From an uncultured Methanomicrobiales archaeon (lineage in GTDB: Archaea; Halobacteriota; Methanomicrobia; Methanomicrobiales; Methanospirillaceae), in the NCBI GenBank assembly GCA_963697895.1, contig OY969100.1, forward strand, positions 1,376,001 to 1,440,000: 64,000 nt of DNA, given 5' to 3'. Every line of letters starts with the position of its first letter. Position 1 is the stretch's first letter. Shown piece by piece: positions 1-64,000 of this stretch. A model generated the notes under the pieces. That model did no database searches, was not told where the DNA came from, and saw only the letters and a list, made by a program, of their open reading frames with translations. Made by a program: the position numbers and the translations under genes.

Positions 1-196
1 CCAAATGTAAACGGTGGATCGGATCGATTCCCCCCGGAGATACCGCGTGTTAACCCATCCCGGAGCTGGAGCCTTCTCCCTGTCACTCTCATAGACCGAT
101 CCGGCGCCAGATTGACAACGATTACAGCGGCGCCGTAATGTATTCCAAAAAAATATGGGACTGTAGCTGCGCATCAACAGGAGGAGGATGTCCCGT

Positions 197-2881
197 TCAG
201 GCACTCTCGGGGGCCTTTCCCCGGTAGCACGGAATGGTAAAAAAGAAGATGCTCCCGTTACCTTCTTCAGATTCCACCCAGATCCGGCCGCCGTGTCGTT
301 CGACTATCCTCCGGCAGATAGCAAGACCGATCCCGGTTCCCGGATACTGGTCCCGGGAATGGAGACGCTGGAATATCTCGAATATCTTTTGGGAATACAG
401 CGGGTTGATCCCGATACCGTTGTCCCGGACCGTGAAGACCCATTCGTTATCCTTCCATTTCGCTCCGACCGAGATACGGGGGACGGTTTCGCCCCGGAAC
501 TTGATCGCATTTGCAAGGAGGTTCTGGAATACCTGTGTCATCTGCGATCTATCGGCGAGGACCACCGGGAGATCATCCACGTGGACAACCGCCCCGTTCT
601 CGCAGATACCGACGGCAAGGTCCCGGATGACATCCTCAACCACCGCGTTCATATCCGTCGGGAGGAACGGTCTCGCCCGGGAACTCACCCGGGAGTATTC
701 GAGCAGGTCGTTCACGAGGTCGTTCATGCGGGTCCCGCCCTCGACGATGTAGTGGATGAACTCCCGGGCATCGGCATCGAGCTTCCCCTGGTATCGTTCC
801 TCAAGCAGCTGGGAGAAGAGCGTCACCATCCGGAGGGGCTCGCGGAGGTCGTGGGAGGCGACATACGCAAACTGTTCGAGCTCCTTGTTGGATCTGGCCA
901 ACTTTTCTGCGTATTGTTTCAGCTCTTCTGCGGTGTTCCGGAGCACCGTGATATCGTTCCCGTAGATGCGGACGATTCCCATCTCCGGTGAAAAGTAAAT
1001 ATTCTCCCCAAACGTCGCTCCCCGGATCTGCACCTCACCATAGTACGGCTCGGTTCTCCCCCGTGCCAGGTCGCACAGTATCTCCTCCATTCCGGCGGGA
1101 AAGAAGAGGGAAGGATCGTCCTCTTCTCCCAGCCTCTGCAGGATCCGATGGGTCGCCTCGTTACAGAACGTGATGGTACCGTCCCGGTCAAGCTCGATGA
1201 CCGGCATCGGGTTCATATGGGGAAATGTTGCGAGGTGGCGGATCTTTTCTTCCGCCTTCTTCCGGTCGGTGATATCCGTCCCCTGGGCGATGGTGGAGAG
1301 GACCGATTCACCGTCTTCATCAAAAAGGGTGGCAGAATTCCAGATCACTGTCCGGATCGTTCCATCCAGATGCCCGACCGGGATCTCCACGACCTCCCAC
1401 CGTTCTCCCCGTGAGGTCCGCCGGATGAGATCCATCGATGCATCCCGCCACTCAGGCGGGAAGAGGATATCGAGGGGCTGCCCGACGACATCCCCTGCCG
1501 CCCTCCCGGTCAGGCGCTCGAATGCGTGGTTGAACCGGGTGATACGGAACTGCGGGTCCCAGACGATGATGGGGGCGTTCGCGTAATCGATCAGGTTCTC
1601 GAGGTACTGGCTCGTCTCCCTCAATCTCCGCTCAGCTTCCTTACGTTCGGTCACGTCGAGTATCTGCGAGAGAATGGAGACCAGTTCCCCCCGATCGTCG
1701 CGCAAAGCAGAGTTATACCACTCGCAGTAAACGACCGATCCATCCTTCCGGTAATTGCGGTTGGCGTGCATGTTCCGGGTACTCTTCCCGCCGAGCATAT
1801 CTGCGGAGATCTCGCGCACCGACTCCGCATCGTCTTCGTACACCCAGGGAATGTCTCCGATGGCCTTTCCCATCACCTCTTCTTCTCTCCAGCCGAATAT
1901 GCGCCGGGCTTCTTCCGACCACCGGACGATCCGGAACCCGGGGTCGAACTCGACGACCGCAAGCGGGGAGTTCGCGATATGGTGGGTAAGGCGCTGGAGG
2001 GCGATATGCAATGCATCCTCGGTCTTCTTCCGGCCGGTGATATCCCGAAAGACGATCTGAACTGCGGGCTCTCCCTGGAATTCGACCATGCCGCCCGCAG
2101 ACTCGACCACCAGCTCCGTTCCGTCCAGACGGAGCATCCTCGTCTCCCGCAGGGCAAGGTCCTGTCCCGCCTGTCCCTGTTGTATCCGGGCTGCAATCGC
2201 ATCCCGTTCATCCGGATGAACAAGATCGAGCAAAATTCTTCCCTGGAGTTGTTCGAGGTTCTCCGCACCGTACAACTTGAGGGCTACCGGGTTTGCATAG
2301 AGGAACCTGCCGTCGCGGTGCACGATGACCGCATCGGGCGCCGATTCGACGAGCGCACGGTACCGTTGTTCGCTCTCCTTCAGCTGCCGTTCCTTCTCGA
2401 GACGGGCACGGACTCCCGCGAGGTAGGCATAGATGCCGAACGCAACGATGATGAGTATGGCACTGTAGAGCACCCGGTTGAAGATCGCAAAGAACAGCAG
2501 GCCCCCCGGTGACATTAAAAAATATGACACCGCGATGAGGAGGATGGAGGTTCCTGCGACCACGAACGGCGCCGGACGCTGCCTGACCCAGATTGTGAAG
2601 ATCAGCGGGATCATATAGAGCGTCCAGATCGTCTCCTCGAGGGGTGCGTTCAGCTCGGTATAAAAGATGGCGGCGATGAGGATCGCGATGAACGCGATAA
2701 CAAGGTAATTCCTCGATTCGGGGGATAACGGGTAGATCCTTCCGTGGGGCATTGATGCGTTCTCTCCTGCAAGTCGCCGCGATCTTCGGTTATGATACAT
2801 TGAAGAGCCGGTCTGGATAATGATTGTGTTCCTGTCGTTGATCGACCCGGTTTTCACCGTGAGCAGGTCCGGTGGATGCAT
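197..2881 (-). CDS. Membrane-bound multi-PAS/PAC sensor histidine kinase (true start possibly ATG at 2752)
   Basis: N-terminal hydrophobic helices, about four PAS/PAC repeats, H-box ASHDLREPLR, N-box QVFQNLLANAIKF, G-boxes DNGIG and GTGIGLAIC. Confidence 0.93.
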   Translation of the reverse strand: MHPPDLLTVKTGSINDRNTIIIQTGSSMYHNRRSRRLAGENASMPHGRIYPLSPESRNYLVIAFIAILIAAIFYTELNAPLEETIWTLYMIPLIFTIWVRQRPAPFVVAGTSILLIAVSYFLMSPGGLLFFAIFNRVLYSAILIIVAFGIYAYLAGVRARLEKERQLKESEQRYRALVESAPDAVIVHRDGRFLYANPVALKLYGAENLEQLQGRILLDLVHPDERDAIAARIQQGQAGQDLALRETRMLRLDGTELVVESAGGMVEFQGEPAVQIVFRDITGRKKTEDALHIALQRLTHHIANSPLAVVEFDPGFRIVRWSEEARRIFGWREEEVMGKAIGDIPWVYEDDAESVREISADMLGGKSTRNMHANRNYRKDGSVVYCEWYNSALRDDRGELVSILSQILDVTERKEAERRLRETSQYLENLIDYANAPIIVWDPQFRITRFNHAFERLTGRAAGDVVGQPLDILFPPEWRDASMDLIRRTSRGERWEVVEIPVGHLDGTIRTVIWNSATLFDEDGESVLSTIAQGTDITDRKKAEEKIRHLATFPHMNPMPVIELDRDGTITFCNEATHRILQRLGEEDDPSLFFPAGMEEILCDLARGRTEPYYGEVQIRGATFGENIYFSPEMGIVRIYGNDITVLRNTAEELKQYAEKLARSNKELEQFAYVASHDLREPLRMVTLFSQLLEERYQGKLDADAREFIHYIVEGGTRMNDLVNDLLEYSRVSSRARPFLPTDMNAVVEDVIRDLAVGICENGAVVHVDDLPVVLADRSQMTQVFQNLLANAIKFRGETVPRISVGAKWKDNEWVFTVRDNGIGINPLYSQKIFEIFQRLHSRDQYPGTGIGLAICRRIVERHGGRIWVESEEGNGSIFFFTIPCYRGKAPESA

Positions 2882-3045
2882 ATCGGTACGGAAGATTCCC
2901 GTCCGCCAGTCTCCTTCGCCATGTCTCGCCCGGGTTCCAGCAACGCAATGAGCCGGAATCGAGGTAAGGTGGTAATCCCCTGATGTTCATTTCCTCTGGA
3001 TTCCTCGAATGTATTCATCTGTAGCTGCCACTATGAGACTATATT

Positions 3046-3064
3046 TATGCAACTCTTTTGCATA
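3046..3064. promoter_or_regulatory. Perfect 7-5-7 inverted repeat overlapping a TATA-like element; candidate operator
   Basis: TATGCAA-CTCTT-TTGCATA directly after TATATTTA and 10 nt before the ATG at 3075. Confidence 0.5.
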
Positions 3065-3074
3065 GAGTACCGGA

Positions 3075-4778
3075 ATGAACAGGCATTTCTGCTGGATCCT
3101 CCTTATCCTGGCGGCGGGTGTTTGTATCGCGTGCCTGCCAGCAGAAGCTGCCCATACCGGTCAATCAGGCCAGGAATCGTCATCCGTTGGCGGGAGCGTG
3201 GGGGCTGAAACCACCACCATAACAGCCGCCGCTCACTCCGCAGGAAATTCCGGAGACCCCTCGCCCGGTTCCTTAGCCCCATTGGGGATGGGATCTTCAA
3301 TGGGGACGTCTATCGGATCCGCAGGGGGTGCACCGGGATCTCAAACCGCTCAATCCCCGGATTCTTCCGTTACCAGTTCTCCCGGGTCCTCAGGGAATGC
3401 AGCGGGATCCCCGGCAGGAAGTAAGATGACCTATACCGGAAATACCCGCGATGCTTCCGGCAGCCAGTCCGGATCTCCGGTTACCGAGGATGGTTCAGGC
3501 AATAGTGGAATCGTCTCTTCACCGTCGCTGGCGGTATCGGATCCCGGGAACGGAGGGATCGGAAACCGTGCGGGTGCTCTGGCAGATTCCGGGGTAGGCT
3601 CGACGGATGCTGATACCGGACCTCCTGCCTGGTCTGGTTCATCCGGGGGCAATCCTGACCTGTCACTTATTACCACGCCCATGGAACCCGATTCCTCCTC
3701 CGGTAAGCAGGGATCCGGCCAGGGATCCTCCCCGGAGGGAGGGGTCGGTTCCCCGGGAGGAACATCCGGTGATTTTAGAAATAAGGGGATAACTGGTGCA
3801 GAACAGGGCCAGGGATCCAAGAAAGGATATGGTGGAGGATCTCCTGCATTTTTGTCTGACTCTCATGATGAAACCGGAAGGCTGGGACGAATGGCCGTCA
3901 CAATGGGGTTGACGGGTGCTGCCGGTGCCGCCCGGCCCGGATACGGGGACGACAGCGGTAGGATTCCCGGTCCAGGGAGCGGTCGCGGCCCGTCACCGCA
4001 GCAGCAGGGACCACCCGCACAGGCCGGGGCAGTGCCCTGCGGTCCTGCCCAGACAACCCCGCTCCCGCCGGCATCGGTTCAGTCCCAGAATGAATCAAAA
4101 GAGGAGAATGTTTCACGCAGCCGGTCAAAATGGCTCAGCTTCCTGTTCCGGGTGACGGAGCCATCGGTTCCGGTAACCGGCACACCAGATCCCCGGTTCC
4201 CGTCGCTCTTCCCCTTCGGTTTCCTGTTATTTGGAGGATACCGGAGAATTTCCCGGAAAAATGTCCTGGATCATGACGCCCGCCATACAATCTACGGGGC
4301 GATTATCCGACGACCGGGAATCGACACCAAAACACTGAGTGATATCACCGGTATCAACGAGAATACACTCCGTTATCACCTGGCCAGGCTGGTGGCTACC
4401 GGTAAGATCTCCAGCCTCGTCCGACCCGGCGTGGTGCGGTATTTCCAGAACCAGGGGGCCTACAGCAGTTTTGAACACCTGATGCTCCATTATCTCTGGA
4501 CGGAAACTCCCCGCGAGATCCTCTGGCTGTTGTATGTGCATCCCGGGCAGGCCCGGCAGGAGATCGCAGATGCCCTGGGGATCTCAGGCCCGTCGGTCAC
4601 ACGACAGATGGAGCATCTGATCGAAGACAGGATCGTGGAGACCCGACTCCCGGGACGGTCGAATCACTACTACCTTACCGATGATGCCGCCCGGACCATC
4701 TCCCGGCTGATGACACCCTCCCCGGTGACGATGTATGGGGAGGCCGAGCCAGAAATTTTTTCGCTGCAAGCAGGGTGA
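3075..4778 (+). CDS. Tandem winged helix-turn-helix regulator (COG3398-like C-terminus) with signal peptide and long Gly/Ser/Pro-rich region
   Basis: Signal peptide-like MNRHFCWILLILAAGVCIACLPAEA; low-complexity middle; hydrophobic FPSLFPFGFLLFGGY; two HTHs (LSDITGINENTLRYHLARL, IADALGISGPSVTRQMEHL). Confidence 0.8.
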   Translation: MNRHFCWILLILAAGVCIACLPAEAAHTGQSGQESSSVGGSVGAETTTITAAAHSAGNSGDPSPGSLAPLGMGSSMGTSIGSAGGAPGSQTAQSPDSSVTSSPGSSGNAAGSPAGSKMTYTGNTRDASGSQSGSPVTEDGSGNSGIVSSPSLAVSDPGNGGIGNRAGALADSGVGSTDADTGPPAWSGSSGGNPDLSLITTPMEPDSSSGKQGSGQGSSPEGGVGSPGGTSGDFRNKGITGAEQGQGSKKGYGGGSPAFLSDSHDETGRLGRMAVTMGLTGAAGAARPGYGDDSGRIPGPGSGRGPSPQQQGPPAQAGAVPCGPAQTTPLPPASVQSQNESKEENVSRSRSKWLSFLFRVTEPSVPVTGTPDPRFPSLFPFGFLLFGGYRRISRKNVLDHDARHTIYGAIIRRPGIDTKTLSDITGINENTLRYHLARLVATGKISSLVRPGVVRYFQNQGAYSSFEHLMLHYLWTETPREILWLLYVHPGQARQEIADALGISGPSVTRQMEHLIEDRIVETRLPGRSNHYYLTDDAARTISRLMTPSPVTMYGEAEPEIFSLQAG

Positions 4779-5067
4779 ACGGTCTTACTCATCATCCCGT
4801 TTTCGATGGCAATACCAACACACTCCCGGTTCTTCTTACGGGATTCCTGAATGCGGAATATGTGGCTGGGTTCCTGGTTTCCTGAGATTGTGGCCGGGCT
4901 ATACCTTAACCCCAGGCGGTCGGCGATCCTTCCCGGTCTTTTGTTAATTCCCGGGGCAGCTGAGTCATGTAGCTGTTCGTTTGAGAAAAAGTTTGATATA
5001 CCGTGCCGATTTTGTGATGGAGACGGGTGCTCCGGGAATCAATCGTCCCGGGCCCGCATATCCAGGA

Positions 5068-5679
5068 ATGAATAAGATGTTTAAGAAGATCGCATTATGC
5101 GCAATGCTGGTCCTTATCCTCATCCCGGCTTCGGTCATGGCCGCCGGGATGCAGGGGCAGGGATCCGGTAGTAGCAATGGGGCAGGCAACGGCATACAGA
5201 GCCAGTCGCAGACTGCCATCGATAGCTCGTCAGGAGAACAGCCGATCAATACTCACGGGCAGAGATCCGGAATATCTTCCGGAAGCGGAGACGCCCAGAT
5301 GGCCCGTTCCGGTTCATGCAACGGAACCTGCGACCAGGACATGATCCGGAACATGACTCAGGACATGACCAGGAGCCAGCTCCGGTTCGGTTATGAATCG
5401 GTTCTTGTTGGAGAAGGCCAGGGAGCAGGAGCAGGCGCTGGGAATGGTTCCGGGAACAGGTCCGGGGTACTGCAACAGGAGGGAAAGATAAGCCAGCTCC
5501 AGTACCAGTTCTCGAATATGAACCGTGCACAGTTTGGTCTTACCAACGTGAACGGCAAGCTGATCCTTGCAACCACTGCTGACGCATCCGGTGACCGGGA
5601 CCGTGTTATGGGCCGTGATATGTTGAGGAACCAGACCCATCTCCAGGAAGGTTCCTGCGGCAACTGCACAAACCTCTGA
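5068..5679 (+). CDS. Secreted Gly/Gln/Ser-rich hypothetical protein with two Cys pairs
   Basis: Signal peptide MNKMFKKIALCAMLVLILIPASVMA; CNGTC and CGNC motifs; several N-x-S/T sequons. Confidence 0.75.
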   Translation: MNKMFKKIALCAMLVLILIPASVMAAGMQGQGSGSSNGAGNGIQSQSQTAIDSSSGEQPINTHGQRSGISSGSGDAQMARSGSCNGTCDQDMIRNMTQDMTRSQLRFGYESVLVGEGQGAGAGAGNGSGNRSGVLQQEGKISQLQYQFSNMNRAQFGLTNVNGKLILATTADASGDRDRVMGRDMLRNQTHLQEGSCGNCTNL

Positions 5680-5692
5680 GCAGACAACGGAT

Positions 5693-5737
5693 ACGGTGAT
5701 TGCACCGGAGCCGGTGCAAAACCGTTTTCTTTTTTCC
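5693..5737 (+). terminator. Hairpin plus T-tract terminator-like element
   Basis: TTGCACCGG-AG-CCGGTGCAA (5700-5719) flanked by ACGGT/ACCGT and followed by TTTTCTTTTTT just after the stop at 5679. Confidence 0.6.
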
Positions 5738-5905
5738 CGATTATTCCCGGGAAATGAAAGATCTTAAGGGAAAAATCGGGCGTTATCCTGGAAAAGTCCT
5801 CCTTCACGGGCGCCTTCACAAAGGGGGACTCTGGTGAAGATGTCTGGTCTTCCATACCGGGGACATATCCTTTATTAACACCCGGATCAATGGAGCACGA
5901 AGAAC

Positions 5906-6844
5906 ATGGATCTCGAAGAAACCGGCCGGTTCGATATCCGAATCCCCGAGCCCTTTGATTTTGTACGAACGGTCGCGAAACCGGCAGGGTGGCACTGGTC
6001 GACACCCCGGGAGGTCTTCCTCGACGGGGTTCTCTGGACGGGTATATACATCGGGGACACCCCGGTCGGCCTGAAACTCTCCGCCACGAAGAAGACCGTG
6101 CATGTCACCGCCTTTTCCGGATCGGCCCTCTCTCCGGAAGAGACCACCGAGCTGAAGTCGATGATCCGGGACGGATTGGGGGCGGACGAGGACCTGCCCG
6201 GCTTCTACCGGTTCGCCCGGGATGACCCGGTCCTGTCTGAGGTTGTCCACGACCTCGATGGCATGCGGACCGGCCTGCTCGAGGATGTCTTCGGGGGGGT
6301 CATTCTCGCCATCCTCCTCCAGATGGCGCCGATGGCCCGGAGCGAGCAGATGATGGCGGCCCTCCTCGAGAATTTCGGCACCCGGATCGCATTCGATGGG
6401 AAAGACGTCATCCTGTGGCCACGCCCGGTCGATATCGTCGCAGTTCCCGCAGAGGAGCTGAAGAGCGGGGCAAAGCTCGGGTACCGTGCGGGGCGGCTCG
6501 TCCTGGCTGCACAGTATCTCCGGGAACATCCGATGTCGCTGCGGGAGCTGGCAAGCCTCCCCGAAGAAGATGCATTCCGGCAACTGACCGGGATACCGGG
6601 GATCGGGCCTTACTCGGCAGGCATCATCCTCGGGCAGACCTCGCTTCCGATCGATACCTGGAGCGTGGTGATCCTCTCCGAACTCTTCCTCGGACGGACC
6701 CCCGAACACCCCCGGGAGGAGATCGACGAGGTGGTTTCGGAGCTCACCCGTCGCTGGGGACGGTGGCGATGGCTGGCGTTCGTCTACGTGCTGAACGACC
6801 TGGAAAACCTGGCAAAGAAATACCGGTTATCCCGGCTTACCTGA
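5906..6844 (+). CDS. HhH-GPD family DNA glycosylase (AlkA/Ogg-like)
   Basis: LGYRA motif, helix-hairpin-helix LTGIPGIGPYSA, catalytic PID motif. Confidence 0.85.
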   Translation: MDLEETGRFDIRIPEPFDFVRTVAKPAGWHWSTPREVFLDGVLWTGIYIGDTPVGLKLSATKKTVHVTAFSGSALSPEETTELKSMIRDGLGADEDLPGFYRFARDDPVLSEVVHDLDGMRTGLLEDVFGGVILAILLQMAPMARSEQMMAALLENFGTRIAFDGKDVILWPRPVDIVAVPAEELKSGAKLGYRAGRLVLAAQYLREHPMSLRELASLPEEDAFRQLTGIPGIGPYSAGIILGQTSLPIDTWSVVILSELFLGRTPEHPREEIDEVVSELTRRWGRWRWLAFVYVLNDLENLAKKYRLSRLT

Positions 6845-6910
6845 TGAACGGTATCGGGTTCAACCGCCCGGAAGAAAATGATTATTGAAACTCCGGTGAA
6901 GGTGATTCTC

Positions 6911-7330
6911 ATGAACTATGAACTGAAGCCGATCGGGATTGTCCGCTCTCCATACCGGGAATTGCACGATGCTCCTCACCAGGGACGGTGTTCGGACGCG
7001 ATCTCGGAGATCGTCGTGTACGATGAGTTTGCGCCCGGCCTGAAGGATATCGGGGAGAACCCGCATCTCATCGTCCTCACCTGGTTTGACCGCTCGGACC
7101 GGACACAACTCCTGGCTACGCCACCACATCTCCGGACAGAACACGGGGTGTTTGCGACCAGGTCACCCAACCGCCCGAACCCGATCGGATTGTGCCTAGT
7201 AGACCTGATCGGGATGAGTGGCACGACGCTCCGGGTGCGGGGGCTCGACGCGATCGACGGCACACCGGTGATCGACATAAAACCCTATTCGGCAAAGATA
7301 GATTGTGTTTCCGGCCCCTCCCGGGAATGA
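6911..7330 (+). CDS. tsaA: tRNA m6t6A37 methyltransferase TrmO/TsaA
   Basis: KPIGIVRSPY, GVFATRSPNRPNPIGL and GLDAIDGTPVIDIKPY motifs; GGTGA upstream of the ATG. Confidence 0.93.
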   Translation: MNYELKPIGIVRSPYRELHDAPHQGRCSDAISEIVVYDEFAPGLKDIGENPHLIVLTWFDRSDRTQLLATPPHLRTEHGVFATRSPNRPNPIGLCLVDLIGMSGTTLRVRGLDAIDGTPVIDIKPYSAKIDCVSGPSRE

Positions 7331-7407
7331 TCGCATATCCGACCAGACCATCCGATCGGTGAATCCGTTCAGGACCGGACCACACGAAGATGCCGATCGG
7401 ACGTGAC

Positions 7408-8142
7408 TCACACCGCTGCTTCCGCCAGAACTTCGACCGTATTTTCGGCGGAGGCGATGAAGAGCTCCCCGAAGAACTCCTCCTGCCATATGTTCACCCG
7501 GCCCTCGAACATGAGGAAGAGGAGCGGAATGTAGACATCCGGAGCCGGTTTGGAGAGCGTCCGGCAGAGCTCGGAGAGCGTCACAATCCCTCCGGAGCCG
7601 ATGCAGTCCTCGCATTCGGCCATGACATCCATCACCGCTTCCTGGTACACCTCGTCATGGGCGATCCCGACGACATCATCCGCGGTGATCAGCCGTTCCC
7701 CATAGGGATCGGCATATCGCTGCCGGCGCCGCTGCTCCTTCTCGGCGTTTTTCAGCTCGGTGATCAGTTCGAAGAGGGTGACCGGGCTCATCCGGAGGCG
7801 TTTCCGGTCAAGGCGGCGACGGATCTCCCGTTCGAGCCGTTCGATCGGCCCCGCCTCCCCCTCCACGAACTCCCCGTCGAAGGAAAAGTCCTCATCGAAG
7901 AGCGACCCGTCCTCTTCCTCCTCATCTCCTTCAACCGATTCCAGCGAGAGATATTCGGACTTCATGCGGAGGAGCGTCGCGGCATAAAAGAGCGTGCGCC
8001 CGGAGATCCGGAGGTCCAGTTCCTTGCGCCGGTCCAGCTCCTCGAGGAACCGGTCGGTCACCTCGACGATATCGATATTCCATGGGTCGATCTCCCCCCG
8101 TTCAGCCAGCTGGACCAGGATTTCTATGGGTTCTTCAGCCAT
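7408..8142 (-). CDS. scpA: Segregation and condensation protein A (kleisin)
   Basis: EPIEILVQLAERGEIDPWNIDIVEVTDRFL, LLRMKSE, C-terminal QEEFFGEL; downstream of smc. Confidence 0.95.
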   Translation of the reverse strand: MAEEPIEILVQLAERGEIDPWNIDIVEVTDRFLEELDRRKELDLRISGRTLFYAATLLRMKSEYLSLESVEGDEEEEDGSLFDEDFSFDGEFVEGEAGPIERLEREIRRRLDRKRLRMSPVTLFELITELKNAEKEQRRRQRYADPYGERLITADDVVGIAHDEVYQEAVMDVMAECEDCIGSGGIVTLSELCRTLSKPAPDVYIPLLFLMFEGRVNIWQEEFFGELFIASAENTVEVLAEAAV

Positions 8143-8367
8143 CAGACGACTCCATCCCTGGCCATGTGGATCCCCCCGGTTCTTCAGCCATCAGATGACT
8201 CCATCCTTCTGACCCTCAGGACCATAATCTCTCCCGACTTCTTCAGCCATCGGACGACTCCATCCTTCTGACCCTCAAGACCATAATCACTCCCGGCTCT
8301 TCAGCCATCGGAAGAACCCCTCCCCGGCAGCCACCCGGACCTCGATCTCTCCAGGATCTTCAGCCAT
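8133..8367 (-). repeat. Five-copy degenerate tandem repeat anchored on ATGGCTGAAG, defining four mini-ORFs
   Basis: CTTCAGCCAT on + at 8133, 8182, 8241, 8299 and 8358 (spacing 49, 59, 58, 59); the middle units share TGAGGGTCAGAAGGATGGAGTC on the minus strand. Confidence 0.92.
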
Positions 8368-11300
8368 TGACCTTTATCCCGGTGACGAGCGTGCTCTTGT
8401 CCGCCCGGAGCGTGACCCCCATGATCCGGTCGGCACCCTCGATCATCGGTTTCCGGAGCGAGACGGTAATGAACTGCGACGTCGTGGCAAGCTCCCTGAT
8501 CATGTGTGCGATCCGCTCGGCATTCGTCCCGTCGAGCGACATATCGATCTCGTCCAGTGCATAGAACGGTGCAGGGATATACTGCTGGATCGAGAAGATG
8601 AAGGCCAGGGTGGTCAGGGATTTCTCCCCGCCGGAGAGCGCGGAGAGGAGGTGGACCGTTTTGTCCCGGGGCTGGACCGCAAACGTCATTCCCCCGGCGA
8701 ACGGGTCTTCTTCATTCTCGAGGACCAGATGTCCGTTCCCGTCCGTGAGCCGGGCAAAAATCTCCCGGAAGTTCCCGTCGATCGCCCTGAATGCGGACAT
8801 GAACGCCTCGTATTTCATCTGTGCATATTTTTCGATCCGCTCGATGATCGTGGCACGTTCCCGGGAGAGGACCTCCTTCTTCCCGGTCCGTTCGGAGACC
8901 CGCTGTTCCACCCGCTCATACTCCTCGATCGCGAGCATGTTGACGGCACCGATCTTCTTCATCGCCAGGGTCGCCTCGAGGATCCGGTCCTCGATCTCCT
9001 GGCTGGTAAGATCGGTGTCGACATCGCCCACCTGTTGGCGGAGCGCCTCGATCTCCTGCGCAAGGGTCTTTTCCCGCTCCTGGAGCGCGGTGATCTGGAG
9101 CTGGATCCGTTCCTTCATGACGTCGTGCTCGAGGATCCGCCGTTCTGATTCCTGGATCTGGCCGGCGACTTCGTCGTGCCGGGCACGGAGACCTTCGAGC
9201 TCTCCCGAGAACTCCTTTTGCCGCTCCTCTATCTGGCCGATCCGTGCCCTGCTCTCCTCGATCTGCTGGCGGGCCGAAACGACCTCCCCTTCGATCTGCT
9301 GGATCAGCGCCTGGATCCGCTCCCGTTCCGCGGATAGTTCCTCGACCCGCTTGGTAAAGTGTTGCCGCTCCCGCTGCAGTTCGGTGATGTCAGACTCCTT
9401 GTTCCGGAGCCGGCGTTCGACATCTTCCGCCTCACGCTTCTTCTTCTCGAGCTGGTCGGAAAGGGCAGGGATGTCGGTCCCTTCCAGCCGTTTCTTGATC
9501 CGCGTGACTTCGTCGGTCAACCGATTGATCTCCGTGGTTTCTTTGTCGAGCTTATCCTCGAGGGCCGCCAGATCCGATGAGCCAGTTTTCACCTCCCCAT
9601 CGAGTAGCTCCAGTGCCCGGTTCAACGACTCCTCTTCGTCCGAGAGCCCTTTGCACTGGCGGTTATATTCTTCGATCATCATGCGGTACCGCTCGATCTG
9701 CTGCTCGATACTCCCGCGTCTGGAACGCTCCGAAGAATTCTCTCCCTGCATCCGCTCTACCGCCGCAGCAAGCTCTTCCACCTCCTGCTGCACGCCCGCG
9801 AGGTGTTCCCGCACCCGGCCGATCTCGTCCCCGACCTCCGCACCGAATCCCCGGACGGTCTTTTTAAAGGAACCGCCGGTCATCGCGCCACTCTTTTCGA
9901 GGAGCTCCCCTTCAAGGGTGACCATCCGGTACCGGCCCATCATCCGCCGGGCCTGGTCGAGACCGGAGAGTACAAGGGTACCGCCGAAGACCACGCCGAA
10001 TGCATCGGTGAAACGGGTATCGAAGGAGAGGAGACGGAGTGCATAATCGACCACCCCGTCCTCCTTCACCTCCGGCAGCTGGATCTTCCGGAGCTTGTTT
10101 AAGGGAAGGAAAGTCGCCCTCCCGAGTTTCTGCTCCTTAAGGAATCCGATCGCACGGGATGCGACCGTGTCGTCCTCGACCACGACGTAGTGCAGTTTTC
10201 CTCCGGCGGCAACATTTAATGCGGTCGTATACTCCGGCGGGGCCTTTCCGAGCTGGGCAATCGTTCCGTGGACACCGTCCATACCGAGGACCGCCTCCAG
10301 AGCGCGGCCACCGGTCTCACCCCGTGCCTGCTGGAGGGCCTCGAGCCGGACGATCTCCTGTTCGAGCCCTTTTTGTTCGCCCCTGGCCCGCTCGAGGGTT
10401 TCACGGTGGGCGAAGAGCTCGCTCTCGAACGCCGAGAGGGAACGGTCGAGTTCCTTATGGTCCCGCTCCAGTCCATGGAGATTCCGTTCGATCTCGTCGA
10501 TCTGCTTCTTCTTCTCAAGCACCGCTCCCGATATTTCCGAAATCCTCTCTTCCATCCGTTCCCGTTCGGAACTCCGCATCCGGCTTTTTTCCAGGAGAAG
10601 ATCCTGCTCGCGGAGGATCGCGGACCGGTCGGCCTTCCGCTCCTCCACCTCCCTGAGAAAAGAAAAGAGTCGTTCCCTGGCGCCTTCGGTGTCTTTGCTC
10701 TCCCGGGTGATCTGGAGTTCCAGCTTCTCCACCTGGGCCCGGACGGTCGCCGCCTCCATCGAGAGGTTGGTCCGGTCGATCGAGAGGTTCCGTATGGCGT
10801 CGGTGCATTCGGTTACGCGGGACTCGGCACGTTTCGCATCCGTGTAGATGCGGTTCATTGCTTCGAGATTTACCTCCTTATCCCGCTGGAAACGAAGAAT
10901 CGCCTGCTCTGACAGTTTGATCGTACTCTTCGTCTCCTCGAGCTCGGCGATCAGTTTCAGGTACTCCGCCCCGCTCTTTTGCTGGATCTGTTGATCGATC
11001 TCCCGGAGGTCTGCCCGGAGATATGAGAGTTCATTCTCCTCGAGGCTCCGGTCGGAGAGAACCCGCTCGCACTCGATCTGTTGATCCGCGACGAGCCGGT
11101 TCAGGCCGGCGAGCTCCCGTTCCTGGTCATGCAGGCGTGCCGCGTTCCGACATGCCTGGAAAAAGGTGAGTTTCTCCTCCCATTGCTGGTAGATGAGTGC
11201 CTGCTCCCGTTCGGTACGGAGCTCGGATAACCGCGTATTCAGTTCCCGGAGGATCAGCTCTTCCCGTTCGATCCGTTCGCGCACTACCTCGAGTTCGGAG

Positions 11301-11800
11301 AGCGCCTGCTCCTTCTTGGAATCAAACTCGGCGACCCCGGCGATCTCATCGATGATCTTCCTTCGCTCAAAATCACTCATCTCGATGATACGGGTGATAT
11401 CCCCCTGCATCACCACGTTATATCCGTGGGGTTTGATCCCGTGCCGGGCGAGGAATTCTATGATCTCGGTCTGCTTGCAGAGGCGGTCGTTCAGATAGTT
11501 ATAACTGTAGTATCCACTGGGCGTCCGGCGGATTCTTCTCCGCATCTTTGTCCCGTCCGAGAAGGTGAGGGAGACCTCGGCAGTATGCTTCCCTGAGTTC
11601 AGGTTGATCAGGTCGGTCAGCTTCTCCGCACGAAGACTCCTCGACCCCGAGAGCGCGAGTACAAAAAGGATACTATCGATGATATTGCTCTTGCCGGAAC
11701 CATTCGGGCCGGAGATGACGGAAAATCCCTCGTAGAAGGGGATTTTGACTTTTTTTACAAATGATTTGAAATTATCGATCTCCAGCTCGGTGATGTACAA
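8360..11800 (-). CDS. smc: Chromosome segregation protein SMC
   Basis: Walker A GPNGSGKSN, long coiled coils, hinge GRATFLPL and GAMTGG, signature LSGGEKS, Walker B YALDE. Confidence 0.98.
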   Translation of the reverse strand: MYITELEIDNFKSFVKKVKIPFYEGFSVISGPNGSGKSNIIDSILFVLALSGSRSLRAEKLTDLINLNSGKHTAEVSLTFSDGTKMRRRIRRTPSGYYSYNYLNDRLCKQTEIIEFLARHGIKPHGYNVVMQGDITRIIEMSDFERRKIIDEIAGVAEFDSKKEQALSELEVVRERIEREELILRELNTRLSELRTEREQALIYQQWEEKLTFFQACRNAARLHDQERELAGLNRLVADQQIECERVLSDRSLEENELSYLRADLREIDQQIQQKSGAEYLKLIAELEETKSTIKLSEQAILRFQRDKEVNLEAMNRIYTDAKRAESRVTECTDAIRNLSIDRTNLSMEAATVRAQVEKLELQITRESKDTEGARERLFSFLREVEERKADRSAILREQDLLLEKSRMRSSERERMEERISEISGAVLEKKKQIDEIERNLHGLERDHKELDRSLSAFESELFAHRETLERARGEQKGLEQEIVRLEALQQARGETGGRALEAVLGMDGVHGTIAQLGKAPPEYTTALNVAAGGKLHYVVVEDDTVASRAIGFLKEQKLGRATFLPLNKLRKIQLPEVKEDGVVDYALRLLSFDTRFTDAFGVVFGGTLVLSGLDQARRMMGRYRMVTLEGELLEKSGAMTGGSFKKTVRGFGAEVGDEIGRVREHLAGVQQEVEELAAAVERMQGENSSERSRRGSIEQQIERYRMMIEEYNRQCKGLSDEEESLNRALELLDGEVKTGSSDLAALEDKLDKETTEINRLTDEVTRIKKRLEGTDIPALSDQLEKKKREAEDVERRLRNKESDITELQRERQHFTKRVEELSAERERIQALIQQIEGEVVSARQQIEESRARIGQIEERQKEFSGELEGLRARHDEVAGQIQESERRILEHDVMKERIQLQITALQEREKTLAQEIEALRQQVGDVDTDLTSQEIEDRILEATLAMKKIGAVNMLAIEEYERVEQRVSERTGKKEVLSRERATIIERIEKYAQMKYEAFMSAFRAIDGNFREIFARLTDGNGHLVLENEEDPFAGGMTFAVQPRDKTVHLLSALSGGEKSLTTLAFIFSIQQYIPAPFYALDEIDMSLDGTNAERIAHMIRELATTSQFITVSLRKPMIEGADRIMGVTLRADKSTLVTGIKVNG

Positions 11801-11812
11801 AGATCAGTTCCC

Positions 11813-12286
11813 CTATTCTTTCTTGGCGGAAGGGCTCTTTTCCTCATCTTCTGCGACGATCAGGTTGTCCTTCCGTTTGGTGTCACCGACACTCCCTTTC
11901 TTCTTTGAATATCCTGCGGATGCGACGACGTACTCGCCCCCGGCCTTTCTCTTCTCCGGTTTCAGCGTCCCGTCGGTCTGCATGATCATCTCCATCGGTT
12001 CTTCCTTCGGTGGTTCCGGCGCCCGTGGTGTGCTCGCGACCGATCCTTTCTTCTGCATCACGACCGTCCCGGACGGGGTCCCTCCCAGGACAGGCTTTAC
12101 CGTCTTGAGCTCCTGACGCCGTTCCTCCGATACCTTGTTGAGGCGCATGGCGATCGACTTGAGGTCCAGCAGTTCCTCCGTCAGGCCCTTTACCAGTGCA
12201 TCCATATCCTTCATCTTCCGCTCCAGTGCGGTAATCCGATCTTCAGGTGTTCCCGGGTTCATATCTTTATCCTTCACAATCTCCAT
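11813..12286 (-). CDS. Hypothetical protein with N-terminal coiled coil, first gene of the smc operon
   Basis: Heptad-like EDRITALERKMKDMDALVKGLTEELLDLK; AAGGAG upstream; 12 bp from smc. Confidence 0.8.
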   Translation of the reverse strand: MEIVKDKDMNPGTPEDRITALERKMKDMDALVKGLTEELLDLKSIAMRLNKVSEERRQELKTVKPVLGGTPSGTVVMQKKGSVASTPRAPEPPKEEPMEMIMQTDGTLKPEKRKAGGEYVVASAGYSKKKGSVGDTKRKDNLIVAEDEEKSPSAKKE

Positions 12287-12609
12287 TCTGTTCTCCTTGT
12301 CAGTGCTCCCATCCGCTGATGTGGATTTCCGGCATCATCCGCCATCATCTGCACTTAATAATCATCATGGGGCGTATCCACATAATAATTGTGTCGCTCC
12401 GGGCAGGAGAGAAACGAACCGCACGTTTTTTTCTATTTTCTTATCCCGCACGGCAAACCCCCGGGAAGCTGTCCGTTCACCTGATCCATTCAACACCGGT
12501 AAAAATCCGCGGCGTACGCATGCATACGGAAAGAGGAAGAAGGGCGGCGTTCCTTCGTACCAAGGGGACGGAGAAAAAGTATTACCTGATCACGACGACT
12601 TTTTAGTAT

Positions 12610-13848
12610 ATGTCCTATCTGGCCGCAACCGATCCGGAAATCGCCGATATCATTGAGAAAGAGCGCCTGCGCCAGCAGAACGGGCTGGAAATGATCGCAT
12701 CGGAGAACCTCGTCTCAAAGGCGGTCCTGGAGGCGATGGGGTCGATCATGACCAACAAATATGCGGAAGGATATCCGGGGAAACGGTACTATGGCGGATG
12801 CGAGTTCTATGATATGGCAGAGAACCTGGCACGGGATCGCCTGAAGCAGCTCTTCGGGGCAGAACATGCCAATGTCCAGCCCCATTCCGGCACCCAGGCA
12901 AATATGGCGGTATATTTCGGGTTCATGAACCTCGGGGAGACCCTGATGAGCATGAAACTCACCGAGGGGGGGCATCTCTCGCACGGATCTCCGGTCAGTT
13001 TCACCGGGCAGTTCTATCGTGTCGTCCAGTACGGGGTCGATCCGGAGACGGAGGTCCTCGATTACGGGGTCATCGAGGAGCAGGCAAGGAAAGAAAAACC
13101 CCGGATCCTGGTCTGCGGTGCCTCGGCATACCCGCGGACGATCGATTTTCGGGCGTTCCAGGAGATTGCCGATGAGGTGGGTGCATACTGCATGGCGGAT
13201 ATCGCCCATATCGCAGGTCTCTGTGCGACCGGTGTACACCCGAACTCGGTCGGGGTGACCAACTTCACCACGACGACCACCCATAAGACCCTCCGGGGAC
13301 CCCGGGGCGGAGCGATCATGTGCAATACCGAATATGCTCCGGCGATCGACAAGGCGGTCTTCCCGGGTATGCAGGGGGGGCCGCTCATGCATACGATCAC
13401 GGCAAAAGCGGTCTGTTTCGAGGAAGCGCTCCGGCCTTCATTCAGGGACTACAATATGCAGATCGTGAAGAACGCGAAAGTTCTCGCGGGGACCCTCCAG
13501 GATGAGGGACTCCGGCTCGTCTCGGGCGGCACCGACAACCACCTCATTCTCCTTGACCTGACCGGACAGGGGATAACCGGGCTTGAAGCGGAGAAGGCGC
13601 TGGGGAAGGCTTGTATCACCGTCAACAAGAATACCATACCGAACGAGACGAAGAGCCCGTTCGTGACGAGCGGGCTCCGTATCGGCACTCCGGCGATCAC
13701 CACCCGGGGCATGAAGGATGCGGAGATGCGCCAGATCGGACGATGGATCGCCCACATCATCAAAAATATCCATGATGACACGGCAATACACCGGATCGGC
13801 AGCGAAGTGCAGGCAATGGCAGGCAGATATCCCCTCTATCCTGAGTGA
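12610..13848 (+). CDS. glyA: Serine hydroxymethyltransferase (bacterial-like type)
   Basis: [45 protein letters not shown]. Confidence 0.98.
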
Positions 13849-13849
13849 C

Positions 13850-14692
13850 ATGATCCTCGATGGCAGGCAGGTATCGGAACAACGACTGGAACTCCTCGGG
13901 GAAGACATCCGGGAGTCGGGTCTCTATCCCCGGCTGGCGACGCTCATTGTCGGGGAAGACCCGGCATCGGAGATGTACGTCCGGATGAAGCACCGTGCAT
14001 GCGAGCGGGTCGGAATCGGGTCTGTCGCACTCTCCCTTCCGGCAGATGCTTCCACGGCGAAGGTCCTGGAGAAGATCGACTGCCTGAACAGCGATACTGA
14101 CATCCATGGAATACTCGTCCAGCTCCCGCTTCCTCCGCAGGTGGACACCGACCGGGTGATCAGATCGGTGTCCCCGGAAAAAGATGTGGACGGGTTTCAT
14201 CCCTATAACCTGGGTCGCCTCTTCTCCGGCAGGCCGGCATTCGTTCCCGCCACACCCGGAGGGATCATGACCCTCCTGGATGCATATCATATCGCGATTG
14301 CCGGAAAGGAGGCTGTGGTTGTAGGCCGGAGCATCGAGGTAGGTCGTCCCATGGCCGCACTTCTCCTGAACCGGGATGCCACGGTCACGTGCTGCCACAG
14401 CAAGACCCTGGAGCTGGACCGGCATCTCCGGTCAGCAGAGATCCTGGTGAGCGCAGTCGGGAAGGCCGCATTCATCGGACCAGACCAGGTGAGGCCGGGA
14501 GCGATCGTGATCGATGTCGGGATAAGTCACGTTGGAGGAAAACTCTGTGGGGATGTCGATTTTGAACGGGTCCGGACGGTGGCGGGCGCAATCACCCCGG
14601 TGCCCGGCGGAGTTGGACCGATGACCATCGCGACCCTCATGGAAAATACGTATAAGGCCGCACGCTCCTTCTCATGCACCGGTGCACTGTAA
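13850..14692 (+). CDS. folD: Methylenetetrahydrofolate dehydrogenase/cyclohydrolase
   Basis: MILDG start, [34 protein letters not shown]. Confidence 0.97.
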
Positions 14693-15486
14693 ATAAGAGA
14701 GTTATCGGGAGGGGATCGCCCCCCCTGGTGATGGGGGTGATCAACTGCAGCCCGGAATCATTCTACAAGGGTTCCTATGTCTCCTCCGATCGCGTCCATG
14801 CCGAGGCGTCCCGCATGGTTGAACAAGGGGCAGAAATCATCGATATCGGTGCGCGGAGCACGGCTCCGGGTGCACCTCCTATCAGCCCGGCGGAAGAAGC
14901 GGAGCGCATGCACCATGCCCTTGCAGAGCTCGACGGGAGCGGGATTACCGTATCGGTAGATACCCTGTACCGGGAAGTGCTCGCGGAATGTCTCTCGCAC
15001 GAAATTCACGCGATCAACGATATCAGTGGGCTGGCCGATCCGGTCTATGCAGAACTCGCTGCTGCTTCCGGTCTTCCCGTGTTCGTCATGGCTTCGCGGT
15101 CGGTCCCGGGGGACGCCAGGAGCCTTGAGGAGACGTTCTCATATCTTTCTCTGGGGGTATCGCGGTGTGAAGGAGCGGGTATCCGGGAGTACGTGCTCGA
15201 CCCAGGAATCGGGCTCTGGACTCTGGAACGGAGCACCGCGTTAGACTGGGAGCTCTGCCGGCATTTTATGGAGTTTGCCCGTTTTGACCGGCCGCTCCTT
15301 GCGGCAGTTTCGCGAAAGACGTTCCTCGGGAACCTGACCGGAAAACCTCCGGAACTGAGGCTGGCCGCAACCCTCGCCCTGACCGCGATCCTTCTGTCGC
15401 AGGGTGCCGATGTTATCCGGACCCACGATGTTGCGGAAACACAGGATGTTATCCGCGTGTATAAAGAAATGGAGCCGCAGAGATGA
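14674..15486 (+). CDS. folP: Dihydropteroate synthase
   Basis: [47 protein letters not shown]. Confidence 0.93.
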
Positions 15487-16250
15487 CCGTGGAGTTCTGC
15501 GTTTATGGCATCCGGACCGGTATTATCCGGGAGGGTGATCCGATCGTAACTGCCCTTCTGGAAGGCATCTCACGGTCCGGAGCAGCGGGATTCAGGGACG
15601 GGGATGTCGTGGTGCTCGCCGAGACCGCGGTGGCAACTGCCGAAAGATCGGTCGTCAATCTCGGGTCCGTGGTCCCCGGCGGAGAATCTATCCGGCTCGG
15701 AGAGCGGTATGGCATCGATCCCCGGCTGGTCGAGGTGGTGGCCCGTGAGAGTGATGAGGTGGTCGGCGGGATCCCAGGCCACCTGCTCTGCATGAAAGGC
15801 GGGACGCTCCTCCCCAATGCCGGTGTCGATGTCTCGAACGCCCCTCCGGGCTGCGTGGTCCTCCTCCCGGTCGATCCCGGCCGGAGTGCAGTCGCCATCA
15901 GGAAGGAGATCGCTGCCCGGGCCCACGCACAGGTGGGTGTGATCATCGCGGACAGCAGGACGCACGCGATGCGGTCCGGCTGTTCCGGGGTGGCGATCGG
16001 GTGTGCAGGCATCCCCTCGGTCATCGATGACCGGGGCCGCCCCGACCTGTTTGGAAGGCCGCTCGAGGTGACCAAACAGGCGCTTGCCGACAATATCGCA
16101 TCCGCCGCCGAGATCGTGATGGGAGAGGCGGATGAGTGCACCCCGGCGGCGCTCATCCGTGGGCTCGGTATGCCGATTACGGATGTATCAGGTGTCGAGT
16201 CCATCGATGCGGCAGCATGCCTTTTCATGGGGTTGCTGAAGAAGGACTAA
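15483..16250 (+). CDS. CofE-family (COG1478) gamma-glutamyl ligase, divergent; F420 ligase or folate-associated ligase
   Basis: PNAGVDVSN, GVAIG, DRGRPDLFGRPLEVT, MGEADECTPAALIRG; overlaps the folP stop (ATGA). Confidence 0.85.
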   Translation: MTVEFCVYGIRTGIIREGDPIVTALLEGISRSGAAGFRDGDVVVLAETAVATAERSVVNLGSVVPGGESIRLGERYGIDPRLVEVVARESDEVVGGIPGHLLCMKGGTLLPNAGVDVSNAPPGCVVLLPVDPGRSAVAIRKEIAARAHAQVGVIIADSRTHAMRSGCSGVAIGCAGIPSVIDDRGRPDLFGRPLEVTKQALADNIASAAEIVMGEADECTPAALIRGLGMPITDVSGVESIDAAACLFMGLLKKD

Positions 16251-16545
16251 TCCGTACATCTGCTCCGGACCACTATCTGCGGATGGTGGATAGCCTCCCG
16301 GTTCTATCACGATCGGTCCCCCCATTTTTGTACGTCTGCACTTCGTGGTTTTCCGGTCTTGAAAACAACCTCATGACCTTTTCTTGCTTTTTATGCCGGA
16401 AATGGAAACGCCGAAGGCTCATACCTATTGAAACGACATGTGAAACTGCCTTTGGGCATTCGGGTACAAAATACATGAGATCGAGAAACGATTTTCACGA
16501 GAAAATTCCTTCCCGCCGATGAGTGTCAGGGGGTAAAGGAAATAT

Positions 16546-17022
16546 TTATTTCAATCCCTGGAGGACTGCGATGACCTCCTCGATATCCGGGACACTATGG
16601 ACCGGGTAGACCTTCGTCCAGACCACCTGCTGCTTCTCATCGACGATGATATTTGCCCGCTCTGAGAACCCGTTCGCATCCCGGAATACCCCATACTGGA
16701 TAGCGACCTTGCCATGCGGCCAGAAATCGGCAAGGAGGCGGGTATGGGAGATACCGAGGTGGTCTGCCCATGCCTTCTTGCACGCGACTGAGTCGACGCT
16801 GATCCCGACCGCGACCGTATTTTCGGCATCCAGTCGCTCCCGGTTCTTCTCGAGATCGGTCATCTGTGCCGCACAGGGCCCTGTCCACGCGAGCGGGTGG
16901 AATGAGAGGAGCGTCCGCTTCCCCGAATTTTCCAGAAGATCGAATGTCCGGTCATTCTGGTCCTTGAGCGAAAAATTCTTTGCCGGATCTCCCGGCTGCA
17001 CCATCCGTGGCTGATCCATCAT
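16546..17022 (-). CDS. Peroxiredoxin (AhpC/TSA, AhpE-like)
   Basis: PxxxTxxC motif FHPLAWTGPC, GISVDS, LLADFWPHG, SERA. Confidence 0.92.
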   Translation of the reverse strand: MMDQPRMVQPGDPAKNFSLKDQNDRTFDLLENSGKRTLLSFHPLAWTGPCAAQMTDLEKNRERLDAENTVAVGISVDSVACKKAWADHLGISHTRLLADFWPHGKVAIQYGVFRDANGFSERANIIVDEKQQVVWTKVYPVHSVPDIEEVIAVLQGLK

Positions 17023-17066
17023 CTCACCCTCATTCCGTTCTTCTCGTCTGGGGGATATCTTTTTTT

Positions 17067-17692
17067 TTATCGTGACCGTTCGACACCCACCCGTCCCTTT
17101 TCTATAGCGAGAGCGAAGCCGAGCGATTCAAGATATCTCCGGCTCTCCCCCGTTCCGTGTATGAGGAGCTCGACCAGGTCTTCCCGCTCATCGACATCGG
17201 TGTGGAGCCGGAACGAATCGATCACCTCGAAGGAGAGTCCGGCCTCGTCCGCGATGCGCAGATGTTTCAGGAAACTGGCCCCGTAATAGTCGACCCGGAA
17301 GCGGGATCCATCCGAGAGGTAGATTGCATTCGTTCCTCCCCCCTCCCCGGCCCGATCGCCATATTCTTCTTCGACCGGATGAGCTGGCGGACCGTTGCCG
17401 CCGTGACGAGGGGAAGGTCGGCCATCATTATCAGGATCGGCCCGCGGGTTCCGGCGAGCACCTCGTTGAGCGATTCGTTCAGGCCGGCGGGATGTATCAC
17501 CACCCGTTCGTCTCCCAGATCGAGCGGTTCCGTCCTCAGGACATACGGATCGCACCCGGCTCCCTGCAGTGCCATGAGTACATCCCCAAGCATCGTCCGT
17601 GCGAAGTGCCTCCGTTCCTGCCCGTCAAGGACTCCGGAGAGACGGCTCTTCGGGTTTCCCGTTTTAAACGGGACCACTGCGGGGAGCGACAT
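17067..17692 (-). pseudogene. cofC: Phosphoenolpyruvate/2-phospho-L-lactate guanylyltransferase, split by a frameshift near 17338-17343 (probably a sequencing error)
   Basis: VVPFK...PKSRLS and MADLP in one frame; GGTNA, YYGASFLKH and DVDEREDL in another; adding one G to the G6 run restores PGRGGGTNA. Confidence 0.88.
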
Positions 17693-17817
17693 GATAGGAG
17701 GGTGGAGTGGGGGATGACAAAAAGGAATCGTTCACCCGGGTGAGAAGAGCGGATCGGGAGCTTTCCTGAACTGCAGGATAAGCAACCATATTTCTCGGAT
17801 GGGAGGTAACTCTCTTC

Positions 17818-18807
17818 ATGGATGAGCGGGTCATCACCTTCTCGAGAAATGTCTTTATTCCCCTGACCACGGTCTGCCGGAACCGGTGCCACTACTGCGG
17901 TTTCCGGACCCCGGTGCATGAGGGATGCATCCTGGAGCCGGACCAGGTTCGATCCATACTCAGGGGAGGGGTAAGATCGGGCTGCACCGAGGCGTTATTC
18001 ACCTTCGGGGAACGACCCGGTGACGAACCGGGTTTCTCTCCGCTGCTCTCCCGTCTCGGGTATACGGATATCCTCTCATATTGTTACGATCTCTGCGGGG
18101 ATGCCATTAAAAACGGTCTTCTCCCTCATACCAACGCCGGGGTGCTGTCATACGGGGAGATGGAGCGTCTCCGCGAGGTAAACGCCAGCATGGGGCTGAT
18201 GCTCGAGACGACCGCCTCCGTTCCGGCACATGCAGGCTCCCGGGGGAAGGACCCCTCCGCCCGTATCACCGTGATCGAGGATGCAGGCAGACTCCGCATT
18301 CCTTTCACGACCGGGGTCCTGATCGGGATCGGGGAGACGATGGAGGACCGAGAGGAATCGTTCACCATTATCCGGGATCTTCATCGGAGGTTCCGGCATA
18401 TCCAGGAGGTCATTGTGCAGAATTTTTGTCCCAAACCCGGGACGCTCATGGCCGGCAATCCGGAGATCGACACCGATGAGTTCTGCACCATCATCCGGAT
18501 GGCGCGGGATATTCTCCCGGAGGACGTTTCCGTCCAGATTGCACCGAATCTTGCCGATGCATGCAATCTTATCCCCTGCGGGGTAAACGATCTCGGCGGG
18601 ATATCGCCCCTTACCATCGATTATGTGAACCCGGAACATCCGTGGCCGCAGATGGACCAGCTCCGCGGTATCATCGGCGATCGGGTGCTGCAAGAGCGGC
18701 TCTGTATTTATCCTGAGTTCATCCGGAAGGGATGGTACCCGGAGCAACTGGAACCCCTTATCAGGCACCTCGAACAACAGGTAAGAAACCAGGAAGGATC
18801 TCCGTGA
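17818..18807 (+). CDS. cofG: FO synthase subunit CofG (radical SAM)
   Basis: ITFSRNVFIPLT, CRNRCHYC, LPHTNAG, ASMGLMLE, DYVNPEHPWP. Confidence 0.96.
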   Translation: MDERVITFSRNVFIPLTTVCRNRCHYCGFRTPVHEGCILEPDQVRSILRGGVRSGCTEALFTFGERPGDEPGFSPLLSRLGYTDILSYCYDLCGDAIKNGLLPHTNAGVLSYGEMERLREVNASMGLMLETTASVPAHAGSRGKDPSARITVIEDAGRLRIPFTTGVLIGIGETMEDREESFTIIRDLHRRFRHIQEVIVQNFCPKPGTLMAGNPEIDTDEFCTIIRMARDILPEDVSVQIAPNLADACNLIPCGVNDLGGISPLTIDYVNPEHPWPQMDQLRGIIGDRVLQERLCIYPEFIRKGWYPEQLEPLIRHLEQQVRNQEGSP

Positions 18808-19529
18808 AGCAACTTGAGTTGATGAATGCAGGGAAGGCAAAATCGGTGTACCGCACCGATCTTCCGACCGAGCTGGTGATGCAGTTCCGGGACGATATCA
18901 CCGCATTTGACGGAGCAAAAAAGAATGTACTCACCGGCAAGGGGAGGTTCAATGCACAGGTCTCGGCACTTTTCTTCCGGTATCTTGAGTCGAACGGGAT
19001 CCGGACCCATTTCATACGGATGCTTGATGAGCAGACAATGATCGTCCGGGAACTGGAGATGATTCCCCTCGAGGTGATCGTACGGAATATCGCCGCCGGA
19101 TCTCTCGTGAAACAATATCCGTTTACCGAAGGAGAACCCCTGAATCCACCGGTCATCGTCATCGACTACAAAGACGACAAAACCCATGACCCCATGTTAA
19201 ACGACGATCTGATCGTCGCCCTGCATATTCTCGACCATGACGATCTCAACCGGGTAAAGGTCCTTGCCCACCGCATCAACGATCTCCTCTCCGCATTTCT
19301 CATCCGGAGGGGTATCGTGCTCGTGGACTTCAAGCTCGAATTCGGGAGACATGATGGTAAAATATATCTCGGTGACGAGATCAGTATGGATTCCATGCGT
19401 CTCTGGGACAAGGAAACCGGCAGATCCCTCGACAAGGATGTCTACCGGTTCGATAAGGGGGATGTAATCTCGACTTACCGTTTGGTAGCGGAACGAATCC
19501 TTTCATCGCCGCCGGGGGGTGATTCATAA
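18804..19529 (+). CDS. purC: SAICAR synthetase (GTG start overlapping the cofG stop)
   Basis: GKAKSVY, FRDDITAFDG, IPLEVIVRN, LVDFKLEFG, DEISMDSMRLWD. Confidence 0.96.
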   Translation: MKQLELMNAGKAKSVYRTDLPTELVMQFRDDITAFDGAKKNVLTGKGRFNAQVSALFFRYLESNGIRTHFIRMLDEQTMIVRELEMIPLEVIVRNIAAGSLVKQYPFTEGEPLNPPVIVIDYKDDKTHDPMLNDDLIVALHILDHDDLNRVKVLAHRINDLLSAFLIRRGIVLVDFKLEFGRHDGKIYLGDEISMDSMRLWDKETGRSLDKDVYRFDKGDVISTYRLVAERILSSPPGGDS

Positions 19530-19774
19530 TGCGATACACGGTCACCATTACCATCACACTTAAGGACGGGATGCTCGACCCGGAAGCCGAAGCGATCCGG
19601 CATGCGCTGTCAAACCTCGGATTTGATATCGATTCGCTCGGCACGGCACGAAAGTTCCGGTTACAGTATAATGCACCGGATGCAGCTGCGGCACGGGCTC
19701 AGGCGGCACGGATGTGCGAGCGCCTCCTCGCGAACCCGGTCATCCACCGGTACGATATCGAGGTCATGGAATGA
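19529..19774 (+). CDS. purS: FGAM synthase subunit PurS
   Basis: LDPEAEAI and MCERLLANPVI motifs; between purC and purQ. Confidence 0.95.
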   Translation: MRYTVTITITLKDGMLDPEAEAIRHALSNLGFDIDSLGTARKFRLQYNAPDAAAARAQAARMCERLLANPVIHRYDIEVME

Positions 19775-20469
19775 GATTTGCGGTTATCCAGTTTGGGGGA
19801 AGCAACTGCGACCGGGACGCCCAGTTGGTTCTCTCGGGGGTATGCGGAGTTGATACCGATCTTATCTGGTACAAGGAGGGGCTCTCCCGCGGATACGATG
19901 CACTGATCATTCCCGGCGGATTTTCCTACGGGGACTATCTCCGGGCAGGCGCCATCGCTGCGAGGACCCCCGTAATGAAGGAGATCCGTGCCCATGTGGA
20001 AGGCGGCAGGCTCCTGCTCGGGATCTGCAACGGGGCACAGATCTGCGCAGAAAGTGATCTCGTGCCGGGCGTGTTCACAATCAACGCCTATCCGAAATTC
20101 ATCTGCCGGCCTGCCTGCCTCCGGGTGGAGCAGAATGATACTCCGTTCACGTCATGCTTCAGGAGGCATGAAGTGATCCGGCTGCCGATCGCACATAAAG
20201 AAGGACGATATGTGGCGCCCCGAGAAGTCCTCCGGAATCTTGCAGCGGAAAACCGGGTCATTTTCCGGTTCTGCAACCGGGAAGGAGAACTGACCCCCGA
20301 GAGCAACCCGAACGGATCGGTGGATCATATCACCGGAATATGCAATGAACAGAAAAATGTGCTCGCGATGATGCCGCACCCGGAAAGGGCATCGGAATCG
20401 ATCCTTGGATCAGACGACGGAAAGAAGATTTTTGTGTCGATGATCCGGTATATCGAAGAGCACGGATAA
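19771..20469 (+). CDS. purQ: FGAM synthase glutaminase subunit PurQ
   Basis: GSNCDRD, PGGFSYGDYLRAG, GICNG, PIAHKEG, MMPHPER. Confidence 0.97.
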   Translation: MRFAVIQFGGSNCDRDAQLVLSGVCGVDTDLIWYKEGLSRGYDALIIPGGFSYGDYLRAGAIAARTPVMKEIRAHVEGGRLLLGICNGAQICAESDLVPGVFTINAYPKFICRPACLRVEQNDTPFTSCFRRHEVIRLPIAHKEGRYVAPREVLRNLAAENRVIFRFCNREGELTPESNPNGSVDHITGICNEQKNVLAMMPHPERASESILGSDDGKKIFVSMIRYIEEHG

Positions 20470-20510
20470 CATCCTGTCAGAGAGGAAACAGGAACGATGT
20501 GGTGAAAAAA

Positions 20511-20825
20511 ATGGCAGACAAGAGAGAGGATGAGCCCGGAAAGAAGCCGGAACAGGACAATCTCGAAGAAGAACTCCGCGCCTGGGCTGAGAAGTACGCC
20601 CGGGAGCATGGATTTGTCTTAAACCCCGATGACAAACAGCTGAACATCGTGATCCGGGGACTTGCACGGAACATCCGGAAACACGGGGCACAGTACTGCC
20701 CGTGCCGGCTCCGGAGCGGTGACACAGAGACCGATAAAAAGATCATCTGCCCGTGTATCTACCACGGAGAAGAGGTCGAGAAAGAGGGCAGCTGCCACTG
20801 CAACCTGTATTTCAAGAATACGTGA
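20511..20825 (+). CDS. Ferredoxin-thioredoxin reductase catalytic-subunit family protein
   Basis: CPC...CPC...CHC motif (YCPCR, ICPC, GSCHCNLY); GGTGA upstream. Confidence 0.92.
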   Translation: MADKREDEPGKKPEQDNLEEELRAWAEKYAREHGFVLNPDDKQLNIVIRGLARNIRKHGAQYCPCRLRSGDTETDKKIICPCIYHGEEVEKEGSCHCNLYFKNT

Positions 20826-20951
20826 TCTGCAAAACCGTTACCTGCATGAGCAGGAATCAGTGCACTATACCGATTCAGACTCACGGGGACAAAAAATTGA
20901 AGGTACTAACCGGACACCTTTTTTATTGCTTATTCTTTCCCCCGCTTTGCA

Positions 20952-21251
20952 ATGGCATCACCAATCGGATAGAATCAAACAAGGATGGCAATAATGCCGA
21001 TCACCAGGTAACAGAGGGAATTTTGGAAGGCTAAGTTATGGATGCCCCCCGTCACCATAATAGCCCGGCCAAGTTTCTCGTTCCGGATCTGCCGGAAAAC
21101 ATGGATTCCCGGTCTGTTTACTCATAAACGTATCCTCCTGCAAAAGAACCGCGAGTATTCCTATTTTTCCTGCCCTCTCTTGGAGATGGCATCATAAATC
21201 GCATAGAATCCGACAAGGATGGCAATAATATACCCGATAACGGCCAGGTAA
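20952..21251. repeat. Degenerate direct repeat of the ubiB-family gene 3' end (20952-21011 vs 21186-21251)
   Basis: Shared colinear blocks ATGGCATCA, ATAGAATC, ACAAGGATGGCAATAAT, CCAGGTAA. Confidence 0.8.
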
Positions 21252-22810
21252 AAGACAATGTTCGGGAGCCTGACATCGGAGGCAAGGAGCACGAGAGAAG
21301 ATCCCACGACAATGCCCGCGGTAACGAGACCGAGGAGGATCCGGTCGCTCGTCCGGTCGAGAGACCGCTGGAGCTTGGCGATATCGCTGTCCATGAGATC
21401 GATCTTGATGGTACCGGTCGAGAGCGCCCTGAAAGTTTTATTGAGGTTCCGGGGCAGGTCAAAGACCCCGTCGACGGCTTCTTCGAAGGAATGGCGTGCC
21501 CTGTGCCAGAACAGATCGGACATCATCTCTCTTTGTGTCAACCTTCTCGCGTATGGTTCGGCCTCTTCCTTGAAGCTGAAGTCCGGGTCGAGCGTGACCC
21601 CCACATCGAGCACCATGACGAGTACCTTGAGCATCAGCATCAGGTTGGTCGGCACCACGATCTGGTACCGCCGGAGAACTTCCGTGAGGCCATCGGACAT
21701 CCCCTTGAAACTGGTCTCTCCGATATGAGAACCTTCTGATTCCAGCATCGCTTCATAGATTTCATCCCGCAGCTCATCCCGGTCCAGATCCCGGATCGTC
21801 ACCCCGAGTCCTTCAATTCCCTTTAAGATCGGGACCGGGTCCCCCTTGACGAGCCCGTCGAGGAGGCGGATGAACGCCAGGCGCCGCTCCGGGCGTATGA
21901 TCCCGACGATACCGAAATCGAGGAAGACAAGGTTGCCTCCTTTCGTAACGAACAGGTTTCCGGGATGCGGATCTCCATGAAAAAAGCCGTCCTCGAAGAT
22001 CTGTTTCATATACGCATAGAAGCCCCGTTTTGCAATCATCACCGGGTCCACGCCGAATTCTTTTATTTTTGCGACATTATCGACCCGGACACCATCGATG
22101 TACTCCATCACCAGCAGCTCTTTGGTACTGAATTCCCAATAGATCTTCGGGACTTTCACCCCCTCGATCTTCTCCATATCATGCCTGAGGCGGTCCGCAT
22201 TCCGCCCGTCCCTCACAAAATCCAGCTCCTTTCGTATCTGGATGGAGAAATCCTTCACGAGACCTTTCGGGTTATACACCCGGTACTGGGGATAATAACG
22301 CTCGAATCTTTGTGCAAAGGACTCAAGGATAAGGAGATCCGTCTCGATAACATCCCTGATGCCGGGACGCTGGACCTTAAGGACGACAGGTGTGCCGTCA
22401 ATTAATTTCGCAAAATGTACCTGAGAGATGGAAGCGGAAGCGAGAGGTTCCGGATCCACATCCGTAAAGCAGACATCGGGGTCCGGGCAGTTCGCTTCGA
22501 TGACCTTCCTGATCACCTCATAGGGAAGAGGGTTCGCCTTGTCCTGGAGCTTCTTTAATTCCGTGATAAGTTCCGGTGGGAGTATGTCCTGCCGGGTGGC
22601 AAGGATTTGCCCGAACTTGATAAAAGTCGGGCCCAGTTCCTCGATGGCAAGCCGCATGCGCTGGTAAACGGAAGTGATCGGTTCAACCGGGCAGGTCTTG
22701 CATCGTCTGAAACGGTATGTACCGGGAAAGAGCCGCTGGACAACCGAACCGAACTCATATTTCAGGAGGATATCGCCGATCTGCCAGTAACGCCTGAGCT
22801 TGGTCACCAT
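21161..22810 (-). CDS. AarF/ABC1/UbiB family atypical kinase
   Basis: ELGPTFIKFGQ, ASASISQVH, VLKVQRP, FFHGDPHPGN, LDFG; two C-terminal TM helices. Confidence 0.95.
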   Translation of the reverse strand: MVTKLRRYWQIGDILLKYEFGSVVQRLFPGTYRFRRCKTCPVEPITSVYQRMRLAIEELGPTFIKFGQILATRQDILPPELITELKKLQDKANPLPYEVIRKVIEANCPDPDVCFTDVDPEPLASASISQVHFAKLIDGTPVVLKVQRPGIRDVIETDLLILESFAQRFERYYPQYRVYNPKGLVKDFSIQIRKELDFVRDGRNADRLRHDMEKIEGVKVPKIYWEFSTKELLVMEYIDGVRVDNVAKIKEFGVDPVMIAKRGFYAYMKQIFEDGFFHGDPHPGNLFVTKGGNLVFLDFGIVGIIRPERRLAFIRLLDGLVKGDPVPILKGIEGLGVTIRDLDRDELRDEIYEAMLESEGSHIGETSFKGMSDGLTEVLRRYQIVVPTNLMLMLKVLVMVLDVGVTLDPDFSFKEEAEPYARRLTQREMMSDLFWHRARHSFEEAVDGVFDLPRNLNKTFRALSTGTIKIDLMDSDIAKLQRSLDRTSDRILLGLVTAGIVVGSSLVLLASDVRLPNIVFYLAVIGYIIAILVGFYAIYDAISKRGQEK

Positions 22811-22970
22811 GATATCGTGTCAGCCCTGAGCAGAATATTCACGGGGCTTATATTAGTCCCTTTCTATGAGCCCCTGAAATCCAGGTCCTGTTATTCACCG
22901 GACCCGAAAGGGAACCCCTGACGCTTGACATACGGTATGCAATTACCGGTGTCAGGAAACATCTGGTCTG

Positions 22971-23165
22971 TTAATTCCCGCCAGATGCCAGGACCGTGAA
23001 GTGCTTCTTGCACCGTGCACACGTTCCCTCCCGGGTTTCCTTATAGAATGCCTTGGGCATGTTGTACATGATCGAATTTTCCCATTGACAATCAGGACAG
23101 GTGAAATGGATACCATACCCGATTCTCGTCCCGATAACCGTAGGTTTTAAGGCAGTTTCTGTCAT
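22971..23165 (-). CDS. Small putative zinc-ribbon protein (64 aa)
   Basis: CPDC and CARC pairs; the upstream in-frame extension to 23369 looks non-coding. Confidence 0.7.
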   Translation of the reverse strand: MTETALKPTVIGTRIGYGIHFTCPDCQWENSIMYNMPKAFYKETREGTCARCKKHFTVLASGGN

Positions 23166-23511
23166 TATGTTAATCCTTTGATGCCGTTTTATGAGAGATT
23201 GAAACATCTTCCAATCCGGGTTTTTGCGAAATTCCGGTACAATAAGATCTCCGTCTGGCATATGTTCCCTGATGGAATCGGTTATTACTCCTATTCCATC
23301 AAAAACAATATTTCCACCCAGATTTTTTCTGATTATACTATAATAGGCGGTCCAGGCGTATATGTTCATAGGGTGATCCCGGTTTTTGGCTGCACTTCCT
23401 GATTATGCTGCCGGCGGAATACCCGGTGCTCATGTAGTCCGGGCAGCTGTTCGTATCATCAGGCCCTTACGCACGATCACACCGGTACACCGGGAGAATG
23501 GTAATCCACCA

Positions 23512-24999
23512 TCACCGTCTTCTTCTCGGCGGAGGACCAATCCGTTCAAAGTCGATGAAACCGTTATATGGATCGGTCCTTATCAGGCGAACGGTGACCT
23601 TCTGCCCCACGATGAGCCCTTGTTCGCCCTGTATGACCCTCCCTTCGGCCGGGGGGGTGATCAGCCTCACATAGGTCCCCTTATCCGCGGCACCCGTAAC
23701 CAGTCCATCGAAGGATTCGCCTATCCGGTCCTTAAGGAGGACTGCTGCCGCAGCCTTCCGCATGAAACGCTCGGCCTTCTGGGAGGCCTTCTCCCGGCCG
23801 GTCAGCCAGCCGGAGAGATCCTCCAGTTCTTCGGTCGAGTAGGGGACGGTTTTCCCGTCGAGGACCGCTTTCAGGAGCCGCTGGTTGATGATGTCCACAT
23901 AGCGCCGGTTCGGGGCGGTAGAATGCGTGTAATCCATGACCGCGAGGGCAAAGTGGCCGATTGGAACAGTACCCGGTGCAAATGCGACGTATTCACCGGC
24001 CCCCATCAGTTTCACGATCGTCAGCGACAGGTCAGGGAACCGCTCGGGATCGGCTATTTTTTGGCGGTCAAGGAACTCTGCCAGCGCCTTTGAATCAGGT
24101 TCGGCAGGCAGGTGCACCCCGTATTCCGCAGCCGTCTCCACGATCCCTTCCCAGTTTTTCGGTACCCGGACGATTCGCTGGATCAGGGGAATACCTGCTT
24201 CGCCCAGACGGTTCACCATGGTCTGGTTGGAGGCGACCATGAACTCCTCGATAATGGACCGGGCAATGTTCTGCCGTTGTACAACGAGGTCCCTCACCTG
24301 GCCGTCTTCCACGACCGCCTCCGGCTCAAGGGTCTCGAGATCGAGCGCCCCCTGCTGCATGCGGGACGTTCTCAACCGATGGGCGGTCTCTACCTGAAGA
24401 GAGATCTGTTTTTCCAGTCCGGCAACCTCACGGACCACCCGGGGTACCGGCCCGGTCCCTTCCAGCCACATCCCGAGACCATCATAAACCAGTTTCGCCT
24501 TGTTGCTGACAAGGGCCCGGTAGATTTCACCGTGGCGGACAGTTCCATCCGGAAAGACCGTGTACTCGACGATCACGGCCCTGCGGTCCTCACCCGGCAG
24601 GAGGGAGGATATCCCCTTGGAGAGCTGGTCCGGCAGCAGGGGAAAGGTCTCGATCCCCAGGTATACCGATGTCCCGTTATGGGCGGCGTGACGGTCGGTC
24701 TGTGAATCCCGGGGAACGAAGAGATCGACGTCAGCGATCGCGATCTTCACCCGTATATCCCCGTCAGGGCCGGATTCACAGTATTCCAGCTGGTCGAGAT
24801 CCATCGAATCGGCATTATCGATGGATGACCAGAGGAGCGATCGCAGGTCCCGTACGTGTTCCAGGCCGGCGGTTATCTTCTTCGCATCTATTTCGCTTAC
24901 TTCCCGGAATACAGCCTTGGGGAACCGGGGTTCGAACCCGTACCTTTCCATGGCAGTCCATGCGATCGCTTTCAGGTCAACGGTGCGTGGATTATTCAT
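23512..24999 (-). CDS. RNB-domain exoribonuclease (RNase II/R family)
   Basis: SIDNADSMDLDQ, AIADVD, IIEEFMVASN, GHFALAVMDYTHSTAPNRRYVD; C-terminal S1-like domain. Confidence 0.93.
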   Translation of the reverse strand: MNNPRTVDLKAIAWTAMERYGFEPRFPKAVFREVSEIDAKKITAGLEHVRDLRSLLWSSIDNADSMDLDQLEYCESGPDGDIRVKIAIADVDLFVPRDSQTDRHAAHNGTSVYLGIETFPLLPDQLSKGISSLLPGEDRRAVIVEYTVFPDGTVRHGEIYRALVSNKAKLVYDGLGMWLEGTGPVPRVVREVAGLEKQISLQVETAHRLRTSRMQQGALDLETLEPEAVVEDGQVRDLVVQRQNIARSIIEEFMVASNQTMVNRLGEAGIPLIQRIVRVPKNWEGIVETAAEYGVHLPAEPDSKALAEFLDRQKIADPERFPDLSLTIVKLMGAGEYVAFAPGTVPIGHFALAVMDYTHSTAPNRRYVDIINQRLLKAVLDGKTVPYSTEELEDLSGWLTGREKASQKAERFMRKAAAAVLLKDRIGESFDGLVTGAADKGTYVRLITPPAEGRVIQGEQGLIVGQKVTVRLIRTDPYNGFIDFERIGPPPRRRR

Positions 25000-25228
25000 G
25001 ATGTCGAAAAGAGATTCGTTTCAGGGCATAAATATCCCATGATACCAAAATGTCGGTTTCGTGGCCCTCATTGGATGAACCAATGTACTCCTCATACCCA
25101 ATGGCCGATGTTACACGGACACCCTCGTCCGACTTTTCATCGGGCATTTTGACAGGAATCCAAATTTAAAGACGCTTGTCGGGAGTGACCCCGCCAGGGA
25201 AATGAATGGTCAAAAGGCAGAATTACGG

Positions 25229-26914
25229 CTACCGGTGGCAAAAGTAGGCGCATATACGATTGCCTGATACGTCATCGATCCGGGCGAACCCGACACGCTC
25301 GAACTGCACCACCGCATCGGCCTCCCGGACAACACCCGGCTCGCAGACACCCTGCACGTCTCCCTCCGGTTTCCGGAGCGTGCACGGCAGTGCACAGTCG
25401 ACCGGCAGCCACTGGATGATCGGTGCCTTGCATGCCCTCGCGTCGGCCAGGGCGTCCCCGGCATAGGTGAAGACGGGAATTTCCCCTTCAAGGGATATCC
25501 GGACATTGAAAAGGTCCTTTAACCGGATCATCCCCGGGCCCTTTTCGATCTCCTCTGCCGGCACGAGGACCGTCCCCGAAAAGGGGAGCACCCGGACGCC
25601 CCGCTGCGGGTTCCCGGGGTGGAGGAGGGCATGTGCCTCGTGGCAGGGGGCGTCCCGGACAGACACCGCCACCGGGTCCGGCACAAAGAAGAACCGGTTC
25701 GCAACCGGGTCCACGATCGCCCGGTTTCGTGCATAGAGGTTGTCCCAGGAGAACGAGATATCGGTGTCCCCGGTCCCGATATCGAGCATCGCGTTCCGGA
25801 CGGCTTCCGGCTCGATCCCCCGGCGGGCAAGCGCCCGGAGCGTGCCGAGCCGGATATCATCCCATCCGGTATACGTTCCTTCTGCAATTCCTGCCCGCAT
25901 CTGGGAGGTGGAGAGGACGACCCCCTCGATCCCCATCCGGCCGTAGTGGATGTAGTGGGGCACCGTCCACCCGAAATAGTCAATGATGTACCGCTGGCGG
26001 CGGGTATTGGCGATGTGGTCCTTGCCCCGGATCACATGGGTGACCCCGGTAAGGTGGTCGTCCACCGCGACCGAGAAGTTCATGAGCGGGTAGACCTCGG
26101 CATCCAGCCGGGGATGGATCGGTGCCTTCAGGATCCGGAAGATCGGAAAGTCCCGCATCGCCGGGTCGGGATGTTCGAGTTCCGTCTTCACCCGGACGGA
26201 TGCCTCCCCTTCGTAGAACTCCCGGTCAAGCATCCGCTGCCAGAGGCCGAGGTCCTCCTCGACCGTCTTCCCTCGGCAGGGACATGCCTTACTCCCCAGT
26301 TTCAGCTCCCGGAACTGCTCGTTCTCGCAGCTGCAGACATAAGCGCCACCGAGCTCGATCAGCTTACGGCAAAATTTATAATAAAAATCAAACCGGTCGC
26401 TCTGGTAGATGACCTCGGTGATACCGAGCTCAAGCCAGGCGATATCTTCCTGCACCATCGCATATGCTTCGGGATCCACTCTTTTTGGATCCGTGTCCTC
26501 GATCCGGAGGATGTAGCGGCCGCCGTACTCACGCACGTAGGCATCGTTCAGGACTGCGGCCCGTGCATGGCCGAGATGGAGCGGCCCGCTCGGGTTCGGG
26601 GCAAACCGCATGACCACCCCGCCTTCAGCTGCCGGGAGTGCCGGCAGTTTCCGCTCCGCCCGCTCGTGCTTCTCCTCGTGCACGAGATCGGGGGCGAGTG
26701 TTTTCAGTGCCACCTCCCGCTCCTCCTCTGAAAGAGCACCTACCCTGGCAAGTACCTGGTCGAGAACTTTCCTGACCTCGGGGGCACGGGAACGGAGTTC
26801 CGGGTGTGCACCCATCACCATGCCAAGGACCGTCCCTGCCTTCGGCAGGCTCTTATATCTCACCGCATTCTGGAGCGCGGAGACTAAAAGGATCTCCCAC
26901 AGGTCAGCTGCCAT
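25229..26914 (-). CDS. gltX: Glutamate--tRNA ligase
   Basis: RFAPNPSGPLHLGH, RIEDTDP, THVIRGKDH, VLSTS, QFERVGFARID. Confidence 0.97.
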   Translation of the reverse strand: MAADLWEILLVSALQNAVRYKSLPKAGTVLGMVMGAHPELRSRAPEVRKVLDQVLARVGALSEEEREVALKTLAPDLVHEEKHERAERKLPALPAAEGGVVMRFAPNPSGPLHLGHARAAVLNDAYVREYGGRYILRIEDTDPKRVDPEAYAMVQEDIAWLELGITEVIYQSDRFDFYYKFCRKLIELGGAYVCSCENEQFRELKLGSKACPCRGKTVEEDLGLWQRMLDREFYEGEASVRVKTELEHPDPAMRDFPIFRILKAPIHPRLDAEVYPLMNFSVAVDDHLTGVTHVIRGKDHIANTRRQRYIIDYFGWTVPHYIHYGRMGIEGVVLSTSQMRAGIAEGTYTGWDDIRLGTLRALARRGIEPEAVRNAMLDIGTGDTDISFSWDNLYARNRAIVDPVANRFFFVPDPVAVSVRDAPCHEAHALLHPGNPQRGVRVLPFSGTVLVPAEEIEKGPGMIRLKDLFNVRISLEGEIPVFTYAGDALADARACKAPIIQWLPVDCALPCTLRKPEGDVQGVCEPGVVREADAVVQFERVGFARIDDVSGNRICAYFCHR

Positions 26915-26915
26915 C

Positions 26916-27887
26916 TCAGGCGCCCCGGGTGATGAAGTAATCTCCGATCTGCTTTAAAAGGTCCTTTTCTTCTGAATCGGGAAGTATCGAGATGTTTTGT
27001 TTTCCTGTCTCGACCAGCCCGGATGCAACATCCCGCACCGCCTCGATCACCCCCAGTGCCTGAAGTTCCCGGATAATCCGGTCGATCTCCGCATCCGAGA
27101 GCTCACGCCGGAACGGGGAGAGATCGAGTCCGGCCTCACGTGCTTTGATGCTGATCAGGGTCTGTTTACCCTCCCGGAGATCAGATCCACGGTCTTTCCC
27201 GCTTTTTTCCTCGGCCGCCTGCAGGTCGATCAGGTCGTCCTGGATCTGGAAGGCCATACCGGTATTCAGCCCGTAGTAATAGAGCGCCTCCACCTGGCCA
27301 GGAGTTCCCCCGGCAAGTATCCCGCCGATTCCGGCTGATGCGGCATAGAGAACCCCGGTCTTCTTCCGGACCATATCCAGGTATTCACCCGGGGTAACAT
27401 CGTCCCGCCCTTCAAAGGACATGTCCAGGTGCTGCCCCTCGCATATCTCCACACAGGTCCGTGCGAGCATGGATACCGCCCTGATTTTTGCGTTGTCAGG
27501 TGCCGAGCTGAGCGAGAGGAATTCGAATGCTGACGCATACAGTACATCCCCCGCGAGGATCGCCGTCGGTTCATCCCATTTGGTATGGACCGTCGGGACG
27601 CCCCTCCGGACCGCGTCGGCGTCCATGATATCGTCATGGATCAGCGTGAAACTGTGGGTGAGTTCAAGCGCCAGCGATGCGGGCAGGATATCAGAGGAAC
27701 TCCCCTTCCTGACCGCGTCGGCCGCAAGCAAAACCACTGCCGGTCGGAGACGCTTTCCCCCGGCAAGGAGCAGGTGTGCACTCGCCCGTCCGAGCTCGTC
27801 ACAGGGAACTCCAAAGTACCGGTAAAGGAGTTTGTCCACCAGATCGGCGGTTTGTTCCAGATAGGTCCCGAGATCCATGCCTCTCAC
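26916..27887 (-). CDS. idsA: Geranylgeranyl diphosphate synthase (short-chain polyprenyl synthase)
   Basis: GGKRLRP, LIHDDIMD, GQHLD, KKTG, FQIQDD. Confidence 0.93.
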   Translation of the reverse strand: MRGMDLGTYLEQTADLVDKLLYRYFGVPCDELGRASAHLLLAGGKRLRPAVVLLAADAVRKGSSSDILPASLALELTHSFTLIHDDIMDADAVRRGVPTVHTKWDEPTAILAGDVLYASAFEFLSLSSAPDNAKIRAVSMLARTCVEICEGQHLDMSFEGRDDVTPGEYLDMVRKKTGVLYAASAGIGGILAGGTPGQVEALYYYGLNTGMAFQIQDDLIDLQAAEEKSGKDRGSDLREGKQTLISIKAREAGLDLSPFRRELSDAEIDRIIRELQALGVIEAVRDVASGLVETGKQNISILPDSEEKDLLKQIGDYFITRGA

Positions 27888-27891
27888 CTGT

Positions 27892-29230
27892 TCATTTGAG
27901 TTTTATCCGCTGCCCGTTGGTCATGATGTGGACATCGTTATGGAGGGTGTATCCGCTTTCCGCGGTAAATTCCGCGTAAGCCGAGGTCATCCGGATGTTC
28001 CCGTGGGCAGGGATGATATGCTGCGGGTTTAACAGGTGGATGAACTCATAATGGTCTTCCCGGTATGCATGCCCGCTGACATGGAGGTCTGAATGGATCC
28101 GCGCCCCGGACATGCCGAGGTGGGCTTCAACCATGTACCGCTGCCCGACATTCATCGGGTTCGGGATCACCTTGGCACTGAAGATGACCTTGTCCCCCTT
28201 TTCCACTTTATAGGGTGTATCGCCGAGTACCACCCGCGTCAGTATTGAGCCGGGTTCGCCCTGGTGACCCGTGACGATAGGCAGGAATTTTTCCTTTCCC
28301 ATCTTCATCATCCGGCGCATGGTGCGGTCAACCGTGCGCCGGTTTCCAAACATGCTCATCGTTTCGGGGAATGCCACGAGTTTCATCTGTTCCGCGGTGG
28401 AACTGTATCGTTCCATCGATCTCCCGAGAAGAATGGGTTTTCTCCCGATCTCGTGAGCACATTCGGCAATCGTCTTCACCCGAGCGATATGGGACGAGAA
28501 CGTGCTGACCAGGATGGCATTTTTATCATCCTCATAACTGGTGATCGTATCCCTCACGAGATCCCGGGCAATCCGCTCGCTGGGTGCCCGCCCCTTATTA
28601 TCGATATATGTACTCTCCACGATCAGGGCGAGGACCCCCTCCTTTCCGATCTGTCTTAACCGCTCAAAATCCGGCGGGTCGCCGATGACCGGTGTCCGGT
28701 CCAGTTTGTAGTCGCAGGAATAGACAATCGCCCCGTGTGGCGTGTGCAGGACGACTGTTGCGGTATCGATGATACTATGTTGCATCCGTACAAATTCAAG
28801 GGTCAGGCTGCGGGGAGAGCGTGTACCGCTGCCCGGTACGTAACGCAAACAGTTTATTGTTCACCCCGAATTTCTGCTCGCCCGCAATCTGCTGCCTGAT
28901 CAGCTCCGTGGTATAGGGGGTGCTGATGATTGGTGCATTATACCGGTGCGCCAGTTTCGGGATCGCCCCGATATGGTCAAGATGTCCGTGGGAACAGACG
29001 ATTGCCTTTACCGTTCCCTCGACCGTATTCATCATCGTGTCGTCGGGGATCGCCTTCATCTGGATCAGGTCCAGGGAGTGCATATTCTCCACTTCAGCAT
29101 CCTCGTGGATCATCACCTGGTCCAGACGGAGCCCCATATCTATGATGACAATCTCTTTCCCGCAGCGGACGGCGGTCATATTTCTCCCGACCTCGTCGTA
29201 TCCCCCCACTGCCACTATTTCAATATCCAT
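27892..29230 (-). pseudogene. rnj: RNase J family beta-CASP ribonuclease, split by a one-base frameshift near 28812-28815 (probably a sequencing error)
   Basis: [12 protein letters not shown] and SHGHLDHIG in the 5' ORF; QHSIID, DYKLD, TGHQGEP, LHVSGHA and IPAHG in the 3' ORF. Confidence 0.9.
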
Positions 29231-29233
29231 TCT

Positions 29234-30313
29234 TTATTCCTCCATTCGATTGCAGAGCATCTCCCGGGTACACCCGGTTATATACGTCCTCGCGCATTTC
29301 AGGTCTGCTACTGTACGCGATCCCGTCAGGAACATGGCAACTCTGAACTGTTCATGGACCGCATCAATCCGTTCGAACAGTTCCTGTTCCCCTTTCATGG
29401 CCGGTTGAAGCAGCGGAAGTGCCATTCCGCCCAATGAGCCACCGAGCGCAATGGCCTTGGCCATATCCACGCCGCTCCGGATGCCACCGGTGGCGATGAC
29501 CGGTCCCCCGAGCGGAGCGATCTCACGCAGGCTCACTACCGTCGGGATTCCCCAGCCCGTAAACTCATCCCTGAGGGAAATGAGTTTTTTATCTTTGTTA
29601 TGTGGACTTTCCTCTGCTCGTACGCCTTCGATGGCGGCCCAGGACGTTCCACCCCAGCCACCAGTATCGATTGCCGCTACTCCTGCTCCAAAACATCTCC
29701 GGGCAGTCTCAGCTGAAATTCCACTCCCAGTCTCTTTTATGATGACCGGGTACTTAAATTCATCACATAGCCGGTGCAGTGCGTCCAGACATCCCGAGGC
29801 GTCATGATCTCCTTCCGGCTGGATCGCCTCCTGGAGAAAATTCAGGTGGATGGCAATCGCATCGGCACCGATCATATCGACCGCACGCTCCGCCCATTCG
29901 ATCCCGTTATCCCTGAGCTGGACGACCCCGAGGTTTGCGACGATAAATGCTTCGGGTGCCTCCTCACGGACGATCGAGAAGGTCTCCTCGAATTCCGGAT
30001 TTTCCAGTGCGGCCCGCTGGGAACCGACTCCCATTCCGATTCCGAACCGGGCGGCCGCCCGGGCAAGCCGGACGTTCACTTCGCGGGTACCGGGATGCCC
30101 TCCTGTCATCGCTGCGATGAAGAGGGGTGAACGAAGCCGGTGATGGAGAAAAACGGTCGAAGTGTCCACCGTCTGAAGATCACATTCGGGAAGCGCATTA
30201 TGGACCAGACGGACGTCTGAAAAGCCGGAAAAACCCCGTTCCACATCATTTTCAAGGCAGATTCGAAGATGGTCCATCTTTCGCCGGGGAGTGCTGGGCT
30301 CAGGCGCCGACAT
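29234..30313 (-). CDS. fni: Type 2 isopentenyl-diphosphate isomerase
   Basis: RRKMDHL, AMTGG, GVGSQR, HLNFLQEAIQPEG, KETGSG, GGTSW. Confidence 0.96.
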   Translation of the reverse strand: MSAPEPSTPRRKMDHLRICLENDVERGFSGFSDVRLVHNALPECDLQTVDTSTVFLHHRLRSPLFIAAMTGGHPGTREVNVRLARAAARFGIGMGVGSQRAALENPEFEETFSIVREEAPEAFIVANLGVVQLRDNGIEWAERAVDMIGADAIAIHLNFLQEAIQPEGDHDASGCLDALHRLCDEFKYPVIIKETGSGISAETARRCFGAGVAAIDTGGWGGTSWAAIEGVRAEESPHNKDKKLISLRDEFTGWGIPTVVSLREIAPLGGPVIATGGIRSGVDMAKAIALGGSLGGMALPLLQPAMKGEQELFERIDAVHEQFRVAMFLTGSRTVADLKCARTYITGCTREMLCNRMEE

Positions 30314-31070
30314 CTGTGCCTCCCTCAATGATCGTGCCTCCGGTCGCTGTTCCGTCCAGAAAATCACCCAGCCGGGAGATATGAAAGATCTCAGATCTGA
30401 CCCCGGCACGGGCAAGTTCCATGAGTTCCCGTACCTTCCCCTCCATCCCTCCGGTCACGTCTGTATACACGGATCGACCGATAGAGAATTCTCCTGCTCT
30501 TTCGGGAGTGAGAAGGGGGATGACCTGCCCGCTCGAGAGTACCCCCGGGACATCGGTTGCGAGGCCAATACGTTCGAGCGGCATCAATCCTCCGAGATAC
30601 CGGACAAACTGATCTCCGGATATGATACAGGCTCCCCGTGTCAGATCCAAAACAACATCTCCATGAAGGACCGGGACGATATGAAGGCCGAGCATCAGCG
30701 ACAACTGGCGGTATTCACAGGAGACCAGGCGGCCACCATCCGCAAGACAACCATGCATCGGGTGGATGCCGACCGCCTCGACTCCCTGTTCACGAAGCGC
30801 TGCGACCACCGATTCATTCAACCGGCAGACCGCTTCATGCGTGATGGCGATTCCTTCCCGGTTCTGCTGATCCACGCCATGGGACAACCCGTATGCACGG
30901 GCCTCCGGGTGCCCGCACGAACCGGCTCCATGAATAATAATGATTGAGAGCTCTTCACGGGCGCCGATCTCCCCCGCTATCTGCCGGAGTGCTGCATGAT
31001 CGATGCTACAATCACCGCTTTTATCGGTGATGATGCTCCCGCCCAGCTTTAGAAGGATACGTTCAGACAT
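30300..31070 (-). CDS. ipk: Isopentenyl phosphate kinase
   Basis: LKLGGSIITDK, HGAGSCGH, PVLHGD, ISGD, DVTGGM; located between mvk and fni. Confidence 0.93.
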   Translation of the reverse strand: MSERILLKLGGSIITDKSGDCSIDHAALRQIAGEIGAREELSIIIIHGAGSCGHPEARAYGLSHGVDQQNREGIAITHEAVCRLNESVVAALREQGVEAVGIHPMHGCLADGGRLVSCEYRQLSLMLGLHIVPVLHGDVVLDLTRGACIISGDQFVRYLGGLMPLERIGLATDVPGVLSSGQVIPLLTPERAGEFSIGRSVYTDVTGGMEGKVRELMELARAGVRSEIFHISRLGDFLDGTATGGTIIEGGTDVGA

Positions 31071-31932
31071 CTTTCTCCTTTCTTACCCCTTCGGTATCGA
31101 TCGTGGTTATGAAAGCCCGGGCATCGCATGCCTCGATTGCACTGGCGATCCGGCTCTTCTGGGTCTTCGGGCAGAGGGCGATCATACACCCTCCCCCTCC
31201 CGCTCCGGTTAGTTTGGCACCATATGCCCCAGCAGCACGTGATGCGAGCACCAGGCGCGAGAGTGCCGGATGTCCGACGCCGATCGCATCGAGCAGTGCA
31301 TGATTCATGTTCATCAGTTTTCCCAGTTCGGGAGGGTCACCGATATGATGCATCGCTTTCATAGTGATCGCTCCGATCGCTTCCAGCACCGGGTTGCAGA
31401 TCTCAGGATTTTTTTTCCTCAGATCTGCTACCAGTTCAACCATTTTCGATGTATTATGGGAGATCAGGGAATTGCCGATCACCAGCGGAAATTGCTCGGG
31501 CGGTAACCTCCTTCGTGAACTGCCGGTGACAAGGACCAGACCTCCGAATGTGGAAACGGATGTGTCGGTCGCACTTGCTCTCCCCTTCTGGACCTTTTTT
31601 TCGATCGTGAATGCGATGTTTGCGATCTCCTCGCGGGTTCGCCCGAGGGTGAACTCGTCGTTGATGGCCGAGAGTGTGGCAACGGTGACCGCTGCGGATG
31701 AACCAAGACCGGATGAGCTCGGGAGTTGCGAATTCACGTAGATGCTCCCTTTAACTCCCATTTCCTCGAAGCAGTTGTCGATGTAGGGGGATTTGGCCCG
31801 ATGGGCGGTCTTGCTCTTTCTTACGGTCACAAATACCCTTGGCTTTATCGCCATCGCCATACCGGGTTTCCCATAGACCACCGCATGCTCCCCGAACAGA
31901 AAGACCTTTCCGGGGGCACTCCATGTTGCCAC
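31063..31932 (-). CDS. mvk: Mevalonate kinase
   Basis: APGKVFLFGEHAVVYG, PSSSGLGSSAA, KLTGAGGGG. Confidence 0.96.
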   Translation of the reverse strand: MATWSAPGKVFLFGEHAVVYGKPGMAMAIKPRVFVTVRKSKTAHRAKSPYIDNCFEEMGVKGSIYVNSQLPSSSGLGSSAAVTVATLSAINDEFTLGRTREEIANIAFTIEKKVQKGRASATDTSVSTFGGLVLVTGSSRRRLPPEQFPLVIGNSLISHNTSKMVELVADLRKKNPEICNPVLEAIGAITMKAMHHIGDPPELGKLMNMNHALLDAIGVGHPALSRLVLASRAAGAYGAKLTGAGGGGCMIALCPKTQKSRIASAIEACDARAFITTIDTEGVRKEKDV

Positions 31933-31933
31933 C

Positions 31934-32719
31934 CTATATCACCGCGACAGCCGCATACCCCACGACTTCCCGGTCACCGGTGACATCCCCGCTGGTCGCG
32001 TACCGGAGTAGTTCGGCACGCTGCGCGCCCACTCCCCGGGTGATATGGCACATCGCGGCTATCGGCCCGTATCCACATGCGCTGACATTGCGTTCTCTTA
32101 TACGATGGTAAAATGCGGGGATATCCAACGTTTTCAACGCCTCGATCGCATAGAGATCATTGGCTTTTGCGATATCGGCCGGTACATAATGTGAAAAATC
32201 GCTTGATGCGACGATAGTCACTTCCCTCCCCGTCTCGCGGACTACCCTGAGGACATCCTCTGCAAGTCGGGCCGCACTTTGTGGATCCTGATCGCCCATC
32301 ATAATCGGTACAATGCGGGATCTCGGGAACCGGTATTTGATAAATGGCATCTGTACTTCCAGCGAATGTTCATCCTGGTGCGAGACCTCATCGACCTCCA
32401 GATCCAGGGCACGGATAAACTCCTGATCGGGGTCGATTATTCCCAGCGGCGTCTCCCAGGGGATCAGGGAAACGCAGGTCTGGTAACCCCGGTGGCTTGG
32501 CCCGATAACGATAAACGTACCGGCGAAGGAGGAGTGTACCGCTCCAAATGCATTCGCCGCTACTTCGCCCGAATAAATGTAACCCGCGTGGGGGGAGACG
32601 ATCCCCCGGGCACTCATTTCGCTCTCCTTCCCCCGGAAGAACTTTTCCAGGAGCTGCTCGAGATGATTCGGGTCCCTCGGATAAAACATGCCCGCGACGG
32701 CGCTCTTCCGTATCTTCAT
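31934..32719 (-). CDS. MEMO1 family protein (AmmeMemoRadiSam protein B)
   Basis: AVAGMFYP, PHAGYIYSG, EHSLEVQMPF, ASSDFSHY, CGYGP, YATSGD. Confidence 0.94.
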   Translation of the reverse strand: MKIRKSAVAGMFYPRDPNHLEQLLEKFFRGKESEMSARGIVSPHAGYIYSGEVAANAFGAVHSSFAGTFIVIGPSHRGYQTCVSLIPWETPLGIIDPDQEFIRALDLEVDEVSHQDEHSLEVQMPFIKYRFPRSRIVPIMMGDQDPQSAARLAEDVLRVVRETGREVTIVASSDFSHYVPADIAKANDLYAIEALKTLDIPAFYHRIRERNVSACGYGPIAAMCHITRGVGAQRAELLRYATSGDVTGDREVVGYAAVAVI

Positions 32720-32759
32720 CGGATTACCCTTAATTTTTCTGGTATATGAGCATTCGGTC

Positions 32760-33368
32760 TCACAGTTCGGTTTCGAAGTCCTCGGATGTCATTGAGGTGG
32801 ATATTCCCCGAAGCCGGAGCATCTCCCGTGTCAGCAGGTAGTATATCATGGAGAGCGCCTTTCTTCCCTTGTTGTTGGTCGGTATCACCAGATCGATGAA
32901 ACTGGTCATGTTATTCGTGTCGCAGAGTGCCACGATCGGGATTCCGGACTGCACGGCCTCCTTGATCACCTGCGAATCCCCTATCGGATCGGTCACTACC
33001 ACGACCTGGGGTTCGATATACCCGTTCAGATTCTGATTCGTAAGCATCCCGGGGATGAACCGGCCGGTCACCGCCATACCGCCGATCGTCTCTGCAAATT
33101 TTCGTGCCGGGTACTGGCCATATTGCCGGGATGTGACGACGAGGATGTTCGGGGGTTCAAACTGGCTCAGGAATTTGGCAGCCGTCTTGATCCGCTCATC
33201 CGTCTCCCGGATGTCAAGGATATACAGACCGTCTCCTCGTACCCGGTAGATGAATTTCTTCATATCTTTGCTCTTCTGCTGCGTTCCGATATGGACTCCT
33301 GCGGCAAGGTACTCTTCCACGGGGACGAGCGGTTCTTTCAGTTCAATTTCCATTTCGTTTTCTGTCAT
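32760..33368 (-). CDS. rps2: 30S ribosomal protein S2
   Basis: [26 protein letters not shown]. Confidence 0.97.
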
Positions 33369-34561
33369 GCGATCTGCTCCTCTATTCGGATTAGCTCGTT
33401 TAATTTGGCTATTCTTTCACCGCCGACCACGCCCGTCTTGATAAAGATGCAGTTGAAGGCGGTGGCAAGATGTGCAATCGTGGTGTCAGTCGTCTCTCCC
33501 GACCGGTGGCTCATGACGGTGTCCATTCCGTAGGTATGTGCGAGGCGGACCGCTTCATACGTGTCGGTCAGGGTCCCAACCTGGTTGGGCTTGATCAGGA
33601 CACAGTTTGCAGAACCCGCTTCGATTCCCTGGACTATCCGCGACACGTTCGTTACAAAGAGATCATCCCCGCAGATCAGGCAACGATCTCCGACCTGTGC
33701 GGTCAGGTCGGCAAACCCGGAAAAATCTTCCTCGTGAAGGGGATCTTCTACATACACCAGTCCAAACCGGTCGACCAGTTCAGCAATATATGCGATCTGA
33801 TCCTCGGTCGTGCGGTTTTGGGTCCGGTAATGGTAGAGTCCGTCTCCCCCCTGCCATTGCTGGCTCGCGGCTACGTCTACGCCCAGATGCACCTGGCATT
33901 CCATTGCATCGGATACCGATGCTGCGGCTTCGGTGACTATTTCAAATGCCTCTTCATCGGTTACCCTGGGTGCCCAGGCACCTTCATCGCCTTTCCCACA
34001 GGATCTCCCCCGTGTCATCAGGATCTCGTGGACTTTCCGGTGAACCGCGGCATTCGCAAAGACCGCTTCCGAAGTATCGGCGGTTCCGGTCGGCACTACC
34101 AGGAATTCCTGTATCTCAGTTGCCCCTTCCGCATGGGCACCTCCGCCGATTACATTCCCGAGCGGGAGCGGACAGCCACTGATAAAAATCCCCCCCAGGT
34201 ACTGGAAGAGATCCATATCGAGTGATGAGGCCGCTGCCTTTGCATTCGCAAGGGATAATGCAACCGCGACATTTGCACCGATCGTTCCAAAATTCCCGGT
34301 CGCATCGAGCTCGCGGAGTAATCCGTCGAACCCTATCTGATCTCCTGCATCTTCCCCAATCAGGGTGGGAATAATATGCTCACGGGCATATTCCACTGCT
34401 TCTTTCGGTTCCCGTACAACTGCCTCGAAAGTTCCGGTACTGGCCCCGCTCGGTGCAGCCGCCCTCCCAAATCCATTTTCGGTCCATATATCCGTTTCTA
34501 CCGTGCGGTTGCCCCGACTGTCCAGTATCACCCGTAGCTGGATATCCTGTATCATGGTCAT
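33365..34561 (-). CDS. eno: Enolase
   Basis: [40 protein letters not shown]. Confidence 0.97.
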
Positions 34562-34568
34562 GGGTATT

Positions 34569-34736
34569 CTACTTCCTCTTTACGGTGATGGGGATGACGT
34601 TATGCTGGAATTCCTCGATTGCGATCTCGAGGGGGTCAATCCTGGTGGTCTTGATCAACAACGGAGCACCCATCGATATTTGCAGAGCTCTGGCTCCGAT
34701 GATCCTCGCTCTCTCATACCGGGTATACGACTGCAT
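34569..34736 (-). CDS. rpoK: RNA polymerase subunit Rpo6/K (55 aa; not in the ORF track)
   Basis: Manual translation [55 protein letters not shown]. Confidence 0.96.
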
Positions 34737-34773
34737 CCTCAATCCTCAAAATTCATGTCTGTTACTAATGAAA

Positions 34774-34848
34774 TGGGGTCGCTGAGATTCGAACTCAGGT
34801 CACAGCATCCCGAACGCCATAGGATAGTCCAGGCTACCCCACGACCCC
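34774..34848 (-). tRNA. tRNA-Pro (anticodon CGG)
   Basis: GGGGTCG...CGACCCC acceptor stem, D-arm GGTAGCCTGG, anticodon loop TTCGGGA, T-loop GTTCGAATC; CCA not encoded. Confidence 0.95.
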
Positions 34849-35037
34849 TCACTGGTATGGGTTGATATCATCAATTATCTCCTTATGCGTCAGCAGCATG
34901 CGTCTGCAGCAGTAACGCGTAAGGCCAAGGTCATCGAGGATCTGTTTTGGATCCTCGCCCGCTTCTTTCCGGCGTTTGAACTCCTCAAACGCCGGTGAAA
35001 TGACCTTTCCGCAGGTGAAACATCGTACGGGTATCAT
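34849..35037 (-). CDS. rpoN: RNA polymerase subunit Rpo10/N
   Basis: [10 protein letters not shown] and RYCCRRM motifs. Confidence 0.97.
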
Positions 35038-35051
35038 CTGGTTCAATCCCC

Positions 35052-35453
35052 TTAACGATAAGACTTTTGGAATTTCTTCCTTGCGCCGCGGCCATGCGGT
35101 TTCTTCGATTCTTTCTGCCGCGAATCGTTAACCAGCAGGGTCCGATCAAACGTCAGGTACGTATCCTTAATCCGGGGATCATTGTGCCATTTCAGGATCC
35201 CCCGTGCGAGGGCGGTGCGGATCGCTTCGGCCTGACCCATGATTCCGCCTCCATGTACATCGATCGTCACATCCACACCGTTGACCGCATTCGGAACAAG
35301 ATTCAGGGGTTCTGAGATCTTCATCCGGACGAGATCGTTATTGCAGAGCTCGAGTGGGACAGAATTTATCCTTATCCTGCCCTTACCTGACTTGAGCGTC
35401 GCCCTGGCGATTGCGGTCTTTCGTTTTCCACTGGTATTGATTATCTTCACCAT
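35052..35453 (-). CDS. rps9: 30S ribosomal protein S9
   Basis: [22 protein letters not shown]-terminal FQKSYR. Confidence 0.97.
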
Positions 35454-35462
35454 GGTTTCACC

Positions 35463-35885
35463 TTAGAATTTTGCCCCGAGGAATGTGCTGACGGCTGCAA
35501 GCGTCACGAACTGGGGGTTGTTCAACCGATCTATGTGAGCTTCTTCAAGAGACTCCATCTCCGTACCGGAGAGTTCTCCCGGAACTCCGACGTAGATCTT
35601 GACCCGCTTTAATGCATCTGCCCCATATGGGCGTTTATAAGGGACCATTCCGCGGATTGTCCGTTTCACGATATGATCCGGCCTCCGGGGGAAGAATGGT
35701 CCTCCTTCACGTGAACCTCTGCTCCTCTTCAGCCCATAGGTGGCCAGCACCCGGGCCCTGCTTCCTGAAATGATCATCTTCTCGGCATTGACCATCGCGA
35801 TGGTCTCTCCCTGGAGCGCCCGTTTCGCTACGAGACTTGCGGTACGCCCGAGAATCAGCCCTTCACCATTGATTACGGTCACCAT
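35463..35885 (-). CDS. rpl13: 50S ribosomal protein L13
   Basis: [25 protein letters not shown]. Confidence 0.96.
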
Positions 35886-35890
35886 CGTTG

Positions 35891-36256
35891 TCACCTGAGA
35901 ATCCTGATCCTGCTTCCTTTCGGATTGTTACGGAGCAGTTCCTCGATCGTCATGCACTGGCCCCGGGCATCTCGGATCTTGCACGCAGCCGATTCGCTGA
36001 AATTAAGCGCAGCCACGTTCACCGATGCTTCGAGCACACCGCTTCCGAGCACCTTGCCGGGAACGAGGATGGTCTCGCCTTCATTCGCATACCGGTTGAT
36101 CTTGGAAAGGTTGACTTCCGCATAATTTCTGCTGGGTGTTTCCAGCCGTGATGCGATCTCGCGCCAGATGTTCACTTCGTTCTCGCGTGAGGTGTCTTTG
36201 AGAAGCGTTATGAGCTGTACCAGACGTGGGTTCGTCTTCTTCTCGATGCTCTTCAT
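35891..36256 (-). CDS. rpl18e: 50S ribosomal protein L18e
   Basis: [30 protein letters not shown]. Confidence 0.96.
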
Positions 36257-36257
36257 C

Positions 36258-37082
36258 TCATGTTCCTCCTGAAATCTCATCGATCTGTCGGATCAGGTCC
36301 TGCGACTGTTCTTTCAGATACATGAGGCCCCGCTCGACGATCTCCCGGGCAGGAAGCGAACCATCGCCTTCTACCACAAAGATGAACCGTTCGGGATTCG
36401 TGGTAACCCTGATCGCGGATTCACTCCCGATCCCGCTCGAGAGACAGGCGCGCTCGCAGAGACGGCAGAGTGAACATTCCTCCAGCCTTCCCTCGATGAC
36501 CTCCAGCTTATTATTCTGTGTACGGAGAATGTTCCGTGGGCACTCCTCGACACAGATACCGCATCCGTCGCAGATATCCCCGATGGTGATCACCGGGTAG
36601 TTTTTGTACCCGCATACGCTGGTCGGTTGCCACTTTGCGTGTTCCCTTCCGGTAGAGAGAAATGCTCGTGCCTCGATCACCACTTTCTGGTCCTTTGTCA
36701 GTTTGACGATCGGGATATTCCCGTCAGCGGGTATAGCGTTCGGATCCTGCGGGATAAGATCCTTGGATAAGACCGTCACCGGACCCTCGACGCTCATCGT
36801 GAACGTTGCCGTGCAGCCGGGACACCCTTCTCCGTTACAGGTACATTGCGACCTCGGGACATAGCAGCTCAGGTCTGTCTTTATGGGGATCAGGCCGATT
36901 CGCTGTGCCAGCACTTCATCGAAGAGGGCGCTCGTATTATCATAGATCCGGATGTCATCGATGGCAAGGGTGGGCACCTCTCCGATCATGGCTCTCCGAA
37001 TTGCATTTGCAAATGCCGGGTATATCGGCCCCAGCTGGAAACGGCATGCATTTTCATCGACCCGGGAAAATATGATCTCCAT
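36258..37082 (-). CDS. rpoD: RNA polymerase subunit Rpo3/D with ferredoxin-like insertion
   Basis: FANAIRR, NTSALFDE, EHAKWQP; CDGCGICVEECP and CSLCRLCERAC. Confidence 0.96.
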   Translation of the reverse strand: MEIIFSRVDENACRFQLGPIYPAFANAIRRAMIGEVPTLAIDDIRIYDNTSALFDEVLAQRIGLIPIKTDLSCYVPRSQCTCNGEGCPGCTATFTMSVEGPVTVLSKDLIPQDPNAIPADGNIPIVKLTKDQKVVIEARAFLSTGREHAKWQPTSVCGYKNYPVITIGDICDGCGICVEECPRNILRTQNNKLEVIEGRLEECSLCRLCERACLSSGIGSESAIRVTTNPERFIFVVEGDGSLPAREIVERGLMYLKEQSQDLIRQIDEISGGT

Positions 37083-37477
37083 TACACTCTCCTTCCCCGC
37101 CGGCCGCCCTTGGCCCGGATTGAATCGTGGGGAACCGGTGTTACGTCTTCAATGCGTCCGATCCTCATCCCCGCACGGGCAAGGGCGCGGATGGCTGCCT
37201 GTGCGCCGGGTCCGGGACTCCGTTGTTTACCCCGTCCTGGTGCCCTGACTTTAACATGGACTCCTATGATTCCCTTTTCCATCGCAGACTGTGCCACGTT
37301 CTGTGCCATCTGCATGGCAGCGTACGGAGAGCTCTCGTTCCGGTCCTGTTTGACAACCATGCCACCGCTGCTCTTGGTCACCGTTTCAGCACCGGACAGA
37401 TCCGTGATCGTGATGATGGTATTGTTGAAAGAGGCGAATATGTGCGCGATACCCCACTTCTCTTTTTCAGTTGCCAT
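37082..37477 (-). CDS. rps11: 30S ribosomal protein S11
   Basis: [34 protein letters not shown]. Confidence 0.98.
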
Positions 37478-37479
37478 AA

Positions 37480-38025
37480 TCAGCGCACCACCTTCGTGAT
37501 TCTCGCCCGCTCCGCATGGTCAGACGAGGAGATCGGGGAACCTCCGTAGTATGATATCTGGGATTCTTCCGCCCGGTTTACCCGGTACCCCGGGATATTT
37601 ACCCTCCTGCCCCCGATCGCGATATGTCCGTGGGTGATAAATTGTCGGGACTGTTTCGGAGACCGGGCAAGACCCTGACGGTATACGAGGGTCTGCAGCC
37701 TCCTCTCGAGCTGCTGCTGCACCTTGAGTGAAAGGACGTTATCGATATCCGCATCCGGACCGAGGAGACCGAGACGCTGCATATGGCCGATCAATTCGTC
37801 CTTCTTGGTATCGATGATCGATGGTGCCGTCCCTGCCGACATCAATGCAAGGAGATCTCTGGCTGCCTTCCGGTACCGCCGAAGGATGCTCTGCGCTTTC
37901 CATACCTCGCGCTTGTTACGGAGCCCGTATTCGATCACGAGTCGTGTCTCTTCCTGAATACGTGACTTTTCAAAGGGGCGCTTTGGTGTCTCGTATTGTT
38001 TGTGATTCTTTCCCGGATAACCCAT
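37480..38025 (-). CDS. rps4: 30S ribosomal protein S4
   Basis: [26 protein letters not shown]. Confidence 0.97.
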
Positions 38026-38037
38026 GCCATCACCGCC

Positions 38038-38493
38038 TTATTCCTTCTTTCTCCGCACGCCGACCGTGCTCCCTGTTCTTCCTGTGGACTTTGTCCGCTG
38101 GCCGCGCACCTTCTGCCCTGTTTCGTGTCGGATTCCCCTGTAACAGCGAATCTTTCTCATAAGGTTGATGTCCTCATCGCGTGCCATGATCACATCGGCG
38201 CCGAACAGATGCTTATTTTCGCCGGTATACACGTCCTTTGGCCGGTTGACCATCCATGCCGGCACAATGGTCCCGTATTTCTCGACTGCCTCGCGGAGCC
38301 GGTCGACATGTGCATCATCCAGCTTCCCCATGATGTCTTTTTCATTGACATTCGCGAGCCGTGCAATGACCCCGGCGGTATGCCTGCCCACGCCCTTGAT
38401 ACCCGTCAGGGCCACGATAACCTTTTTCGTTCCGTCAAGGTCTGTGTTGCTGACCCGTACAAAGTATTTTATTTCTTCTTCCTGTTGTGCCAT
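38038..38493 (-). CDS. rps13: 30S ribosomal protein S13
   Basis: [26 protein letters not shown]. Confidence 0.97.
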
Positions 38494-38526
38494 TCCAATC
38501 CCTCACACACGGAGATATGCTCGAAA

Positions 38527-38611
38527 CGCTGAGGGAGGGATTTGAACCCTCGAGTCCCAAGGGGACACAGGTTTAGCAAACCTGCGCCATACCAGGCTTG
38601 GCTACCTCAAC
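38527..38611 (-). tRNA. tRNA-Ser (anticodon GCT)
   Basis: GTTGAGG...CCTCAGC acceptor stem, anticodon arm CAGGT-TTGCTAA-ACCTG, long variable arm GTCCC-CTT-GGGAC, T-loop GTTCAAATC. Confidence 0.95.
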
Positions 38612-38884
38612 AGAGAATCTCGCATCTTTCGATACTCGCAGCAAACATCTGCTGCTCCATGAATGGTGCTCTATAATATGTGCATAGTCTGATAATAACC
38701 CTTTGGGTTATTCCGTTCCTCCGGGCTGATGCCAGATTATCCCTTGTCGACGGCAACGATACTGCGAGTGTATAGTACAACAGAAAACAGGGCTACTGTC
38801 TGTGTTCGGATGAAGAGAACGATTTATTACGTATAAACCTTGTCAGAAACGATTCTGACCATTATTTTGGTATACGATCCTTCG

Positions 38885-39883
38885 TCAAAGTCCCTGTCGG
38901 AACACGACCCCTTTCTGCCGGTCCTTCCCGTTCACCCGGGATACACCGGAACCGATCAACCCGGATATCACGATCGGCAGGGCAATGGTTGCATCGACAT
39001 GGCACTGAACCTGGAGGGTGCCGGGAGATTCCTTCCCCCAGCTGATCGCCTCATCAAATGTGCATCCGGAAAGCCCGCCCCAGTGTGGAGCATCCGTGGT
39101 ATACTGGATCGCATAGTCATGACCGCCCAGATCCTTCTCGTGAATGGACCCGATCACCTGTGTCTGCTGGATAAAATTCTTCGGCACGCCACCGCCGATG
39201 TAAATCACTCCGGTCTTTCTTGCATCCTCGACCATCCGGGTGATCTCGTCTGCATCCAGAACCTGGTCGATATCCACGTCGAAACCTCGTCTTCGGGCGA
39301 TCAGAAGCCCGATCCCGATCGAGGAGTCACTGAGAGCCGGGATGAAGATCGGTACTTTTTCTTTTATGCAGGTGGAGATGAACGATTCGCGGCCAGGATG
39401 TTCACGAAGGAGATACTCGCCATACCGTTCAATGAACTCCCGGGAAGACCCGCGGAACGGTGCAATCGTTTCGCCGAACCCTGCAATGCCCCGGTCGACC
39501 TGGCGGAACTCCTCTTCGTACGCAAAAACATCGTAGATCCGATCGATGCCTTTCTCGTATAAATCTGCATCGTTTGCACGATGGTGCCCGAGATAATGGC
39601 GGATACCAAGATGCTCGCATGCATCATGGAAAATGTTCGCCCCGGTAGAGACCACGACATCCACGAAATGATGCCGGATCATCTCTATCAGGCACGCCTG
39701 CATCCCACCGGGAATCATCGCTCCCGAGAGGCCAAAAAAGATCGTGCAATCCGGATCCTGGACCATCCGTTTCCAGACCGCGAGCGACTCCCCGAGTTTC
39801 CTGCCCTGGAACCCGGTCTGGCTCATACCCTCCAGCAGACGATTTACGTCGTTTATTGGCGAAACAGGCGTAGTGGGCTTCAT
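38885..39883 (-). CDS. dys: Deoxyhypusine synthase
   Basis: TGFQG, DSSIG, IGGGVPKN, GGLSGCTFDEAISWGK, DATIALP. Confidence 0.94.
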   Translation of the reverse strand: MKPTTPVSPINDVNRLLEGMSQTGFQGRKLGESLAVWKRMVQDPDCTIFFGLSGAMIPGGMQACLIEMIRHHFVDVVVSTGANIFHDACEHLGIRHYLGHHRANDADLYEKGIDRIYDVFAYEEEFRQVDRGIAGFGETIAPFRGSSREFIERYGEYLLREHPGRESFISTCIKEKVPIFIPALSDSSIGIGLLIARRRGFDVDIDQVLDADEITRMVEDARKTGVIYIGGGVPKNFIQQTQVIGSIHEKDLGGHDYAIQYTTDAPHWGGLSGCTFDEAISWGKESPGTLQVQCHVDATIALPIVISGLIGSGVSRVNGKDRQKGVVFRQGL

Positions 39884-40087
39884 ATACTCTTCCTGTGGTA
39901 CAATAGTTCGGGCGGGGGATTGATAAGGGTATTCAGAGAAGCCCGGAAGGAAAGAACTGATTCAACCATGTGAACATAGCATATAAAATGGGTTCCGATT
40001 GAACGATCGGCCAGTTGTTGTATAAGATTGAAACAGACGCGATAAGCCCGCAGTTGGGCAGTCAGTCGGAATGATTTTTTAAAAAAA

Positions 40088-40864
40088 TCAGAGGCCCCGG
40101 ATCATAGACGATCGGGTGATCATACCGCACAACCTTCCGTTTGCGGTGACCGGGAGGGAGCTGATGTTCTTCGCGAGCATCAGGTCGATCACATCGGGGA
40201 TCTTTGCATCGGAGCTGATCGAAACAAACGGGCTGCTCATGATATCTTTCACGAGAAGGTTCCGGACACGGTTCTCCTGGTGTCTCCCTTCAACCAGTTC
40301 CCGGAACCGCTTCATGGCGATCGCCACATCGGTCTCGGTCACAATCCCGATTGCCTGATCTTTTTCGGTCACGACGAACCGGCTGATGCAGTCGTCGAGC
40401 ATTCTCCGCCGGAGATGGACCACGCGCTCCTCGACGTCGATCGTGCAGATCGGCTCCATCATATCCTCGATATTCCCACCCGGCTGGTACTTCCGGAGGA
40501 GGTCTGCTGCCGTTACCTGACCGATGAGCCGGTGTTCCGAATCATAGACGACAACCAGTTTGTAATGCTGGAGAAGCGGGACGAGAACATCGAGATCCTG
40601 GTCCGGATACACCGTGGTGAAATCCTCCTCTACGGAATTGGCCACATGGATGGATGTGGGGGATACGACGGAGTTCTTTCGGGTCCCGAGTTTCTCCGCT
40701 ATCGCCATGCGGGAGACGGTACCCACTACGGTGTTATTGTGCGTGACGATCAGCGGATCGATCCCTTCATCGATCATTTTGTCAAGCGCCTCGGTTAGCA
40801 ACGCCGATTTGGCGATGGTGACCGGTTTTGACATAATATCCTTGATAATTAATTCACCCTTCAT
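40088..40864 (-). CDS. CBS domain protein (four CBS repeats)
   Basis: IKDIMSKP, GIVTETD, ISSLPV...GMITRS repeats. Confidence 0.92.
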   Translation of the reverse strand: MKGELIIKDIMSKPVTIAKSALLTEALDKMIDEGIDPLIVTHNNTVVGTVSRMAIAEKLGTRKNSVVSPTSIHVANSVEEDFTTVYPDQDLDVLVPLLQHYKLVVVYDSEHRLIGQVTAADLLRKYQPGGNIEDMMEPICTIDVEERVVHLRRRMLDDCISRFVVTEKDQAIGIVTETDVAIAMKRFRELVEGRHQENRVRNLLVKDIMSSPFVSISSDAKIPDVIDLMLAKNISSLPVTANGRLCGMITRSSMIRGL

Positions 40865-41700
40865 TGTGCCACTTTCCGTATGATATCATCCCGCTTAACA
40901 ATTCCCTTGATTTCGTCCTTCTCCATCACGACCACACTGTTGATCTGGTGATCGCGCATAAGACCGACCGCATCCCGGATCGGGAGATCCGCTTTGCAGG
41001 TGATCACCGGGCGGCTCATCAGATCCTCGGCTATCGCTGACATGTCGAGGACATACCGGAATCCCTTCCGGCCACCAGCCTCCTCCTTCCTGAGCATGGT
41101 CACTTCCTTCTCCGGGAGACTCAATTTGTCATCCTGGTACTGATAAAATGCCAGGTTGCTCTCCGTTATAATCCCTGCAAGCGTCGCATTATCATTCACG
41201 ACCACGACCTTGTCATCCCGTTCGATCATCGTGTCGATCACATGCGCGAGAGAATGGAGGCGGCTGACGGTTACCACATCTTCCATGATATCGGATACTT
41301 TCCCTGAAAGCTGTTTGACTGCGGTAGACTGCATTACATCCGATTTGGTAACGATTCCGACGACCTCCCCGGTATCGACCACGGGAAGCCCGCTGATCTG
41401 ATGATCGATCATCAGGGCGGCAATCTCACGGATGCTTGAGTCCGGATAGGCACAGATCGGATCTTTTGTCATAAAAAGGCTGACCGGGATGTGATCTATC
41501 GGACGACGTCTCCACATCGGCTCACTCTGACGAAGCCGGTATCCGATATCTTTTTTGGTTATTATACCGACCAGCTGGTTGTTTTCTATGACCAGCAGGC
41601 GGGAGATCCGGTGTTTAAGCATGAGATGTCTTGCATGAGCGACATTCTCCGCCGGCGTCACGATATAGATCGGGCTTGTCATCACGTCTGATGCTTTCAT
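40861..41700 (-). CDS. CBS domain protein (four CBS repeats)
   Basis: ASDVMT, ISRLLV...GIITKKD, ISGLPVVD...GIVTKSD. Confidence 0.92.
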   Translation of the reverse strand: MKASDVMTSPIYIVTPAENVAHARHLMLKHRISRLLVIENNQLVGIITKKDIGYRLRQSEPMWRRRPIDHIPVSLFMTKDPICAYPDSSIREIAALMIDHQISGLPVVDTGEVVGIVTKSDVMQSTAVKQLSGKVSDIMEDVVTVSRLHSLAHVIDTMIERDDKVVVVNDNATLAGIITESNLAFYQYQDDKLSLPEKEVTMLRKEEAGGRKGFRYVLDMSAIAEDLMSRPVITCKADLPIRDAVGLMRDHQINSVVVMEKDEIKGIVKRDDIIRKVAQ

Positions 41701-41706
41701 CGCTGT

Positions 41707-42648
41707 TCACTCCTCCGAGAGCGCTTTTACAAGATCGAACTCAGTTACCAGTCCGATCAGGCGGGTATCTTCAATGACCGGTAATGCCCCGACGTTTTTA
41801 TCGAGCATTTCCCGTGCAGCCTCGTAGACCGTCCGATCTGCCGTCGTCGTGTGCAGGTTCCCTGTAACAAGGAGCCGGATCGGGAGCCCCATCACCTCTG
41901 CGACATCCCCGGTGACCAGCTGATCGAACACCTGACCGGTCCCGAGGTACTTCATCACATCAGTCGTGGTGATAATGCCATACAGAACCTCATCGGATAC
42001 GACCGGGAGCCTCCGGAACCGGTGCTCGGTCATCTCCCTTGTCACGGTCCCAATCGGGCTGTCCGGGGCAGTCACCCGGAGTCTGGTACTCATCACGTCC
42101 TCGACGCTTAAACGGCTCTTCTCCAGGGCCAGTACCCTCATAACATCCCGTTCGGTAACGATTCCGACCAGGGTCTCCGCCTCGTCCACGATCGGTATTC
42201 CTCCGATCTTTTTCCCGACAATGATCTCCACTACATCGGCAATACCCGAACGATGCGAAAGGGAGGTCAGTTTCTGCGTCATTATGCTTCGAACGCTCTC
42301 ATTAATCGCAGCGAGAAGATTCCCGTCGTGCTTTACCTGAACGAGGTTGAACTTGTCGCCTCCTCCCATGAAATTGATCACGTCACCTGATGTGACGATC
42401 CCCCTCAGTTTCCTGCTTCCGGCGTCGACCACCGGGAGCCGGCGGAACCCTTCCCGGGTCATTGTTTCGATCGCACCAAGAATGGTCGTACTCGGGGGTA
42501 CGGAGATCACGTCACGCGTTGCGAGCGCCATGATCTCCCCCTCCTGCTCGACGATATGGGATTTGAAATCCACCGGGCCTCTGTCCATTTTTCCCGGCAT
42601 TTTCAGGAGTTTATCCGCCTGTTTGATCTTCCGGTCATTTTGATGCAT
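41707..42648 (-). CDS. CBS domain protein (four CBS repeats)
   Basis: FRRLPVV (twice), IGGIPIVD, VGALPVIE, each followed by a GIV/ITxxD-type motif. Confidence 0.92.
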   Translation of the reverse strand: MHQNDRKIKQADKLLKMPGKMDRGPVDFKSHIVEQEGEIMALATRDVISVPPSTTILGAIETMTREGFRRLPVVDAGSRKLRGIVTSGDVINFMGGGDKFNLVQVKHDGNLLAAINESVRSIMTQKLTSLSHRSGIADVVEIIVGKKIGGIPIVDEAETLVGIVTERDVMRVLALEKSRLSVEDVMSTRLRVTAPDSPIGTVTREMTEHRFRRLPVVSDEVLYGIITTTDVMKYLGTGQVFDQLVTGDVAEVMGLPIRLLVTGNLHTTTADRTVYEAAREMLDKNVGALPVIEDTRLIGLVTEFDLVKALSEE

Positions 42649-42701
42649 TAAATCAACACTTCCTCTATTTTCCTGTCAGATAATGGGAAAATCATTGTAT
42701 A

Positions 42702-42713
42702 TTGAATATTCAA
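42702..42713. promoter_or_regulatory. Perfect 12-bp palindrome in the intergenic gap within the CBS cluster
   Basis: TTGAATATTCAA about 55 bp upstream of the ATG at 42648. Confidence 0.35.
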
Positions 42714-42780
42714 CATGATGTTCAGCCCCGGGGAATCCACGTGTGCTTTTGGACCCGGGAGAGGGGTCTTCTGTCATACC

Positions 42781-43530
42781 CTATGTAAGCCCCTTAAGGA
42801 CGTCATGGCGGTCGATAACCCCCACCAGAACCCCGTTCTCGACAACCGGCAGAATACTGATGTCGTGAGTTGCCATCAGTTTTGCTGCTGAACCCACCGG
42901 TTCATCGGGGCCGATCGTGAACATCTGCTTGGTCATCACCGTCTCAACCAATATATTTCCGGAGTTTTCAAGGGCAGATCGGAGACGTCCTTCCCGGAGC
43001 AGATCCCGGCGGGAAATGATACCGACCAGCCGTCTCTTTTTCATCACCGGAAAAACCGTAAACCCGCTCTCAACGATCAGGCCGAAAATTTTCTGGATGG
43101 TGTCGTCTGCAGAACAGGTTACCGGTTTTTTTGTCATACTGTCCGATACGGTCCCTTTGAGTTCCCGCCGGGTTATGATCACCGGGAACAGTTCCGAAAG
43201 GAGTACGCCTCCCAGGATCTGCAGTTGCTTATCGACGACCGGAGCACTATCCGTTTTACCATCCCGCATGGACCGGACGACGTCTTCGATTTCATCATCG
43301 GAATGTGCCGGTATCACCTCGTGCAGGAACCCTTCGACCGTCACATTGGATTTTGTCGCCGTAATACGAAGTACATCAGTGATATCGATATACCCGAGGA
43401 GTTTCTTTTTCCCATCGTGCACATAGATCTCCCGGTACACATCATCCCGCAGGATCTGTCTCGCACGGGTTACCGGGTCATTATATTTGAGCAGTGGAAT
43501 GTCGATCAGGAAGTCTGATACGAGTTTCAT
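42781..43530 (-). CDS. CBS domain protein (four CBS repeats)
   Basis: GYIDITD, FPVM...GIISRRD, ISILPVV...GVIDRHD. Confidence 0.9.
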   Translation of the reverse strand: MKLVSDFLIDIPLLKYNDPVTRARQILRDDVYREIYVHDGKKKLLGYIDITDVLRITATKSNVTVEGFLHEVIPAHSDDEIEDVVRSMRDGKTDSAPVVDKQLQILGGVLLSELFPVIITRRELKGTVSDSMTKKPVTCSADDTIQKIFGLIVESGFTVFPVMKKRRLVGIISRRDLLREGRLRSALENSGNILVETVMTKQMFTIGPDEPVGSAAKLMATHDISILPVVENGVLVGVIDRHDVLKGLT

Positions 43531-44093
43531 TGGAGAAATTCCTCCTCGCGGCAGGATGGGCAGAGCATCACATTGTCGATCCGCCGGAGATCATCCGACA
43601 TCTGACCGCACCGGTTACACATGCCGACTTCGACAAGGTCTTCACGGTTGATCTCGATCAGGTCGGTCATCAGTTCATTGATCTCTGTGGATATCGTAAG
43701 GATATCACGAACCGTAACTATCCCGATGACTTTCAGGTTCTCATCCACCACGGGAAGCCTTCGGACCCGGTGCTTTGTCATCATGTGCGCAGCGTCCCCC
43801 ACCGTTTTATCAGCCTCGATAGTGATCAGCGGGGTACTCATAATCTCGCTGACATGGACTGAACCCGGTTTTTTGTCCTTGGCGACTATCTTACAATTAA
43901 TGTCTTCTTCTGTCACGATACCGATCGGCAGGTGATTCCGGAGAACAATACAACTCCCGACTTCGTCCCGGCACATCGTCATGGCTGCCTTGGCAACCGT
44001 CGCGTCGTGACCGATGGTCGTAGGATTCCTCCGCATAATCTCCTTCAGTGGCACGCGGGTCTCGAAACGGATTGAATCAGAGGTTTTTTTCAC
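43527..44093 (-). CDS. CBS pair protein with C-terminal zinc ribbon
   Basis: GIVTEED, VRRLPVVD; C-terminal CNRC...CPSC. Confidence 0.92.
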   Translation of the reverse strand: MKKTSDSIRFETRVPLKEIMRRNPTTIGHDATVAKAAMTMCRDEVGSCIVLRNHLPIGIVTEEDINCKIVAKDKKPGSVHVSEIMSTPLITIEADKTVGDAAHMMTKHRVRRLPVVDENLKVIGIVTVRDILTISTEINELMTDLIEINREDLVEVGMCNRCGQMSDDLRRIDNVMLCPSCREEEFLQ

Positions 44094-44132
44094 CAGATCA
44101 CCCCCATATGCGCGCTTTCTGCTATGGGTGAA

Positions 44133-44152
44133 TACAGTTTACACTTACTGTA
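44133..44152. promoter_or_regulatory. 6-8-6 inverted repeat just downstream of a minus-strand TATA-like box of the CBS operon
   Basis: TACAGT-TTACACTT-ACTGTA; TTTATATT on the minus strand near 44160-44167. Confidence 0.4.
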
Positions 44153-44322
44153 AGCCATCAATATAAAAGAATTGGTCTATATATAACCTCCCCGATGGCC
44201 GGGGGCACGCATATTTTTTCATAAAAAACCTAATAAACGTGTATTTCATAGTGTTATATGTAATCGCTCCGGCACTCCCGGGAACCCATGGGGAGAATCG
44301 TCGGGGCGGTCCGGGGTGCAGG

Positions 44323-44964
44323 ATGGATATTTTCGGTCAGACAAAAAATACCTTTTCGCGATTTTTGGCGGCCTTTTTCAAGAAAAGGCGTTCACGAATC
44401 GGTATATATGGTCCTCCCAACTCGGGGAAGACCACTCTGGCAAACAGGATCGCCCGGGACTGGACCGGCGAAGAAGTGGGACTGGTGAGCGAGGTCCCTC
44501 ATGAAACACGCCGTGCATTGAGAAAACAGGATATCTGCATCACGGGAAACAACGGGAACACCATCACGATCGATATCGTCGACACGCCGGGCGTTACCAC
44601 GAAGATCGATTATAAGGAGTTCCTTGAATACGGCGTGGATCGTGACCAGGCGATCATCCGGGCACGGGAGGCGACGGAGGGCGTAGCCGAGGCGATGCAC
44701 TGGTTGCGGGAAGATATCGACGGGGTGATCTACATGCTCGATGCAACGCAGGATCCGTTCTTGCAGGTGAACATCATGATGATAGGGATCATCGAGAGCA
44801 GGCATCTCCCGATCATCATCGTTGCAAACAAGATTGACCTGCCCGATGCCTCTCCGCAGCGGATCCGGAACGCGTTCCCCCAGCATCCGGTCATTCCCAT
44901 ATCATGCCTGGAGGGCAAGAACATTGAAGATCTCTATGAAAAAATGGTGTACAATTTCCGGTGA
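44323..44964 (+). CDS. oapA: Small Era-like GTPase OapA/ArvA
   Basis: RIGIYGPPNSGKTTLANRIARDW, PHETR, DTPG, ANKID; followed by OapB- and OapC-like genes. Confidence 0.9.
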   Translation: MDIFGQTKNTFSRFLAAFFKKRRSRIGIYGPPNSGKTTLANRIARDWTGEEVGLVSEVPHETRRALRKQDICITGNNGNTITIDIVDTPGVTTKIDYKEFLEYGVDRDQAIIRAREATEGVAEAMHWLREDIDGVIYMLDATQDPFLQVNIMMIGIIESRHLPIIIVANKIDLPDASPQRIRNAFPQHPVIPISCLEGKNIEDLYEKMVYNFR

Positions 44965-44970
44965 AGAACG

Positions 44971-45330
44971 ATGATCGAGGGTGTGCAGATAGACCTCATC
45001 TCGGAGGAACGGCTTTCGAAGCTGACATCGATGGAAAAGATACGCCTGATACTCGACGATGTGCGTCAGGGGACGATCGTCATCCTCGAGAAAGGCCTTG
45101 CCCCCGATGAGCAGAGCAGCCTGATTGAAATGACGATGCGGGAGATATTCCCAGATGGCTTTAATGGCATCGAGATCGAGACGTATCCCGCACGGGAAGA
45201 AGGATCATTTCTCGCACGTCTCCTCGGACGGGTTCCGGAGTCCCGGATGACGGTGATCGGCCCGGCAAACCAGTTGAAGATGATCAGAAAGGACCGGGAT
45301 CTGATCAGTGCATGGGTTTCTTCACGGTGA
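44971..45330 (+). CDS. oapB: DUF2073 family protein OapB/ArvB
   Basis: SMEKIRLILD, LEKGLAPDE, GIEIETYP, TVIGPANQ. Confidence 0.88.
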   Translation: MIEGVQIDLISEERLSKLTSMEKIRLILDDVRQGTIVILEKGLAPDEQSSLIEMTMREIFPDGFNGIEIETYPAREEGSFLARLLGRVPESRMTVIGPANQLKMIRKDRDLISAWVSSR

Positions 45331-45333
45331 GAT

Positions 45334-45717
45334 ATGCCGCATCAGTGTGTGAAATGTGGAAAAGAATATAAAGTGGCCTCCCTGGTGGTTTTAAAAGGGT
45401 GTGAGATCTGTGGAGGAAAAAAATTCCTCTTTGTTACCGACCGGCCACAACGGGAGATGGATGAATCCATAGAGAAGCGGGAGATCAGTCCCCAAAAGAT
45501 GATCCCTCCTGAAGAGGAGGAGGATTCAGGTCAGGTTGTTGAAGATGGCGAACGGGTGGAGAGCGTCCGGATTGTTTCACCCGGGACCTATGAACTGAAT
45601 ATTGCAAAGATGGCCGAGAGTGATGACCGGGTCGTACGAATCGGTAAGGCGGGAAGCTATATGGTCGATCTCCACTCCATGGTGAAAGCCCGGAGAAAGA
45701 AACAATCCCAGAAATGA
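45334..45717 (+). CDS. oapC: Zinc-ribbon protein OapC/ArvC (DUF2072)
   Basis: MPHQCVKCG...LKGCEICGGKKF, ESVRIVSPGTYELN. Confidence 0.88.
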   Translation: MPHQCVKCGKEYKVASLVVLKGCEICGGKKFLFVTDRPQREMDESIEKREISPQKMIPPEEEEDSGQVVEDGERVESVRIVSPGTYELNIAKMAESDDRVVRIGKAGSYMVDLHSMVKARRKKQSQK

Positions 45718-45892
45718 TGATTTATTATCCCTTTTTTAAACTCGTTGTCCTTCCATAAAAAAGGGGGAAGAATTCATCCCGGATCTTCATCATCCTTACC
45801 TGGACTGGCCGATCAAACACCGTGGAACGAGCTGTGGTCCCGCTCCTCCGAAATAACGGAGGTTAACAGACAGGCATTTCATTCTGATGGAA

Positions 45893-45905
45893 AAAAGCTA
45901 AAAAA
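45893..45905 (-). terminator. Oligo-T terminator after the SUI1 gene
   Basis: TTTTTTAGCTTTTTT on the minus strand immediately after the stop. Confidence 0.5.
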
Positions 45906-46211
45906 TTAACTGATATTATCAACGCTGTAACCTTTATCGGCTAATAGTTCTTTCACGCGCTCCCGATGGTTCCCCTGGAGTTCTATAGAATTCCCCTTGA
46001 CCGTTCCCCCACAGGCGAGTTTCCCTTTCATAAATTTTGAAAGATCTTCGAGATCAATATCGGTCGGATCCAGTCCTTCGATGACCGTTACTTCCTTCCC
46101 GTACCGCCGTTTATTCACCTTGACATTGATCCTCTGCTGCTCCTTTGCTACCTCCTCACAGATGCACAATTCTTTAGGTAATCCACAGGTTGGACATATC
46201 CCACCATTCAT
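45906..46211 (-). CDS. Translation initiation factor aIF1 / SUI1 (YciH) family
   Basis: [37 protein letters not shown]. Confidence 0.95.
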
Positions 46212-46364
46212 TACATGTACCTTCAAGGTCTCGTTATATATTTGTTCGCATGAATGGAGGGCTCTCTGAAGATTACTCCCCCGGAACGCCCATGATATTC
46301 CGTTCGTCGGCCCCGACCGGGGGTCCGGGAACGGGTAGGGTAGTTGCAATCCAGGTTTCTACCG

Positions 46365-48030
46365 CTACGACCCGGTCTCTGGCAGGACGTTGTCCAAACG
46401 GCAGGTATCGCACCCGCTGGAGATGACCTGATCTGCCTTGCTGTTATACCGGTAAACCGTGATCCCTTTACATCCCAGCTCCCGTGCAAAGGAAAAAATT
46501 CTGCATATCTCCTCCGGAGTGGTGTTTTCCGGAACATTCACCGTTTTTGAAACGGCATTGTCCACATGCTTCTGCACGGTGGCCTGCATGCGAACATGAA
46601 ATTCCGGCTGGATCTCAGCGGCCGTCCTGAGTAGTTCCTTCTTATCCTCCGGGATCGGGAGATCCTGGACACTCCCCGTCGCCCGGATGTGTGCAAGCAT
46701 GTCGACTCCGCCGCCTTCGGATTTCACCAGTGCTTTCACAACCGGGTGGACCATCACAATGGGAGTTCCGGTGATGGACCGCCGGATAACGAGGGAGAAT
46801 ATAGGTTCGATGCCGCTGCTGGTGCAGGCAATCAGGTGCAGTGAGCCGGTCGGAGCCACCGTGGTCACCGTTGCGTTCCTCATATCTCCGCTATAGATGC
46901 TCTGCCCGATCGCAGGAAACGACCCCAGCTCCGCCCCGAGTTCCCGGGACCTTTCATGTGCCTCCTCCTGAATGAAGCCCATGATCCGGTCGCAGAGGGA
47001 AAGGGCTTCCTTTGACTCATACGGGATACCGAGCTGGACGAACGCATCTGCCAGGCCCATGACACCGAGACCGATCTTCCGGGTCAGGAGGGTTTTCTCC
47101 CCTATTGCCGGAACAGGAAACCGGTTGACATCGATGACCGCATCAAGAAATTCCACCGCGAGCCTGACGATCGAACGGAGCAGATCATAATCCAGCTCGT
47201 CTTTGCCGATGCACCGGGCGAGATTGATGCTTCCCAGATTGCAACTTTCGTACGGGAGCAAAGGCTGTTCCCCGCAGGGATTGGTCGCCTCGATCTGGCC
47301 GAGACCGGGAACCGTATTTTTCGCATTGATCGTATCGAGGAAGAGTACCCCGGGATCTCCCGTCCGCCATGCCGCCTCGCCGAGGGTCTGCCACAGGGAG
47401 AGCGGGTCAATACAGCCCCAGGTCCTCCCATCTCGGGGGTTGATAAGTTCATACGCTTCCCCCCGTTCGAGGCACCGGAAGAAGAATTCATCAAACCCGA
47501 CTGACAGGTTGAAGTTCTGCAGTCCGCCATCCTGTTTGCTCGAGATGAATTCCATAATATCCGGGTGCGAGCTGGCTAAAACTCCCATATTTGCACCCCT
47601 TCGTTTCCCTCCCTGTTTCAACGCAGTTGTTGCTTCATTAAATACCTGGATGAAGGGGATTGGTCCGCTTGCAACCCCGTCTGTTCCCCGGTACACTATC
47701 CCCACGGGGGCGAAGATGCGAGAAGGAAAACCCGGTCCCTCCACCACTCTGATGGATTCTGGCCATATGGGAAAGGGTGGTAAATATACTCTCGATCGAA
47801 TCTTCCACGGGAAGCACAAAACAAGCGGAAAGCTGTCCTATCGGCGCACCGGCGTTCATGAGTGTGGGGGAATTCGGGAGAAACCTGAGTGCTTCCATCA
47901 TCTCCCGGAACTCGGCTGCTTTCCCGCGGTCTACGGCCTCTGCCACCCGGGAGAACATTCCCTCGGGTGTTTCACCGGGCTGGAGATACCGGCTGGTGAG
48001 GAGTGCACGTGCCGTGACATTGAGCTGCAT
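46365..48030 (-). pseudogene. nrdJ: Adenosylcobalamin-dependent (class II) ribonucleotide reductase, split by a one-base frameshift near 47686-47691 (probably a sequencing error)
   Basis: [19 protein letters not shown] and GGGTG in the 5' ORF; QGGKRRGANM, TNPCGEQPL, CNLGS, TVAPTGS, KGITVYR and terminal CDTC in the 3' ORF. Confidence 0.9.
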
Positions 48031-48085
48031 ATGACATCCAGAAGGTACCTCTTTTATTTAAAATCCACCCCCATGATAGAGCTGC

Positions 48086-49555
48086 ATGTCATTGATGGTG
48101 GCCGGTACCGCCTCTCATGTCGGGAAAAGTACCGTGGTTGCGGCAATCTGCCGATCCCTTGCCCGTCGCGGATACCGGGTTGCACCGTTCAAGTCTCAGA
48201 ATATGAGTCTGAATTCGTTTGTGACGCGAGACGGCTGTGAAATTGGCATTGCCCAGGCCATCCAGGCAGAGGCTGCACAGGTTGAGCCGACCGCCGACAT
48301 GAACCCCGTCCTTCTGAAACCGAAAGGAGACCAGATCTCCCAGGTTGTTCTCCTGGGACATCCCTATCGTGATGTCCCGATCGCCGACTATTATCGGGAG
48401 ACCGATTTCCTGCTGAAAGAAGTGCTTGCCGCGGCATCCCGGCTGAAGGCGTCCTATGACCATATTATCATCGAGGGAGCAGGAGGAGCAGCCGAATTGA
48501 ACCTCTATACCCGCGATATCGCGAATATACGGCTTGCGAGGGCATTGATGCCCCCGATAATCCTGGTTGCGGATATAGAACGGGGGGGTGTTTTCGCACA
48601 GATTTATGGAACTATCGAGCTTCTGCCACCCGATCTGAAGGGACTTGTGCGGGGAGTGATCATCAATAAATTCAGGGGAGATCCAGCCATTTTCGAGGAT
48701 GGTATACGGGAGATCGAGCGATTGACTGGTATTCCCGTGCTCGGAGTTCTTCCTCATCTGGACATCCCGCTCCCGAGTGAAGACTCCCTTTCCCTCGCTG
48801 ATAAAAAATCGCAGAACGGGGAAGTCCGGATCGCGATCCTCAGGCACCCGCGGATCTCCAATTTCACTGATTTTGAGCTTCTCGAACGGTATACAGCGGT
48901 GGAATATGTTCCTTACGGCGCTCCTCTCGGGGGGTACGACTGTATCATTCTTCCCGGGACAAAAAATACCATAGATGATCTGAAACTGCTTATCTCCAGC
49001 GGTACGGCGGAGGCAATCCAACGGGCACGGTATAACAGGGTGCCGATCATCGGGATCTGCGGGGGATACCAGATGCTCGGCCGCCAGATCATCGATACCG
49101 GTGGCATCGAATCCGAGAGTGGTACATATCCCGGGCTCGGCCTTCTGGATGGCGTCACCCGATTTGAGCGGTATGAAAAATGTACCACCCAGGTCTCCCG
49201 TCGGGCTTCCCCGATACCGCCCATATTGTCAGGAATCGATAAGGTATCCGGATACGAGATCCATATGGGGTTTACTTCACGGGGAAAGGATCCGGAATCT
49301 TTTCAGGGTGAGGGGGCGGCGACCGCTGACGGCCTGGTATTTGGTACCTACATGCACGGTCTTTTTACCAATCTTTCCGCACTTGATGCCCTGCTCTCGT
49401 ACCTCTATGAAAGAAAAGGGCTGGTTTATAATCGGGCCGGTGAAAGGCCACGGAAAGACCCGTATGACATTCTTTCTTCAGAATTCGAGAAGAACGTGGA
49501 TATCGAAGCCATTATTTCTCTCTGTTCTTCCGGAAATCTGCAGGGATGCCCATAA
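48086..49555 (+). CDS. cobQ: Cobyric acid synthase
   Basis: [54 protein letters not shown]. Confidence 0.96.
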
Positions 49556-49598
49556 TTCCTGCTTGTACCGGTTTTCCATCGAAATAAGAATCTGATGA

Positions 49599-49874
49599 TC
49601 AGCCGATCAGGTTCATGATGCTCCGGAACCCTTCGGATCTCCGGTCTCCGCACTTCACCGACTCGACACGGGCCAGGTCGACATTTTCTGTCGCCCTGTG
49701 GGCCACACAAAAGGCGAGCGCAGGCGATTTAACCCACTTTCCGTCCACCAGGAAATATCGGGAATGGACACAGAACCGGCAGTGTTCCAGGGTTTCGGCC
49801 TTTTCCTCAAGGCATTGAACACTTCCCTTCCTCACGGGGAGAATACGATACTGGTCTTCACTCATTCGGATCAC
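49599..49874 (-). CDS. Small Cys-rich hypothetical protein
   Basis: Five Cys including HCRFCVH; AGGAG-like site near the start; last gene of a co-oriented run. Confidence 0.7.
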   Translation of the reverse strand: MIRMSEDQYRILPVRKGSVQCLEEKAETLEHCRFCVHSRYFLVDGKWVKSPALAFCVAHRATENVDLARVESVKCGDRRSEGFRSIMNLIG

Positions 49875-49889
49875 TCCTGATGAAAAGGA

Positions 49890-51167
49890 TCACTGGTCAT
49901 AGGCGACGGTGATTCTCCTGCCGCTGTACCCGGCAATCTTCTCGTCAAGCACCGTTATTATCCCGGGAATGGATGATTTCGCGGAAGAATTTCTCAATTC
50001 CAGTTCTCGAGCCGCCGCATCCGCTTCACCGAGATCGGTCTCAAGCCGACGTACTTTCTTCTCCAGTTCCTTCCGGCGTCGGGAGAGCGGGTGTGAATCG
50101 AGGGACTGCGTTACATCCTGCAGTTCCCGGCTGCTCTTATCGTATCTTCCGAGCCCATTCACGACGTAACTCATAAGATTTGTCGGATCTGTGAAAAGCG
50201 TCTTTTCTTCTTTGTTCTTTAAGACAATGTCTCCTGTTTCGATCATTTCCGTCACCGGCGGAAGTGCTGCATCCACTGCCCCGATCAATTCATCTCTCGA
50301 CACCGATTCATGCTGCTGAAGCATCGAAAGGGCATTCCGGATCTGTTTTGCCATTACCATCTCCTGTTTCCGGCCGGCAATCTTCTCTCCTTTCCCAAAT
50401 ACGTGCTGGACCACCCCGATCAGTGCGGTAAGTTCGCGGGCCGCATCCTCCTTCTCTACGGTCATGGTTGCGATCCGGGACTTTAACTCTGCAATTTCAC
50501 GGTTGGCAGGATCATTTTCAACAGATTTCAATTCAGCCTCCACCCCTCCTATCTCTTTACGGACTGCCCCGACCCGGTTCCGGAGAGCCATGCCGGTTCC
50601 CTCCGTATCTATGGAGAGTGCATGATTCCTGATCAAATCCTCGTGAACCGATCGTATCTGGCGGATTGCTTCTTTTTTCCTGCGTGCTTCGGCCATAACA
50701 GGGTTCAGGGTATTTATTTCCCTTCCGATTTCGTCGATCGCCATTCGGATCTGTTTCATCTCCTCGGGGTATGCACCCTGAAGATGTCTTCCCTGCCCCC
50801 TCATGCCGCCTATACATCCTTTCAGGCTTTCCGTGGCCGCTTTATAGAAATCCTCGGGTTCTTCAGGGAGGTTTCTTGAACATGCCGAGTGCATCGCTTT
50901 CTCGAAGAGCGGAAGCGTGGATCTTGTCACCTGTCCAAGCTTCGGGTGGAATGCTTCTTTCTGTTCGGTCGACGAAAGCCCGTCGACGAGATCCATGATT
51001 CGTTCGCGGGCCGCAGAAATTCGGATCCGGACACTTTCTGTCTCTCCGATGAGTTCCTCCTCAAGGCGCCGTTCCTCCAAATTAAGCCAATCCGGTATCC
51101 CGGTACAGGGAATGATCTCGGCCGGGGGCTGGTCCTTTTTAAAGGCATCTTTGAGAAATTTAAACAT
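49890..51167 (-). CDS. Hypothetical helical/coiled-coil protein
   Basis: Long charged heptad-rich ORF; GGGAG upstream of MFKFLKD; no ATPase motif seen. Confidence 0.8.
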   Translation of the reverse strand: MFKFLKDAFKKDQPPAEIIPCTGIPDWLNLEERRLEEELIGETESVRIRISAARERIMDLVDGLSSTEQKEAFHPKLGQVTRSTLPLFEKAMHSACSRNLPEEPEDFYKAATESLKGCIGGMRGQGRHLQGAYPEEMKQIRMAIDEIGREINTLNPVMAEARRKKEAIRQIRSVHEDLIRNHALSIDTEGTGMALRNRVGAVRKEIGGVEAELKSVENDPANREIAELKSRIATMTVEKEDAARELTALIGVVQHVFGKGEKIAGRKQEMVMAKQIRNALSMLQQHESVSRDELIGAVDAALPPVTEMIETGDIVLKNKEEKTLFTDPTNLMSYVVNGLGRYDKSSRELQDVTQSLDSHPLSRRRKELEKKVRRLETDLGEADAAARELELRNSSAKSSIPGIITVLDEKIAGYSGRRITVAYDQ

Positions 51168-51180
51168 GAAAATCTCCCGA

Positions 51181-51696
51181 TCAGATATCGCAGTCCTTTC
51201 GTGTGATCTGCCGGAGCCGTCCCACGCCGTCGATCTCACGGATAACCTGCGCTGCCGCAGGCGGTACCAGGTATTCCCATGGTTCCCCTGATATCATTCT
51301 TCTCCGAATCTCTGTGCCGCTATGGGTATCCCGTTCATACATCGCCGGAGACTGAACTGCAAGACCCTCCTCCTCGAAGAGGCGCATGACAAGGGGATTG
51401 CTGGAATAGATGTGATCAAACGGCGGGGACATCGAGCGTACATGCGCGACCCATAATGCATTCCGCCTGATATCCTCTATAGGAATGACGTATATGGGAC
51501 AATCCAGATTCTGGAGGGCGGCATGGATCATCAGGACCCGTTCTCCGGCTGTGAACGGGTTTTCGGGTTCATGGCTAAGCTGTGCACTCCCTACACCGAT
51601 CACGACCTCATCCTCCCTCCCCGCAATCATTTCAAGAACTGACTGGTGCCCGTTATGGTACGGCTGGAAACGGCCGATGTAAAATGCCCTATTCAT
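51181..51696 (-). CDS. nadM: Nicotinamide/nicotinate-nucleotide adenylyltransferase
   Basis: [32 protein letters not shown]. Confidence 0.96.
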
Positions 51697-52468
51697 GAGA
51701 GATCCCCATATTTGCAATACGCGCCGCAAATGCCCCGGCCGTGAACCCGGCATCGATATTTACCACGGCGAGCACCGAACAGGACTGGAGCATACTCGCA
51801 AGCGCTGCCTTCCCGTGACCCATGTACCCGTATCCGGTGCTCACCGGTACGCCGATAACCGGGCGGTCGACCAGCCCGGCCACCACAGCGGGAAGTGTCC
51901 CCTCGCGGCCTGCGGCGACAATGAGGACATGCGCATCGAGGAGATCTTTTATTGCCGGGAAGAGGCGGTGGATGCCCGCCGCGCCCACATCGTACGCGGT
52001 GCAGACCCTGCACCCCATTTCTTCAGCAATCACCCGTGCTTCCTCCGCTACCGGGATATCGGATGTTCCGGCAGTGATGATCCCGACAACGCCACCGGAA
52101 TGTTCGACAGGGGGAACCCGGGAAAGAACCGCTACTCTGCCCAACGAATAGTATTTCATGGTGATTCCGGTCTGTTCGCCCTGCTTCTTGATCTCGGTCC
52201 ATTGTTCGGGGGAAATTCTCGTGAGGATGCATCTTCCCGCCTCTCCGACACACCCCATCGCGATCCGGGCGAGGTGCCCGATCTCCTTCCCTTCGGCGAG
52301 GATCACCTCCGGAATTCCACACCGCACCTGCCGGCCGAGGTCAAGCCGCGCGATCTCTCCGATCGTCTCGATCCTGAGCCCCTCGATCTCCCTGACTGCC
52401 TCTTCGAGGGTGATGGTATGCTCCTGGAGACGGGAGAGGACCTGGCCGAGCATGTCATGGGATCTCAT
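51689..52468 (-). CDS. larB: Nickel-pincer cofactor biosynthesis protein LarB
   Basis: [56 protein letters not shown]. Confidence 0.93.
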
Positions 52469-52517
52469 GGTTTGATAATAAAGATATGGCTTGGCGGATA
52501 ATAATACGTTCATAATT

Positions 52518-52859
52518 ATGAACTACCTTATCTATGTGGCGATATTCGGGGTCGCTGTTCTATTTTTTCTGTGGCTCCGTGACGCACGCATATTTTATCG
52601 GACCGGCAAACCCGGTTACCGGAAGGCTGCATACCAGGGCGTGTTATTTGGCGCGCTCGCCCTTCTTGGTGCCATGATTACCGCCTATTCTGAAAACCTG
52701 CCCATTCTCGGTCTCGGGATCATCCTGGGGGCATTATACCTGCAGGGTCGGATACAACGGGAGAAGGTCTGGACAGATGAGAGCACCTGGGAACGGTTTT
52801 TTGGTTCGGTGAAGATCGCGTCGCGGGTCAATAAGAAAGAGTTGGTCGGGAATCGATGA
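52518..52859 (+). CDS. Small three-TM hypothetical membrane protein
   Basis: Three hydrophobic segments; WLRDARIFYRTG; its stop overlaps the hisS start. Confidence 0.78.
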   Translation: MNYLIYVAIFGVAVLFFLWLRDARIFYRTGKPGYRKAAYQGVLFGALALLGAMITAYSENLPILGLGIILGALYLQGRIQREKVWTDESTWERFFGSVKIASRVNKKELVGNR

Positions 52860-54091
52860 TGCTGCAGAAACCACGGGGAACACGGGATTTTTTACCGGAT
52901 GAAATGGATGCCAGACGGGAGGTCGAGCTACGCCTGCGGGAATGTGCCCGGCGGTGGGGATACCGTGAAGTATCCACACCGGTCTTCGAAGAACTCGATC
53001 TGTTCACCCTTCGTTCCGGGGAAGGGATTATTGAGGAGATGTACGTTTTCGAGGACAAGGGTGGGAGGAAGATGGCGCTTCGGCCTGAAATCACTGCACC
53101 GGTTCTCCGAATGTATGTGAACGAGGCACGGGTATGGCCAAAGCCCCTCCGATGGTGCTATTTTGCAGACTGCTTCCGGTACGAACGCCCTCAGAAAGGT
53201 CGGTACCGGCAGTTCTGGCAATTCGGTGTCGAGCTGATCGGGGCGGATACCCCGCTCGCCGATGCAGAAGTGATCATGCTCGCATCAGAGCTCCTGGATT
53301 CCACCGGGATATCATATACCCTCCAGATCGGGCACCTGGGTTTCATGCGTCAGCTTCTGGCAGGAATCGACGCGGGCGTGAAGTGCAGGATACGCCAGTT
53401 CCTTGACAAGAGGGAGTTCGATGAACTTGCCGCATTTCTCGAGTGTGAAGGCCATAGCAAACTCTGGAATAAGCTCACGGATATAGTGGATTGCCGGACT
53501 CTGGATGAGGCATGGGGAATATGCGGAGATCTTCCCGAACAGGAACGGATCACGCAGACATTCGCGCTCCTCGATGACACGGGGATCCGGTACTCACTCA
53601 ATCCGGGCATCGCACGGGGCCTCGATTACTATACCGGCATTGTGTTCGAGGCCTTTGCAGAGAATCTGGGGGCGGAAAATCAGATCCTTGGAGGAGGAGG
53701 CTACCGGCTCGCACACCTGTTCGGTGGAGACGACGTGCCATCCTGTGGATTTGCCCTCGGGTTCGACCGCGTGATGGTCGCCCGCGGTACATTTTCAGCA
53801 AGAGAGGGGCATATCGTAGGCATCGTGCATACGAAGGAGGGATGTGGACGGGCACTCGAAGTCGCCCGTGCGTTTCGAAGCGCAGGGATCAGGACTGAGA
53901 TCGATCTCACTGACCGTTCCATCGGCGCACAGATCGCTCATACCTCACGAACCGCGGGATTTGCGGTGATCATCGGGCGTCGGGAGACCGAATCGGGGCT
54001 TGTCACGTTAAAAAATCTTAAAAGCGGCATTCAGAGGGAGATCAGCCTGGAAGAGGCGATCGGAGAGGTGATCGCGGATGGCGCTTGCTGA
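52856..54091 (+). CDS. hisS: Histidine--tRNA ligase
   Basis: PRGTRDFLP, LRPEIT, FRYERPQKGRYRQF, RGLDYYTG, GFALGFDR. Confidence 0.97.
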   Translation: MMLQKPRGTRDFLPDEMDARREVELRLRECARRWGYREVSTPVFEELDLFTLRSGEGIIEEMYVFEDKGGRKMALRPEITAPVLRMYVNEARVWPKPLRWCYFADCFRYERPQKGRYRQFWQFGVELIGADTPLADAEVIMLASELLDSTGISYTLQIGHLGFMRQLLAGIDAGVKCRIRQFLDKREFDELAAFLECEGHSKLWNKLTDIVDCRTLDEAWGICGDLPEQERITQTFALLDDTGIRYSLNPGIARGLDYYTGIVFEAFAENLGAENQILGGGGYRLAHLFGGDDVPSCGFALGFDRVMVARGTFSAREGHIVGIVHTKEGCGRALEVARAFRSAGIRTEIDLTDRSIGAQIAHTSRTAGFAVIIGRRETESGLVTLKNLKSGIQREISLEEAIGEVIADGAC

Positions 54092-55880
54092 CGAACTGGC
54101 CAGACAACAGCGAAGTATCAGTGTAGCGGAATTTTTTGAAAAGAACAAACATCTGCTTGGTTTTGATTCCCCGACCCGGGGTATCATTACGACGATCAAA
54201 GAAGCCGTTGACAATGCACTCGATGCCTGTGAAGAGGCAAGGGTTCTTCCCGATATATATATCGGAATAAAAAAGGTCTCTCCTGAAGTGTTCAGGATTA
54301 TCGTTGAAGACAACGGCCCCGGCATCGTGCCCGCACAGATACCCTTCGTCTTTGGAAAACTGCTCTATGGTTCCCGGTTTCATCAGATTAAACAGAGCCG
54401 TGGCCAGCAGGGAATCGGCATCAGCGCCGCGGTCCTCTATGCACAGCTGACAACAGGTGTGCCCACCATCATCGTATCCCGGACAGGTCCCGAGTCCCCT
54501 GCGCACCGGTTCGAACTCCAGATCCATATCGAATCAAATGAACCGGAGGTTCTGTCTCATGATGAGGTGGAATGGGACCGGCCCCATGGCACCCGGGTTC
54601 AGATCGAGTTCAAGAGTTCTCTCGCCGCGAAGAAGCGCCTTCTCGAGTATCTTAAATATACCTCGGTCGTGAATCCGCACGCCCGTATCAGGGTTGAGAT
54701 CGATGACGAGTCTTTACTTTTTGAGCGGGTGAGCGATGAGGTGATCGTCTGCCCGGAACCGATTCAGCCACATCCCCACGGTATCGAGATCGGAACACTC
54801 AAACGAATGGGTGCATCGAGTGATCTGGTACTCGAGGAATTTCTCATCAGCGGGTTTTCCCGTGTAGGAAAAAAGACCGCGGAGGAGATCTGTTTCCGTT
54901 CAGAAATTTCCGGAAGACGTCCCGTCAAATCACTGACAAATGACGAACAGAAGCGCCTGCTGGAGACGATGCAACAGGTAAAGGTCCCGGCTACTCCGAC
55001 ATCGCAGTGCCTTTCGCCGATCGGGGAGGAATTAATCCGGCAGGGTCTGGAAAAAGAATTCCAGATGGATTTTGTCCGGGCGCGGACACGTCCGAGCGCC
55101 ATATTCTCCGGACACCCGTTTCTGGTCGAAGCCGCCATCGGCTACGGGGGCAGGCTTGACCCGGAGGGGAATGCCCAGATCCTTCGCTTCGCAAATCGTG
55201 TCCCCCTCATGTACCAGCAGGGTGCGTGTGCGATAACAGCAGGTGTCGCATCGGTGAACTGGAAGGGTTATGGGATCTCCCAGTCCGGCCTCCCCACCGG
55301 GCCGGTCCTCCTGCTCGTCCATGTGGCCTCGACCAATGTACCGTTCACCAGCGAGAGCAAAGATGCAATAGCAGATATTGTGGAGATTGAACGTGAAATT
55401 GTCCTCGTTTTACAGGAACTGGGGCGGGAACTCAAGACGTATCTTTCCCGGAGGGATAAGAGCAAACAGCAGGAAGACCGGGCGAGGGCAGTCTGTATGA
55501 TAATTCCGGAGATCGCGGGAAAGGTGAGCGAGATAGTGGAACTACCCACACCCGATATCTCGGCGATAGAGGGAAGGATCATGAAACGGCTGGTCACAAA
55601 ACGGTGGAAGGCTGATGGGAAGGTCTGCATCGAGCTCTCCAATTATTCTGGGTATTCGGGTGTCATCTCACTCTATGACATCTCGCGGGACGATGCAGCC
55701 GGAGCAGTGCCGTCTCCTGATGCCGTCAGCCGAATCGATGATGAATACACCAAATTGTGGCAGATCAGGGTTGATCCGGGTTCTATCTACCGGATTTCGT
55801 ATGCAGGTGAAGGAGGAGGCACACTCCTGGTACGCGGTATTGAACCGGGCAAGGTTGTGGTGGTGGACCTCGATGCCTGA
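54078..55880 (+). CDS. top6B: DNA topoisomerase VI subunit B
   Basis: [49 protein letters not shown]. Confidence 0.97.
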
Positions 55881-56967
55881 AAGGCCGCTGGATTCCCACG
55901 CACTGAAGAAGCTGCTCGCAATAGCGCATGCCTGGTATAATCAGATGTGGGAAGGGGCACTCCCTTCGATCTCACTCCCGACGCGGACGAAACAGAACAT
56001 CGCATACGATGAAGAGACCGAGGTATGGAAATACGGAGACCGTGAAAGTGTGAGGTCGGCCGGTTCGGAGAAGAGTGCTCTGCACCTCCTGAAGATGGCT
56101 TACGTGATCGGGTTTTTGAAGATGCAGATACAGGAGCACCGTTCATCCACCCTGAGAGAACTCTATTATATATCCGAAGGATGGAAAAGGGCAAAATTTT
56201 CGATGCAGGACGAGAGCAACTTCCTCATCGAGGATCTCGAGATCCTGACTGACATGCAACGGGAAGCATTCCATCTAAGACCCGAAGAGGATGGGGCGAC
56301 GATATTCGGGCCGCTGCGCCTGAAGGAGAATACCCGGCGGGGGGAGCGGGAGATCCATTGCCAGGATGATGTCGGGGAGGCCGGATATCAGATTCCGAAT
56401 AATGTTGAGAATGTTGAACTCGTCGATCATAACGCACGGTTTGTCATCGCCATCGAAACAGGGGGTATGTACGCACGGCTGATTGAGAATGGCTTTGATG
56501 ACGAGTATCAGGCGGTGCTTGTTCACCTGAAAGGGCAGCCGGCCCGATCCACCCGAAGGATGATGAACCGTCTCTCGGGCCAGTTCAACCTTCCGGTGGT
56601 CGTCTTCACCGATGGAGATCCATGGTCTTATCGAATCTTTGCGAGCGTTGCCTATGGTGCAATTAAAAGTGCCCACATCTCGGATATCCTTGCCACGCCC
56701 CGGGCGCAGTTTGTAGGGGTCCAGCCATCCGATATCCGGGATTACAACCTTCCATCGGACCACCTGACCGACAGGGATATCGCAGCGCTCAATAGTGAGC
56801 TTTCAGACCCCCGTTTCTCGACGGATTACTGGAGAGAACAGATCCGCCTGCAGCTCCAGCTGAACCTGAAATCTGAGCAGCAGGCATTCGCTGCAAAAGG
56901 GCTCGATTTTGTTACGAGCGAGTACTTGCCGGCCCGTCTGGCCGATATGGGAGTTCTGAAAAGATGA
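55873..56967 (+). CDS. top6A: DNA topoisomerase VI subunit A
   Basis: [37 protein letters not shown]. Confidence 0.97.
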
Positions 56968-57035
56968 GGGAAAAAATAGGGTGCAGGATACAATTCCCTG
57001 GTTTTCCCTCCTGAAAAGCCGATCGTATCGCCCTT

Positions 57036-58073
57036 TCATACAAAGAACCTGAATGCAATCCAGGCGATGATCAGCATGATCGCTGAGTATTTTAATCCCG
57101 CAACCACCCTCCCCTCACCCATCTGCCCTGCGACCAGACCGGAAAATACAGCTTGGATCATCGCCGCATGAGCAAACAGCCGCGTATAGAACGCGACATC
57201 AATCCCCCCCAGGAATTGACTGCCGGCACCGGCCGAGGTTGCTGCGCTGCCTGCTGTTGCCATCGTCGTAAGGAACGTTGTAACCAGGATAAAGATGACG
57301 AAGAGGAATACGAGGAACGAGATGAGCACAATGACGATGTAGATCAGCATATTGTTCCGCCTGTCGGTTCTGAGCTGGACGAATTCGTACGTGTCGTTTG
57401 CCGCGGCCCGGAGGACTTCGCTGACATCTCCACCGGCCTTGCTTGCTTTTGCGATCAGATCGATGCTCCGGTCTGTCAGGGGGGTGGCAAGCCGCTTCCG
57501 GAATCTCTGCATCGCCTCGATAAACGGCACATTCCATGACATTTCACTGTCCAGCCGGCGGATATACGGGGTCAGTGTGCTGTACTCCGCCGATGCGACG
57601 AGATGAATCGCATTTGGCAGGGTCATTCCGCTGTCATTCATTCCTGCCAGATCCCGGAAGAAGTTGGGGAGGGCTTCCTCCAGTTTCCGCACGCGCTGGG
57701 ATTCCCTGAAATCAAGGACCGCGAGTGGAATGAATACAATGAGCAGGCTCAAAACCGCAAGATCATCGATGATAGTCGAGTTGAAAATGACCTCGAATCC
57801 ATTGTTGTTGATCGCAATTGCAGAACCAGCCCCGAATATTACCAGGGCAAGCGGTACACATACGATCAGGATATTGATCGGTTTTTCCGTGATCACCCTC
57901 AGGGGATGTCTGATAAAGCGGTATATTCCTTCCCGGTGTTTATGATCCGCCTCCAGTTTTTTGCTAATTTCGATCTGGTCCTTATCGAACAGACCCATCT
58001 CCGGGGGAGAAAGGTCAGGGGCAGCGATCGGATCCCGACCCCAAGGGGAATGAAACAAATCCTTTATTGTCAT
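57036..58073 (-). CDS. Type II secretion F-family / pilus platform membrane protein (TadC/PilC-like)
   Basis: LPNFFRDLAG...SGMTL, SGLVAGQMGEG, multiple TM helices. Confidence 0.9.
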   Translation of the reverse strand: MTIKDLFHSPWGRDPIAAPDLSPPEMGLFDKDQIEISKKLEADHKHREGIYRFIRHPLRVITEKPINILIVCVPLALVIFGAGSAIAINNNGFEVIFNSTIIDDLAVLSLLIVFIPLAVLDFRESQRVRKLEEALPNFFRDLAGMNDSGMTLPNAIHLVASAEYSTLTPYIRRLDSEMSWNVPFIEAMQRFRKRLATPLTDRSIDLIAKASKAGGDVSEVLRAAANDTYEFVQLRTDRRNNMLIYIVIVLISFLVFLFVIFILVTTFLTTMATAGSAATSAGAGSQFLGGIDVAFYTRLFAHAAMIQAVFSGLVAGQMGEGRVVAGLKYSAIMLIIAWIAFRFFV

Positions 58074-58074
58074 T

Positions 58075-58998
58075 TTATCCCTCCGGCGTCATGGAACTGA
58101 TCAGGATCACGAACATGATGCTCCCGAAGGGAATCAACAGGTATATAATTGCGTAGAGGAACAAAGGCTGCGTCTGGTGACTGAGGATGGACATGATCGA
58201 CTGGAGGATGATAAGGAAGAGAGGGCCGGCTACCATGGCGGTGACGTATGATTCAGAGATCAAGCCGAGCGTCTCGAGGAATAACCTTTGGGTCTGGCGA
58301 TTTTCGAGTGCATATTGATCCGCCTTGGTGCGGAAATAATCCGTAAGGTTGCTTCCGCTTGATACGCACCCCATTGCCCCCTGAAGAAATTCCTTCATGC
58401 GGAGGCTCGGCGTTGTCGAGGAGATGATCCGGAGGGAATCTATCAGATCCCTGCCGAACAGGTCGATTTCCAGCGCTATATACCGGGCTTCCACCGAGCA
58501 TTCCCCATACATCGGGCTCTCCCCCAGCTGGCGGAAGATCTCAGCCGGCGGTATCCCGGCGGAGGACATCGCGGTGACGTAGTTGATGGCATAGGGTAAC
58601 GTAGCATCGATATTCCTCTTCCGGTTCCCCGCGACAAATGCAGGATAAAGGTTGAAAATGACAAAGGTGATCCCCCCGACGACGACAAAGGATACGATCA
58701 CAGCGAGGATTGTCCCGATTATGAGGCTGTAATCTGCCAGCCCATGGACAAATTCGGGGACTGAACCCCGGTACACGATAAGAGACGGAAGATTGAGCAT
58801 ATAGGTGATCAGCCCGAGGAGGACAGATGCGATCAGGCCGGTAATGAATGAGGCCATGTATGCGGTGGCTATATACACTTCGGAAGATACCTTGAACCGG
58901 GCTGCCATCAGTGAATTGCGGAGCTCACTGTATTTATTCCGTTTTTTCAGGGTCCATCGTCCGAGGAGCTGCCAGGAGATACGTTCAAAGCTGTTCAT
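58075..58998 (-). CDS. Type II secretion F-family / pilus platform membrane protein (TadB/C-like)
   Basis: RNIDATLPYAINY, TPS..MKEFL, LETLGLISESY; TM helices. Confidence 0.9.
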   Translation of the reverse strand: MNSFERISWQLLGRWTLKKRNKYSELRNSLMAARFKVSSEVYIATAYMASFITGLIASVLLGLITYMLNLPSLIVYRGSVPEFVHGLADYSLIIGTILAVIVSFVVVGGITFVIFNLYPAFVAGNRKRNIDATLPYAINYVTAMSSAGIPPAEIFRQLGESPMYGECSVEARYIALEIDLFGRDLIDSLRIISSTTPSLRMKEFLQGAMGCVSSGSNLTDYFRTKADQYALENRQTQRLFLETLGLISESYVTAMVAGPLFLIILQSIMSILSHQTQPLFLYAIIYLLIPFGSIMFVILISSMTPEG

Positions 58999-61261
58999 AC
59001 AATTCAGCCCGCACTTTTTCCATAACAACCGCGGGATCACGGTAATAGGATATCAACATCTGGCTGACATCCCGGTAATACCGGATCTTCTTGATTCGCA
59101 TCCACTCCAGCACTTCCTGACGCATCTTCAGTTCCTCCCGCATCCTGGTCTCATCCCAGCCTCGTTCTTCCATAATCTCTTCAAGGATGAATGACTTCCC
59201 GGAGTACGTAATTTCGTCCGTGACCGGGTGCCATCGGAAGACTTCATTGGTGATCAGCTCGTTCGTTCGCGGATCGATATCCAGGATCTCGATGATCTGC
59301 TTATTTCTCCGGATCCTTTGTCCCCCGATTCGTGCCTGTACCTGAACCGACACCAGATCGAGGGCGGAGAGCATATTTCGCGGAACATTCAACGGCGGGT
59401 TTTCCAGCCGGTGCACAATGCTCGCAACCGAATCTGCATGCATGGTCGAATAGGTGATATGCCCCGTGCTCATCGCCTGGAAGAGCGTCAACGCTTCGCG
59501 TCCACGCACTTCCCCGACGATCAGGTATTCCGGCCGCTGACGGAGAGCCGCTTTCAGCAGCTCATACATATCGATCTCCCCTTTTCCTGCGGTATCAAAT
59601 GATGCCCGGGTCACGCTGGGAATCCAGTTCGGGTGTGGCAGTTTCAGCTCACGGGTATCCTCGAGGGTGACGATCTTGGCGAGAGGAGGAATAAAGAGAG
59701 ATATTGCATTCAGTGAAGTGGTCTTACCCGAAGCCGTCCCTCCCGCGAAGATGCATGATTTTCCACTCTCGACCGCAAGCCAGAGAAAAGCAACAGACAG
59801 GGGAGAGAATGTTCCCCATTCGATCAGATCGGTTGGTGAGATCGGTTCATCACGAAACTTACGGATAGTATAGGTGGAACCATGTGCGGTCACTTCCTGC
59901 CCGAGCGTCATCTGGATACGGGATCCATCACTCATGGTGGCATCGAGCATCGGCTCAGAGATAGAGATATATTTTCCCGACCTCTGCGCAAGCTTGGTTA
60001 CAAATGAGTCCAGTTCTTCAGCCCGGATATACATAAGGTTCGTTCGCATCGATTCATATCGTGCATGATAGACAAAAATATGGGAATTCACCCCGTCGCA
60101 GGATATGTCCTCGATATATTTGTCATGCATGATCGGGTCAATCATGCCATTCCCGAGGAATTCCTTCCTCATATTGTAGAGAATCTTTTCCCGCTGCATC
60201 GGAGTGAGATGAATGCTGTAGTCGGCGACGATATCATCGGTGACCGTGTTTAAGGTTTTTTGTGCGACTTCTCTGACGATGTCCCGGGTATCGACATCGA
60301 GACGTTCAAAAATACGTTCTTTCAACTCGTTGAACAGATCGGTTTCCGCGGGTGAGAGAAGCGGTTCGAGCACCTCGTAGGTGTATTCATGCGTGCTGTG
60401 ATCGTAGATGATACGGATGTAGGCATACGGTTCGTTCACCGGATAGAGTTCGATCTCTTCAATACCAGGTCTTTTCGGAAATTTCAGGTCAACGAGCGGG
60501 CCATGGATATTCTTATCGTATTCGGTGGCTTGGGGTCTGATCGCCTGGAAGATGTTGAATTTTCCGAACCTTCCGGTGGGTTTCGCTTCTCCTGAAACCG
60601 GTTCCGCGGTCCCGATCTCCTTGACCGATCCCATAGTGAGATCTCCCGACCAGAGAGCATTGACCTCAGGCGAGGGGCTGGGGCCAAAGGCATCTGTCCG
60701 GGCATGAATTTTGACTTCATCAAGCTCGATGCTTGCGCCGGCAGGAAGGATCAACCCCGAGAGGTCATCAAGTTCTCCTGTTGTTCCTTTCAGACCGGAT
60801 GTTCCCTGCGAACCTTCCGACCACTGGGTTTTTCGTGCCGTGTACTGGATCTGAGTCGCCGGTGCGCCCGTATTCCGGGGATTGAGTTCACGCGGGAGAT
60901 CTTTTGGGTGTGGGCCTGGGGGTGGGCTTGGGGGTGGACTTTCAGAAACCGGCCTCTGCCCGGGAACAGACTGCGGGGTTTGTTCTTCTGCCGGTTTCCG
61001 GGATGAATCAGTGGATAACTTCTGATCCGGATTATCCTGAGATCCCGCCTGTTCAGATGCACCCACGCCGGGGGAAGTCCCCTGAATGCGTTTCATCAGG
61101 TCTCCCAGATCATGTATTGCAGGCAGATCTGTTCCCTCCGTGAGCTTCTTGTTTTCTGCCGCGTTTGTTAGCTGTATTTCCTGGCTCGGTCTCTTCAGCT
61201 TCTGCCTGAGCCGGGAAAAAGAACTGGATTCTTTTTTCTTATCATTACTCATCTCCCTCAC
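58985..61261 (-). CDS. Type II/IV secretion system ATPase (archaeal PilB/FlaI/VirB11-like) with long disordered N-terminus
   Basis: IEDISCDG, TIRKF, Walker A GGTASGKTT, LEDTREL, LRQRPEYLIVGEVRG, TGH...STMHA. Confidence 0.95.
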   Translation of the reverse strand: MREMSNDKKKESSSFSRLRQKLKRPSQEIQLTNAAENKKLTEGTDLPAIHDLGDLMKRIQGTSPGVGASEQAGSQDNPDQKLSTDSSRKPAEEQTPQSVPGQRPVSESPPPSPPPGPHPKDLPRELNPRNTGAPATQIQYTARKTQWSEGSQGTSGLKGTTGELDDLSGLILPAGASIELDEVKIHARTDAFGPSPSPEVNALWSGDLTMGSVKEIGTAEPVSGEAKPTGRFGKFNIFQAIRPQATEYDKNIHGPLVDLKFPKRPGIEEIELYPVNEPYAYIRIIYDHSTHEYTYEVLEPLLSPAETDLFNELKERIFERLDVDTRDIVREVAQKTLNTVTDDIVADYSIHLTPMQREKILYNMRKEFLGNGMIDPIMHDKYIEDISCDGVNSHIFVYHARYESMRTNLMYIRAEELDSFVTKLAQRSGKYISISEPMLDATMSDGSRIQMTLGQEVTAHGSTYTIRKFRDEPISPTDLIEWGTFSPLSVAFLWLAVESGKSCIFAGGTASGKTTSLNAISLFIPPLAKIVTLEDTRELKLPHPNWIPSVTRASFDTAGKGEIDMYELLKAALRQRPEYLIVGEVRGREALTLFQAMSTGHITYSTMHADSVASIVHRLENPPLNVPRNMLSALDLVSVQVQARIGGQRIRRNKQIIEILDIDPRTNELITNEVFRWHPVTDEITYSGKSFILEEIMEERGWDETRMREELKMRQEVLEWMRIKKIRYYRDVSQMLISYYRDPAVVMEKVRAELYEQL

Positions 61262-61296
61262 CCTCCTTCTGTAAATACCTCTGCGCGTTCAGGATC

Positions 61297-61998
61297 TCAG
61301 ACATTCATCATTCCCTCTTTTGAGAGTCCCTGTAACGCGAGTCTTATAAGCCCAAGATTTGCATCCGGGAGCGCATACAGGCACAGGTAGAGATCTCCGT
61401 AGGGGGCAATGATGAACTTCCCCGTATCTGTCTCGAGGAGCAGCTGTTCAAGCTGCCCGATATCCATATTCTCAATCATCTTCATGCTGGCTCTGAGCAG
61501 ATCCTCCGCCATTGCCGCAACTTTTTCGAAATCGGCATTTCCAAAAGACTGAACTGAAAATCCTTCAAAAAACGCAGAGACGGCAATCACTCCCGGCTGT
61601 TTGAGTATGTTTTTGAGCTTCCCCTCATTGAGTATGCTGGATATGGTGGTAATATTCACCCGGTCCTCTTCGGATAAGAGCATTCCACCCTCGAAAGCAA
61701 TATTCAGCGCTTCCCGAAATTCTTCGGGATCATATCGGAAAAGTCTCAATTCCGGACCAGTCTCAAGGACACCCGAAGTGATCCGGTTCATGTAATCGAT
61801 GGCTGTCCTGCCACGGAGAATTCCGTCTCTCCTTTCGAAATATGCAGCGATCATTCGTCCGTTATTCGAGACGATCCCGCCGGTGCCTTCTGGTTCGTCC
61901 ATTTGAATCATACCCGTAAATGTCAGGATAAACCTGATAGATTCATCATGAAGCGGGTCTTTCAGTATTCCAATATCAGTCCCCTGCGGCCATATCAT
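61297..61998 (-). CDS. Two-domain protein: DUF2226-like N-terminus plus Roadblock/LC7 C-terminus
   Basis: FTGMI...GRMIAAY...LRGRTA N-domain; GVIAVS...EKVAAMAEDL...LEQLLLET..GKFIIAP...ANLGLIR C-domain. Confidence 0.78.
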   Translation of the reverse strand: MIWPQGTDIGILKDPLHDESIRFILTFTGMIQMDEPEGTGGIVSNNGRMIAAYFERRDGILRGRTAIDYMNRITSGVLETGPELRLFRYDPEEFREALNIAFEGGMLLSEEDRVNITTISSILNEGKLKNILKQPGVIAVSAFFEGFSVQSFGNADFEKVAAMAEDLLRASMKMIENMDIGQLEQLLLETDTGKFIIAPYGDLYLCLYALPDANLGLIRLALQGLSKEGMMNV

Positions 61999-62000
61999 GA

Positions 62001-62348
62001 TTATAATGCTGCAATAAGGCGTTCTTTGTTCTTTTTCAGGTCGTACCTGATTCTGCCGACATTAGCAACACTATCTGCAACAATCGCAATAATTTCATCA
62101 GGGGACAGCGGGGCCATAATAATAGGCCCTTTTTCCAACTCTACCAGAAGCTGGGAAATCTCACCTTTGCCGAGTTCTTTTCCCATCGCTTCGGAGGTCC
62201 CCATTCCGGTTGATGCCATCGCCCCGAGTGCATCGGTGTCCATTTTGCCAGAGACCGCACTTTCTATGACAAAGCCGTCTCTCCCGACAACTACCGCGGC
62301 TGACACCCCCTCAATCTTTAAAAATTCTTCCAGTACCTGTTTCAACAT
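62001..62348 (-). CDS. Roadblock/LC7 (MglB-like) domain protein
   Basis: GVSAAVVVGRDGFVI, ALGAM, QLLVELEKG, ANVGRIR. Confidence 0.92.
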   Translation of the reverse strand: MLKQVLEEFLKIEGVSAAVVVGRDGFVIESAVSGKMDTDALGAMASTGMGTSEAMGKELGKGEISQLLVELEKGPIIMAPLSPDEIIAIVADSVANVGRIRYDLKKNKERLIAAL

Positions 62349-62537
62349 CCAATGCCACCTTCATATAAATCCTTTTCTCTGATATATGATCATAAAAATG
62401 TTTCCTTTCATCGGAAGATAGTTTTGAACCCACAATATAAACTCCGATTTGGAGGGTTTAATTGGCCATATATGACCTATAATCGCGGTAAACATAATAC
62501 CAATAGAAATATAGGATACCGGGACCTCAAACTATTT

Positions 62538-63629
62538 ATGCAGATCCCCCGGGGAACATTTGCGTCGATCAAAAAGGGGATTCACATTCACGCCCTTCTT
62601 ATCGAGCTGGAGCATTCCCATTTCACCGGTGCTTGCGTTATATCCCATGGGCGTTCAACCATTTCACTTATCCTGAAGAACGGGAACTGCATCATGGCAG
62701 ATTGGGGCGATCTGAACGGTGAAGATTCCTGGGGTGCAATTCAGGCACTAGGTAACATCGAGGTTGACGCAGCTCTCTCGCGGCTCAGCCCGGCACAGAT
62801 CGCGCTCACTCAGGAATTTAACAAATCCGCCATTATTGCCCGAATGCGGAGATCATCAAGGAATGAGGGAAAAGGGGACAGGAACCATAGCATTCAGACG
62901 AGGAAGATCTCCGGTTCAAACGATATAGATGAACAACTCGGGAGCCTGGATGGTTCCGAAGAACCGAAAAGGAGCAACAGTTCGCGGGTGGACTCACCCG
63001 CGAGAGGGGAGCGAATCGCCTTACGCTCTTCTCAACACCCCGTTATTCCACTGCCTATGCCCCCGTCAGAAAAATTAAGGGAACCCGTTGAACAGGAGGA
63101 GAAGAAGACAATCGGCGCGGGAATCAAAGAACCATCTGGAAGGCTAAAATCTGAATCCGCGCTCACTTCAGCAGAAATTTCCCTCCTCCAGCTTTCAGGG
63201 GTACCTAAACCTCCCCAGAAAATCACCCCGGAGAAAGAGGTGCCGGACCCATGTGCCAGCGAACTGGATGGACAGGGAGACAATGTCCCTCAATCTCCGT
63301 ATGAGGAGGTTGTGCCGGAACGGTCCGAGTCACATCCGAAAAAATCGGAAGATCCGGGAACCGATGCCCCGGCATGGGGAACACCCGTTCCGGCCGATCA
63401 GCATTCTCCTGAAACGGATGACATATCTATGCCCGTACAAATTGGGAGTGTAGGGGATTCAACGCCCGGTACGAACGCCTCCCCCGAGGAAAGATCCATG
63501 GAGGAACTCTCTGCCCTGGACTCGGTGGACCTTTCAGGCATGACTGAAAAGATCCGTGACAACTGCCGCATTATCGTCCGCGGGCTTCAGCTTGAACATC
63601 TCCTCGACAGGAAAAAATCCGATAAATAG
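62538..63629 (+). CDS. DUF2226-like N-terminal domain, long disordered linker and short helical C-terminus
   Basis: MQIPRG...LEHSHFTGACVI...LKNGNCIMA...GEDSW...LSPAQIALTQEFN; Pro/Glu/Ser-rich middle. Confidence 0.72.
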   Translation: MQIPRGTFASIKKGIHIHALLIELEHSHFTGACVISHGRSTISLILKNGNCIMADWGDLNGEDSWGAIQALGNIEVDAALSRLSPAQIALTQEFNKSAIIARMRRSSRNEGKGDRNHSIQTRKISGSNDIDEQLGSLDGSEEPKRSNSSRVDSPARGERIALRSSQHPVIPLPMPPSEKLREPVEQEEKKTIGAGIKEPSGRLKSESALTSAEISLLQLSGVPKPPQKITPEKEVPDPCASELDGQGDNVPQSPYEEVVPERSESHPKKSEDPGTDAPAWGTPVPADQHSPETDDISMPVQIGSVGDSTPGTNASPEERSMEELSALDSVDLSGMTEKIRDNCRIIVRGLQLEHLLDRKKSDK

Positions 63630-63641
63630 GGGGGGAGCGGG

Positions 63642-64000
63642 ATGGCTATTATGGTGAATAATACAACAGTGCTCTATATTGGAATTATTCTCTTGATCAC
63701 TCTTCTGATCGTTTTTGTTATTATCTTTCTGTATCTCATAACTGTGCGTCGTGAAGTCGCCGAGGTTCTTTCGCGTCCTGCCGCCGAGATAACCTCCCGT
63801 TCTACCTCAGATGAATGTGTCTCTGGCGGAGGAGAAATCCCGGGCCAGGCATCGTCGATCGCTGAGTGCCACCATGAGATCGATATTTTTAAATCATACT
63901 CAGATATCGGAGAAAATATGAAGGCCCTGAAGAAAAAGTACGGGCTCGATTCCATTACCCTTGCTTCGGAGGACGGACTGGTCATCGCATCTTCAGACCC
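63642..64000 (+). CDS. Partial gene (runs off the window): N-terminal TM anchor followed by the start of a Roadblock-like domain
   Basis: Manual translation MAIMVNNTTVLYIGIILLITLLIVFVIIFLYLITVRRE...KYGLDSITLASEDGLVIASSD; GGGGAG upstream; no stop. Confidence 0.72.
   Translation, partial: MAIMVNNTTVLYIGIILLITLLIVFVIIFLYLITVRREVAEVLSRPAAEITSRSTSDECVSGGGEIPGQASSIAECHHEIDIFKSYSDIGENMKALKKKYGLDSITLASEDGLVIASSD

Follow-up and report, generated by a model that had tools for sequence, protein, structure and literature searches.

Four short open reading frames lie in a row between smc and scpA on the minus strand of the DNA analyzed here (a stretch of 64 kb, termed the window), and their starts and stops overlap each other and those of the two genes. 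The question raised by this locus is whether the chain is maintained as a device that passes ribosomes from smc to scpA, or whether it is a by-product of duplication of the scpA start. The second reading is preferred, with a probability of approximately 0.68, i.e. the array appears to be a local and polymorphic duplication of the scpA start, with the mini-ORF chain as its by-product, a ribosome relay that is plausible, and an insertion that is tolerated in a nearly neutral manner.

The smc-scpA junction and its repeat array

The two genes constitute a Smc-ScpA (condensin-like) pair. The first encodes a protein with N- and C-terminal ATPase halves and a hinge, and it is followed by the gene for the ScpA kleisin.

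smc: 8360..11800, minus strand, 1146 aa with a TTG start; Pfam SMC_N (1.4e-59) and SMC_hinge (1.5e-28)
scpA: 7408..8142, minus strand, 244 aa; PF02616 (SMC_ScpA, 7e-15)

The motif ATGGCTGAAG has exactly five matches in the window, each of them on the minus strand; the ATG codons are at positions 8367, 8308, 8250, 8191 and 8142. The expected number is 0.12, and five matches were reached in 0 of 100 shuffles. Tandem Repeats Finder gives a 59-nt period at positions 8180–8312, and a repeat search gives start-to-start spacings of 49, 59 and 58 nt. The smc stop codon TGA (8362–8360) sits within copy 1, inside the first ATGGCTGA. These five copies and the position of the smc stop had been described in a sequence-only reading of the same DNA, and every coordinate was borne out. 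The array consists of four units.

Unit 1: 8309..8367, minus strand, 59 nt; the oldest copy; beyond the first 11 nt, 30 of 48 positions agree with scpA
Unit 2: 8251..8308, minus strand, 58 nt
Unit 3: 8192..8250, minus strand, 59 nt; 42 of 47 positions identical to unit 2 outside the motif, frameshifted relative to unit 2 after codon 4
Unit 4: 8143..8191, minus strand, 49 nt; has internal deletions

The total length of the array is 225 nt (59 + 58 + 59 + 49) and the gap between smc and scpA is 217 nt. The ATG codons at 8367 and 8142 are separated by 225 nt and are in the same frame. A search of the 2.09-Mb genome with the array sequence detected only the self-match. The locus is an intergenic array of tandem units at an operon junction, and its internal open reading frames overlap the flanking stop and start codons. 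The translations of the four mini-ORFs are exactly those that the sequence-only reading had given.

Mini-ORF1: 8287..8367, minus strand, 26 aa; −8 overlap of its start with the smc stop, terminates at GTGA 22 nt into unit 2
Mini-ORF2: 8243..8308, minus strand, 21 aa; has in-frame GTG 8290 and ATG 8284 at the ORF1 stop, ends inside the next ATGGCTGA
Mini-ORF3: 8191..8250, minus strand, 19 aa; overlaps the start of ORF4 in a TGATG
Mini-ORF4: 8135..8191, minus strand, 18 aa; ends within the scpA ATGGCTGA (−8)

The ORF1 stop codon (8289–8287) overlaps the in-frame GTG of ORF2 at 8290, in the form GTGA, and lies 2 nt ahead of the in-frame ATG at 8284. With this overlap the chain from smc to scpA is complete and has the links −8, −4, −8, −1 and −8. 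The stop/start overlaps are thus of 1, 4 or 8 nt between codirectional reading frames. The encoded peptides differ between near-identical units, since units 2 and 3 are read in different frames after codon 4 in spite of their DNA identity. The peptides are not conserved and appear to have no function of their own. A single open frame that would run from the smc-overlapping start to the core of an N-terminally extended ScpA was rejected, as stops are present at 8287, 8243, 8191 and 8135.

Origin of the units and of their putative translation signals

In a five-way alignment all four units are colinear with scpA nt 1–59 (8142–8084), and this segment of the gene is the template of the four diverged tandem units. 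The 63-nt repeat formed by positions 8080–8142 of scpA and positions 8305–8367 displays 71% identity, the two being 225 nt apart from start to start. The smc/scpA junction is not what the units repeat; they correspond to scpA nt 1–59 only. Nucleotides 60–63 of scpA are ATGG and are identical to nt 1–4, and the array was probably made by slippage or unequal exchange between these two positions, a mechanism for which the 4-nt microhomology is the sole basis.

Outside of the first 11 nt, unit 1 shares 57–62% of its positions with scpA and with the rest of the array, the identity between units 2 and 3 is 89%, and unit 4 matches both of these at 74%. Thus the array is old enough for its units to have diverged, and an internal duplication came later. 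All five copies agree throughout the first 11 nt, ATGGCTGAAGA, but in only 14 of the 48 other columns (Fisher p = 1.6e-5), which hints at constraint or gene conversion, contrary to pure neutral decay; the test is however biased because the repeats were found by that motif, and it is further weakened in that copy 1 and scpA are under coding constraint and units 2–4 are closely akin. Contigs from related strains do vary inside the 11-nt motif, at positions 8245 and 8299.

The SSU rRNA of the genome is archaeal, with GGATCACCTCCT at the end of its 3′ tail. Purine-rich runs are found upstream of each internal start codon and of scpA itself. The duplex energies given here are for pairing with the 16S tail.

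GGGGAGGGG: 8317..8325, minus strand, SD-like, ahead of ATG 8308; −15.4 kcal/mol, 1st percentile of random 20-mers
GGATGGAG: 8258..8265, minus strand, ahead of ATG 8250; −10.2 kcal/mol, derived from scpA codons 15–18
GGATGGAG: 8199..8206, minus strand, ahead of ATG 8191; −7.5 kcal/mol, near background
GGATGGAG: 8150..8157, minus strand, ahead of the scpA ATG 8142; −7.8 kcal/mol

For reference, random 20-mers have a median of −6.4 kcal/mol and 51 canonical scpA starts of relatives a median of −8.2 kcal/mol. SD-like sites had earlier been noted at copies 2–5; the purine runs are indeed present, but pairing is clearly above background only ahead of ATG 8308. The GGATGGAG runs of units 2–4 and the GGGGAGGGG run of unit 1 align to scpA codons 15–18, GGGGGGAG, and the SD-like runs are therefore a legacy of coding sequence.

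A stable RNA fold was not detected in the array (z = −0.68; 45 of 200 shuffles fold as well). The Rfam search gave no match in the array, its sole hit being a weak sR45 inside scpA that is below threshold, and a structured RNA element was rejected on these grounds. The array also has no TATA-like A/T-rich 8-mer and no run of four or more T residues, i.e. no sign of an internal promoter or terminator. An scpA promoter inside the repeats had been considered in the sequence-only reading as something that would speak against a relay.

These observations can be assembled into a proposed sequence of events. An ancestor with an 8-nt smc/scpA overlap, NTGNNTGA, would have undergone slipped-strand or unequal exchange at ATGG/ATGG. 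Each copy would bring with it the scpA start codon, the embedded TGA and the purine-rich codons 15–18, and the latter would fall 8–10 nt ahead of the next ATG, where they look like a Shine-Dalgarno site. Duplication would in this way yield the mini-ORFs automatically, together with their overlaps and the SD-like sites. Ribosomes that finish smc would start again at copy 1, where they would meet the same context as at the ancestral scpA start, and successive rounds of termination and reinitiation would hand them on over links of −8, −4 (or +2), −8, −1 and −8. The inherited purine runs or direct SD-guided initiation may assist. In this way scpA would remain expressed and the insertion would be tolerated and close to neutral.

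A ribosome relay from smc through the mini-ORFs to scpA is plausible. Strict coupling at gene overlaps is reported for Haloferax volcanii and E. coli (PMC6728339), and termination-reinitiation at such overlaps has been demonstrated in an archaeon (PMC6728339; PMC10666635). In H. volcanii, reinitiation is reported to be down 60% at a distance of 13 nt and abolished at 22 nt (PMC10666635). The −8 spacing of NTGNNTGA is described as an enriched gene spacing, and short open reading frames are described as able to “deliver” ribosomes, with MIRU as an example (PMC12548453). If there were no relay, the 217-nt gap should abolish coupling, and scpA would then rely on its modest SD-like site.

That scpA does rely on this site is doubtful. 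According to this explanation the array broke the coupling, scpA is initiated de novo at its own GGATGGAG or from a new internal transcript, and the mini-ORFs are irrelevant or untranslated. SD-like runs do precede every internal ATG, the energy of the scpA site is close to the median of the canonical junctions, and the contribution of the SD to reinitiation is reported to differ by gene (PMC6728339). However, the same energy is also near the median of random 20-mers and the array has no TATA-like 8-mer. In addition, copy 1 has exactly the context of the ancestral reinitiation site; thus ORF1 should be translated if coupling pre-existed.

Strain polymorphism, related junctions and the chain expected by chance

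Read support was taken from assembled contigs of public runs, none of which spans the whole stretch. An independent, short-read contig of run X2 (179 nt) covers positions 8122–8300 with one mismatch and no gaps, and the lengths of unit 3 (59 nt) and unit 4 (49 nt) therefore stand. A 266-nt contig of run X4, from a related strain, covers positions 8114–8380; all four units are retained, and it differs by 20 substitutions and the loss of 1 nt at 8315. Other contigs of runs X3 and X4 have 39 different nucleotides in place of 99 nt (8199–8299), which is approximately one unit fewer, and have one base missing at each of positions 8320 and 8350. Finally, in a 110-nt contig of X4, 26 nt that match the smc 3′ end without a difference are joined directly to the scpA start (8142–8059, four mismatches); this is the canonical junction, and there is no array. 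With contigs that have approximately four units, approximately three units and none, the array is polymorphic among close relatives. Copy number varies among strains, a point that the sequence-only reading had proposed to check.

The four-unit X4 variant, as far as the 13 of its 20 differences that are listed go, has lost the TGA of the unit 3 motif, has gained an ATGA 27 nt downstream and has a unit 1 of 58 nt. It thus seems to keep the chain by another route.

The relatives named here are Methanoregulaceae, Methanolinea and Methanoregula MAGs of the Methanomicrobiales; no genome of the same genus was present among the species representatives. Other genomes of this family and order provided 29 loci, and 24 of them have the smc stop inside the scpA start in the form NTGNNTGA. 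A census of 196 loci gave 177 with both genes, including 21 duplicates, and 156 distinct junctions; the 19 loci that lack the smc end were excluded. The distinct junctions are classed as follows.

Direct overlap: 92 of 156
Direct overlap with ScpA extended in frame at its N terminus by more than 5 residues: 51 of 156
Mini-ORF chain: 11 of 156
Unresolved (L004 and L108): 2 of 156

A direct smc/scpA overlap is present in 143 of the 156, including the 51 with an in-frame extension. The 8-nt NTGNNTGA overlap, which is order-wide, is the ancestral state. The in-frame extensions start with MAE... and end with I/V-V-E-D-P-V-E-I-L or A-M-E-D-P-V-E-I-L, and they reach up to 113 residues among those listed. 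It is suggested that they stem from an ancient start-region duplication that happened to stay in frame.

The eleven mini-ORF chains are those of the array described here (G000), of its closest relative (L032) and of nine junctions that belong to one genus in another family. L032 has a ScpA that is 80% identical and a 212-nt spacer, which contains open reading frames of 12 and 62 aa linked by ATGA, ATGA and ATGGCTGA. The spacer aligns poorly to the array and only short patches are alike. The genus in the other family shows a separate duplication with a 52-nt period, made up of the last ~22 nt of smc and the first ~30 nt of scpA, and this has decayed differently species by species. The internal motif has lost either its start or its stop in three of the eight aligned junctions that retain the middle copy. 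Thus the junction has been duplicated at least twice independently, in different families.

If the mini-ORFs were an assembly or sequencing artefact, the locus would in truth encode a ScpA that is extended at its N terminus by 75 continuous, repeat-containing codons, comparable to the in-frame extensions of related genera. The common frame of 8367 and 8142, the extensions in 51 of the 156 distinct junctions (with the lengths given above for those listed) and the 1-nt indels in unit 1 of related contigs, at 8315, 8320 and 8350, are in agreement with this. However, the frame would have to be corrected at no fewer than three separate points, and the independent X2 contig is free of gaps and contradicts the continuous extension, which the sequence-only reading had itself raised, for units 3 and 4. 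The related four-unit contig has only one indel, which gives a total of 224 nt and is out of frame. An artefact thus has a very slight chance of being correct.

Chance formation of the chain was assessed with dinucleotide shuffles of the junction interior with both ends fixed (2000 per locus). An all-overlap chain appeared in 693 of 2000 shuffles (35%) of the present array, in 364 of 2000 of the L032 junction, and in 385 to 1994 of 2000 for the other nine mini-ORF junctions. Over the 11 junctions of this type, nine all-overlap chains are observed vs. ~6.7 by chance. When the present array was mutated at random, the chain was kept in 1963 of 4000 copies with 13 substitutions and one indel, in 1540 of 4000 with 20 substitutions and one indel, and in 3649 of 4000 (91%) with a single indel. 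By either measure, shuffled or mutated, the chain architecture does not exceed chance, and it is close to a default outcome. This is because NTGA is common in this composition and because the duplicated motif provides a start and a stop at each unit boundary. The TGA within the duplicated start motif yields the two −8 links whenever the unit length is 1 mod 3. A caution to this effect, that the TGA of the motif would create overlaps by default, accompanied the original relay proposal and was correct. Of that proposal itself, the existence of the chain and the 8-nt overlap kept by relatives stand, but the chain does not go beyond chance and descent.

An adaptive explanation would hold that selection keeps the chain to carry ribosomes from smc to scpA and that the ScpA:Smc ratio follows from how many units are present, which would make copy-number change a dial for expression. 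In its favor, the chain is tight and lacks no link, coupling matters in the order to judge by the frequency of direct overlap, and the 11-nt start/stop motif is the same in every copy. Unit number differs among related strains, the chain appears to persist in the four-unit variant (on the differences listed), and nine of the 11 mini-ORF-type junctions have all-overlap chains. However, shuffles give the chain in 18–99% of cases per locus, with ~6.7 of the 11 expected by chance. Since 39–49% of random mutation sets keep the chain, its retention in the X4 variant is expected about half of the time. The internal motif of the other clade has lost its start or stop in some junctions, and one close strain is without any array. 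The adaptive explanation is therefore unlikely, although it retains a minor share of the probability. Tuning of the ScpA:Smc ratio by repeat number, which the sequence-only reading had put forward, is unsupported, and nothing in the data shows tuning.

A broader version can be stated, in which gap-free overlaps are kept or restored by selection after the duplication and hold the synthesis of the kleisin to that of Smc, the number and length of units, prone to change by slippage, are a heritable ScpA:Smc dial or switch in Methanoregulaceae populations, and the same process, when it remains in frame, gives the ScpA extensions. The chance of this being correct is small.

The preferred reading, duplication with a tolerated by-product, has consequences whether or not the relay operates. 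If it does, coupling of two archaeal subunits would survive a 217-nt insertion by way of four throw-away open reading frames, and the locus would be a natural test of the strict distance rule for termination-reinitiation. If it does not, the array would be merely a tolerated tandem repeat, and a useful caution that in such sequence overlapping mini-ORFs form chains almost by default. In both cases the conserved smc/scpA overlap is a duplication hot spot, with at least two independent events and a copy number that is polymorphic within populations. Duplication of the junction also suggests a possible route to N-terminal extensions of kleisins.

Comparison with known systems

A tandem-duplicated gene start that forms a mini-ORF chain, either between smc and scpA or in archaea, was not found described in the literature searched (supplements were outside the scope of the search). 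The closest known system is the MIRU-VNTR of mycobacterial operon junctions. Both consist of short tandem units between codirectional genes, and in both the small open reading frame of a unit overlaps the neighbouring stop and start so that translation could pass on. MIRU copy number differs between strains. It has been proposed that the MIRU open reading frames allow an insertion to have little effect on the downstream gene (PMC12548453).

The tandem units, the overlaps with flanking stop and start codons and the variable copy number of the present array fit the description of MIRU (PMC12548453), and one could take the array for a mobile or interspersed repeat of the MIRU type that was inserted at the start of scpA. 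MIRU are however interspersed at many loci and thought to be mobile, whereas the array is found at one locus and nowhere else in the genome, and its unit duplicates the 5′ end of scpA itself (the first 59 nt). For this reason the array does not qualify as interspersed or mobile, and an origin as a mobile repeat was rejected, with only the faintest probability left to it. The two systems also differ in that MIRU are mycobacterial and the array archaeal, and in that the array units differ in length mod 3, which gives the mixed links −8, −4 and −1.

Coupled overlapping gene pairs offer a second comparison. The ancestral −8 NTGNNTGA overlap of smc and scpA likewise joins subunits of one complex, and each link of the array uses one of the three spacings, −4, −1 and −8, that are described as enriched (PMC12548453; PMC10666635). 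Known coupled pairs join two real genes directly, whereas here four non-conserved mini-ORFs intervene. Ribosome-delivering open reading frames and bicistronic designs are similar in that a short upstream open reading frame serves solely to bring the ribosome to a downstream start (PMC12548453). These are single and are mostly located in 5′ leaders, in contrast to the four in series within an operon that have apparently arisen here by duplication.

The ScpA extensions of Methanoregulaceae are found in the same place as the array, directly after the overlapped start, and are similar to it in total length, ranging from tens of codons to ~110. They begin with MAE..., and after them the conserved ...EDPVEIL core motif appears for a second time, with I/V-V or A-M ahead of it. 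The extensions are continuous frames within ScpA, whereas the array described here is out of frame and is split into mini-ORFs.

Genes flanking smc and scpA

The smc gene begins with a TTG codon 12 nt beyond the end of a 157-aa gene that displays a weak match to DUF7518. At the other side, the scpA 3′ end faces a convergent TrmO-like gene, and thus no further gene follows scpA on its strand here. The genome has a single 16S rRNA gene, which is outside of the window, approximately 0.6 kb ahead of its start. The 3′ tail of this gene was used for the calculations of duplex energies with the SD-like runs.

Window 11813–12286, minus strand: 157-aa gene, weak DUF7518 match
Window 6878–7330, plus strand: TrmO-like gene
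G000:C1:1373899–1375365, minus strand: 16S rRNA gene

Other matches over scpA and the array

Two further features overlap this region.

Window 7872–7929, minus strand: weak match to sR45, a C/D-box sRNA family, inside scpA
Window 7390–8271, plus strand: 293-aa open frame, antisense to scpA and the array of repeated scpA start regions

The sR45 match is probably due to chance; it scores 20.3 bits (E = 0.076), whereas the gathering score is 40. The antisense frame shows no Pfam match and is probably a spurious product of G+C-rich DNA.

The smc/scpA junction in related genomes

The ScpA of the closest relative (locus L032) is 80% identical. The spacer after smc is 212 nt there and contains two open reading frames of 12 and 62 aa, with the links across it formed by the overlaps ATGA, ATGA and ATGGCTGA. 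The L032 Smc is longer by a few residues, which is due to a 12-nt tandem duplication (1.9 copies) at the 3′ end of smc on this metagenome contig (L032:53–75).

A 52-nt duplication of the junction, which includes the smc 3′ end, is of independent origin and is found in one genus of another family. Each species shows its own pattern of decay in the copies, and three of the eight aligned junctions in which the middle copy persists have lost the internal start/stop motif.

L020:1371–1504: 52-nt junction duplication (also L076, L088, L089, L092, L094, L112–L116)

Many Methanoregula-like genomes (L013, L014, L009, L053–L073 and others) encode a ScpA with an in-frame extension of about 40–113 residues, in which proline, alanine and glutamate are abundant. 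The first codon of the extension is the ATG that overlaps the smc stop codon, and after its end the conserved core motif occurs a second time. The extension may have arisen when the start region was duplicated in frame long ago.
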